Origin: Anaeramoeba ignava BMAN
Lineage: Eukaryota; Protista; Anaeramoebae
NCBI GenBank assembly: GCA_028826165.1
Contig: JAPDFW010000054.1
Span: 496,001-560,000, forward strand
DNA length: 64,000 nucleotides
Direction: 5' to 3'
In this document: positions 1-64,000 of the stretch, one piece after another
Layout: every line of letters begins with the position of its first letter
Numbering within the stretch: the first letter of the stretch is position 1
Position numbers and translations under genes: made by a program
The notes under the pieces: model-generated
What the model saw: the letters and a program-made list of their open reading frames with translations, nothing else
Databases searched by the model: none
What the model was told of the DNA's origin: nothing

Positions 1-160
1 ATTAAATATTTAATATTTTCAAATATTTATTATTCTAAATATTTAATATTTTCAAATATTTATTATTCTAAATATTTAATATTTCCAAATATTTCCAATT
101 ATTTAATATTTATTATTTAATATTTATTATTTAATATTTATTATTTAATGTTATTTTTAG

Positions 161-3100
161 AATCTCAGAATTTTTACAAAAAATGGAAGATACTTTTGGA
201 AAAAATTATTGCTTCTTTTTACCAATAAACTCACTCTCAAATAGAAAAGAAAAAAAAGAAACAATTCCTGAAGAAAGAATCCAAAAATATAAAAAATTAG
301 TTTCTTTTGATGGATCTTTACCAGAAAACTTTTGTAATTGCTTAAGCGAAAGCGATATTTCATTCATTTCTTCATTTATTCGATTATTTGTTTCTGAATC
401 ATTAATTCCATTTATTGAAAAAAGAATTCAAACTTTAAGTGAAATAGTCAATAACTCTTCGAAAAAAGGATTTAAAAAAGCGTAATTAAAAATAATTTCA
501 AGAGAAATCAAAATCAAAAAAGAAATATTAATTTGGAAAATAATTCAAAATCACAGTTTCAAAAATCTATTTGGAAAACAAAAAGAACAAACAAATACCA
601 CAGAAACATTCAATAAAATTGAATTCCAAACTAGAAAATTAGCAGATTATTACTTTTTCTTAAAAGATTACGACCAAGCTTTAGTTTACTACAAAATGGC
701 ATCAAACGAATTCAAAAATTCAAATTCATGGGATTATTTTGCAAGTGTTCAAGAAATGGCAACAATATGCAGTTTTATTCACGAAAGTAGAATCATTGAT
801 TCATTGCTTGATGCTGCTCAATATGGATATAAAAAAGCAAAATCATCGCCTTGTTTCTTGACAAATTTATTTTGGATTTTTGCAGAATTATATAAGAATT
901 CAATGAACAAAATCGAAAAAGCAATTGAACTTTATCTTCGAATTAGTTCATATGAATCAAATATCACTTCTGCTATTAATCTTGAACAAGCTGCTTACTG
1001 TTTTTATTATATGAAACCTTCATCATTTCGCAAATACCATTTTTATTTAATTTTGGCTGGGCAAAGATACAGTTTTTCAGGACAAAGCAACCACACAATC
1101 CGTTGCTATTCTAATTTTCAGCAAGAATTTCGAGACAAAAATTGGATCACAATTCAAAATCATTTAAATTATACAATTGCTTTGCATTCATTTTACATTT
1201 TGGATTTTGCAACTTCAATTCGTTGCTTCAAGGAAATTATCGGAAAATCAAAAGAATCCGATCAACAACAACGCTCATATTTGGAAGAGCTCATAATAGC
1301 TTCTCAAGGAGCTTCACAAAATTCTATTTCGCGAGTCTTTGAATTTCGCGTTCCTCAAATTTTAATGAATTCTATCAATGTTCTAATCAATGATGATTTT
1401 GTTCAAATTGATAATTCTTCTCAAATTCCTCCTTCTGAAGATTGGAGTGATCATGAAAATCTTTTCTTGAGAAAATTATCACAAAAAATCCCTATTAAAC
1501 CTCCTCAAGATCAAATGGAAAAAATTATTTTGAAAATCAAAAAATCAAATATTCATCAATTGCTTGAAAAAATTCCCAAAAAAACCAGTCCTGTTGGTGA
1601 ATCTATTATTGTAGAATTTTTTGTTTATAATCCTCTGAAATTTATGTTGAAATTTGGTCAAGCTTATTTGATTGCTGTTTATGAAAATAATGAAAATAAT
1701 GAAAATAATGAAAATAATGAAAATAATGAAAATAATGAAAATAATGAAAATAATGAAAATAATCAACAAGAATCCAAAAATATGATCAAAAATATCAATT
1801 GTGATTCAAAAGAAATTGAAGAAATATTAAAAAAATATGAAAAAAGTATTCATAAAAATGAAATTATAGTTGAAAAATCAGAATTCTCTTTATATCCAAA
1901 TGAAAATCGTTTATTAGAACTTAAAATTACTCCTCAAAAAGAAGGAAGACTAAGGATTATTGGAGTTGAATTTCAATTTCAAGAGCGATTGTTACTTTTT
2001 GTTCAATTTAAGATTCCTGGAAAGAAACTAAATAAAACAAAAAATCAAAGAAAAAATGATATTTATCTTCCAAGTAATAAATTGATTGTGGATATTGTTA
2101 CTCAAATGCCTCGACTTAGTATTCAAATTCAAAATTTTGCTACAAATTTAGTTGATGGATCAATTCGAAAAACATCATTTGAAATTGAAAATATAGGGAA
2201 AAAATCATTAAAAAATCTTTATGTTCAATTTGAAAAACCTGAATGTTTTGTTATTGAAAATATAAATGAAAATATAAATGAAAATATAAATGAAAGTATA
2301 AATCAAAATATAAATCAAAATTCAAATCAAAATTTAAATGAAAATTCAAATGAAAATATAAATCAAAATATAAATCAAAATATAAAATCAAAATATATCA
2401 AAATAAAATAAAAAAAATATAAATCAAAAAAAATAAATCAAAATATAAATGAAAATATAAATCAAAATATAAATCAAAATATAAATCAAAATATAAATCA
2501 AAATATAAATGAAAATATAAATCAAAATATAAATGAAAATATAAATCAAAATATAAATCAAAATATAAATCAAAATATAAATCAAAATTCAAATGAAAAT
2601 ATAAATCAAAATACAAATCAAAATATAAATCAAGATTATTCAATTGTTCCTCTATATTTAAATGAACTAAAAAAAAGACAGAAAATCAAAATTCCTTGTT
2701 GGTTTCGTGCAACATCCTCAAAATTTGAACAAAATAAACATCTCTTTTTTTATCAAACATTACAAGAAAATTCCAAAATGAAATATCGATTATTTCGAGC
2801 AATAACACAATTTAAATCAGAAAGTTCACTTAGTTTAGAAACACAAATATTTCAAAATCCATTTTCAATTAATGAATATATTCTTGTTTTGAGTATTTCA
2901 AATATTGGAAATCTAAACATTTTTGAATTACTACAAATCACATCAATTTCAAAGTATTTTGTGATTGAATTACTTAATTATAATGAAATTTCTGGAATTA
3001 AAGAATCAAATAATAATAATAATAATAATGATTATGAAAAACTCAATCTTTTTTTAAAACCACAAGAAAATTTAGTAATAATAATGAAAATCAAACCAAT

Positions 3101-3818
3101 CACAAAAAATGTATCATTAAAGAAGGAAAATATAATCGAAGAATTTGAAATAAAACATATTGAAATGAATGAAAAAAATTCACGTGAAGATTTACTTCAA
3201 ATTCCATTCCAAAATTTTTTCTTTCAAGAAAAACAGCAAAAACAAAACCGAAAAAATCATAAAAATCATAAAAATCATAAAAATCATAAAAATAATCAAA
3301 CAAATAATGTTGAAATTTCATCGAAAAATCAAAATTTTGAGTTTGGGATTATTTTACTTTGGAAAATTCAAGGAAAAGGATATGGACAACATCAAAAATT
3401 AATACCAGATTTAAGAAAAGTGATTTCAAATAGTAATATATCTGAAAGTAGTTCAATATTGAAACGAAAATATAATAATTTTAGTATTACAATATCAAGT
3501 TCAAAAGAAATTTGGCATGATTTCTCAAAAAATCCAATAGCTAAAGCAAATGTTGTGTTTTATATTAGAGAAGAATATAATTCAAAGATTAATTCTTTGA
3601 TTGAAATGAGAAATGGTTCTTCTCAAAATTTATTTTGGATTGGATGTACTCATTTTAATAGAAAATTTTCACAAAATGAATTATTTTCTTTTAAACTTCA
3701 AGCTTGTTTTTTGAAACCAGGTGTATATGATTTGAATCAAATTATTATTAAGCAAAATTTAAGAAGACCATTTATTTCTTCTTTTCAACATTTAATATGT
3801 GTCAAACAAGCAAATTAG
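161..3818 (+). CDS. TRAPPC8: Trafficking protein particle complex subunit 8 (Trs85), 5' end outside the window
   Basis: Motifs FIRLFVSESLIPFIEKRIQTL, EFQTRKLADYYF, FRKYHFYLILAGQRY, VGESIIVEFFVYNPL and FLKPGVYDLN. The first exon follows TTTTAG at 160, and intron 482-556 (GT..CAG) keeps frame. ORFs 696 and 2778 share a frame, separated by a TAA at 2409 inside a locally garbled NQNI repeat (probable assembly error). Confidence 0.88.
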
Positions 3819-3819
3819 A

Positions 3820-5968
3820 AATAATAATTTTATTAATAAATTTAATAATAAATTTAATAATAAATTTAATAATAAATTTAATAATAATTTTAATAATAAT
3901 TTTAATAATAAATTTAATAATAATTTTAATAATAATTTTAATAATAATTTTAATAATAATTTTAATAATAATTTTAATAATAAATTTTAATAATAAATTT
4001 AATAATAATTTTAATAATAATTTTAATAATAAATTTAAATAATAAATTTTAATAATAAATTTAATAAATTTAATAATAATTTTAATAATAATTTAAATAA
4101 TAAATTTTAATAATAAATTTAATTATAATTTTAATTATAATTTTAATAATAAATTTAATAATAATTTTAATAATAATTTTAATAATAATTTTAATTATAA
4201 TTTTAATTATAATTTTAATAATAAATTTAATAATAATTTTAATAATAATTTTAATAATAATTTTAATAATAAATTTAATAATAAATTTAATAATAATTTA
4301 ATAATAATTTTAATAATAAATTTAATAATAAATTTAATAATAATTTTAATAATAATTTTAATAATAAATTTAAATAATAATTTTAATAATAATTTTAATA
4401 ATAATTTTAATAATAAATTTTAATAATAATTTTTAATAATAATTTTAATAATAATTTTAATAATAATTTTAATAATCAATTTTAATAATAAATTTAATAA
4501 TAATTTTAATAATAAATATAATAATAATTTTAATAATAATTTTAATAATAAATTTAATAATAAATTTAATAATAAATTTAATAATAAATTTAATAATAAT
4601 TTTAATAATAAATTTAATAATAATTTTTAATAATAAATTTAATAATAATTTTAATAATAAATTTAATAATAAATTTAATAATAATTTTAATAATAAATTT
4701 TTAATAAATTTAATAATAAATTTAATAATAATTTAATAATAAATTTAATAATAATTTAATAATAAATTTAATAATAATTTTAATAATAATTTTTAATAAT
4801 AATTTTAATAATAATTTTAATAATAATTTTAATAATAATTTTAATAATAATTTTTTTAATAATTTTTTAATAATAAATTTAATAATAATTTTAATAATAA
4901 TTTTAATAATAAATTTTTAATAATAATTTTAATAATAAATTTAATAATAAATTTTAATAATAAATTTAATAATAATTTTAATAATAATTTTAATAATAAA
5001 TTTAATAATAAATTTAATAATAAATTTAATAATAAATTTAATAATAATTTTAATAATAATTTTAATAATAAATTTAATAATAATTTTAATAATAATTTTA
5101 ATAATAATTTTAATAATAATTTTAATAATCAATTTTAATAATAATTTTAATAATAATTTTTAATAAATATAATAATAAATATAATAATAATTTTAATAAT
5201 AAATTTAATAATAAATTTAATAATAAATTTAATAATAAATTTAATAATAATTTTTAATAATAAATTTAATAATAATTTTAATAATAAATTTTAATAATAA
5301 TTTTAATAATAAATTTAATAATAAATTTAATAATAAATTTAATAATAAATTTAATAATAAATTTAATAATAAATTTTAATAATAAATTTAATAATAATTT
5401 TAATACTAATTTTAATAATAATTTTAATAATAAATTTAATAATAAATTTTAATAATAATTTTAATAATAAATTTAATAATAAATTTAATAATAAATTTAA
5501 TAATAAATTTAATAATAAATTTAATAATAATTTTTAATAATAATTTTAATAATAATTTAAATAATAATTTTAATAATAATTTTAATAATAATTTTAATAA
5601 TAAATTTAATAATAAATTTTAATAATAATTTTAATAATAAATTTAATAATAAATTTAATAATAATTTTAATAATAATTTTATTAATAAATTTAATAATAA
5701 TTATAATAATAATTTTAATAATAAATTTAATAATAAATTTTAATAATAATTTTAATAATAATTTTTAATAATAAATTTAATAATAATTTTAATAATAAAT
5801 TTAATAATAATTTTAATAATAATTTTAATAATAAATTTAATAATAAATTTAATAATAAATTTAATAATAATTTTAATAATAATTTTATTAATAAATTTAA
5901 TAATAATTTAAATAATAAATTTAATAATAATATTTAATAATAATTTTAATAATAAATTTAATAAATTT
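3820..5968. repeat. ~2.1 kb almost pure A/T satellite, ~12-bp unit TTAATAATAA(A/T)T
   Basis: Directly visible tandem repeat between TRAPPC8 and DOCK, with only a few C bases. Confidence 0.97.
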
Positions 5969-6244
5969 AAAAAGATCAAATTTAAAAAGATCAAATTTAA
6001 AAAGATCAAATATTTCTCAAAAAAAAAAAACAAAAAATAGAAAATGTGAATTCAACATTTTTTAACAAGAAATTGTTTGTTATTTAAAATTAAAAGTTAA
6101 ATTAAAATTTTATTTTTTTATTATTTTTATTTTTATTATTTAAAAAAAAATTTTTTTTTAATTTTTCTTTTTTATTTGAGAAAAAAAATAAAAATAAAAA
6201 AAATAAAAAATTCATTTTTTTTTTGCTTTTTTTGTTTTAACAAA

Positions 6245-12525
<6,281 letters not shown>

Positions 12526-12685
12526 AAAATGAAAAATTTTTTTTTTCTTTTCTTTTCTTTTCAACAAGCAAAAAACAAAAAACAAAAACAAAAACAAAAA
12601 CAAAAACAAAAACAAAAACAAAAACAAAAACAAAAACAAAAACAAAAACAAAAACAAAAACAAAAACAATTAAAAAGAAAAAAAA

Positions 12686-12739
12686 TTTTTTCATTTTTCA
12701 TTTTTCATTTTTTCATTTTTCATTTTTCATTTCACAATT
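12686..12739 (+). promoter_or_regulatory. Clustered TTTTCATTTT initiator-like elements upstream of DPE2 (example of a window-wide motif)
   Basis: About six tandem TCATTT copies sit immediately 5' of the ATG, and the same motif precedes most genes in the sense orientation. Confidence 0.55.
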
Positions 12740-15700
12740 ATGATTCGTTTAACTTTTAGAATAAAACATCCAAAAACAATCTCATTTGTTTGGTTATCAG
12801 GTTCAATTCCTGAACTTGGAGAATGGAAAAAACAAAATGCAATACAAATGAAAACAATTCAAGAAATGCCAGCAGATTTTCTTTTAAGTGAAGCTGTAAT
12901 TGAAGTCAAAAGTCCACAAAGAGACACAGTCATTCTATATTCATTTTTCACAGAAAACGAAGAAACTATTTTTGAAAGTAAAAAGAATCGTAAGATTAAA
13001 ATTATTGCAGGAGCAGAAGGCAAAAAAAGTGTTACCGATATTTGGGGAAAAATTCCAAAATCAATTCAATCAAAAATCGTTGTTAGATTCAAAATACGTT
13101 ACGTTACAAGTTTTGGACAAAATTTATATGTTTTTGGAAATTGCAAAGAATTGGGATCTGGAGAAGTGAGTAAAGCAATAAAGATGAACTACGTGAACGA
13201 TGAACTTGAGAACTGGCAAGTTGATGTTAATTTTAGTCGTTTATCTTTGAAGAAAGACATCACCTTTTCCTTCCTTGTTCGTGATAATGAAAACAACACA
13301 ATCAAAGAAGCTATTCAACGAGTATTACCTGTGTACAGTGACTTTAAAAGAGGATATATTGAGGTTGGAGGTTCTTTTTATGGAAATCTTCCTCCACATG
13401 AATACATTATGAATCGAGCACCTTTTAGTCAAATTTTTTCCAAACCCGAAAACAAGGAAATGGAAAAGCTTCCAAAGATTGATTTATGGGAAGATAATAA
13501 TGGTAATTATTGATAGTAATGATGACAATAATTTTTGTTAACTAATTAAAATATTTTTCTGTTTTTGTTTTTATTTTTTTTTTAGCAAATAAAATTCCAG
13601 TAAATTTTCAAGTAATTTGGATTGAACCTTTAAATGGATATCAGATTAGAATTGTTGGAAACTGTCCTTCTCTCGGAAATTGGGATGTTTATAATTCTGT
13701 TCCAGTTCTCAATAATGAATTCCCAGTTTGGAAAAATGTAATCGCAATGAGTCCAGAAGAATTTCCAATTGAATACAAATATGTAATTTGTCCTCAAAAA
13801 TCACTCAGAGAAATCCCGAAAGATCAATTCTACTTTGAAGTGGGAGAAAACAGGAAATTCAAATTGAAAGCCAAAATTGATGGAAATGATGGATATCTCC
13901 CAAATGTAGTGGTGATTGATGGAGGAAAATTGCGATTGAACAAAGAAATCAAACCACCAAGAATTGCAGGAGTTGCAATCCCAATATTCTCGATAAGATC
14001 CTTAAACGGGCTAGGAGTTGGTGAGTTTCAGGATCTAGAATTGATGGCAGAATGGGCAAGCAGAGCGCATTTGAAGTTTATCCAAGTTCTCCCGATTAAT
14101 GACACAAGAATAACGGGAACTTGGAAAGATTCGTATCCTTATTCCGCATTGTCTTCGATGTCTCTCCATCCAATATATGCCAACATTGACCGACTCGATC
14201 CACCTGAAAATCTCATGGAAATCATAGAAAAGAAAAAGAAAGAAGTCAACGAGATGGTGGAAGACAAAGAAACTCATCAGCAAGTGTTTAAATATCCAAC
14301 CCTTGATTATCCCGAAATTACTCAACTCAAGATGTATCTTCTGAGACAGATTTTCAATGAGCGAAAAGAAGCATTTAAAGAGTCAAAAGAACTCCAAGAA
14401 TTCATCAAGGAAAACAAATTTTGGCTTCCGGCTTATGCGCTACTATGCGCATTTGGAGAGAAATACGAAGATGCAGATCACTCTAAATGGCCAGATTACA
14501 GAAACATTTCTCGCGAGGCAATCAATGCATTAACTTCTCCTTCTTCGCTTATTTACGATCAAGTTCTTTTTTACATGTGGGTGCAATTTGTTCTTGATGA
14601 ACAACTCAGAGACGCAGTTTCCGCAGTGAATAAACACGGAATTGCACTTATGGGAGACTTACCAATTGGTGTTGATTTCCAGAGTTCCGATGTCTGGACA
14701 AATCCACACATTTTCCGCAAGTATTTCACATGTGGAGCACCACCAGATTACTTTGCACAACGCGGACAGAATTGGTATTTCCCAGCATACGACTGGGAGC
14801 AAATGGAAAAGGATCATTTCCAATATTGGAAAAACCGTCTTAGACAGCTTTCCAAGTATTTCCAAGCAATGCGCGTTGATCATATCCTTGGATGGTTCCG
14901 CATGTGGGAAGTTCCAATCATACAACACGAAGGTTTATTCGGTCACTTTTGGCCATCTATCCCCATTTATCGCAACGAACTTCTCTCTCGTGGTCTCTGG
15001 GATTTAAGAAGACTTTGCGAACCTTACTTGCCTTATCACGTTCTTATATATTATTTTATGAGAGAGATCAAAAAAAACGACAAAGAAGAGGAAGAGGAAG
15101 TTTTGATTCCCAATTTCACAGTGCAAGATGCTGAGAAATTGATTTCCATTTACTTCCAAAAAAACGATATTGGAAGATACAGTTTCAAAGACGAATATTC
15201 AACACAAGCAAAAATTAAAGATAAGGTGACTAATCCTCATTTAGTTGAAAGATTGTTTAAGCTTTCCACAGAAATTTGCTTGATTGGTGATCCTTATTCA
15301 GAAACGTAAATGAATCAAAATGATATTTATATTATTTTTTTTTCAAACAAACTTTAAAACTTTATTTTTTTAAACTTATTCTTATTTTTAGATTTTACCC
15401 TCGTTATGGTCTTGAAAAAACATTTTCATACCAAGAAATGGATCAACCTGCCAAAAACAACCTTTCTGAATTAGCAAACGATTATTTCCATCGACGCCAA
15501 GATGATCTTTGGAAAAAATCAGCACGTAAAAAATTGCCATTATTAACAGAAACTAATAATATGCTTATTGTTGCTGAAGATCTTGGATTAAAACCTACTT
15601 GTGTTGATTCTGTTTTGGATGAAATGAAAATTCCAGGAATGAGAATTGAAAGAATGTCTCCTGATGAAAAAAAATCACCATTTGATCATATAGAGAATTT

Positions 15701-16097
15701 CCAGTACATGTCAATGACTTCAACATCAACTCATGATACAGAAAATCTTCGACAATGGTGGGAAATTCTGAAGGATAAAGATTTTTACTGGAGAAATATT
15801 CTTCATAGAGATGGAAATCCAACTCCCTTTCTTGAAATTAACATCAGCGAGCAAATCATTTATAACCATTTGAATAGTAAATCAATGATTTGCATTATTC
15901 CTCTTCAAGATTGGTTTTCTTTAACTTCTCATCTTCGTTTGAAAATGCCAATAACAGAACGAATTAATTATCCTCCAAATCGTGATCATCATTGGGAATA
16001 TCAAATGCAAATTCCTATTGAGGATTTAATTAATAGAAATCAAACTTTTACAAGTAAGATTGCGAAGATGATTTCAGATACAAATCGAGATTTCTAA
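12740..16097 (+). CDS. DPE2: 4-alpha-glucanotransferase (GH77, DPE2-like) with N-terminal CBM20 modules
   Basis: GVAIPIFSIRS, QVLPINDT, DSYPYS, GDLPIGV, GAPPDYF..GQNW, catalytic motifs RVDHILG, AEDLG and STHD, and ERINYP. Introns 13503-13585 and 15306-15391 restore the frame. Confidence 0.95.
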
Positions 16098-16123
16098 ATT
16101 TTTTTTTTTTTCATTTTTTTTCC

Positions 16124-16486
16124 CTAATTCCATTTTTCTTCAAATTTTAAAATAATTTTAATTGATTCTCCTTCTTTTAAAACTTCTTTAATTTTTCTTT
16201 TTTTTTCTTCTTTTCCTAATATTTTTGATTCTTTTTCAATTTCTGTTTCTTCAATTAAAATTTTTTGATAAAAATTTTTTGTTTGGATAAAAAGAGGAAA
16301 TTCAATATCTTTTCCATTAATTTTATTTCCAAAATCTGATCCAAATTCTCCAAAAATTTCTTTTTCAATTTTTTTTTGAAATAAATAACGAGTTATTAAA
16401 GTAAAAATTAACCATTCAAGAGATTGATTTCCTTCTCCACATTCAATTTGAAATTTTTTTTCTTGAATTCTTCCTAAAATTTTCAT
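16124..16486 (-). CDS. Small protein, probable Par3/HAL N-terminal (ubiquitin-like) domain
   Basis: Intronless 120-aa ORF. FQIECGEGNQSLEWLIFTLITRY resembles the Par3/HAL-N pattern (C-G-x-G...W-L...R-Y), and TTTTCATTTT motifs lie upstream. Confidence 0.55.
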   Translation of the reverse strand: MKILGRIQEKKFQIECGEGNQSLEWLIFTLITRYLFQKKIEKEIFGEFGSDFGNKINGKDIEFPLFIQTKNFYQKILIEETEIEKESKILGKEEKKRKIKEVLKEGESIKIILKFEEKWN

Positions 16487-16704
16487 TTAAAAAAAAATAA
16501 AATGAAAATTAAAATGAAAAATAAAATGAAATTAAAATGAAAATTAAAATGAAAATTAAAATGAAAATTAAAATGAAAATGTTTTAAAAATGTTTGATCA
16601 AAATTCCAAAAAAAAAAAGCAAAAAAAAATTTTTTTTGACTTTGAAAAGTAAAAGAAGAAAAAAAAAAAAAAAGAAAGAAGAAAAGGGGAATAAAAATGG
16701 GAAA

Positions 16705-18454
16705 TTAAATTGCTATTCTTGATTTGTAATAACCATCATCAGGACAACAAACTGTGTAATAAATTGTAATATCATTAGTTAAAGGAGGAGTATATAAAAG
16801 AGCCCAAAGAGTATCATTATTAATTAAATCTTTTTCTTCCATTTCAGCTAAAATTTTCTTTGCAGCTTTTTTTCTTTTTCGAGACATGAAAACATCTGAA
16901 TCTGAATCATTTCTCCAATGATCTTGATTGCATTGAATTATTAATCCTTTTTTAGAAAAAGTCCATCTTGATTTTTTAACCTCATCTTCACGTTCTCGAG
17001 TTATAAGAGTAGCATCAGAAACACCACAAACAGTAAGATAAACTGGTGCCATAAGAAAAGATTTAGATAATCCACCAACAATTTCACTTTTTGGATTGAT
17101 TTAATTTATATAAAAATAATTAAATAATTAAATAATTAATTTTTATAAAGAGTTTATACTCATATGAATAATCTGAAGTAAGTAAATGTCTAACAAGAAA
17201 TCCAACAGGCCAAGCTCCATCTTTGGCAGTCATAAGATTTTTAAGAACACTTCCACCAGTAACTCGATAATTAACAGAAACAGCTGCAACTCCTATCAGA
17301 TATTTTTTTAAATTTAAATTTAGATTTTAATTTTGATTTTCTAATTGATTTTAATTTTGATTTTCAATTTGATTTTGATTTTGATTTTAATTTTGATTTT
17401 AATTTTGATTTTGATTTTAATTTTGATTTTGATTTTGATTTTGATTTTAATTTTGATTTTGATTTTGATTTTGATTTTGATTTTGATTTTGATTTTGATT
17501 TTGATTTTGATTTTAATTTAGATTTTAATTTTAATTTTTATTTTGATTTTAATTTTGATTTTAATTTTAATTTTTCAAACCAGGTTTCATTCCTGTTAAA
17601 ATTCCAGCATAACCTGGCCAAGTAGTTCCAATAAAAACAGTTTCTCCATTTCTTCTAAAATCAATTTCAATAGTAAACTTTTTCAAAAAAGGCATTTCCC
17701 AATCCATTGTTCTTGCTAAAACAAACTTATTATCATCTTTTTGTTTTTATTTTTGTTTTTGTTTTGAATTTAAAAAATAAGCAAAAAAAAAATAATTTAA
17801 TTCTTACCAGATCTTTGAGTAACAATAGAAGTACAAGCAGCACTCAATTCATAAGCAATATTCAAAAGAAGTAAACTACCTAAAGGAAATTTTGATTGTT
17901 TTGCAATTGCTTGTAATTCTTTTCCAAAAAAAACAGCACCAGACTTTGCAATAGAACCAAAAATACTATTCGCAATTTTTTTCATAAATTTCCCTATAAG
18001 CTTTTTAAACAAAAATTTGGAAAATTAAAATCAAAATTAAAATTAAAATTAAAATTATAATTACACCAGATCCAAATATTTCTTTAATCATTCCATCAAG
18101 AAATTCAAGAACTTCTTTATAACATGATTTATATTTTTCAACAACTTCATGCCATCTAGTTTCTGGTGGTTCATCTAAATTTATAATAAAACGAGGAATT
18201 GCATAAGGATCATTTTCTTTTTCATCATCTTCATCTTCATTTTCTTTCTCTTTTTTTTCTTCTTTTAATTGAAGTGAAAAATATTTATGAAGTTTTTCAT
18301 GGACTTGATTATCAAAATTTTGAGATTCATTTAAGATTTTAGTTTCATCTTCTTCAGTTATAATAATTTTATCATCTGAATCAATTTCAATTTCTTCTTG
18401 TGATTCTGAATCAGTTGAAGACAAATTTTGGTTTTCTTTTTGGTTTGAGTTCAT
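16705..18454 (-). CDS. Acid ceramidase / N-acylethanolamine acid amidase-like Ntn hydrolase
   Basis: IPRFIINLDEPPETRW, LNIAYELSAA-CTSIV (autocleavage Cys), LARTMDW, WPGYAGILTGMKPG, SVNYR and MAPVYLTVCG. Four introns at about 18000-18064, 17737-17807, 17293-17580 and 17087-17159. Confidence 0.9.
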
Positions 18455-18571
18455 TTTATTTACGTTCTTTGTTTCTTTTGTGTTTATCTCTTTTAAAAAA
18501 AAAAAGGAAAAATGGTTTTTTTAAAGGAGAAAAATATTTTTTATTTTTTCATTTTTTCTTCTTTTTTTTTA

Positions 18572-19714
18572 ATGTCTATATTATTTGAAACAACAGAAGG
18601 TGATTTTGTTATTGATTTATTTGTTGAAGAATCACCAAAAGCAGCTTTAAATTTTATAAAACTTTGCAAAATGAAATATTATAATCATTGTTTATTTTAT
18701 CTTATTCAACCAGGATTTATTATTCAATCAGGAGATCCAACAGGAACAGGAAAAGGTGGTTCTTCAATTTTTGGAGTTATTAACGGAGAAAAAGAAAGAT
18801 TTTTTGAAGATGATTTCTCTCCAAAATTAAAACATAATAAAACTGGAATTGTTTCAATGAATAATTTTGGTTCAAATACAAATAATTCTCAATTTTTTAT
18901 TACTCTTCGTAAAGATGATTTACAATTTTTAGATAAGAAATATATGATTGTAGGAGAAATTGTTGAAGGTTTAGATGTTGTAATAAATATTTCAGATGCT
19001 TTTTGTGATCAAGAAGGGCGACCTTTACGTAATATTCGGTAAAATTCATTTTGAAATTGAAATTAAAATTCATTTTGAAATTTAAATTCATTTTGAAATT
19101 AAAATTCATTTTGAAATTAAAATTATAATTAAAATTTTAAATTAAAATTCATTTTGAAATTAAAATTAAAATTAAAATTCATTTTAAAATTAAAATTAAA
19201 ATTCATTTTGAAATTAAAATTAAAATTCATTTTGAAATTAAATTTAAAATTAAAATTAAAATTGAAATTCATTTTGAAATTAAAATTCATTTTGAAATTA
19301 AAATTCATTTTGAAATTTAAATTAAAATTAAAATTAAAATTAAAATTAATATTAAAATTAAAATTAAATTTAAAATTAAAATTAAAATTCATTTTGAAAT
19401 TAAAATTAAAATTCAATTTGAAATTAAAATTAAAATTCATTTTGAAATTAAAATTTAAATTTAAAATTAAAATTAAAATTCATTTTGAAATTAAAATTAA
19501 TAATAGAATTTTAAAAACAAATATTTTATTTGATCCATTTCCTGATCCAAATGGATTTCAAGAACCAGATGCATCACCAAACAGAGAAATTGCATATCAA
19601 AGTAATGATGTTAGATTTGAAAAAGATGAAAAAATTGAAGAAAATAATACAGATGAACAAATCAAAATTCAAGATGCAAAAGTCAAAGCAGATGTAAAAA
19701 TTTTTCAAAACAAA

Positions 19715-19745
<31 letters not shown>

Positions 19746-19785
19746 CAAAAACAAAACAAAAAACAAAACAAAAACAAAACAAAAC

Positions 19786-19816
<31 letters not shown>

Positions 19817-20490
19817 CAAAACTGACATTTTTCAAAAATTTCATTTTTTCTTGTTAGATCTTAACAATGGTTGGTGACATTCCTGATCCAGAAATAAAAC
19901 CACCTGATAATGTTTTATTTGTTTGCAAATTAAATCCAATAACAGAAAAAGATGATCTTGAAGTAATTTTTTCACGATTTGGCAAAATAAACAGTTGTGA
20001 CATTGTTAGAAATAGAAAAACTGGAGACAGTTTATGTTATGGTTTTATTGAATTTGAAAACAAAGAATCATGTGAACAAGCTTATCTTAAAATGGATAAA
20101 GCATTAATTGATGACAGGCATATACACGTGGATTTCTGTCAATCTATTGCTAAAGTCGATCCAAGAAAAAAACAAAAGACATCAGAATCAACAAATATGG
20201 CATTAACAAGAAGAAAACATTTACATCAAGAAAAAAAGAAAAAAGATTCTATCAAAGTCAAAGATTCAAGTTTTAATCCTGATGTTGCTAATTTATTATT
20301 TGGTGGTCTTGGTGATCAAATTAAAAGTTATCTTGAAAATCAAGAAAAAGAAAAAGAGAAAAAGAATAAAAATAAAAATAAAAAAGATCACAGAAAAAGA
20401 AAATCTTCAAAATCTAAAAAAGAAAATCATTCACATTCTTATTCACATTCTCATTCACATTATCATTCAAAAGATGAAAAAAAGAAATAA
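18572..20490 (+). CDS. PPIL4: Cyclophilin-RRM protein (PPIL4/CYP59)
   Basis: [43 protein letters not shown], and [29 protein letters not shown]. Introns 19039-19506 and 19694-19857 join in frame. Confidence 0.95.
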
Positions 20491-20534
20491 AATAATTTTT
20501 TTTTTATAATAAGAAAATGAATATTTTAGAAATT

Positions 20535-22493
20535 TTAGTTTTCTTTATTTTCTGTTTCAATTTGATTTTGATTTTGATTTAAATTTTGATTTTGATTTTG
20601 ATTTTGATTTTCAATTTGATTTTTATTTTGATTTTCGTTTTGAATTTGATTTTGATTTTTATTTTGATTTTCGTTTTGATTTTGATTTTGATTTAAATTT
20701 TGATTTTGATTTTTATTTTGATTTTCAATTTGATTTTGATTTTGATTTTGATTTTGATTTTGATTTTGATTTTGATTTTGATTTTGATTTTGATTTTGAT
20801 TTTGATTTTGATTTTGATTTTGATTTTGATTTTGATTTTGATTTTGATTTTGATTTTGATTTTGATTTTGATTTTGATTTTGATTTTGATTTTGATTTTG
20901 ATTTTGATTTTCAATTTGATTTTGAATTTGATTTTGATTTTGATTTTGATTTTGATTTTGATTTTGAATTTGAATTTGATTTTGAATTTGATTTTGATTT
21001 TGAATTTGATTTTGATTTTGATTTTGATTTTGAATTTGATTTTGATTTTGATTTTGATTTTGATTTTGAATTTGATTTTGATTTTGATTTTGATTTTGAT
21101 TTTTATTTTGATTTAAATTTTGATTTTGATTTTGGTTTTGATTTTGATTTTGATCTTGATTTTTATTTTTATTTTGATTTTGATTTTGATTTTCAATTTG
21201 ATTTTGATTTTGATCTTTATTTTTATTTTGATTTTGATTTTGATTTTGATTTTGAATTTGATTTTGATTTTGATTTTGATTTTGATTTTGATTTTCAATT
21301 TGATTTTGATTTTGATTTTGATATTCATCTTGATATTCATCTTCATATTGATATTCATATTGATATTCATCTTGATATTCATATTCATCTTGATATTCAT
21401 CTTGATATTGATATTCATCTTGATATTGATATTCAAATTTATTTCTATTTTGATTTTGATTTCTGCTTTCATAATCAAATCTATTTTTGTTTTGATAATT
21501 AAATCTAGATCGATTTTGATTTTTATTTTTATTTTGATTTTGATTTTGATTTTGATTTTCAATTTGATTTTGATTTTGATTTTGATTTTGATTTTGATTT
21601 TGATTTTGATTTTGATTTTGATTTTGATTTTGATTTTGATTTTGATTTTGATTTTGATTTTGATTTTGATTTTGATTTTGATTTTGATTTTGATTTTGAT
21701 TTTGATTTTGATTTTTATTTTTATTTTGATTTTGATTTTGATTTTGGTTTTGATAATTATATTGATATTGATTTCTGTTTCCATAATCAAATCTATTTCT
21801 ATTTTGATAATCAAATCTAGATCGATTTTGATTTGTATTTTGATATTTATTTTGATATTGATTTCTATTTTCATAATCAAATCTATTTCTATTTAAATTT
21901 TGATTTTGATATTCATTTTGATTTTGATATTGATATCGATATTTATATTTATTTCGATTTCTATTTTGATATTGATATTCATTTTGATTTTCGTTTTGAT
22001 ATTGATATTCATTTTGATTTTCGTTTTGATATTGATTTTTGCTTTCATAATCAAATCTATTTCTATTTTGATTTGAATTTCGATATTTATTTCTATTTTG
22101 ATATTGATTTTTGCTTTCATAATCAAATCTATTTTTGTTTTGATTTTGATTTTCATTTTGATTTTGATTTATATTTTTATTTTGATTTTGATTTTGATTT
22201 TCATTTTGATTTTCATTTTGATTTTGATTTTGATTTTGATTTTGATTTTCATTTTCATTTTCATTTTCATTTTCATTTTGATTTTGATTTTGATTTTCAT
22301 TTTCATTTTCATTTTCATTTTCATTTTGATTTTCATTTTGATTTTGATTTTGATTTTGATTTAAATTTTGATTTTGATTTTGATTTAGATTTTGATTTTC
22401 ATTTTCATTTTGATTTTTTTGTTTTTTTTCCTTTTTTTGTTCATATTCTCTAGCTTGTTTTAATTTTTGTTCAATAAATTCTTTTGATCTCAT
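20535..22493 (-). CDS. Asn/Gln-rich low-complexity (prion-like) protein, possibly with an upstream exon starting near 22736
   Basis: 652-aa open frame of (NQ)n with repeated NRNRFDY and EYQY motifs and a non-repetitive charged N-terminus. The frame stays open upstream to about 22548. Confidence 0.6.
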   Translation of the reverse strand: MRSKEFIEQKLKQAREYEQKKEKKQKNQNENENQNLNQNQNQNLNQNQNQNQNENQNENENENENENQNQNQNENENENENENQNQNQNQNQNENQNENQNQNQNKNINQNQNENQNQNKNRFDYESKNQYQNRNKYRNSNQNRNRFDYESKNQYQNENQNEYQYQNENQNEYQYQNRNRNKYKYRYQYQNQNEYQNQNLNRNRFDYENRNQYQNKYQNTNQNRSRFDYQNRNRFDYGNRNQYQYNYQNQNQNQNQNKNKNQNQNQNQNQNQNQNQNQNQNQNQNQNQNQNQNQNQNQNQNQNQNQNQNQIENQNQNQNQNKNKNQNRSRFNYQNKNRFDYESRNQNQNRNKFEYQYQDEYQYQDEYQDEYEYQDEYQYEYQYEDEYQDEYQNQNQNQIENQNQNQNQNQNQIQNQNQNQNQNKNKDQNQNQIENQNQNQNKNKNQDQNQNQNQNQNQNLNQNKNQNQNQNQNQIQNQNQNQNQNQIQNQNQNQNQIQNQNQIQNQIQIQNQNQNQNQNQNQIQNQIENQNQNQNQNQNQNQNQNQNQNQNQNQNQNQNQNQNQNQNQNQNQNQNQNQNQNQNQNQNQIENQNKNQNQNLNQNQNQNENQNKNQNQIQNENQNKNQIENQNQNQNQNLNQNQNQIETENKEN

Positions 22494-22820
22494 TTTTTTT
22501 ATTCTTTCTTCTTCTCTTTTATCAATCGCAACATTTGCAGAAACAACCTTTTGATTAAATAAAATAATTTTTTCCGTTTAAAATTTAATATATTTTCTTT
22601 TACAAATTTTATTTTATTTTATTTTGATTTTTTTTTTTTACATTTTTAATTAACCTTTGAGAAAAATTTTGGTTAATTTTTAAATGAGGTTTTTGATTTG
22701 AATCAATTTTTGAAGGGGATTTTCTATTTGGATTCATTTTTATTTATTTAAAAAAAAAGAAAAAAAATGAAAAAAAATATTTTTGAAAAATTTTATTTTT
22801 TTTTTCATTTTTTCTTCTTA

Positions 22821-25800
22821 ATGGGTCTTCCAGCTTTTTTCCAATGGCTAATTAAAAGATATCAAAAATTATCACTCCCTGCATTATCAAAAACACATCT
22901 ACAACGGAACCGAATCCTAATGGAATTGAATTTGATAATCTTTATATAGATTTAAATTGTGTAATTCATCCATGTTTCCATCCCGACTCAACCGTAATGG
23001 AAAAACCAAGGACACTAGAGCAAGTATTCCACAATATATTTATTTGGATAGATGAAGTATTCACAATTATCCGACCAAGAAGACTAATTTATATGGCGGT
23101 TGGTAAGAAAAATATATCAAATATCGGGATGATTAGAAAAATATCCTCATTTAAATATCGAAAAATAAATTAATAATAATTATACTTTATCAAGACGGAG
23201 TAGCTCCTCGTGCAAAAATGAATCAACAAAGAAGCAGACGTTTTAGAGCAGCTCGAAATATCGTTTCAAATCAAAAAGATGATGATTTGTTTAATTTTGA
23301 TAGTGATTTGGATGATTTTAATATTATTACTCCAGGAACTCCTTTTATGGCAACTCTTTCTCAGAAACTTCGTTATTATATTTCTTATAAAATATCAACA
23401 GATCTTGCTTGGAAAAATATTCAAGTTATTTTGTCTGATTCTTCAGTTCCTGGTGAAGGTGAACATAAGATTATGAAGTTTATTAGATTGCAAAGATTGA
23501 GTTTTGATTATAATCCTAATTTTAATCATGTTATTTATGGTCTTGTAAACTTTGGATTTTTAAAAATTTGAATTTTAATTTGAATTTTAATTTGAATTTG
23601 AATTTTAATTTTGAATTTGAATTTGATTTTGATTTTGATTTTGATTTGATTTGAATTAATTGAATTTGAATTAATTTAATTTGATTTGAATTTAAATTTG
23701 ATTTGAATTTAATTTGAATTTGAATTTGATTTAAATTTAAATTTAATTTGATTTGAATTGATTTGAATTTAATTTGATTTAAATTTGAATTTAAATTTGA
23801 ATTAATTTGGATTTGATTTTAATTTGAATTTTTTGATTTTAATTTTGTTTTGATTTTGATTTGAATTTGAATTTGAATTTGAATTTGATTTAATTTAATT
23901 TAATTTAATTTGAATTTGAATTTGAATTTTAATTTAATTTAAATTTAATTTTGAATTTGAATTTGAATTTGAATTTGAATTTGATTTGAATTTAATTTTA
24001 ATTGAATTTGAATTTGAATTTGAATTTGAATTTTAATTTGAATTTGAATTTTGAATTTGAATTTGAATTTTGAATTTGATTTTAATTTAAATTTTAATTT
24101 GATTTGAATTTGAATTTAAATTTGAATTTGATTTGGATTTAATTTTAATTTGATTTTAATTTGATTTGGATTTTTAAAAATATTTAGGATGGTGATTTAA
24201 TTATGTTGGGTCTCGCAACTCATGAAGCAAATATAACAATTTTAAGAGAAGTTGTATTTTTATCAAAATCAGAAAAAGAACATTATCAACCTTATAATTA
24301 TGAACCTCCTTGGGATTTTGATGAAAAAAAAAGTAGAAATCAATTTTGAAAAGATAAAAAAATTTTTATAATTGATTTTTGATTTTTGATTTTTGATTAG
24401 TTTTAGAAGAAGGAAACTTAAATGATAAAATTAAACCATATAACTTTTTGCATATTAGTATTTTTAGAGAATATTTAGAAAAAGAACTTCATGTTCCTAA
24501 TTTAATTTTTGAAACAAATTTTGAACGTATTGTTGATGATTGGGTTTTTATTTGCTTTTTTGTTGGAAATGATTTTTTACCACAACACCCAACTTTTGAA
24601 ACAAGAGAAGATGCAATTGTATTATTAAGTGAATTATATGTTCGTGTTCTTAATTTAATGGGAGGAAATTTGACAACTAATGGAGAAATCAATCTTCCAA
24701 AATTTGAAATTTTCTTAATGAAATTAAAAGAATTGGAGGAAAATCAACATTATTACAAAAAAGATAAATCATTTAATTCAATTGAAAATACTCCCAATTT
24801 TGTTGATTCTGATAAAATTAATCCAAAAAACAAACATATTAAACCACAATTTCCAAAAAAGCCAAGAACAAATTACATGAATAAGAAATTTTCAAAAAAA
24901 ATTGAACAAAGAAAGATTCTTAACAATCTTTTTCCTGATAAAAAGAAAAGAAATCAACTTATTAATGTTAATATAAATACAGTTGAAAATGCTTCTCAAG
25001 AATTACACAATTTTTTATTTGGAAAATTTGAAAAATTTGAAAAAAAGCCAAAGAATGAAGAAGTATTAGAAAAAAATAAAGAAATTAAAATTATAGAAGA
25101 AAAGAAAAGAAATCAAATTGAGCTTAAAATTCCAATTTGGAAAGAGAAATATTATTTTAAAAAATTTCATGCAAATCGAGAAGATACACAATTTATATCA
25201 AAAATAACACAATGTTATATTGAAGGACTTCAGTGGGTATTCAATTCAAATGAAAATTTAAATTATTTTTAAAATATTTATTCAAATGAAAATTTAAATT
25301 AAAATATTTTTAAAATATTTATTCAAATGAAAATTAAAATCAATTATTTTTAAAATATTTATTCAAATGAAAATTTAAATTAATTATTTTTAAAATATTT
25401 ATTAAATCCAAAATAAAAGGTGCTTAAATATTATCTTCAAGGTTGTGTTTCATGGAGATGGTATTATCCATTTCATTATGCACCATTCGCTTCAGAACTT
25501 GCATTGTTTATTCCAGAAAAAATAACATTTCAAAAAGGAGAACCATTTAAACCTTTTGAACAATTAATGGCTGTTCTTCCACCATCAAGTGCATTAAGAG
25601 TTTTACCAAAAGATTTTTATTCATTAATGATAAATCCAGATTCTCCTCTTTATTCATTTTATCCAAAACATTTTCATATTGATTTAAATGGAAAAACAAA
25701 AGAATGGATGGGAGTTGCACTTCTCCCAATGATAGATGAAAATATACTTTTACAACAAGTAGAAAAACTTTATCCAAATCTTTCCAAAGAAGAAATGGAA

Positions 25801-26568
25801 AGAAATTCTTTTGGAAATGATCTTTTTTTTGTTCATTCTTCTTTTATTCAAAATAATTCTCTTTTTGATTCAAAAGATGAAAATGAATTTTTAATTTCTT
25901 CTAATATTTCAATTCAAAATCCTCTTTATGGAAAAATTTCAAAACCATTAAATAAGGATAACAATAATAACAACAATAATTTCCAAAATTTTAATGAAAT
26001 TCTTAATGATTATGTAAAAATTGATTCAGCTCAAAATTGTTCACAAATGTTTATTTATTCAGATATTGAACCTGAAGATAATTTTGTATTTTCTTCTGAA
26101 ATTCTTCCTGGTGCTAAATTTCCAAAGAAAATTTTAATGAAAAAACATTTTAAAACATTAACACCTTCTCCTTTTATAAAATTATTTGATCAAAAAATAA
26201 CTGAAATGATTGATTTTTCAAATCAAAATCAAAACAAAAATCAAAATCAAAACAAAAATCAAAATCAAAATCAAAACAAAAATCAAAATCAAAATCAAAA
26301 TCAAAATCAAAATCAAAACAAAAATCAAAACAACAAAAATCAAAACAAAAATCAAAATCAAAATCAAAACAAAATCAAAATCAAAATCAAAACAACAAAA
26401 ATCAAAACAAAAATCAAAATCAAAACAACAAAAATCAAAATCAAAACAAAAATCAAAATCAAAATCAAAATCAAAACAAAAATCAAAACAAAAATCAAAA
26501 CAACAAAAATCAAAACAACAAAAATCAAAACAAAAAAAATCAAAACAAAAAGAAAAAAAGAAAAATAA
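22821..26568 (+). CDS. XRN2: 5'-3' exoribonuclease, XRN family (XRN2/Rat1-like length)
   Basis: [84 protein letters not shown] and [10 protein letters not shown]. Introns 23103-23194, 23545-24188, 24333-24400 and 25237-25419. There is a frameshift near 22890 and the C-terminal end is uncertain within an NQ repeat. Confidence 0.9.
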
Positions 26569-26594
26569 AAATAAAAAACAAAAAAATCAAATAT

Positions 26595-27420
26595 AAATTG
26601 AAAAAAAATAAATTGAAATATAAATAAAATTGAAATATAAATAGAAATAAATTGAAATAGAAATAGAAATTGAAATATAAATTGAAATATAAATGAAATA
26701 TAAATAAATTGAAATAGAAATATAAATATAAATATAAATATAAATATAAATATAAATTGAAATTGAAATAGAAATTGAAATATAAATTGAAATATAAATT
26801 GAAATATAAATAGAAATTGAAAATTGAAATATAAATAAAATTGAAATATAAATTGAAATATAAATTGAAATATAAATTGAAATATAAATATAAAATATAT
26901 AAATTGAAATAGAAATATAAATATAAATAAATTGAAATATAAATAGAAAATAAATAAATATAAATATAAATATAAATTGAAATATAAATATAAATATAAA
27001 TATAAATTGAAATATAAATTGAAATATAAATATAAATATAAATATAAATATAAATATAAATTGAAATATAAATATAAAAATAAATATAAATTGAAAATAT
27101 AAATTGAAATATAAATTGAAATATAAATTGAAATATAAAATAAATATAAATATAAATATAAATATAAATTGAAATATAAATATAAATATAAATATAAATA
27201 TAAATTGAAATAGAAATATAAATTGAAATAGAAATATAAATTGAAATATAAATTGAAATAGAAATATAAATTGAAATATAAATTGAAATATAAATATAAA
27301 TATAAATATAAATTGAAATATAAATTGAAATATAAATTTAAATATAAATTGAAATATAAATTGAAATAAAAATAGAAAATAGAAATAGAAATTGAAATAG
27401 AAATATAAATAGAAATTGAA
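26595..27420. repeat. Intergenic hexamer satellite (TATAAA/TTGAAA/TAGAAA) between convergent genes
   Basis: Visible degenerate 6-bp tandem array. Confidence 0.9.
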
Positions 27421-27538
27421 TTCTTTTTTTTATTTTTGAAAATTAAAAAAAATCCAAATAAAATTCAAAAAATAAAAATCAAGAAATTAAAGAAAATATT
27501 CAATTCAATTCAATTCAAATAATTGTTTTGTTTTTTGA

Positions 27539-30500
27539 TTAGATTTTTTCTTCTATTTTTTGTTCTGGAATTAAAATAATTGAACTTGTTGTTTGTTGAG
27601 GATGTTTTATAGAAAAAGGTTTTGAAGGATCAAAATCACCAATTTTATTATCTTCCATAAAATAATGTAAAACCCAAAGAACAATATCTAATTGAGTTTT
27701 TCCAAAATCTTTTGAATATAAACTAAAAACTCTTGGAACCAAAATCTTATTAAAATAAATAAATTAATAAATATTGATTTAATTTTTAATTTTTAATTTT
27801 TAATTTTTAGAAAGAAATTTAATTACTTTTTGTTGAGAAATTCGAACATTTAAAGATAAATAATTTTGACAACAATCAGTTAATTCATCATCAAGTTGAG
27901 TTTCATGAAAGAATTGAACAGGAATTAAAGGTGTATCAAAAGATAAAATTGCGAAATGAATTCTTGGATCTGCAGGAACAACTAATTCAATTCTTTTATC
28001 ATTTTCTTTGAAATGACTTCCAATATTTCCTCTTAAAATCCCATGTTTTATATCTGAAAGTGAATATAAATCACTTCCAATGTGATATTTTGTGTTTTTC
28101 ATAAATTTCTTGTATGTTGTTTTATCAGAAGGTGGTCCATTAATTATAGAACCATGAAGATACATACAATTAAAAATGTTGATAAAAAATGCTTTTCTGA
28201 TATTTGAAGATAATCCTTTTAATTTAATCTATAAACAAAGAGGATATTTTTAATTTGAATTTGAATTGATTTGATTTAATTTGATTTGATTTTAATTTGA
28301 TTTAATTTAATTTTTAATTTGATTTTATTTGATTTTAATTTTGATTTTAATTTAAATTGATTTTGATTTGAATTTGAATTTGATTTTGATTTTGATTTTG
28401 ATTTTTGTTTTGATTTTGATTTTGATTTTAATTTGATTTGATTTATTTTAATTTGATTCGATTTTGAATTTAATTTAATTTTAATTTTGATTTTGATTTT
28501 GATTTTAATTTGATTTGATTTTGAATTTAATTTGAATTTGATTTTAATTTTATTTGATTTTAATTTAATTTGAATTTGATTTTAATTTTATTTGATTTTA
28601 ATTTGATTTAATTTATTTTGATTTAATTTTTAATTTACATTCTGGAGTTTATATGTAGAAACTACAAAACGACGAAATGGTATAGATTGAGATAAAATAT
28701 CACAATCAATTTGTGTTGTTGTTGTTAGAAAATTTGCATAAAGAAGATCAATTAAAAATTTCATTAATTTAATTGATAAACCCAATGGATTTCTTGGATT
28801 TCCTTTATATTTTCTTGCACTATTTAAACTCAATTGATTTTTTTGTTTAGATACGATTGTTGCCTTTAATAACATTAAAAAAAATTTAATTGATATAATT
28901 TTGAATATTGAAATAATTGAAAAAAAAATACTGATTTTATAGATGATAAAGGGTTATAAGTGGCTCCAATAGAAATTTTCACTAATAATTGTTCATATAA
29001 ACTTGAAGTTTTAAAAGGCATAAATGCATTGTGTTCCATTAAAGTTAAAATAATATTTTTTGCCTATTAAAAATTGATTTATCATTGTAAATTTAAGATT
29101 TTGATTTTTTAATCAAATATAAAAGAAAATTAACCTTATTAAAAATATCAGTAGAAAATTCTCGATTCTTTATTTTTTGAGTAATTTCAGCTCTACTTTT
29201 TGAATCAATATTAATTTCGAAAATTGATTCTGGTTTAATATATTTTTCATAAATAGAAATGCTCCATTTTTCAAGTTTCTTTTTGTTTTTGTTTTTGTTT
29301 TTGTTTTAAATTTAATTTGAAAAATTAAATTAAATTAAATTAATAAAAAAATACTTTTGGATCTTGAAGTTGTTGAAATTCTCGAATTTCATTATAAAAA
29401 ATAATATTTTCTTGGTTTAATTGTTGAGAAAGAAATTCTTTAAAATATTCATTTGCTTGAGGAATTTCTAAAAGTTGTTCTAAAGTGTCAAAATCAATAA
29501 CAATCTAATAAAAAAAATACAAAGAGAAAAAAAATTTTTTTATTTTTAGGGAAAATTTTTTTGTTTTTCCAAAAAAAAAAATGTTTACATTTTGATCTTC
29601 TGGTTGAGATTGTGGAGATTGTTGAGATTGTTGAGATTGTTGCTGTGTTTGTTGTTGTTGATGTTTTTCTCCTAAATCATTTGGAGATTCAGTTTCTGTA
29701 TCTAATTCATAAAATTCCAAACCTGTTGTTGTTGTTGTTTGAGGTGGTGAATCTGATTGTCCTGTTGTATTTTTTATTGAATCTGGTATTAAATTTTGAA
29801 AATTTTGATGGAAACTAAAAAAAAATAATTTTATTATTTGAAATTAGAGATTTAGTAATCAATAAGAAAAATTTATTATTTTTTATAAAATCAAACTTAT
29901 TTAATGGAGACATATTCTCTGCACTTATTTTATCAGAAGGTTTTCTCATCTAAGAATTTTGATTTAAATTTAATTTTTAAAAATGGAAATTTTAATTTAA
30001 ATTTAATTTTTAAAATGAATTTTGATTTGAATTTTTAAAATGAATTTTGATTTAAATTTAATTTCTAAAATGAATTTTGAATTTGAATTTAATTTTTAAA
30101 ATGGAATTTTAATTTGAATTTAATTTTTAAAATGAATTTTGATTTAAATTTAATTTTAAAATGAATTTTAATTTGAATTTAATTTTTGATTTTGAATTTT
30201 GATTTGAATTTAATTTTTAAAATGGAATTTTGATTTAAATTTAATTTTGATTTAAATTTAATTTTTAAAATGAATTTTAATTTAAATTTAATTTTTAAAA
30301 TGGAATTTTGATTTAAATTTAATTTTTAAAATGAATTTTGATTTAAATTTAATTTTTAAAATGAATTTTAATTTAAATTTAATTTTTAAAATGAATTTTA
30401 ATTTGAATTTAATTTTTAAAAAGAATTTTAATTTAAATTTAATTTTTAAAATGGAATTTGATTTAAATTTAATTTTTAAAATGGAATTTTAATTTAAATT

Positions 30501-31870
30501 TAATTTTTAAAATGAATTTTGATTTGAATTTAATTTTTAAAATGGAATTTTAATTTAAATTTAATTTTTAAAATGAATTTTGATTTGAAATGAATTTTGA
30601 TTTAAATTTAATTTCTAAAATGAAATTTGATTTGAATTTAATTTTTAAAATGAAATTTGATTTAAATTTAATTTTTAAAATGAATTTTAATTTGGATTTA
30701 ATTTTTAAAATGGAATTTTAATTTAAATTTAATTTTTAAAATGAATTTTGATTTGAATTTAATTTTTAAAATGAATTTTAATTTAAATTTAATTTTTAAA
30801 ATGGAATTTGATTTAAATTTAATTTTTAAAAAGAATTTGATTTAAATTTAATTTTTAAAATGAATTTTGATTTGAATTTAATTTTTAAAAAGAATTTTGA
30901 TTTGAATTTTTAAAATGAATTTTGATTTAAATTTAATTTTTAAAACAAATTTTGATTTAAATTTAATTTTTAAAATGAATTTTGATTTGAATTTAATTTT
31001 TAAAATGAATTTGAAAGATCAAAATACATCAGTTAATGAATCTGAATTTTCAGTATAATCATCAGGTTTATCAACAAAAATAAATTCTAATTGTTCAGAT
31101 TCTGTAAATTCTTGAGCTTCTGAACGACTAACAAGATCAGTAATATTTTGACGAATTTTATTATTCTCAGAAGTTTTTTCACGAATTTGTTTTTGAAGAT
31201 TTTGAATCAATTGAATTTTTTGAGAAGTTGAAGTATTATTAACCATTTCTTCATAAAATTTCTTTTTTTCAGAAATTTCTTCAATCTCGACTTGCAATTT
31301 CTCCATTTTGTTCTGATAATATTCATCAGAATGTTGTTTTTCATCGTTAACTTTGCGTATTTTTTTGGGAGAAGTTGATTCAATTTTGTTTGATTCTTCT
31401 TGACTGTGTAAAATTTGAGTTCGAAGCTTTTCAACATGAATTTTTGCTTCTGAAATTTTATTTCTAAGAACATTATTTGCAGCGATATAATCATTCAATT
31501 GATTTTGAACATTTTGATATTTTGATTCCAAATGTTCATATTGATTTTTTTCAAGAGTTTCTTTTTCTTCGTTTAAAATCTTGATTTTTTCATTAAATTT
31601 TTGTATTTTTTGTTTTGGATCTAAAAACTCTTTTTTTTCTTTTTCTTCAAAAGGAATACTTTTTGTTTCAGAAATTCCTTGATAAAAACTTTCAGCTTCT
31701 TTTAAATCATTTCTTAAATGGTTATTTTCAACTATTTTTTCTTTTAGTCTTAACGTAAAACGGTCAATTTTACGTTTTAATTTTTTTGTTGTTTCATTTT
31801 GTTTTTGATGAGAATTAATTAAGTTTTGAAGTTTTTGTATTTTTTCATCGAGTTTTTTTGTTAAATCCAT
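27539..31870 (-). CDS. Coiled-coil + RGS + DUF547 domain protein (9 exons)
   Basis: Manual splicing gives a coiled-coil exon (31870-31028), then RGS (LEQLLEIPQANEYFKEFLSQQLNQENIIFYNEIREF..IYEKYIKPESIFEINID..IFNKAKNIILTLMEHNAFMPF), then DUF547 (RKAFFINIFNCMYLHG..YSLSDIKHGILRGN..DPRIHFAI). The eight GT-AG introns are consistent with the reading frame. Confidence 0.82.
29955..31015. repeat. ~29-30 bp minisatellite filling the ~1.08 kb first intron of the RGS-DUF547 gene
   Basis: Unit AATGAATTTTGATTTAAATTTAATTTTTAA repeated between AG 29950 and GT 31027 (minus strand). Confidence 0.92.
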
Positions 31871-31998
31871 TTTAAACAAGAAAATAAAAATAAAAAAAAT
31901 GAAAAAAATGAAAAAATAAAAAATAAATTTAACTGAAAAATTTTTTTTAATTTAAATTTAAATGAAAAGAAAAAAAGAAAAAAAAAACAATTAAAAAT

Positions 31999-34918
31999 TT
32001 ATTTAAGTTCTTGAGCAATTTGATTCCAAACTTTTTGAAAACTCCAACAATTTCCAGAAACTCTTTTAAATTTAACAACAGTAAATTTTTTCAAATTTGG
32101 AATTCTTCCAGTTTCAATTTCAAATTCAATAGAATCAACTTTACATTTAAGAACAAAAGCAGAAATAACGGAAAATGCGATTTTTTTTTTTTTCAATATT
32201 TTTTGACATTTTTTGATAATTTTTTGAGGTGTTTTTGTTGAAAGTGAAGAAACTTGAAAAGGTCCAGAAATTTCTCTTGTTTCTTCAATAAAAGAATCAG
32301 TTTCTTCTTTTTTCAAGCTTTTAAGTTCTGTAATAGTTGGAATTGTTGTTGATCTTGGTTTTCTAATATCTTCACTTTCCAAAAAGGGAATGTGAATTGT
32401 TGTTGATCTTTCTCGAATTTTATTAAGTTTGAAATCTGTATTAATTGTTGAGAAATCTTGATTTTTTGGAGCTTTTCTTTTTTCTCTTCTTTTGATCCCT
32501 TCAATTTCCATTTTGTTTTGTTTATTTTTCGGTTTTTCATTTAGTTCTTGATGAGAATGAAGTTTTTCAATTTCAATTTGATTTTCTTTTTTTGGGAAAA
32601 TGCTTGGAAATAAAGAATTTGATTGGATCGTATTTTTCACATTGTTATTTGAATTGTTGAAATTATTTTTCAGTTTCTTTTCTTTGCTTTCGTTTAATCC
32701 TTTATCAAAAATTCTTGAATTTTTTGGTTCTGCTTCTTTTAGATTTAATAAATTATGATCTTCTTGAATTTTTGATTCATCAGAAATTTTTGGATCATTT
32801 TGGTTTTCTATTCCCATTTCTAATTCAAGAACAATACGATTTATTTTTTCAAATGAAAGGATAATGGGTTTTGGAGATTCTTCTGATTCTTTGATTTTGT
32901 TTGAATTGTTTGAATTGTTTGAATTATTTGAATTATTTAAATTATTTGAATTCTTTGAATTATTTAAATTTGTTTGAATTTGCTGGTCCTCATTCATTTT
33001 ATTTGGCAAATATTTCATTTTAAATTCGTTTTTTTTTCTTTTTGTTTTCTCTTCTTCTGACATATTTATTAATAATTGGGAATTTTCATCCTGATTTTTA
33101 TTTGGAGATTTATTAAACTGGAATTGGTTTTGAATTGGAGAAGAAATTTTATGCACTTCTTTGTTAATGGCAAAATTCTTAAAATTTTTTGATGTATTTT
33201 TGGAAGGATCTTTTTTGGTAATAATTTCTTGCGGAATTTGAGCCAAACTATTTTCAAATTTCAAAGATTTATCATTATCAACAAGATTAATTTTTTGCGA
33301 ATTTAATTGCATTTTTTTAAATTGAATCAGTAAATAAGAAGCAGTAAAAGAATCAAAAACAGCAGAATCCAAAGAATGAATAACTTTGTCTGAGGGAACA
33401 TTAAGCATTTGAAGTTCTCTAATGATATCAGTATCGATATTTTGTATCAAATCGGTTGAAATAGGTCTTCTAATAGGCGGTCCATTATATCCCAAATTGA
33501 ACCATTGATGAGCTCTTATTTGATCAATTGTGATTCTTTTTTGAGTATCGAATTCAATCATTTTAACAAGTAAATCCTTTGCTAATAAAGATACATGTTG
33601 TGGAATAGTGAATTTTCCATTCAATATTTTTTCGCATACTTCCTTGTGATTTGTTCCTGGAAAAGGCAGCTTTCCACATAGAAGTGTGTACAATACTACT
33701 CCTGCTGACCAGATGTCGCTTTTTCTTCCATCATATTTTTTTTGTGAGATTACTTCTGGTGCTGAGTATAATGGTGATCCACAAAATGTTTGAAGGAGAT
33801 CGTTTGGATGAAAAAAATTTGATAATCCAAAATCGATTATTTTGATATTATTTTGGTCGTCTATTAAGATATTTTCTGGTTTGATATCTCTATGAACAAC
33901 ATTTAATCTATGACAATAATCGATTCCTTTCAATTAATAAATAATATTTAATATTTAATATTTTAATATTTAATATTTATTTAATATTTATTATTTAATA
34001 TTTAATATTTAATATTTAATATTTATTATTTAATATTTAATATTTAATTATTATTTAATATTTATTTAATATTTAATATTTAATATTTAATATTTAATAT
34101 TTAATATTTAATATTTAATATTTAATATTTAATATTTATTTAATATTTAATATTATTTAATATTTAATATTTATTTAATATTATTAATTAATATTCTATT
34201 TCTAAATCTAAAATAGATCAATTTTAGATCAATTTAAATCGAAAAATAAATTATTTTTGAATAAGAAAAAATAATAAAATTTTTTTTTTGGAAATTCCAA
34301 AAAAAAAAAGGAAAAAAAAAAAAAAGAAAGAAAAAAAAGAATAAAGTAAACTAAAAATACCATCAATAATTTGGCGAAAAAAACGACGAGATAAATCTTC
34401 ATCTAATTTAGTATGAGCAACAATATAGTCAAAAAGCTCACCTCCAGATGCATATTCAAGTACAAGATAAACAAAGTGATCATTTTCTAATATTTCAAAT
34501 AGTGAAATTATATTTGGATGCCGAATTTTCTGAAGAATTTGTAATTCCATTTGAAGTCTTTTTTGTGAATTTTTCTTAGTTGACATTAAAGCTTTACTGA
34601 TAATTTTAATTGCCACCTATAATGTTAAATTTTAAATGTTAAATGTTTTTATTTTGTGTTTTTTTTTGGATTTTTGTTAGTTTTCTTTTTTTGTGAAGGT
34701 TTTTTTTGAATGTTTTTTTTTTAATGTTATTTTTTGTGTTATTTTTATTATTTGTTTTATTTTATGCTTTTTGCTTTGTTAATGTTTTGTGTCAAATGTT
34801 TTTTTAATTTAGAAAAAGATCTAAATTTAACTTGTATGTTTGTAAGTTTGTGAATTGCGAGTTTAACTTTTCCGAAACTTCCTTTTCCAATAGTTTTAAT
34901 AAATTGATAATTCTCCAT
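31999..34918 (-). CDS. CAMKL-family Ser/Thr kinase (MARK/AMPK-like) with UBA and C-terminal KA1 domain
   Basis: IGKGSFGKVKL, VAIKII, HRDIKPEN, DFGLSN, TFCGSPLYSAPE and KA1 end VKFKRVSGNCWSFQKVWNQI. Introns 34617-34831 and 33927-34360. Confidence 0.93.
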
Positions 34919-36450
34919 TTTATGCAACTTATTTGTTAATCAATAAATAAAAATTCAAAAAAAAAATGAAGAGGAGTTTTTGTTTTTTTTCTTTTTCTTT
35001 TTCTTTTTTCTTTTTTCTTTTTTTTATTGTGATCGTATAAAGCTTGGGATCTTTTTATATTAAGTTGTTATTTTTTTTTCTCCTTTTTTTTCTCCTTTTG
35101 ATTTGGAGTTATTTTTAAAGAATTTGATTAATATTTGAGTTTTTTTTTCTGTTTAAAGTTGTAATGCTTTGTTGTTTTTTTGATTGGAAATTATTCACAA
35201 TTTAATTTAAATTTTTATTTTGGAAGATTTGATTTAATACTTCAATTTTTTTATTTTGGAAATTTTGGAAATAATTTCATATTTTAATTTTGGTTCTTTT
35301 TTTGTATTTATTTTGGAAATAATTTCATATTTTAATTTTGCTTTTAATTAAAATCCATTTTTTATTCTTTTTTCTCCTTTTCTTTTTTATTCTCCTTTTT
35401 TTTTTTATTCTCCTTTTTTTCCTTTAATATTTAAATTTCAATTATTTTCGTGCGTCATGAAAATAAATAGAAGGTTTTTAAATAATTTTCTTTCTTTCTT
35501 TCTTTCTTTCTTTCTTTTTAGTAAATAAAAAAGATCTTAATTAAAAAGATTTTGCTTTCAAAAAATAATCAATGATTAAATTAATATTTAGTTAATAAAA
35601 AAATGGGGTTAATTAATTAATAAATTAATTAAATTTGTAAATTATTAAGAGATCTTTGTTTTAATTCTTTATTTTGTTTCATTTATTTTTAATTAAATAA
35701 TTTTAATTGCAAAAATAAATCTAAATTTAAATCTAAACAAATTTAAAAAATGAAAAAAAAAAAAAAATAAAAAAAAAAAAATTTAAAAAATTAAATTGAA
35801 AATTAAATTGAAATTAAATTAGAAGTTAAATTGTAAGTTAAATTGAAATTAAATTGAAAATTAAATTGAAAAGTTAAATTGAAAATTAAATTGAAAATTA
35901 AATTGAAAAATTAAATTGAAAATTAAATTGAAAATTAAATTGAAAAAATATGTGGAAAAAAAATTAAACTTACAAATTTAAATTATAATCTTATTAAAGT
36001 TAAAAAAAAAAAACAAACAACTTCTTCGAAATTTATTATTGAAAAATTTGGAAATAAAAAAGTGAAAAAAAAAATGAAATTAATTTTTTTTAGATCAATA
36101 AAAAATAAAAAATAATAAATAAAAAATGGAAAGAAAGTAAAAAAGAAAATCCAATCATGCTTTGTTGTGTTTCTTTTTAAATTGCTTTTATTGGTTTATC
36201 TAAATTTTTCAAATTAAAAAAAAAGCAAAAAAAAAACAAAAAAAAATAAGAAAATGATCAATTAGATTTTATTTAATTTTTCTTTTTTTTAAGTTATTTA
36301 ATTTTCCACTTTTTTTTTTTAGTTTAAATTTAAAAGATAAATTAAAAAAGGAAATTCAATTTTTGACATGATTATTAATTAAAACAAAAATTTTTTCATT
36401 TTTTTCATTTTTTTCATTTTTCATTTTTAATTTTTTTTAATTTTTTTTAA

Positions 36451-37896
36451 ATGAAAAAAAATTATTCAAATTTAGAAAAACTTTCTAGTGATTTAAAAAA
36501 TTTATTCCAAAACCAAAAACAAGAAGAAAACCATTTCGATTTTGAAATAATTTGCCAACAAAATCAAAAAGCAAAACAATTCCAATTTAAAACTCACAAA
36601 TCAATTCTTTCCACAAGAAGCCAATATTTTAAATCTCTTTTCAATTCAAAAATGAAGGAATATCAAGAAAATAAATTGATTCTAAAGGATTTTTCAAATT
36701 CAATTCTATCTTCAATTTTGAACTATCTTTATTCAGGAAAAATTGAAATTAATTCGGAAAATGCAGTTGAAATTTTAATGTTTTCTTCAAAATATTTAAT
36801 CGACGAATTAATCGAAGTTTCCTCAAATTTTATCAAACAGAATTTGCAAATTGAGACGATTATTGATATTCTGAAATTATCTGAATTGATGGATTTAAAT
36901 GAATTATCGGAATCTTCATACCAATTTATCTCGGAAAAATTTGATAAATTTATCAAAACCCCTTTTTTTCTTGAGCTCGAAGAAAACCATTTAAATACAA
37001 TTTTATTAAATGATGAGCTTTTAGTCAATGAATTCGAAATTTTCCAATCACTAATAAAATGGGGAAAACGCAAACTCAATATCAGCCAAGAAATCAAAAA
37101 TGAAAATATTGATAAAGAAGAAAAAGAAAAACTGCAGGATCAATTTTCAAATCTTATCCAAAAAATCAGATTTATTGATTTCTCGCAACAGGAAATGAGA
37201 GATACCCTGAAAGAGGATTTAATCCCAAACCCAATTTCGCAAAAAATAAACCAATTCCTAATAATCCAAAACGAAAACAACGAAACAAAATTGAAAGAAT
37301 TCATCCAAAAAGAAAATATGCTCATTTTCAAACCAAGATTCAGATTTGGCTCGTCGATAATTCAAGAAAGAAAGCATTTCGATAAACTAAAAGAATGGGT
37401 GAGTGATGACAATTTCTTTTCCAGAATGAAACTGGGATTTTCAGCAAGAAAAAACGGTTTTGATTGCAAAAAATGGCATCTAGCAGTTGATAATAAAGGA
37501 AAAACACTGGTTATTATCAAAACAAGAGATAATTTTATTTTTGGAGGATTCACTCAAGTCGGATGGAGTAGCGGAGAAAGAAGGTGGATCAGAGATCCAA
37601 AGGCCTTTATATTTTCATTGAGAAATGACAAGAATAACAGAAAACCTGCCAAACTGCCAATCAAGCGTGCCCAAGAAAATAACGCTATTTGCTATAGATA
37701 TTTCGATGGCGGTCCTTTTTTTGGAACGGGCTATGATTTATGGCTGTATTCAGATTTACAACCTGGCTTTTCAAATTTGGGCCAGACTTACAAACTCCCA
37801 AAGGGAATTAAATTTGGATCAAATGAAGCTAAAAGTTATTTGGCCGGTTCTTATAATAAATGGAAAGTTGCCGAACTTGAAACTTTTTTTATTTAA
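36451..37896 (+). CDS. BTB-BACK-TLDc domain protein
   Basis: BTB (FKTHKSILSTRSQYFKSLF..YLYSGKI), BACK (NEFEIFQSLIKWG) and TLDc (KGKTLVIIKT..FIFGGFT..AFIFSL..GPFFG..VAELETF). Intronless. Confidence 0.92.
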   Translation: MKKNYSNLEKLSSDLKNLFQNQKQEENHFDFEIICQQNQKAKQFQFKTHKSILSTRSQYFKSLFNSKMKEYQENKLILKDFSNSILSSILNYLYSGKIEINSENAVEILMFSSKYLIDELIEVSSNFIKQNLQIETIIDILKLSELMDLNELSESSYQFISEKFDKFIKTPFFLELEENHLNTILLNDELLVNEFEIFQSLIKWGKRKLNISQEIKNENIDKEEKEKLQDQFSNLIQKIRFIDFSQQEMRDTLKEDLIPNPISQKINQFLIIQNENNETKLKEFIQKENMLIFKPRFRFGSSIIQERKHFDKLKEWVSDDNFFSRMKLGFSARKNGFDCKKWHLAVDNKGKTLVIIKTRDNFIFGGFTQVGWSSGERRWIRDPKAFIFSLRNDKNNRKPAKLPIKRAQENNAICYRYFDGGPFFGTGYDLWLYSDLQPGFSNLGQTYKLPKGIKFGSNEAKSYLAGSYNKWKVAELETFFI

Positions 37897-38050
37897 TATT
37901 CAATAAATAAAGAATTTAAAATAAAAAAATTTTCCTTTTTTTTTTCATTTTTTTTTTGATTATTGAAAAAAAAGTGGAATTGAAAAAAGAATTGAAAAAA
38001 AGAATTGAAAAAAAGAATTGAAAAAAGGAATTGAAAAAAGAATTTTGATT

Positions 38051-38375
38051 TTAATTTTGATTTTTAATTTTGTTAATTAATAAATCAAATAAATTTGGAT
38101 TTGTTTGATTTAATTGAAAATAATCAATTCCAATTTCAATTTCATCAATAATTTCTTGTGTAATTTGAATATCATCTTTAATTTGATTTGAATAAATCCA
38201 ATATTCAAATATTTGAAATGATTTATTACTTAATTCACTATAATCTGTAACTTTATTAGAAGTATCTTCTGTTACAGATAAAAACATTCCTCGATATAAT
38301 TCACTTCTCATTATTAATATTAATTTTGGAAATTTATATTTTTTTTCTTTTCTTTCAATTATAAAATATTTTTCA
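38051..38375 (-). pseudogene. 5'-truncated fragment of an RCC1-BTB paralogue (final BTB only)
   Basis: Near-identical to the last ~105 codons of the genes at 44573-46330 and 60153-63902 (LILIMRSELYRGMFLSVTEDTSNKV...). Homology stops abruptly at a minisatellite. Confidence 0.8.
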
Positions 38376-38945
38376 TTAATTTATTTCAAAAATGGAATAA
38401 AGAATATTAAATAATTAAAATTAAAATTAATTATATTTTATATATTTTATTAATATTTCTTTATTTAAAATAATATAAAATTATTCTCAATAATTTAATA
38501 AAATTGTTAAAATATTTTAATTAATTTATTTCAAAAATGGAATAAAGAATATTAAATAATTAAATTTAAAATTAATTTTATTTTATATATTTTATTAATA
38601 TTTCTTTATTTAAAATAATATAAAATTATTCTCAATAATTTAATAAAATTGATAAAATATTTTAATTAATTTATTTCAAAAATGAAATAAAAGAATATTA
38701 AATAATTAAATTTAAAATTAATTATATTTTATATATTTTATTAACATTTCTTTTATTTAAAATAATATAAAATTATTCCCAATAATTTAATAAAATTAAT
38801 AAAAATATTTTCATTAATTTATTTCAAAAATGGAATAAAGAATATTAAATAATTAAATTTAAAATTAATTTTATTTTATATATTTTTTATTAATATTTTT
38901 TATTTAAAATAATATAAAATTATTCCCAATAATTTAATAAAATTG
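38376..38945. repeat. Tandem repeat, ~146-bp unit, 4 copies
   Basis: TTAATTTATTTCAAAAATGGAATAAA recurs at about 38376, 38521, 38666 and 38815. Confidence 0.9.
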
Positions 38946-38959
38946 AGAAGAAAATTGTA

Positions 38960-39460
38960 ATATTTTAATAAAAATAAATATTTAATTTTAATATTAATTA
39001 ATAATAATTTAATTTAAATTTATTTTATTTTATTTTAATTTGATATAATATTTTTATTTATTATATTAATATTTTTAATTATTTATTATTCCAATTTTAA
39101 TTATAATAAAATATATTAAAAAAAGTGGAATAAATATTTTAATAAAAATAAATATTTAATTTTAATAATATTTAATAATAATTTAATTTAAATTTATTTT
39201 ATTTTAATTTGATATAATATTTTTATTTATTAAATTAATATTTTTAATTATTTATTATTCCAATTTTAATTATAATAAAATATATTAAAAAGTGGAATAA
39301 ATATTTTAATAAAAATATATATTCAATTTTAATAATATTTAATAATAATTTAATTTAAATTTATTTTATTTTAATTTAATACAATATTTTTATTTATTAT
39401 ATTAATATTTTTAATTATTTATTATTCCAATTTTAATTATAATAAAATATATTAAAAATA
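38960..39460. repeat. Tandem repeat, ~170-bp unit, 3 copies
   Basis: ATTCCAATTTTAATTATAATAAAATATATTAAAA recurs at about 39090, 39258 and 39424. Confidence 0.88.
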
Positions 39461-39924
39461 AAATTAAAAATTAAAAATTTTAAATAAATTGAATTTAACA
39501 TGATTGAATAAGATAAACTTTCTAAAAAAATAATTTACTAATTATTCTATTTTTGATTTTGATTATAATTTATTAATATTTAAATATTAATTAATAATAA
39601 ATTTTATTTGATTTTTATTTTAATATTTTAATTAATGAATTTAAATTTAATTATTATTAATTTCTATTTTCAATTTTTATTTTTATTTATTATATTAAAA
39701 ATATTCAATTTTTTAAAATTTATTATTTTTTTTTTTGGATTATTTTTATTAATTAAATTTTTAATAAATATTTTAAATTAAAATTAAATTATTTAAAATT
39801 AAATTTGTTTCTTATTTATTATTTTAAAGAAATTAATTTGATTAAAAGTAAATTAAAATTGAATTAAATTTTGAAAAAAAAAATTAAAAAAAAAAAGTTT
39901 GATTTTCTTATTATTAATTAATTT

Positions 39925-41623
39925 TTAAATGAAATAAGATTCAAGTTCATCAACAACCCATGATTGATAAGAACCAGCTAAATAACTTTTAGCTTCATCT
40001 GTATTATAAGTAATTCCATTAGGTGTATTGAAATAATCACCAAAATTTAATCTTCCAGCTTGTAAATTAGAATTTAAATTAATATCTTCATAATTTCCAA
40101 AACTTGGACCATAACTTACATTATCATAAACTGCACGACCTTCATGACCTTTTTGAATTGTAAACTTTGCAGGAATTCTATCTCCTTTATCATTTCTTAA
40201 TGAAAAAATAAATGCACTTGAATCTGAAACATCACCTGAATGATTAGAACGCCACCCAACTTGAGTAAATCCTCCAAAAATAAAATTATCTTTTGTTTTG
40301 ATAATAACTAATGTTTTTCCTTTATTATCACAAATTGAATGCCATTTTTGAGAATTAAATCCATCTCTTTTTGCTGAAAATCCTTTTTTCATTTTAGAAA
40401 AAAAATCATTATCATTTATCCATTCTTGTAATTTCTTAGCATATTCTTCTTCTGTAATAATTCTTGTTTCTGAAAATTGAGGAAAATTCTTTTTGATTGG
40501 TTCCATTTTCTTTTCAAATTCCAAATATTTTTGATATTTTTCTTGATATTTATCAAAAATAGGTTTCATATCTTCAACCTCTTTCTTCCATTTATCTTCA
40601 ATTTCAATTTTCATTTGTTGATTTTCTTTCTCTTTATTCTCAACTTCTTTCTTCCATTTCTCTTCAATTTCTTTGTTTTTATCTTCAACTTCTTTCTTCC
40701 ATTTCTTTTCAATTTCTTTCTCTTTGTTTTCAATTTCTTTTTGATTATATTGAATAACTTTGTTTTGAATATCAACTAAAAAAGATTTAGGAAAAAAATC
40801 AAATTGTTTTAATTTATCAAAATCTTGTTTTGAAATTGAATCTTTATCAAATAATGAAAAAAAAGAATGAAATAATCTTTTCTTTTCAATTCCTTTTTCT
40901 TTTTCTTTTTCTTTTTCTTTTTCTTTTTCTTTCTCTTTCTTTCCTTTTAATTTTTCATTTCTTTTTTCAATCCAATTATTTAAAAATTGAAAAAAATCAA
41001 ATTGAAAAATTTCTTTTTTTTCTTGTTTAAATTGAATAAATTTGATAATTTCTTCTTTAGTTAAATTGAATAAATTTTCATTATTCTGAATTTGGGAAAA
41101 ATTTTGATTTATTAATTCAAAACATTTTATTTCAATTTCATTTGAATTTAAATTTCGATTTTGGAATAAAAATTGGAAAAAATTTGAATAATTAATTGAA
41201 TTTGAAATTTTTTTTTGAATAATTTCTTTCAATAAATTTAATTTAAAATAAATTGAAATTTCCAATAATTGAAGAAGATTTTCTTGATTCTCAAAAGAAA
41301 TATTTCCATAATAAATATAACTCAAAATTGATTCCATTTCTTTTTATTAAATTGATTTAAAAGAAATAGAAAAGAGATTCTTGCCTTAATGATTCATTAA
41401 AAAAAGGAGATCTTGAAGATAAAATTGATTTATGAACTTTAATTTCAAAAGGATTTGATTTATTCTCAACAAAAATTGAAAAATCTTTAAATGAATTTCC
41501 ATTTAAAAGGTTTGAATAATCTTTAATTAAATTTTTTGTTACTTTTTTTTCTAAATTTTTCATTTCATTTTCATTTTGATTTTGATTTGCATTTTGAATT
41601 TGGTTATTATTGTCATTATCCAT
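39925..41623 (-). CDS. BTB-coiled-coil-TLDc domain protein (frameshift near 41345-41365)
   Basis: BTB start (EIKVHKSILSSRSPFF) in ORF 41357-41623 continues as MESILSYIYYG, then internal KEIE(K/E)KWKKEVE repeats, then TLDc (KGKTLVIIKTKDNFIFGGFT..VDELESYFI). Confidence 0.85.
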
Positions 41624-42029
41624 TTTGTTTTATGTTTTTGTGTTTTTTTTTGTTTTGTGTTTTTTGTTTTTTTAAAAAAAAAGGAAAAAAATGAAAAAAA
41701 AAAATTTAAATAAAAAAATGAATAAAAAAAGTGGATTTTGAAAATAAATAAAAATATAAAAAATAAGAATAAATTTAAATTAATAATTAATTTAATTTTC
41801 TTTTTAATTTATTATTTTAAATTAATTTATTAATAAATTATTATTATTTTTATTAATTTTTATTATTAAAAAGGAAAATTATTTTAATTTAATTTTTAAT
41901 TTAATTTTTTTTTGGAATTTAAAAATTATTAATAAATTTAAATTTAAAAACAAATTTCCAAATTAATATTAATTCAATTTTAATTCAAAAAAAAGATAAA
42001 ATTTTAATTTCAAAAATCAATTTTCAAAA

Positions 42030-42720
42030 TATTTTTAAATAATAAAATATTTAAATATAAAACAATAAATTATTATTTTAATAATAAAATTAAATATTAA
42101 ATTATATTTTTAAATTAATTTATAAATTGAATATTAAATTAAACTTATTTTCATTTTTATATTTATATGTTAAATATTTAAATAATAAAATATTTAAATC
42201 TAAAACAATAAATTATTATTTTTAAACATAAAATTAAATATTAAATTATATTTTTAAATTAATTTATAAACTAAATATTAAATTAAATCTATTCCCATTT
42301 TTATATTTATATGTTAAATATTTAAATAATAAAATATTTAAATCTAAAACATTAAATTAATATTTTAAACATAAAATTAAATATTAAATTATATTTTTAA
42401 ATTAATTTTATAAATTAAATATTAAATTAAATCTATTCCCATTTTTATATTTATATGTTAAATATTTAAATAATAAAATATTTAAATCTAAAACATTAAA
42501 TTAATATTTTAATAATAAAATTAAATATTAAATTATATTTTTAAATTAATTTATAAATTGAATATTAAATTAAATCTATTCTTATTTTTTATGTTTTTAT
42601 GTTAAATATTTAAATAATAAAATATTTAAATCTAAAACAATAAATTATTATTTTAATAATAAAATTAAATATTAAATTATATTTTTAAATTAATTTATAA
42701 ATTAAATATTAAATTAAACT
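42030..42720. repeat. Tandem repeat, ~144-bp unit, 5 copies
   Basis: TTTAAATAATAAAATATTTAAAT(C/A)TAAAACA recurs at about 42035, 42177, 42321, 42465 and 42609. Confidence 0.9.
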
Positions 42721-42737
42721 TAATTTTAATTTTAATT

Positions 42738-44514
42738 TTAATTTTGATTATTAAATTTATTAATTAATAAATCAAATCAAATAAATTTGGATTTGTTTGA
42801 TTTAATTGAAAATAATCAATTCCTGTTTCTAACTCATCAATAATTTCTTGTGTAATTTGAATTTCTTCTTTAATTTGATTTGAATAAATCCAATATTCAA
42901 ATATTTGAAATGATTTATTACTTAATTCACTATAATCTGTAACTTTATTAGAAGTATCATTTGTTACAGATAAAAACATTCCTCGATATAATTCACTTCT
43001 CATTATTAATATTAATTTTGGAAATTTATATTGTTTTTCTTTTCTTTCAATAATAAAATCTTTTTCATTTTCATTTAAATAAATTCTTTTCATTGTTTCT
43101 TCAATTTTTTCATTTGAATTTATAATTTCTTTAATTTCAGAATATAATTTTGGATTTATAATTCTGTTTGAATAAATCATTTCAAATATTTGATTTGATT
43201 CTTTAATTGATTTATTTGAAATAATTTCTTGAAGTTTTTCAATTTCATTTTGATTTTGATTTAATCTATATTTCAATATTAATTTATGAGCTTCAATTAT
43301 TTCTCCATTTTTGGTTTTAAATGAAATATCGCAAAATTCTTTTCTTCTAAATAATTTTATCAAATCTTCTTCAAGATTGGAAAAAGAAAGAGGAGAATAA
43401 TAAAGAAACGATTTTTGAAATCTCCACAAGAAACATGATAATTAGAAATATCTTCATTAAATCTTAATTTAGGAAGTTCAATTTGAATTGGAACCGATTG
43501 ATTTTCTGTATCTCCAGTTCCTAATTCGCCATAATCATTATAACCAAAACAAATCAATTTCCCTTTGAAAGTGAAAATCAAAGTATGATATCTTCCACAA
43601 GAAAAATCAAGAATATTATCATTTTCAAATAAAGATGATTTGATTTCAGTAAATTCATAAGTATGTTTATTTTTGCCAAGTCCATTTAATCCAGAATTTC
43701 CACATGAATAAAGTTTTCTTTTTGGATTTTCATTTTCATCTTCATTTTCAATCAACATTAGTGAATAAGCTTCTCCAGATTTGATATCAATTATTTTACC
43801 TTTTGGAATATTTTGGATTTTGGTTAATTTTTGGATTCTTGTTTCTTTTTTTCTTGATTCTCCTAATCCAAGTTGACCATATTGATTATATCCGCATCCA
43901 AATAATTCTTGATTTGAATTTAAAAGAAAAACATGATATGAAGAATTTCCTGAAAATATTTTAGAAACATTTTTCATCATTAAAATTGGTTTTTCTGTTT
44001 TTTGAAGTGTTTTAGAATCTAAACCAAGTTGACTATAATCATTTGAACCAATTCCATAAGCATTTTGATTTGAAGTTAATAAATAAATTGAATCCCATCC
44101 AGAAGCAATATCTTGGATTATTCTATCATTTTTATCTTCAATTAATGATGAAATATTGATAAATTCATTTGAATTATTTGAATTAATATCATATCCTTTG
44201 GCAAATACATTTCTTTCATAAGTTAAAATAGCTTCATTTTGTTCACCAACAGATACTTTTTGAATATTTTCTTCAATTCGGATTTTTTCAGGATTTTGTT
44301 TTAGATCGTTTTGATTTGAGTATTCTATTGCTTTTCCATTTTTAAAAAGGAAAATTGTTGAATCAAAACTTGTTGAAATTTGTTTAATTTGTTTTTCATT
44401 TTCATTTTCATTTTCATTTTCAAATTTAAATTGAATAGGTTTTATTATTCTTTTTGGTTTATTTTTGAAAAGTTTTGGATATTCATTTTGACCAAAAAAT
44501 AAAATTTCATTCAT
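42738..44514 (-). CDS. RCC1-repeat propeller + tandem BTB protein (frameshifted copy, possible pseudogene)
   Basis: RCC1 repeats (GSNDYSQLG, GYNQYGQLG, SCGRYHTL, GELGTG) followed by BTB (EFCDISF..EAHKLIL; RSELYRGMF). It carries a 2-nt GA duplication near 43422 and a 5-nt duplication near 42775. Confidence 0.85.
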
Positions 44515-44572
44515 TTTTGAAAAGAAAAAAAATGAAAAAACGTTTTTTGGAATTTTAATTTTAATTTTAATT

Positions 44573-46330
44573 TTAATTTTGATTATTAAATTTTTTAATT
44601 AATAAATCAAATAAATTTGGATTTGTTTGATTTAATTGAAAATAATCAATTCCTGTTTCTAACTCATCAATAATTTCTTGTGTAATTTGAATTTCATCTT
44701 TAATTTGATTTAAATAAATCCAATATTCAAATATTTGAAATGATTTATTACTTAATTCACTATAATCTGTAACTTTATTAGAAGTATCTTCTGTAACAGA
44801 TAAAAACATTCCTCGATATAATTCACTTCTCATTATTAATATTAATTTTGGAAATTTATATTGTTTTTCTTTTCTTTCAATTATAAAATCTTTTTCATTT
44901 TCATTTTCATTTAAATAAATTCTTTTCATTGTTTCTTCAATTTTTTCATTTGAATTTATAATTTCTTTAATTTCAGAATATAATTTTGGATTTATAATTC
45001 TGTTTGAATAAATCATTTCAAATATTTGATTTGATTCTTTAATTGATTTATTTGAAATAATTTCTTGAAGTTTTTCAATTTCATTTTGATTTAATCTATA
45101 TTTCAATATTAATTTATGAGCTTCAATTATTTCTCCATTTTCTGTTTTAAATGAAATATCACAAAATTCTTTTCTTCCAAATAATTTTATCAAATCTTCT
45201 TCAAGATTGGAAAAAGGAGAAAGAAAAGGAGAATAATAAAGAAACGATTCGTAAGCTCCACAAGAAAGATGGTAATTAGAAATATTTTCATTAAATCTTA
45301 ATTTAGGAAGTTCAATTTGAATTGGAATTAATTGATATTCTGTATCTCCAGTTCCTAATTCACCATATTCCCCCTCTCCAAAGCATATCAATTTTGAATT
45401 GGAAGTTAAAATCAAAGTATGATATCTTCCACAAGAAAAATCAAGAATATTATCATTTTCAAATAAAGATGATTTGATTTCAGTAAATTCATAAGTATCT
45501 TCATTTTTGCCAAGTCCATTACATGGATAATTTCCACATGAATAAAGTTTTCTTTTTGGATTTTCATTTTCATCTTCAATCAACATTATTGAATAAGCTT
45601 CTCCAGATTTGATATCAATTATTTTGCCTTTTGGAATATTTTGGATTTTGGTTAATTTTTGGATTTTTGTTTCTTTTCTTGATTCTCCTAATCCAAGTTG
45701 ACCATTACCATTATATCCGCATCCAAATAATTCTTGATTTGAATTTAAAAGAAAAACAAAATAAGAAGAATTTCCCAAAAATATTTTAGAAACATTTTTC
45801 ATCATTAAAATTGGTTTTTCTGTTTTATAAAGTGTTTCATAATCAAAACCAAGTTGACTATAATCATTTGAACCAATTCCATAAACATTATGATTTGAAG
45901 TTAATAAATAAATTGAATCCCATCCAGAAATAACATCTTCAATTACTCTATCATTTTTATCTTTAATTAATGATGAAATATTGATAAATTCTTTTGGGTT
46001 ATATGGATTAATATCTTTTCCTTTGACAAAAACATTTCTTTCATAAGTTAAAATAGCTACATTTCGAAAACCAACAGATACTTTTTCAATATTTTCAATT
46101 TGGATTTTTTCAGGATTTTGTTTTGGATCGTTTTGATTTGAGTATTCTATTGCTTTTCCATTTTCAAAAAGGAAAATTGTTGAATCAAAACTTGTTGAAA
46201 TTTGTTTAATTTGTTTTTCATTTTCATTTTCATTTTCAAATTTAAATTGAATTGGTTTTTTTATTGAATTTGGTTTATTTTCGATAAGTCTTGGATTTTC
46301 ATTTCTTCCAAAAAATATAATTTCATTCAT
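44573..46330 (-). CDS. RCC1-repeat propeller + tandem BTB protein (intact copy)
   Basis: Uninterrupted ORF with the same architecture. The start MNEIIFFG matches the paralogues. Confidence 0.92.
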   Translation of the reverse strand: MNEIIFFGRNENPRLIENKPNSIKKPIQFKFENENENEKQIKQISTSFDSTIFLFENGKAIEYSNQNDPKQNPEKIQIENIEKVSVGFRNVAILTYERNVFVKGKDINPYNPKEFINISSLIKDKNDRVIEDVISGWDSIYLLTSNHNVYGIGSNDYSQLGFDYETLYKTEKPILMMKNVSKIFLGNSSYFVFLLNSNQELFGCGYNGNGQLGLGESRKETKIQKLTKIQNIPKGKIIDIKSGEAYSIMLIEDENENPKRKLYSCGNYPCNGLGKNEDTYEFTEIKSSLFENDNILDFSCGRYHTLILTSNSKLICFGEGEYGELGTGDTEYQLIPIQIELPKLRFNENISNYHLSCGAYESFLYYSPFLSPFSNLEEDLIKLFGRKEFCDISFKTENGEIIEAHKLILKYRLNQNEIEKLQEIISNKSIKESNQIFEMIYSNRIINPKLYSEIKEIINSNEKIEETMKRIYLNENENEKDFIIERKEKQYKFPKLILIMRSELYRGMFLSVTEDTSNKVTDYSELSNKSFQIFEYWIYLNQIKDEIQITQEIIDELETGIDYFQLNQTNPNLFDLLIKKFNNQN

Positions 46331-46399
46331 TTTTGAAAAGTAAAAAAATGATTTTTCATTTTTCATTTTTTTATTTTTTTTAAAAAGAAAAAAATAATA
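46331..46399. promoter_or_regulatory. 69-bp bidirectional promoter region between RCC1-BTB and the TBC gene
   Basis: Divergent ATGs at 46330 (-) and 46400 (+), with TCATTTT on both strands in between. Confidence 0.6.
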
Positions 46400-47533
46400 A
46401 TGATATTTTCAACAGAAACAGAATTTAAACAATTTCTTAATGAAAAAATTGAAAAACCAGAAGATTTACAAAAAAAACTAAAACAACTTAAAAAACAAAT
46501 TTTACTTAAAGGATTACCAACACAATCTCAAGTAACCTCACATTTTTTGTGAAATTTTCCAAAATAAATCCCAATGAAACAAATAGGAAAAAACAGCAGG
46601 ATGCACTATAAGAGGGACAGTTTGGAAAATCCTATTAAAAATCCAGACAATTTCAACCGAAAAATATCTCAATTACATTCAAAATGGCGGAATTTCCGAA
46701 AAACAGAGCCAGAAAATAAATAACGATGTTGTGCGTGCTTCCAGAAAGTTGAAAGAAATCAACTCGCAAATTTCGGAAAATTGTCTCAAAAGGGTTCTTG
46801 GAGTCTTCTCTTATAAAATAGGTTTGATCCAAAAAAAAACCGAAAAACAATTTTTGGAATTAAATTTTTCTTTTGGTCAAAAAATAACAAAAAAAACAAC
46901 CATGACTATTAAACAGAGAAACACAACAAAAAACCCGCAGTCATCTCACAACCACATAAAGTAAGCCCTTATGTCCAAGGAATGCCTTTGATTTGCGGAT
47001 TTTTCTTATGCAATATGCCCGAAGTTGATGCGTTCTGCTCTTTCCAAAAACTGATTCTAAATCATTGTCCATTGTATTTCGAACAACAAAATATCGGGCC
47101 GACTCAAGGAACAAAACTTTCACGTCTCATTTTGCAAAAAGTGGATCCAGAATTATTCGCAACTTTTTTGAAATTTGAAAAAGAAAAATTTTTTTCACCT
47201 TTTGAGAAAATTTTGTTTTTCAATCCAATATTGAGTTTTTGCACTGAAATACCCCCAGCTAATCAAGTGATAATGATATGGGACTTTTTATTGGCTTTTG
47301 GTGTGCATCTCAATGTTGTTATTGTTATTGCCTATGTGATTTTATTGAGACAAGAATTTTTATCAGGAAAGCTTTTATCCAATTTTACATCAAGAAAATT
47401 TCCTGAAATTGATGCTAAAGCAACTATTTCTCTTGCAGTTTCTATTATTAGAGAAATACCTGAACAATTAAATAAGGATTTAATTAATCATACTCATAAA
47501 TTTTTACCAAATTTATCAACTGAGCAAATTTAA
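46400..47533 (+). CDS. TBC-domain GAP, Bub2/Cdc16-like
   Basis: Spliced (introns 46532-46586 and 46822-46916): KQILLKGLP, IRGTVWKILL, INNDVVRA (Arg finger), YVQGM (Gln finger) and PPANQVIMIWDFLLAFGVHLNV, typical of Cdc16/Bub2. Confidence 0.82.
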
Positions 47534-47797
47534 AAATTTGATTTAAAAAATTTTAATTTAAAAATTTTAATTTAAAAATTTTAATTATTTTCTTAAATAA
47601 AAAATGTTCCACTTTTTGAATTAAATTTTTGAATTAAATTTTGTTTTTTGTTTTTGTTTTTGTTTTTGTAATTTTAATAACAAACCCATTGAAAAAAAAA
47701 AAAGAAAAAAAAAAGATTAAATTGAAAATTGGAATTAAATTTGAAAGAAAAAAAAAAAATTTTGTTTTGTTTTTTTTTGGTTTTTTGTTTTTAAAAA

Positions 47798-50338
47798 TTA
47801 ATCATTTAAACTTGGATAAAGATTTTTCAATCTGATTTGAGGTTTAACTCTGTTTGGATTATTAATAAAATTAAAAAACTCTTGAAATTTCTTTTTAGCT
47901 TCAGGTGAAAGAGGTCTTGAATTTTCAATAGGTTTTGATTGAGGAAATAAATGTTGAGATCTTTGTGAAAAATAATTTTTTCTTAAATTCATTTCATTTT
48001 CATTTTCATTTTCATTTTCATTTTCATTTTCATTTTGAAATTGTTGAGTTTGAATTGTTTCCATTTTTGGGATCTTTTTTTGATTTGATGAAATTTTTTC
48101 ACTTTTTTTAGCAAAAAATTTCCATAAAAATAAAACAATTAAAAATAAGAAAATCACACAAGCTTGAGAAAACAAGATAAATATGCCTAAAGGCGAGAAA
48201 ACATAGCCATAAATCTTGCAGAGAACGGATTTATATAAAGGAAGTTGAAGGAAGAATTGTGGTTTTTTATTTTCAATGGAATGAACTTTAATTCTTGGGA
48301 AATTCTTCAATTCTTGGAATAAAAGTTCTTCAAATTTGTCTTTGAGATTTAGTTCAAAAACATGGAGTTGCGAATAAAGATCGATTCTGAGCATTTCATC
48401 CTCAACAAAATCACAAACAGAAAAGGTAAATAAAAGATCAGCATGAGAAATAATGCGTTGAATTTCTTTGTGGAGAAGATTTTGATCAAGTAAATTTATT
48501 TCGACACAGAAACCATTAATATTAACAAAATTGTCAAGACAATCTGCGAAGCTTCTTGTGCATACAGCATTCTCTGGGCAAGGTCTACAGAGTGTTGAAT
48601 CCAAACTCTCAGGAGATTCGATTGTTGATAATTTTGTTTCGCAAAAGGGAAATTTTTGTCCGATCACAATTCCGTATTGATTCTCAACAAAAGGAATCAA
48701 ATATATAACGCCAAGAAACACGAGCGCCAAGAGCACAGAAAGAGAAATGAACTTGAGCCAACTAAATGTGGTCTCTGTGTCTTTCTTTGGATGCTGAGAT
48801 TGTTCTTGTTTTTTTGGAAATTTTGGAGGCGTTCTGTTTTCGATCACCATGTTTCTTTCTGTGGGATATGTATCCATCTGCTCTTGCTGTTGGTTGAAGA
48901 CCATTTGTTGCTGTGGCTCAAATGTGCTTCTCGGTTGCATCTCAAATACTTCGTTTTGTTGATGCATTTCATTTCATTCCCAAATTCTAATGTTTTTGGA
49001 TACGAAACTGTTTCATCCATTTGTATTTGGTTCGGATCAAAGAAACCTTGGAAATGAGAAGGTTTTTGATGAGGGTTTTCCAGGTTAATTTCTTCTTCGT
49101 AATCTTGTTGTGTTGTTTGTGGGTAAAGAACAGGCAAACGTTGTGAATTTTGGGAATTTTGGAAATGCGACTTTTCTTCATTTTCCACATTTTCAAAAAA
49201 ATTTACTTGCATATTTTGAATTTGAGCCATTGGTTTCATTTGCTGCATCTCCTCTTGTTTTCTCTGAAATACAAAAGGAGGTGTTTCTTGTTTTGTTTGT
49301 TCAAACGTTTTTTTTTCTGGATTTTTTTTCCCTAAATTTGGATCTTGCATTTTTTTTGGAGAATCAATTTTCTTTGTATATTTTGGTGGAGATTTTTGTG
49401 CTGATTTTGTTTTTTGAATTTCTAATGGTTTTGCTTTTTGAATTTCAAGTGATTTTGTTTTCTTTTTATTTTTGAACAACTCTTCTTGATCTTCTTTTTT
49501 TTGCTGTTTTTGTTTTTGTTTTTGCTGTTTTTTGTCAGGGAAATATTGAGAAACCGTCTCTTCAATTTCTTCATCAGATTCATCTTCATTTTCTGAAGAA
49601 TCTTCTTGAGAATCGGAAAGATTTTTTTGTAACGATTTTTGTTCCACTTTTTTTGGACTTTTTTCTTGTTCATTTTCATCTTCAGAATCAGTTTTTTTCT
49701 CATCTTCCATTTTGGTTTCTTCTTCATCAGATTCCTCTTGGTTTTGGTAAATGAGTTTTTTTGTGATTCCTCCTTTATTTTTGGTTCTTTTTTTGCGCTT
49801 TTTAATTTCAGGTGAGGGCGATACGTCTTCGACTATAACCTCTGGCGATTGAAGTTCAAAGAAGTTTTTATCGGAAAATCTGGATCTACTTTTCTTGATC
49901 TTTCGAACCGACTTTTTATTCTTTTCCTCCTTTACAGTTTTTTTGGGCATTTTTTGGACTTTATTTTTTTGTCTTCCTTTTTGAGATTTTTTTGCTCTTT
50001 TTGTTTTGTGATCTTTTTCTGATTCAGATTCAGAATCTCGACTTAATTTGGTTTCTTCTTGATCTTCCGTTTCATTTTGTTCGTCATTCGTTGTCTCATC
50101 AAGTTCTGTTTTTTTGTATTTTTCATCGTCTTCCGGACTTAAATAAACTGATTTTTTTTTCTTGATCTTTTTTTGTTCTTTTTTTTCTGTTTTCTTTTTT
50201 TTGTTTTTTGGTTTTTTTTTTCAGTTTTTGATAAGTTTGGATCAGAAAATCTTTTGTTGCTCTTGGTTTTGTTACTGTTCCTCCTAGTTTCTCAATTTTA
50301 TCAAGAATTTGTTTTTTCGTTAATCTTGAAATATCCAT
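47798..50338 (-). CDS. Inner nuclear membrane HEH/LEM + Man1-Src1 (MSC) protein, frameshifts near 50150 and 48965
   Basis: N-terminal HEH-like DISRLTKKQILDKIEKLGG...ATKDFLIQTY, a long basic/acidic nucleoplasmic linker, TM1, a luminal Cys motif PFCE..CRPCPENAVC..C..C, then TM2. Confidence 0.75.
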
Positions 50339-50643
50339 TTTTTTTTTGTTTGTTTGTTTTAAATTAATTGATTGATTTTTTTTTAAATTAAATTAAAAAA
50401 GAAAAATAAAGCAAAGTAAAAAAATAAAATTAAACGAATTTTTTAAAAAAAAAAAAGAAAAATCGTTGAAAGAAAAATGAAAACTTGTTATTTAAAAAAA
50501 ATTAACGGTTCAAATAAAAAAAAATAAAAAAATAAAAAAAAAAATTTAATTAAAAATTTAATTAAAATTCGTTGAAAAAAATTTAATTAAAAATTCGACA
50601 AGTTTACCTTTTTCCTTTTTTATTTAATTTTTTGAAATTAAAA

Positions 50644-52129
50644 TTAAATTAAATTTGATCTTGTTTTTCTTTTTCTTCTTTTCCAAAAAATAATAAAAAT
50701 AATTAAAGAAATTAAAATAAAAATTCCAATTATCAATCCAATTATTAAATATTTTTGAGAATTTGTTTTTGTTGTTTCATCAATATTATTTGAAATGAAG
50801 ATTATTTCAAAAGAATAAACTTTTCCTTGATTTGAACTATTCTCAATTATTGTATAAGGAGAACTAGATAAAAGATAATTTTGAAAAACTACAATTTGAT
50901 ATCCAAATCGATTTTCAGCTTCTCCATCACTTGCAATTAAGATTTGTTTTTCATTCCAATAATTTTCATCTTTTTCGTAAATATAAACTTTTCCTTGATG
51001 TGAATTATTTCCAACATTTGCATAAGAAGCACCAATGAATGAAATATTTCCTGAAATTGATAAACTTGAACTAAAATAATCATCAGATTCTCCATCACTT
51101 GCAATTAAGATTTGTTTTTCATTCCAATAAGTTCCATTATTTTCAAAAATATAAGCTTTTCCTTGATTTGTATTATTTCCCAATTGTTGCATAAAAAGAA
51201 CTAATTAATGAAGTAATTCCTGAAATTTCTAATCTATATCCAAAAGAATCATTTGTTTTTCCTTCACTTGTAATTAATATTTGTTTTTCATTCCAATAAG
51301 TTCCATTATTTTCAAAGAAATAAACTTTTCCTTGTTTTGTATTATTTCCAACTGTTGCATAAGGTGATCCAATTAATGAAATATTTCCTGAAATTGATAA
51401 ACCTAAACCAAAATAATCATCTGCTTTTCCATCACTTGCAATTAATATTTGTTTTTCATTCCAATAAGTTCCATTATTTTCAAAGAAATAAACTTTTCCT
51501 TGCCTTGTATTATTTCCAACTTTTGCATAAGAAGAACTAATTAATGAATAATTTCCTGAAATTAATAAACTTGTTCCAAAATAATCACCTGATTCTCCAT
51601 CACTTGTAATTAATATTTGTTTTTCATTCCAATAAGTTCCATTATTTTCAAAGAAATAAACTTTTCCTTGCCTTGAATTAGCTCCAACTTTTGCATAAGG
51701 AGAACAAATTATTGAATAATTTCCTGAAATTGAAGTATCCAAAGCAAAAATATCATCAGCTTCTCCATCACTTGCAACTAAGATTTGTTTTTCATTCCAA
51801 TAAGTTCCATTATTTTCATAAATATAAGCTTTTCCTTGTGAATCAGTAGTTCCAACTTCTGCATTTGGTGAACCAGTTATTGAAATATTTCCTGAAATTG
51901 ATAAACTTGCTCCAAAATAATCATCTGCTTTTCCATCACTTGCTAATATTATTTTTTCATCTTTTAATAACAACGAACTTCCAAATTCAATTCCACTTTT
52001 AATTAAATCTTCTTCTTTTAATAAAATTTTATCAAATAAATTGGATTTTGAATTTTTTTGGATTTTACAATAAAAAGAATTAAAAAGAATTAATAAAATG
52101 AGATAAAATTGAATTGTTTTTAATTTCAT
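50644..52129 (-). CDS. Type I membrane protein with 7 FG-GAP repeats (beta-propeller), frameshift near 51180
   Basis: Signal peptide, seven 56-aa repeats ASDG..DDYFG.S.SISG....G.P......QGK.Y.FE, a C-terminal TM helix and a basic tail (WKRRKRK). Confidence 0.88.
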
Positions 52130-52220
52130 CTGGTAAATCTTTTTTTAAAAAAAAAAATGAAACAAAAACAAATTTATTTTTTCCTTTTTTTTTTCATTTT
52201 TTTTTTCTTTAAAATTAAAA

Positions 52221-53192
52221 ATGAATATTAAAATTGAATTACAAGAAAATATATTTGAACTAATAGAAATTCAATTAAATTGGACAATAAAAGAACTTAA
52301 AGATTTAATTTTAAAAAAAATTCAAATTAATTTTCCTCAATTTAGTCTTGTTTTTAATGATAAAATTTTAGAAGAAAACAAAACAATAGAATTTTATAGT
52401 TAAAATTAGCAAAATCAAAAAATCAAGCATAAGATCATATTAAAAATAAAAATCAATATTTGAATTTTAATAGATATTACAGAAGGTTCAATCATTAAAA
52501 TCAAAGAGGTGAATGAAAAAGATGTGTTTGGTTTATTAAATGGATTTGGAGGAACTGGAAATCCTCCACCAAAAATTTCAACTCTTTTTCCAACAATAGA
52601 AAGTCTTCAGGAAGTTTCTAATGATTCTCTAATGCAAGATTTCTTTGATTTAGTTCAAGATAAACCAGAATATATTGAAGAATTAGTTTCAAATTCACCT
52701 GAAATGCAAATATTACTTAAAAATGATTCAGATTTTTTTGAAGTTATTCATGATTCAAAATTACTTCAATCTTCAATTCTTCGTTTAAATAAGAAAAATT
52801 TATAAATCAAATTGATAATAAGTTAGGAAATTATTTGAAGTTAATCAATTCAAATTTAGAAGAAGAAAAGCGAAGTTTTAAAAAACAAAAATTGTAAATT
52901 AATTTTATATTTAAAATTTTCAATATTTAATAATTAATTTTATTTATTTAATTTTTTTATATTTTCTTTTGGAATCGAAACAGAACAAAAAGTAAATTTA
53001 TTTCCTTTTTTAATTTATTTATTTAATTAACTAATTAATTTATTTTTAGAAAATGAACAAAATCCTTTTCAAAATCAACTACAAGCTTTAATTGAAATGG
53101 GTTTTCAAGATACAAACCAAAATTTACAAGCATTAATTACAACAAATGGAAATCTTGAAAATTCAATAGAATTAATTTTATCACAAAAATAA
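52221..53192 (+). CDS. Ubiquilin/Dsk2-like UBL-STI1-UBA protein
   Basis: UBL (WTIKELKDLI..LVFNDKILEENKTIEFY-NI), STI1-like (KPEYIEELVSNSPEMQ) and UBA (FQNQLQALIEMGFQDTNQNLQALITTNGNLENSIELI). Intron 52399-52473; the 3' exon structure is partly unresolved. Confidence 0.85.
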
Positions 53193-53214
53193 ACATTTTT
53201 TTCCTTCTACAATT

Positions 53215-53595
53215 TAAATTTTGATTTTGATTTTGATTTTAATTTTGATTTTGATTTTGATTTTGAATTTGAATTTAAATTTATATTTTGAATTTGAATT
53301 TAAATTTTGATTTTTATTTTGAATTTAAATTTATATTTTGAATTTTAATTTTGATTTTGATTTTATATTTTGATTTTTATTTTTATTTTGAATTTGAATT
53401 TGATTTTGATTTTGATTTTGATTTTGATTTTGATTTTGATTTTGATTTTGATTTTGATTTTGATTTTGATTTTGATTTTGATTTTGATTTTGATTTTGAT
53501 TTTGATTTTGATTTTGATTTTGATTTTGATTTTGAATTTGATTTTGATTTTAAGTTTTGATTTTGATTTTGGTTTTGATTTTGATTTTGATTTTG
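53215..53595. repeat. (GATTTT)n hexamer microsatellite
   Basis: Visible array with the same unit that encodes (NQ)n on the opposite strand elsewhere. Confidence 0.93.
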
Positions 53596-53878
53596 TTTCA
53601 GTTTTTTCCAAGGATTTTTAATAAATTTTAGGAGAATAAAAAGGATAAGGCCAATTTGTAAGTTTTTCCCAAGGATTTTCAATAAATTTAGGAGAATAAT
53701 AAGAATAAGGCCAAATTTTTGGGTTATTTTGAAAAAATTTTTTATTTTTTTGTCGATATCTTTTAAAATTAGAAGAAGACATTTTTAATAAAGAAAAAAA
53801 ATGAAATTTTCATTTTTCATTTTTTCATTTTTTTCATTTTTTCATTTTTTTCATTTTTTCATTTTTCTTTTATTAAAA

Positions 53879-56755
53879 ATGTCACATTTATTTATTTCAG
53901 GAACTTCTTCTTCTTCATTTTTTTTAAAACCTGTTGTTAAATTTTCAGGGAAAAAAAATCAAATTAAAAATATTTCTTGTGGAGGATCTCATACAGCAAT
54001 TTCACTTGAAAATGGAAAAATTATAATTTTTATTCAAAAAAAATTTAGTGAAATGAAAAAAAATATTAAATCAAATCAAGATAATTTTTCTGAAAATTTT
54101 GAAGAGAAAAAATTTAATCAATTTAATGGAAAACAAATTTTAATGTTATCAAGTGGAGCAACTTCACTTCTTGCTCTTGTTGAAGGTTCTGTTTATCTTC
54201 TTGATTTCTCTTTTAATTTTCCAAATAAATTTGAAAAAATTAATTTTGGGAAACAGTTTAAAAAGTATTTATCGAATTGTTGCTGGAAGTAGTTTTTATT
54301 TTGCTTTAGAAAAAAGGTTATTTAAATTAGAATTAGAATTAGAATTTATTTATAAAATTAAAATTAAAATTAAAATTAAAATTAATTTATAAAATTAAAA
54401 TTAAAATTAAAATTAAAATTAAAATTAGAATTAAAATTAAAATTAAAATTAAAATTAAAATTCATTTATAAAATTAAAATTAAAATTAAAATTAAAATTA
54501 AAATTAAAATTAAAATTAAAATTCAAATTAAAATTAAAATTATAAAAATTAAAATTAAAATTAAAATTAAAATTAAAATTAAAATTAAAAATTTATAAAA
54601 TTAAAATTAAAATTAAAATTAAAATTAAAATTCATTTATAAAATTAAAATTAAAATTAAAATTAAAATTAAAATTAAAATTAAAATTAAAATTAAAATTA
54701 AAATTAAAATTAAAATTAAAATTAAAATTAAAATTAAAATTAAAATTAAAATTAAAATTCATTTATAAAATTAAAATTAAAATTAAAATTAAAATTAAAA
54801 TTAAAATTAAAATTAAAATTAAAATTAAAATTAAAATTAAAATTAAAAATTAAAATTAAAATTAAAATTAAAATTAAAATTAAAATTAAAATTAATTTAA
54901 AATTAAAATTAAAATTAAAATTAAAATTTAAAATTAAAATTTAAAATTTAAAATTAATATTAATATTAAAATTAAAATTTATTTATAAAATTAAAATTAA
55001 AATTAAAATTAAAATTCATTTATAAAATTTAAAATTTGAATTTAAAAAAGAGGTCATTTGTTTGCTTGGGGAAATAATAACTGTGGTCAACTTGGAACTG
55101 GAAATCAAGAAGAACAAAAAAATCCAATAGAAATAGAAATTAAAAATGCAGGTCCAATAAGTGAAGTAGCAGCAGGAGGTCAACATTCATTAGTATTAAC
55201 AACTTATTCACAATTATTTTCATGTGGAAAAAATCAATACGGACAATTAGGACATGGAAATAAAAAAGACAAATCAACATTTACTGAAGTATTATTTATT
55301 CCACAAAAAGAAAGAATCAAGTCAATAACTTGTGGAAATGAAATTAGTTTGATTTTAACTGAAAATGGAAAGGTTTTTATTGCAGGAAGAGGAAATGGAA
55401 CTGGATTGGGAAATTTGGAAGATCAACCCATCTTCCAAGAATGTATTTTTGGAAAAAATGTGGAAATCACTCAATTCTCTTCAGGTGGAGCTTATGGACA
55501 AAGTTTTTTTGTTGCAAAAAGTATTTTGTCAAATATTTATGGAGCTGGTGGAAATCAATATTCTCAAATTAAAAATAATCAAGATGAAAAAAGTGAATTG
55601 AGTCCTGTCAGAATTCCTTTTCCTGATGAATTCATACCAATTTCTTTTGCATGCGGTTGGATGCATATTGCATTTATTGCTGAAGAACCTTTAGCATTTC
55701 AAAACAAACCTAAAAACAAAAACAAAAACAAAAACAAAAACAAAAACAAAATGAAAATATAAATGAAAATATAGATGAAAATCAAGAAGAATTTCTTGGA
55801 AATTTTGCTCAATTACCAAATGAAATCATTTTCAAAATTCTTTCCTATCTTGATGCTGAATTTTTGACTAGGATTTCTCGTTGTTCGAAATTATTCAAAG
55901 TTTATGCAAATCAAAATATCTTTTGGAAATCATTATTCAAAAAATTCTGTGGAAAACCAAATCCTTTAGAATTAAAAATTATTGAAAATCCTCAAAATCT
56001 TGATTGCGGTTATTATGAAGCTTGTCTTTTCCGATATAATAACCCAGTTTATTTATCCAATGATGGAAAATACAAAATTTTTAAATGGAAAGCAAAAAAA
56101 GAAGGTCGACTTTTAACATTAGGACTTGATGCAGGTGGAAAAACAACAATGCTTTATAAAATTAAACTATGGTCAAATATAACAACAATTCCAACAATAG
56201 GTATAATTTATAAAATTTTTTATTAAAATAAATTAAATGTGAAAAAAAAGCAAAAAAAAAATGTGGACAATCCAAAAAAAAAAAATTTTTTTTAATTTAT
56301 TTTTAATTTAATTTTTAATTTAATTTTTAATTTAATTTTTAATTTAATTTTTAATTTAATTTTTAATTTAAGGTTTTAATGTTGAAAATTTTCAAGCTTT
56401 TGGATTTGAATTTAATATTTGGGATGTTGGAGTAGCAGATAAAGGAAGACCTCTTTGGAGACATTATTTTCAAGGAACTGATTGCTTAATTTTCCCTATT
56501 GATGCAAATGATGATCAACGTTTTGAAGAAGCTTTAAGTGAAATTTATCGATGTGCTCAAAGTGAACAACTTTCAAATAGTCTTTTTTTATTTCCTTTTA
56601 CAAAAATTGATATTGCAAAAAATTTTTCTTTAATTGAAAGAATTAAACAATTTGATTTTAAAAGAATTCCTCAATATCATAATTTTCTTAATATTTGTAC
56701 ACCTAGAGCTGAAGGACTTTATGAATTAATATTTTGGATTGCAGAACATATTTAA
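53879..56755 (+). CDS. RCC1-repeat + F-box + divergent Arf-like GTPase fusion protein
   Basis: RCC1 repeats ([43 protein letters not shown]), F-box ([39 protein letters not shown]) and Arf ([59 protein letters not shown]). Introns 54317-55050 and 56201-56372. Two single-base frameshifts (~54260, ~55750) lie in or beside A-runs. Confidence 0.8.
54340..55030. repeat. (TTAAAA)n microsatellite filling intron 1 of the RCC1-F-box-Arf gene
   Basis: Visible array inside GT54317..AG55050. Confidence 0.95.
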
Positions 56756-56878
56756 ATTAAATCAAAAATTTAAATCAAAAAAAATTTAAAAAAAGAAACC
56801 GTTAAATAAAATTTCGTTAAAAAATTAATTTAAAATTTTTTTTCATTTTTTTTCATTTTTATTTTTTTTAAAAAAAAA

Positions 56879-58525
56879 ATGGATTTATTTAAAAAAGAAA
56901 ATCAAAATCAAAATCAAGATGAAGATGATGAAGATTTGTTACAAATTTTTGATAAATATACTGATGCAAATTTTGTTGATTCTCGAATAAAAATTAAAAA
57001 GAAAAAAAAGAAGAATAAAAAAAATTTGGAGAAAAAAGTTAAAAAACAAAATTTAAATTTTAAAAATGAACAATTTAAATTTGAAGATTTTGAAGATGAA
57101 TTAAATCAAAATCAAAATCAAATTGAAAATCAAAATCAAATTGAAAATCAAATTGAAAATGAAATTGAAAATAAAATTGAAAATCAAATTGAAAATCAAA
57201 TTGAAAATCAAATTGAAAATCAAATTGAAAATCAAATTGAAAATCAAATTGAAATTGAAAATAAAATTGAAAATAAAATTGAAAATCAAATTGAAAATCA
57301 AATTGAAAATGAATCTTTTGATGATGATATAGAAATTGAAGAAATTGAAGATAAAAAAGAAAAAGAAGAAAAAGAAGAAAAAAATCAAAAAAAAGAAAGA
57401 AAACAAAAAGTGGAACATTTTGAAGATTCTGAATTTTTGGAATATGCAATTAATTGGCCTCAAAGATCTTCATTTGAAAAAGAACAATCAGATTTTAAAT
57501 TTAATCTTCATTTGTTACCATTAGATCAATTAAATGAAGAAATGGAAAAAGTAAATAATGAATTATGTTTAAAAATGGAGAGAATGAAAAATGAATATTA
57601 TTCGAAAAATGAACCAAGAAATTTTTTAATTAGAAGAGATCAAAAATTAACATTTGATAAAAATGGGAATGAAAAAGTTCTTACAATTTTACCACCAAAA
57701 GAAGAAATAGTCAAAAATAATAATGAAAATAATAATGAAAATAATAATGAAAATAATAATAATGAAAATAATAATGAAAATAATAATAATGAAAATAATA
57801 ATGAAAATAATAATAATGAAAATAATGAAAATAATAATAATGAAAAATGAAAATAATAATAATGAAAAAATGAAAATAATAATGAAAGCTTGAAAAGAAG
57901 AAAAAAATCTAAATCAAATCAGAATAAATCTGGTTTATCAGATTTCCAAAAAATTCTTGAACAAAAATCAAAAAAAGAAATTGATGAAATTATGTATGTT
58001 GTTAGTGGTGCTTGGAAACAACCAAAAATGACTCGTGAAAGTTTTCTTGAAAATCAAAGATTAAAATTACTCAATCAAAAAAATCAAAATGAAATTGAAG
58101 AAGAAAATTCAGATCAAGATCAAGAAGATGAAGATGATCAAAATAACTCAGAAAATCAACAAGAAAGTTTCTTGTCTCGTTATGCAGCAAGATTGGATAA
58201 TTCTTGGAAAAAAGAACTTTTTGAAGATCTTGGTGAATCCTCTTCTGAATCTGAACAGGATAAATTTGAGGAATTTAGTCTTGATGTTGGAATTGAATTC
58301 AAAAAAGAAAATGATTTGGAAAAAATTTCTCGATTTTCTTCTCAAATCCAAAAAAGAAAAAATTCACATCAAAATCAAAATCAAAAACAAATTTTGAATT
58401 ATAAAAATGATAATTCAAATAATTCTTCTCCAAATATTTCAAGAATACCAAGATTAAAAACAAAATTTCAAAATATTAAATCAGGAAATCAAATTCCAAT
58501 TGTTTTTTCTTCTAAAAAAATTTAA
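56879..58525 (+). CDS. Hypothetical acidic/low-complexity protein, frameshifted in an Asn repeat near 57850
   Basis: Two successive ORFs joined through an (NNE)n tract, with TTTTCATTTT motifs upstream. No family recognised. Confidence 0.6.
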
Positions 58526-58683
58526 ATAAAAAATAAAAAATAAAAGCAAAAAAAAAAAGAGGAAGAAAATCGTGTTAGTTCTTACTTTAAGAAAATTAAA
58601 AAAAAAAGAAGAAAGAAAGAAAGAAAATTTCATTTTTATTTTCTTTTGAAAATTCAAAATTTAAAGATTTAATTAATTAATTA

Positions 58684-60057
58684 ATGATGCAAAAATCTTT
58701 TGGAGGAGCTAAAGATATAACAAATTTCAGAATAAATGTTCAAAAAAAACAAACAGTAGTTGAAAGTTCAATTACTTATCATGGATTATTTTCAGAATAT
58801 TATTTCAATGCAGGAAAACCAGAAGAAGAGAAACTAATGTCAGTTCAACCCTTTTGTGCAATTTCACCAAATTTAGAAACAAAAGAAAAAGAATATTATT
58901 TATCAGTTATGATGAAATCCAAATATGATGGAGAAGGAATAAAGAAATTTGGAAGACCTTTAATCAATTGTGTGATTGTTTTGGATATTTCAGGTTCAAT
59001 GAGTATGTCTTTTACTGGTGATTGGAAAAGAAATGAAAACACTTCAAGTAAATTGGAAGTTGCAAAAAGAACTATAATTGGATTAACTGAACATTTAAAA
59101 GATGATGATTATTTGGGAATTGTTATTTTTGATGATGATGCTGAAGTTTTGATTCCTTTGCAAAAATTTGGAGAAATGGATATGGAAAAGTTTAAAAAAA
59201 CAATGAAGGAATTAGACACAAGAGGAGGAACTAATCTTGAAGAAGGATTTATTGAAGGATCAAGAATGATTGAAAATCACTTGAAGAAATTCAAAGGTGA
59301 TGAAATGAAAGAATATGAGCATAGAATCCTTTATTTAACAGATGCTCATCCAACAACTGGAGAAACAAGAAGCGATGGATTGTTTTCACTTACTAAAAAA
59401 TCAGCTGAAAAAAAGATTTACACAACTTTTATTGGTGTTGGAGTTGATTTTAATACAGAATTAATTGATGTCATCACAAAAACAAAAGGAGCTAATTATT
59501 ATTCAGTTAATTCATCTTCAGAATTCAAAAGAAGAATGGATACTGAATTTGATTATATTATGACACCTATTTGTTTTGATGTGAATGTTACAGTTGAAGG
59601 TGCAAAAATTCAATCAATTTATGGATCGCCTGATTCAGAACAAAAGAAAGATACAACAGTTGCTGAGATTTCAACAACAATGCCAAGTGATGTAAATGAG
59701 AATGGTGAAGTTCAAGGTTGTGTTTTATTGCTTAAGATGGATAAATCTGTTGCTGATGGTATTCCTTTGAATATTGTTATTACTTATAAGGATAAATATG
59801 GAAATGATTTCAAAGAAGTTACTAATGTTATTTTTCCTGAATTGAGTCAAAATCAAAATGAATTTTTTGAAGATAAAAGTATTAGAAAAGCTATTTTATT
59901 AATTCGTTTGGTTGATTTAGTTAAGAAATTCCATAAAGTTAATGATAAAGAAAAAGGTCAAAAATTTTTGGAACATTTGAAAACTGAAATTCCAATAATT
60001 GGTGATGAAAAATTAAACAGAGAAATTGATCTTCTGAATGATCTTTTAAAAGATTAA
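58684..60057 (+). CDS. von Willebrand factor A domain protein (prokaryote-like YfbK/archaeal type)
   Basis: Intronless. MIDAS DISGSM..GGT..LTDA, N-terminal GGAKDITNFR..ITYHGLFSEYYF, and TTFIGVGVDFN..GANYYSV. Confidence 0.88.
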   Translation: MMQKSFGGAKDITNFRINVQKKQTVVESSITYHGLFSEYYFNAGKPEEEKLMSVQPFCAISPNLETKEKEYYLSVMMKSKYDGEGIKKFGRPLINCVIVLDISGSMSMSFTGDWKRNENTSSKLEVAKRTIIGLTEHLKDDDYLGIVIFDDDAEVLIPLQKFGEMDMEKFKKTMKELDTRGGTNLEEGFIEGSRMIENHLKKFKGDEMKEYEHRILYLTDAHPTTGETRSDGLFSLTKKSAEKKIYTTFIGVGVDFNTELIDVITKTKGANYYSVNSSSEFKRRMDTEFDYIMTPICFDVNVTVEGAKIQSIYGSPDSEQKKDTTVAEISTTMPSDVNENGEVQGCVLLLKMDKSVADGIPLNIVITYKDKYGNDFKEVTNVIFPELSQNQNEFFEDKSIRKAILLIRLVDLVKKFHKVNDKEKGQKFLEHLKTEIPIIGDEKLNREIDLLNDLLKD

Positions 60058-60152
60058 AAACCAAAACAAAAACAAAACCAATTTAATTTTTCAATTTTTT
60101 CTTGTCAAATGGACTAATTATAATAAATCATTCAAAATTTTTGATTTTAATT

Positions 60153-61978
60153 TTAATTTTTAAATTTTTTAATTAATAAATCAAATAAATTTGGATTTGT
60201 TTGATTTAATTGAAAATAATCAATTCCAGTTTGAATTTCATCAATTATTTCTTTGTGTAATTTCAATTTCATCTTTAATTTGATTTGAATAAATCCAATA
60301 TTCAAATATTTGAAATGATTTATTACTTAATTCACTATAATCTGTAACTTTATTTGAAGTATCTTCAGTAACAGATAAAAACATTCCTCGATATAATTCA
60401 CTTCTCATTATTAATATTAATTTAGGAAATTTATATTGTTTTTCTTTTCTTTCAATTATAAAATCTTTTTCATTTTCATTTTCATTTTCATTTAAATAAA
60501 TTCTTTTCATTGTTTCTTCAATTTTTTCATTTGAATTTATAATTTCTTTAATTTCATAAATATAATTTTGATTTATAATTCTGTTTGAATAAATCATTTC
60601 AAATATTTGATTTGATTCTTTAATTGATTTTTTTGAAATAATTTCTTGAAGTTTTTCAATTTCATTTTGATTTTGATTTAATCTATATTTCAATATTAAT
60701 TTATGAGCTTCAATTATTTCTCCATTTTCGGTTTTAAATGAAATATTGCAAAATTCTTTTCTTTCAAATAATTTTATCAAATCTTCTTCAAGATTGGAAA
60801 AAGGAGGAGGAGAATAATAAAGAAATGATCTTTCATTTCCACAAGAAATATGATAATTAGAAATATTTTCATTAAATCTTAATTTAGGAAGTTCAATTTG
60901 AATTGGAATTGATTTACTTTCTGTATCTCCAGTTCCTAATTGACCATATAAATTATTTCCAAATCCTATTAATTTTGAATTAGAAGTTAAAATCAAAGTA
61001 TGAGAATTTCCACAAGAAAAATCAAGAATATTATCATCATTTTCAAATAAAGATGATTTGATTTCAGTAAATTCATAAGTATTTTCATGGTTTTTATCAA
61101 ATCCAATAAACCTATAAAATCCACATGAATAAAGTTTTCTTTTTGGATTTTCATTTTCATCTTCAATCAACATTATTGAATGAAAATTTCCACATTGAAT
61201 ATCAATTATTTTGCCTTTTGGAATATTTTGGATTTTGGTTAATTTTTGGATTTTTGCTCCAATAAATGAATTTCCCAATCCAAATTGACGATAATTGTTT
61301 CTTCCACAAACAAATAATTCTTGATTTGAATTTAAAAGAAAAACAGAATCTGTAGAATTTCCTGAAAATATTTTAGAAACATTTTTCATCATTAAAATTG
61401 GTTTTTGTGTCTTTTTAAGTTTTTCAGAATCAAAACCAAGTTGACCATATAGATTTGAACCAATTCCATAAGCATTTCTATTTGAAGTTAATAAGTAAAT
61501 TGATTCAGAGCCAGAAACAATATCTTGAATTATTCTATCATTTTTATCTTCAATTAATGATGAAATATTGATAAATTCATTTGGATTATTTGAATTAATA
61601 TCATATCCTTTGGAAAATGCATTTCCTTCTATTGTTAAAATAGCTTCATTTCCATCACCAACAGTTACTTTTTGAATATTTTCTTCAATTTGGATTTTTG
61701 AAGGATTTTGTTTTGAATCTTCTTTATTTAAATATTCTATTGCTTTTCCATTTGTAAAAAGGAAAATTGTTGAAAATTGACTTGATGAAATTTGTTTAAT
61801 TTGTTTTTCATTTTCATTTTCATTTTCATTTTCATTTTCATTTTCATTTTCATTTTCATTTTCATTTTTAAATTTAAATTGAATTGGTTTTGGTTTCTTC
61901 AAAAATAAAATTTCTATTTGGCTCATTTTTTAAAAGTTTTGGGTTTTCATTTAAACCAAAAAATAAACAATCATTCAT
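60153..61978 (-). CDS. RCC1-repeat propeller + tandem BTB protein, frameshifts near 61895 and 60252
   Basis: The start MNDCLFFG at 61978 matches the neighbouring copy, and RCC1 and BTB motifs match the other paralogues. Confidence 0.87.
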
Positions 61979-62115
61979 TTTTGAAAAGAAAAAAAATGAA
62001 AAAATGAATTTTGAATTTTAATTTTAATTTTGATTTTAATTTTAATTTTGATTTTAATTTTAATTTTGAAATTTTAATTTTAATTTTAATTTTAATTTTA
62101 ATTTTGATTTTAATT

Positions 62116-63902
62116 TTAATTTTGATTATTAAATTTGTTAATTAATAAATCAAATAAATTTGGATTTGTTTGATTTAATTGAAAATAATCAATTCCTATT
62201 TCCAATTCATCAATTATTTCTTGTGTAATTTCAATTTCTTTTTTAATTTGATTTGAATAAATCCAATATTCAAATATTTGAAATGATTTATTATTTAATT
62301 CACTATAATCTCTAACTTTATTAGAAGTATCATTTCAGTAACAGATAAAAACATTCCTCGATATAATTCACTTCTCATTATTAATATTAATTTAGGAAAT
62401 TTATATTGTTTTTCTTTTCTTTCAATTATAAAATCTTTTTCATTTTCATTTTCATTTAAATAAATTCTTTTCATTGTTTCTTCAATTTTTTCATTTGAAT
62501 TTATAATTTCTTTAATTTCAGAATATAATTTTGGATTTATTTTGGAATTGTTTGAATAAATCATTTCAAATATTTGATTTGATTCTTTAATTGATTTTTT
62601 TGAAATAATTTCTTGAAGTTTTTCAATTTGATTTTCATCTTTTAATCTATATTTCAATATTAATTTATGAGCTTTAATTATTTCTCCATTTTTGGTTTTA
62701 AATGAAATATCACAAAATTCTTTTCTTCTAAATAGTTTTATCAAATCTTCTTCAAGATTGGAAAAAGGAGGAGGAGAATAATAAAGAAATGAATTTTGAA
62801 AACCACAAGAAATATGATAATTGGAAATATCTTCATTAAATCTTAATTTAGGAAGTTCAATTTGAATTGGAATTAATTGATTTTTTGTATCTCCAGTTCC
62901 TAATTGACCATTATAATTATTTCCAAATACTATTAACTTTGAATTAGATGTTAAAATCAAAGTATGAGAATTTCCACAAGAAAATTTAAGAATATAATCA
63001 TCATTTTCAAATAAAGATGATTTGATTTCAGTAAATTCATAAATATCTTCATCTTTTCCATTATTTTTGAAATGACCAGTTGAATAAAGTTTTCTTTTTG
63101 GATTTTCATTTTCATCTTCAATCAACATTATTGAATGATAACTTCCACATTGAATATCAATTATTTTGCCTTTTGGAATATTTTGGATTTTGGTTAATTT
63201 TTGGATTTCTTCTTCTATTGCCAAATCGATATCTCCTAATCCAAGTTGACCCCAATAATGATCTCCGCAACAAAATAATTCTTGATTTGAATTTAAAAGA
63301 AAAACAGAATCTGTAGAATTTCCTGAAAATATTTTAGAAACATTTTTCATCATTAAAATTGGTTTTTGTGTTTTTTTAAGTGTTTCAGAATCAAAACCAA
63401 GTTGACTAAATTGATTTGAACCAATTCCATAAGCATTTCTATTTGAAGTTAATAAGTAAATTGATTCAGAGCCAGAAACAATATCTTGAATTATTCTATC
63501 ATTTTTATCTTCAATTAATGATGAAATATTGATAAATTCTTTTGTATTTTTTGAATTAATATCTTCTCCTTTGGAAAATACATTTCCTTCTTTTGTTAAA
63601 ATAGCTTCATTTCCATGACCAACAGTTACTTTTTGAATATTTTCAATTTGGATTTTTGAAGGATTTTGTTTTGAATCTTTTAAATATTCTATTGCTTTTC
63701 CATTTTCAAAAAGGAAAATTGTTGAAAATCTTCCTGATGAAATTTGTTTAATTTGTTTTTCATTTTCATTTTCATTTTCATTTTCATTTTCATTTTCATT
63801 TTCATTTTTAAATTTAAATTGAATTGGTCTTATTATTCTATTTGGCTCATTTTTTAAAAGTTTTGGATTTTGATTTAAACCAAAAAATAAACAATCATTC
63901 AT
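62116..63902 (-). CDS. RCC1-repeat propeller + tandem BTB protein, frameshift near 62333
   Basis: 535-aa ORF plus the conserved C-terminus (FEYWIYSNQIK..NPNLFDLLINKFNNQN) in the shifted frame. Confidence 0.88.
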
Positions 63903-64000
63903 TTTTGAAAAGAAAAAAAATGAAAAAATGATTTTTGAATTTTAATTTTAAATTTTAATTTTAATTTTGATTTTAATTTTAATTTTAATTTTAATTTTAA

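What the first reader, a model, noticed from the sequence alone, without database searches (positions are those of the whole stretch)
53879..56755. RCC1-propeller / F-box / Arf-GTPase triple fusion: candidate undescribed SCF adaptor
Seen: manual splicing gives RCC1 repeats, a KN/EN linker, an F-box (~55810-55940) and a complete Arf-like G domain. The last exon (56373-56755) is missing from the ORF track. The F-box-Arf frame has no ATG of its own before the P-loop, and adding one A at ~55750 fuses it to the RCC1 frame. The PTIG/FNVE intron sits at the position also used in animal ARF1 genes, suggesting capture of a genomic Arf gene. Known: F-boxes recruit Skp1-Cullin1, RCC1 propellers bind small GTPases or other substrates, and Arf-E3 ligase fusions exist (TRIM23/ARD1). 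I do not recognise this three-part order with a central F-box. Inference: a ubiquitin-ligase adaptor linking membrane traffic to SCF degradation.
Basis: partly seen in the sequence, partly recalled or inferred. Interest (0 to 1): 0.85.

Follow-up and report, generated by a model that had tools for sequence, protein, structure and literature searches.

The report
RCC1–F-box–Arf fusion gene copy
This is one, possibly broken, copy of a multi-copy Anaeramoeba ignava gene that joins an RCC1 propeller, an F-box and an Arf GTPase domain lacking its catalytic glutamine. The fusion is real, but it is already annotated and was catalogued in other protists, so it is an untested member of a known kind.

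Summary
Pfam finds RCC1 repeats, an F-box and an Arf domain in a row on the + strand. The last exon has no start codon of its own. Two frame breaks sit in A-runs at 54260-54264 and 55748-55751.

The window is Anaeramoeba ignava contig C55. GenBank model KAJ5078361.1 (607 aa) already joins the three domains, bridging both breaks with invented introns.

The fusion is real. At least seven paralogues exist in the same genome. Three of those inspected carry RCC1, linker, F-box and Arf N-terminus in one uninterrupted ORF, with the same PTxG|FNVE intron.

The architecture is not new:
- Homologues occur in A. flamelloides, six amoebozoan genera and a Picozoa data set.
- Vargová et al. 2021 list a Thecamonas ARF protein with "Kelch repeats, RCC, F-box" and comment on F-box/BTB–ARF fusions.

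Every RCC1–F-box–Arf member I looked at lacks the catalytic Gln. The window copy is the most degenerate (DVGVADK, TKID).

The SCF-adaptor role is inferred, not tested. First readers of this scan noted paralogues on other pieces of this genome.

The parts
53879..54316 (+). Exon 1: start codon and first RCC1 blades (MSHLFISGT...ALEK), ending with 2 bases of an Arg codon
   Evidence: Translation. The N-terminus matches the paralogues (MNIFICGSN, MKSVFVCGTN) in the alignment. Weak RCC1 hits.
54260..54264 (+). Frame break 1: an A5 run. The downstream frame is +1, so the assembly has one base too many (or two too few) for an open frame.
   Evidence: Both sides align to the paralogues (FGKQFK / [17 protein letters not shown]).
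54317..55050 (+). Intron 1 (GT..AG, 734 nt), almost wholly an (AAAATT)n array
   Evidence: The paralogues have an intron at the same place (..DSK|GNLYSWG).
55051..55690 (+). Exon 2, first part: RCC1 blades ending in the family motif CGWMHIAF
   Evidence: RCC1 E 1e-34; WD40_RLD E 1e-36. Alignment.
55691..55803 (+). Low-complexity linker: (KN)n from (AAAAAC)n, then [14 protein letters not shown]
55748..55751 (+). Frame break 2: an A4 run at the end of the (AAAAAC)n array. The assembly lacks one base for an open frame, and TAA follows at 55760-55762 in the upstream frame.
   Evidence: The paralogues read straight through this region.
55804..55941 (+). F-box ([42 protein letters not shown])
   Evidence: PF12937 E 1.9e-10 and PF00646 E 4.9e-8, both above their cut-offs.
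55942..56088 (+). Conserved linker with a basic segment ([13 protein letters not shown]) just before the G domain, where Arf proteins have their N-terminal amphipathic helix
   Evidence: Alignment. The helix reading is inference. The AF2 model of paralogue P0006 shows only short, low-confidence helices there.
56089..56200 (+). Arf domain, N-terminal part: P-loop GLDAGGKT and switch I TTIPTIG. The exon ends after the first base of the Gly codon.
   Evidence: PF00025 positions 10-47. (donor G|GTATAA).
56201..56372 (+). Intron 2 (phase 1, GT..AG, 172 nt).
   Evidence: Same position and phase in paralogues L002-L006 and in the stand-alone Arf gene L009; the L007 acceptor fits too.
56373..56755 (+). 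Exon 3: the rest of the Arf domain (FNVE...WDVGVADK...TKID...[10 protein letters not shown]...), stop TAA at 56753-56755
   Evidence: PF00025 positions 48-173, E 1.2e-22.

Best explanation
**Shown.** The stretch is a three-exon gene of Anaeramoeba ignava. If both breaks are errors it has 656 codons. It belongs to an old eukaryotic family with a fixed order: RCC1-like propeller, F-box, conserved linker, Arf1-like GTPase domain. The family is expanded to at least eight loci in this genome. This copy is the most divergent Anaeramoeba copy in the tree.

**Inferred mechanism.**
- The F-box docks the protein on Skp1 (a single Skp1 gene is present), so the protein acts as a substrate receptor of an SCF-type ligase.
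- The propeller is the likeliest target-binding face.
- The Arf domain has lost the catalytic glutamine in every RCC1-F-box-Arf member inspected. It therefore cannot be switched off by GAP-stimulated hydrolysis in the normal way. It most likely serves as a permanent, or only exchange-regulated, membrane or effector anchor that places the ligase on an endomembrane.
- In the window copy the G3 glycine and the NKxD asparagine are also changed. Here the domain may bind nucleotide poorly and act as a pseudo-GTPase.

**Open.** The two frame breaks, both in A-runs in or beside microsatellites, are either leftover errors of a Nanopore R9 assembly or very recent decay of this copy. I lean slightly to error.
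For: - **Domains:**
- **Identity of organism and public model:** (P0001 = KAJ5078361.1, 607 aa, contig of 669,525 bases; the window is C55:496001-560000).
- **Fusion in one ORF in paralogues:**
- **Same exon plan and same phase-1 intron:**
- **Homology across F-box, linker and Arf to amoebozoan proteins:** (P0020 E 8e-9 over query 28-163; P0024 E 1e-8). Names.
- **Anaeramoeba copies form one clade:** support 100/99; the window copy has a long branch of 1.68.
- **G3 Gln replaced in all RCC1-F-box-Arf members seen:** P or E outside Anaeramoeba; S, A or G inside.
- **Skp1 present:**
- **AF2 model of paralogue P0006:** confident propeller at 1-400, helical F-box region at 445-500, Arf fold at 550-720, mean pLDDT 78.
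- **Assembly method:** Nanopore R9, ABruijn, Racon, Nanopolish and two Pilon rounds. Another copy, L005, differs from its 96% identical twin L003 by three homopolymer indels in coding sequence.
- **No stop codon inside any of the five frame segments** (126 + 19 + 232 + 150 + 126 codons) despite about 20% GC.
Against: - No expression or read evidence was obtained. Read laying gave nothing, and no transcript-derived protein of this gene is in the protein collection.
- Six of eight loci have no frame break in the same assembly, so two breaks in one gene is more than an even error rate would give.
- This copy also has the most degenerate G motifs, a shortened N-terminal propeller part and the longest branch. 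All of these fit relaxed constraint.
- Skp1 binding, nucleotide binding and membrane association are all untested.
- The basic segment before the G domain is read as a helix by analogy only.
Confidence: 0.55

Rival explanations
1. This copy is a recently dead pseudogene of the family. The two frameshifts are real, and the locus makes at most a truncated RCC1 fragment.
For: - There are two frame breaks in under 2 kb, while six paralogous loci have none.
- It has the most degenerate G motifs (DVGVADK, TKID) and the longest Anaeramoeba branch.
- About 15 residues are missing from the first blade region relative to the paralogues.
- No transcript-derived protein was found.
Against: - There are no in-frame stops in about 650 codons of a 20% GC sequence. 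Decay would therefore have to be very recent.
- Both breaks are single-base length changes of A-runs lying in or 60 bases from microsatellite arrays, where short-read polishing of a Nanopore R9 assembly is weakest.
- A similar cluster of homopolymer indels is seen in L005, near a contig end.
Confidence: 0.4
2. These are two separate genes: an RCC1 protein ending at TAA 55760, and an independent F-box-Arf protein.
For: The stop at 55760-55762 in the RCC1 frame. F-box-Arf proteins without RCC1 exist elsewhere (P0009 and P0041; the Physarum 'F-box' entry).
Against: - There is no ATG in the F-box frame before the P-loop.
- That frame opens only 36 bases before the break.
- The paralogues inspected read through in one ORF.
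- There is no room for a promoter or a 5' exon.
Confidence: 0.03
3. The propeller acts on the protein's own Arf domain, as RCC1 acts on Ran or as reported for HERC1 RLD1 on ARF1. It would load or hold the nucleotide state in cis. The F-box would then couple that state to Skp1, either for self-degradation or in a cullin-free Skp1 complex such as the one yeast Rcy1 forms in endosome recycling (from general knowledge).
For: RCC1-like domains are known GTPase binders. The three domains keep a fixed order and a conserved linker across supergroups, which suggests they work together.
Against: - The complex prediction of propeller against Arf domain of P0006 gave no verdict (score 0.01). That counts neither way.
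- No covariation or interface evidence was obtained.
- Loss of the catalytic Gln makes a classical on/off cycle less likely.
Confidence: 0.15

Closest known systems
TtrArlX1 of Thecamonas trahens (XP_013756981.1) and the other unclassified F-box-bearing ARF proteins in Vargová et al. 2021, Genome Biol Evol 13:evab157 (PMC8358228), Supplementary Table 1
   Same: The ARF-family domain is preceded by RCC1 repeats and an F-box. The authors read such fusions as recruitment of ARF members into ubiquitin circuits. Proteins of the same order and clear sequence homology were found here in Pelomyxa, Mastigamoeba, Soliformovum and others.
   Different: The Thecamonas, Soliformovum and one Logan protein carry extra N-terminal Kelch repeats; the Anaeramoeba copies do not. 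Anaeramoeba was not in that survey. No member has been studied experimentally. I could not read the G3 motif of TtrArlX1 because its sequence is cut in the stored file.
TRIM23 / ARD1 (animal E3 ligase with a C-terminal Arf domain)
   Same: Ubiquitin-ligase machinery sits N-terminal and an Arf1-derived G domain C-terminal in one chain. Vargová et al. cite it as the parallel.
   Different: TRIM23 has RING, B-boxes and a coiled coil and is itself the E3. Here there is only an F-box, which needs Skp1, cullin and Rbx. TRIM23 is holozoan-specific, has no propeller, and arose independently.
HERC1 (RCC1-like domains plus HECT ligase; reported to bind ARF1)
   Same: It combines an RCC1-like propeller with ubiquitin-ligase function and has a link to Arf and membrane traffic (general knowledge; abstract of PMC2791161).
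   Different: In HERC1 the Arf is a separate protein and the ligase domain is HECT. It is a giant protein with no sequence kinship beyond the RCC1 repeats.
RCC1-plus-adaptor proteins: RCBTB1/2 (RCC1 + BTB, Cul3 adaptors) and FBXO24 (F-box + RCC1 repeats; from memory)
   Same: An RCC1 propeller serves as the presumed substrate-binding part of a cullin-RING adaptor. RCC1-BTB genes lie 3.5 kb downstream in this window.
   Different: They have no Arf domain. In FBXO24 the F-box is N-terminal to the propeller; here it lies between propeller and GTPase.

Membership tests
RCC1–F-box–Arf family (unclassified 'ArlX' multidomain ARF proteins of Vargová et al. 2021) | Domain order RCC1-like propeller, F-box, Arf domain in one polypeptide | tested here: met
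   for the window pieces. The order is continuous in one ORF in paralogues L002-L004. In the window it is interrupted by two single-base frame breaks.
RCC1–F-box–Arf family (unclassified 'ArlX' multidomain ARF proteins of Vargová et al. 2021) | Sequence homology across the F-box, linker and Arf N-terminus, not only shared Pfam domains | tested here: met
   the window piece 55714-56202 matches Mastigamoeba P0020 (E 8e-9, query 28-163) and Soliformovum P0024 (E 1e-8, query 27-163). The alignment shows shared motifs CGWxH[ST], LGxFxxLP and the WK..Y linker.
RCC1–F-box–Arf family (unclassified 'ArlX' multidomain ARF proteins of Vargová et al. 2021) | Groups with the family in a tree | tested here: met
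   the Anaeramoeba copies form a clade with support 100/99 and the window copy lies inside it. No outgroup of stand-alone Arf or RCC1 proteins was included, so the single origin of the fusion rests on the linker homology.
F-box protein / SCF substrate receptor | F-box motif above the curated Pfam threshold | tested here: met
   PF12937 at 40.8 bits (cut-off 24.3) and PF00646 at 33 bits (cut-off 20.5).
F-box protein / SCF substrate receptor | Skp1 partner present in the genome | tested here: met
   one Skp1 match at C55:287920-288021 (62.9 bits, over the cut-off). Cullin and Rbx1 were not searched.
F-box protein / SCF substrate receptor | Binds Skp1 and assembles with a cullin | not testable with these tools
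   The Skp1 gene is split into several exons and shows an in-frame TAA in the assembly. No referenced continuous Skp1 chain was available for a complex prediction.
ARF family GTPase | P-loop GxxxxGK[ST] and switch I Thr (TTIPTIGFNVE) | tested here: met
   GLDAGGKT and TTIPTIG|FNVE.
ARF family GTPase | G3 motif WDxGGQ with catalytic Gln (Q71 of Arf1) | tested here: not met
   The window reads WDVGVADK. The paralogues read WDVGGSYN, WDVGGADR and WDIGGGSM. Amoebozoan members read WDVGGPDK or WDVGGEDK. The stand-alone Arf1 of the same genome has WDVGGQER.
ARF family GTPase | G4 motif NKxD for guanine specificity | tested here: not met
   The window reads TKID. The paralogues read HKQD, SKQD, TKLD and NKQE. 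Non-Anaeramoeba members keep NKQD.
ARF family GTPase | N-terminal myristoylated amphipathic helix (Gly2) | tested here: not met
   The G domain is internal, with no free N-terminus. A basic, partly hydrophobic segment occupies the equivalent place, and its function is unknown.
RCC1-like domain (seven-bladed propeller) | Seven RCC1 blades forming a closed propeller | tested here: inconclusive
   There are strong repeats in exon 2 (three Pfam RCC1 stretches; WD40_RLD profile positions 50-263 of 363) and weak ones in exon 1. The AF2 model of paralogue P0006 gives a confident all-beta domain at 1-400. The window copy was not folded because it is broken, and it lacks about 15 residues in the first blade.

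The most novel reading that the evidence does not exclude
The RCC1–F-box–Arf proteins form one ancient eukaryotic family, seen in Metamonada, Amoebozoa, Apusomonadida and possibly Picozoa and Euglenozoa. Its defining trait would be an Arf1-derived domain that lost its catalytic glutamine early. The family would then be a hydrolysis-dead, membrane-addressed SCF receptor present in early eukaryotes and lost from all model organisms. The eight-locus expansion in Anaeramoeba would tie in with that lineage's enlarged endomembrane and symbiosome traffic machinery.
Probability: 0.25. Interest if true: 0.55.

Novelty: new member of a known kind. Interest (0 to 1): 0.3.

Why it matters
For this locus, little. 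The gene is already in GenBank with all three domains, and the architecture is in a published survey of ARF proteins.

The family as a whole is more interesting. It couples an Arf domain that seems unable to hydrolyse GTP in the usual way to cullin-RING ubiquitination. It is spread over distant protist groups, is absent from model organisms, and has never been tested. An intact paralogue such as KAJ5075561.1 would be a better subject than this copy.

The case also shows that gene models in this Nanopore-based assembly bridge homopolymer frame breaks with invented introns, which drops real protein segments.

Tried and rejected
**Reads.**
- The counted call on 55046-56800 was stopped by a filter on places 56283-56372.
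- No read evidence exists for either frame break.
- One local script printed the 14 bases before exon 3 to read the splice acceptor.
- The look-up of sequencing runs shows only that the stretch is held by runs of two studies of the same organism.

**Protein searches for read-through evidence.** I looked for a transcript- or read-derived ORF that reads through the breaks.
- The exon 2 RCC1 ORF gave only distant RCC1 proteins.
- The F-box/Arf piece gave nothing in its length range.
- Residues 330-607 of the public model gave no second near-identical protein.

These blanks are limited by the length windows of the tool.

**Complex prediction.** Propeller against Arf domain of paralogue P0006 gave no verdict (score 0.01). 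It is not evidence either way. An F-box–Skp1 prediction was not run, because no continuous referenced Skp1 chain was available.

**Joined model.** I did not search or fold a joined spliced model of the window gene. Pieces were searched exon by exon by reference. Where one chain was needed, I used the public model P0001 and the intact paralogue P0006.

**Not tested or not found.**
- The claim about animal ARF1 intron positions was not tested.
- No tree with stand-alone Arf outgroups was built, because I held no referenced set of them.
- Literature searches for a functional study of this architecture found none.

**Rejected.** The two-gene reading (no start codon; paralogues are continuous) and a ciliate-type genetic code (the stops sit in shifted frames, not in frame).
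Full report
**What is there.** The window is very AT-rich, about 20% GC, and belongs to Anaeramoeba ignava. The F-box/Arf piece matches GenBank protein KAJ5078361.1 at 99% (P0001, 607 aa, 'regulator of chromosome condensation', contig of 669,525 bases). The window is C55:496001-560000 of a 42.8 Mb assembly in 147 contigs.

Pfam, searched exon by exon, confirms all three domains:
- RCC1 repeats: E 1e-34 for 55052-55759, weak for 53879-54256.
- An F-box at 55804-55941: PF12937, E 1.9e-10, above its cut-off.
- An Arf domain split exactly between profile positions 47 and 48: E 1.2e-8 for the piece ending at 56202, and E 1.2e-22 for 56375-56755.

**Gene model.**
- Exon 1: 53879-54316.
- Intron 1: 54317-55050, GT..AG, almost pure (AAAATT)n.
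- Exon 2: 55051-56200.
- Intron 2: 56201-56372, phase 1, inside the Gly codon of PTIG|FNVE.
- Exon 3: 56373-56755, ending in TAA.

Exon 3 has no ATG, GTG or TTG in frame, which is why it is missing from the ORF list. The F-box frame has no ATG before the P-loop.

**The two frame breaks.**
- Break 1 lies in the A5 run at 54260-54264. The frame that continues the RCC1 blade ([17 protein letters not shown]) is +1, so the assembly has one base too many or two too few.
- Break 2 lies in the A4 run at 55748-55751, at the end of an (AAAAAC)n array. Here the assembly is one base short, and TAA follows at 55760.

With both corrected, the reading frame has 657 codons including the stop. The public model does not correct the breaks. 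It bridges them with invented introns. This drops the blade piece after break 1, adds the out-of-frame 'YLSNCCWK', and drops [12 protein letters not shown] plus the linker before the F-box (one search compared).

**Is the fusion real?** Yes. Searching the whole genome with the F-box/Arf piece finds seven further loci that cover it from the F-box to PTIG. In L002, L003 and L004, RCC1 blades, linker, F-box and the Arf N-terminus form one ORF of 348-369 aa, followed by an Arf C-terminal exon. Mapping intact paralogue proteins on all eight loci shows no frame break in six of them.

The exon plan is the same. The phase-1 intron at PTxG|FNVE is present in the window copy and in L002-L006; the L007 acceptor fits too. 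L008 lacks it. It is also present in a stand-alone Arf gene of the same genome (L009), while another Arf1 gene (L010) has no intron. The fusion itself, however, is far older than this locus.

**Is it undescribed?** No. Full-length homologues with the same order come from:
- A. flamelloides;
- Pelomyxa schiedti (at least four), Mastigamoeba balamuthi and Soliformovum irregulare (with extra Kelch repeats);
- Pyxidicula operculata, Copromyxa protea and Amoeba proteus;
- a Picozoa single-cell assembly and unnamed metagenome contigs.

The match extends through the F-box and linker, not only the Arf part.

Vargová et al. 2021 (PMC8358228) counted 75 multidomain ARF proteins. [quoted passage not shown] Their Supplementary Table 1 lists TtrArlX1 of Thecamonas trahens with 'Kelch repeats, RCC, F-box'. 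It also has a Physarum entry marked 'F-box' and a Euglena entry marked 'RCC1'. I found no functional study. Neither the Anaeramoeba genome paper nor a 2025 preprint on ARF genes that includes Anaeramoeba mentions the fusion.

**State of the GTPase.** In the alignment and in further members, every protein with RCC1, F-box and Arf lacks the catalytic glutamine of WDVGGQ:
- Pro or Glu in the amoebozoan and Picozoa proteins, whose Arf domains are otherwise close to Arf1.
- Ser, Ala or Gly in Anaeramoeba.

A metagenomic fragment whose held part shows only F-box and Arf (P0041) keeps Gln, as does the stand-alone Arf1 of A. ignava.

The window copy goes further. It reads DVGVADK (the Gly that contacts the gamma-phosphate is also gone), TKID for NKxD, and CTPRAEG for CATSGDG. 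So 'complete G domain' holds for length but not for function. This agrees with another first-reader note on the same stretch (s1-698405).

**Tree and structure.** The Anaeramoeba copies form one clade (100/99). The window copy has the longest Anaeramoeba branch at 1.68, partly inflated by the flawed public model used for it. An AlphaFold2 model of the intact paralogue P0006 has mean pLDDT 78. It shows a confident beta domain at 1-400, a long helix at 416-442, F-box helices up to about residue 500, and an Arf fold at 550-720 with weak switch regions.

**Intact or dead?** Undecided.

For assembly error:
- The assembly is Nanopore R9 with ABruijn, Racon, Nanopolish and only two Pilon rounds.
- Both breaks are single-base length changes of A-runs in or next to microsatellites.
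- L005, a 96% DNA copy of L003 near a contig end, shows three homopolymer indels in coding sequence.
- None of the five frame segments contains a stop, despite the base composition.

For real decay:
- Six other loci are clean.
- This copy is the most degenerate.
- No transcript-derived protein was found.

Read evidence could not be obtained. I put an intact gene at about 0.55-0.6.

**Mechanism.** What is shown: three folded modules in a fixed order, an F-box above threshold, a Skp1 gene in the genome, and family-wide loss of the catalytic Gln.

What is inferred:
- The protein is a Skp1-bound substrate receptor.
- The propeller binds targets.
- The Arf domain is a hydrolysis-deficient module that holds the ligase on a membrane or on Arf effectors. 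In this copy it is perhaps nucleotide-blind.

A cis action of the propeller on the Arf domain is a rival reading; the one complex prediction gave no verdict.

**Limits.**
- I neither searched nor folded a joined spliced model of the window gene.
- The comparison with animal ARF1 introns was not made.

First readers of this scan noted the same architecture on other pieces of this genome. I confirmed that such paralogues exist, but I did not check those notes one by one.

Noticed in passing
window 60241-61926 (-) and 62295-63902 (-); also L004:423-875 (+): Two tandem genes for RCC1-repeat plus BTB-like proteins (RCBTB-like, presumed Cul3 adaptors) lie 3.5 kb downstream of the finding. A closely similar C-terminal ORF lies next to paralogue L004, so the RCC1-F-box-Arf and RCC1-BTB genes may have been duplicated together.
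   Followed up: no
L011:1345-1425 (G000 C55, about 287.8 kb): The only Skp1 match in the genome is a multi-exon gene. One exon reads AANFLDIKSLLDVTL*KTVANMIK, with an in-frame TAA where Skp1 proteins have Cys-Lys. This is either an assembly error in an essential gene or an oddity worth checking with reads.
   Followed up: partly
L005 (G000 C46:1859-5317) against L003 (C126:17328-20786): The two copies of one family member are 96% identical over 3.3 kb. The copy near the contig end differs in exon 2 by three homopolymer indels (-1, +1, +2). The public model P0002 translates the shifted stretch as SFWSIRNWNLKFKNQIE.
   Followed up: partly
L008 (G000 C59:104217-107693): This paralogue (gene of P0043/P0152) lacks the PTxG|FNVE intron shared by the other copies. 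It seems to have an intron just after WDIGGG instead.
   Followed up: no
window 4001-6000: A 2 kb bin has a GC fraction of 0.004, so it is almost pure A+T, presumably a microsatellite array. Long arrays also fill intron 1 ((AAAATT)n, 54330-55045) and the upstream spacer ((GATTTT)n, 53350-53600).
   Followed up: no
window 50644-52129 (-): Two adjoining ORFs carry many copies of a repeat of about 45 residues (GKVYFFENNGTYWNEKQILIASDG...) and end in a transmembrane segment. They look like one FG-GAP/beta-propeller-like surface protein, split by a frame break or an intron.
   Followed up: no
tree (P0029, Picozoa sp. SAG31): The Picozoa family member nests among tubulinean amoebae (Copromyxa, Amoeba proteus, Pyxidicula) on a long branch. 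This could reflect contamination of the single-cell assembly, lateral transfer or a long-branch effect.
   Followed up: no
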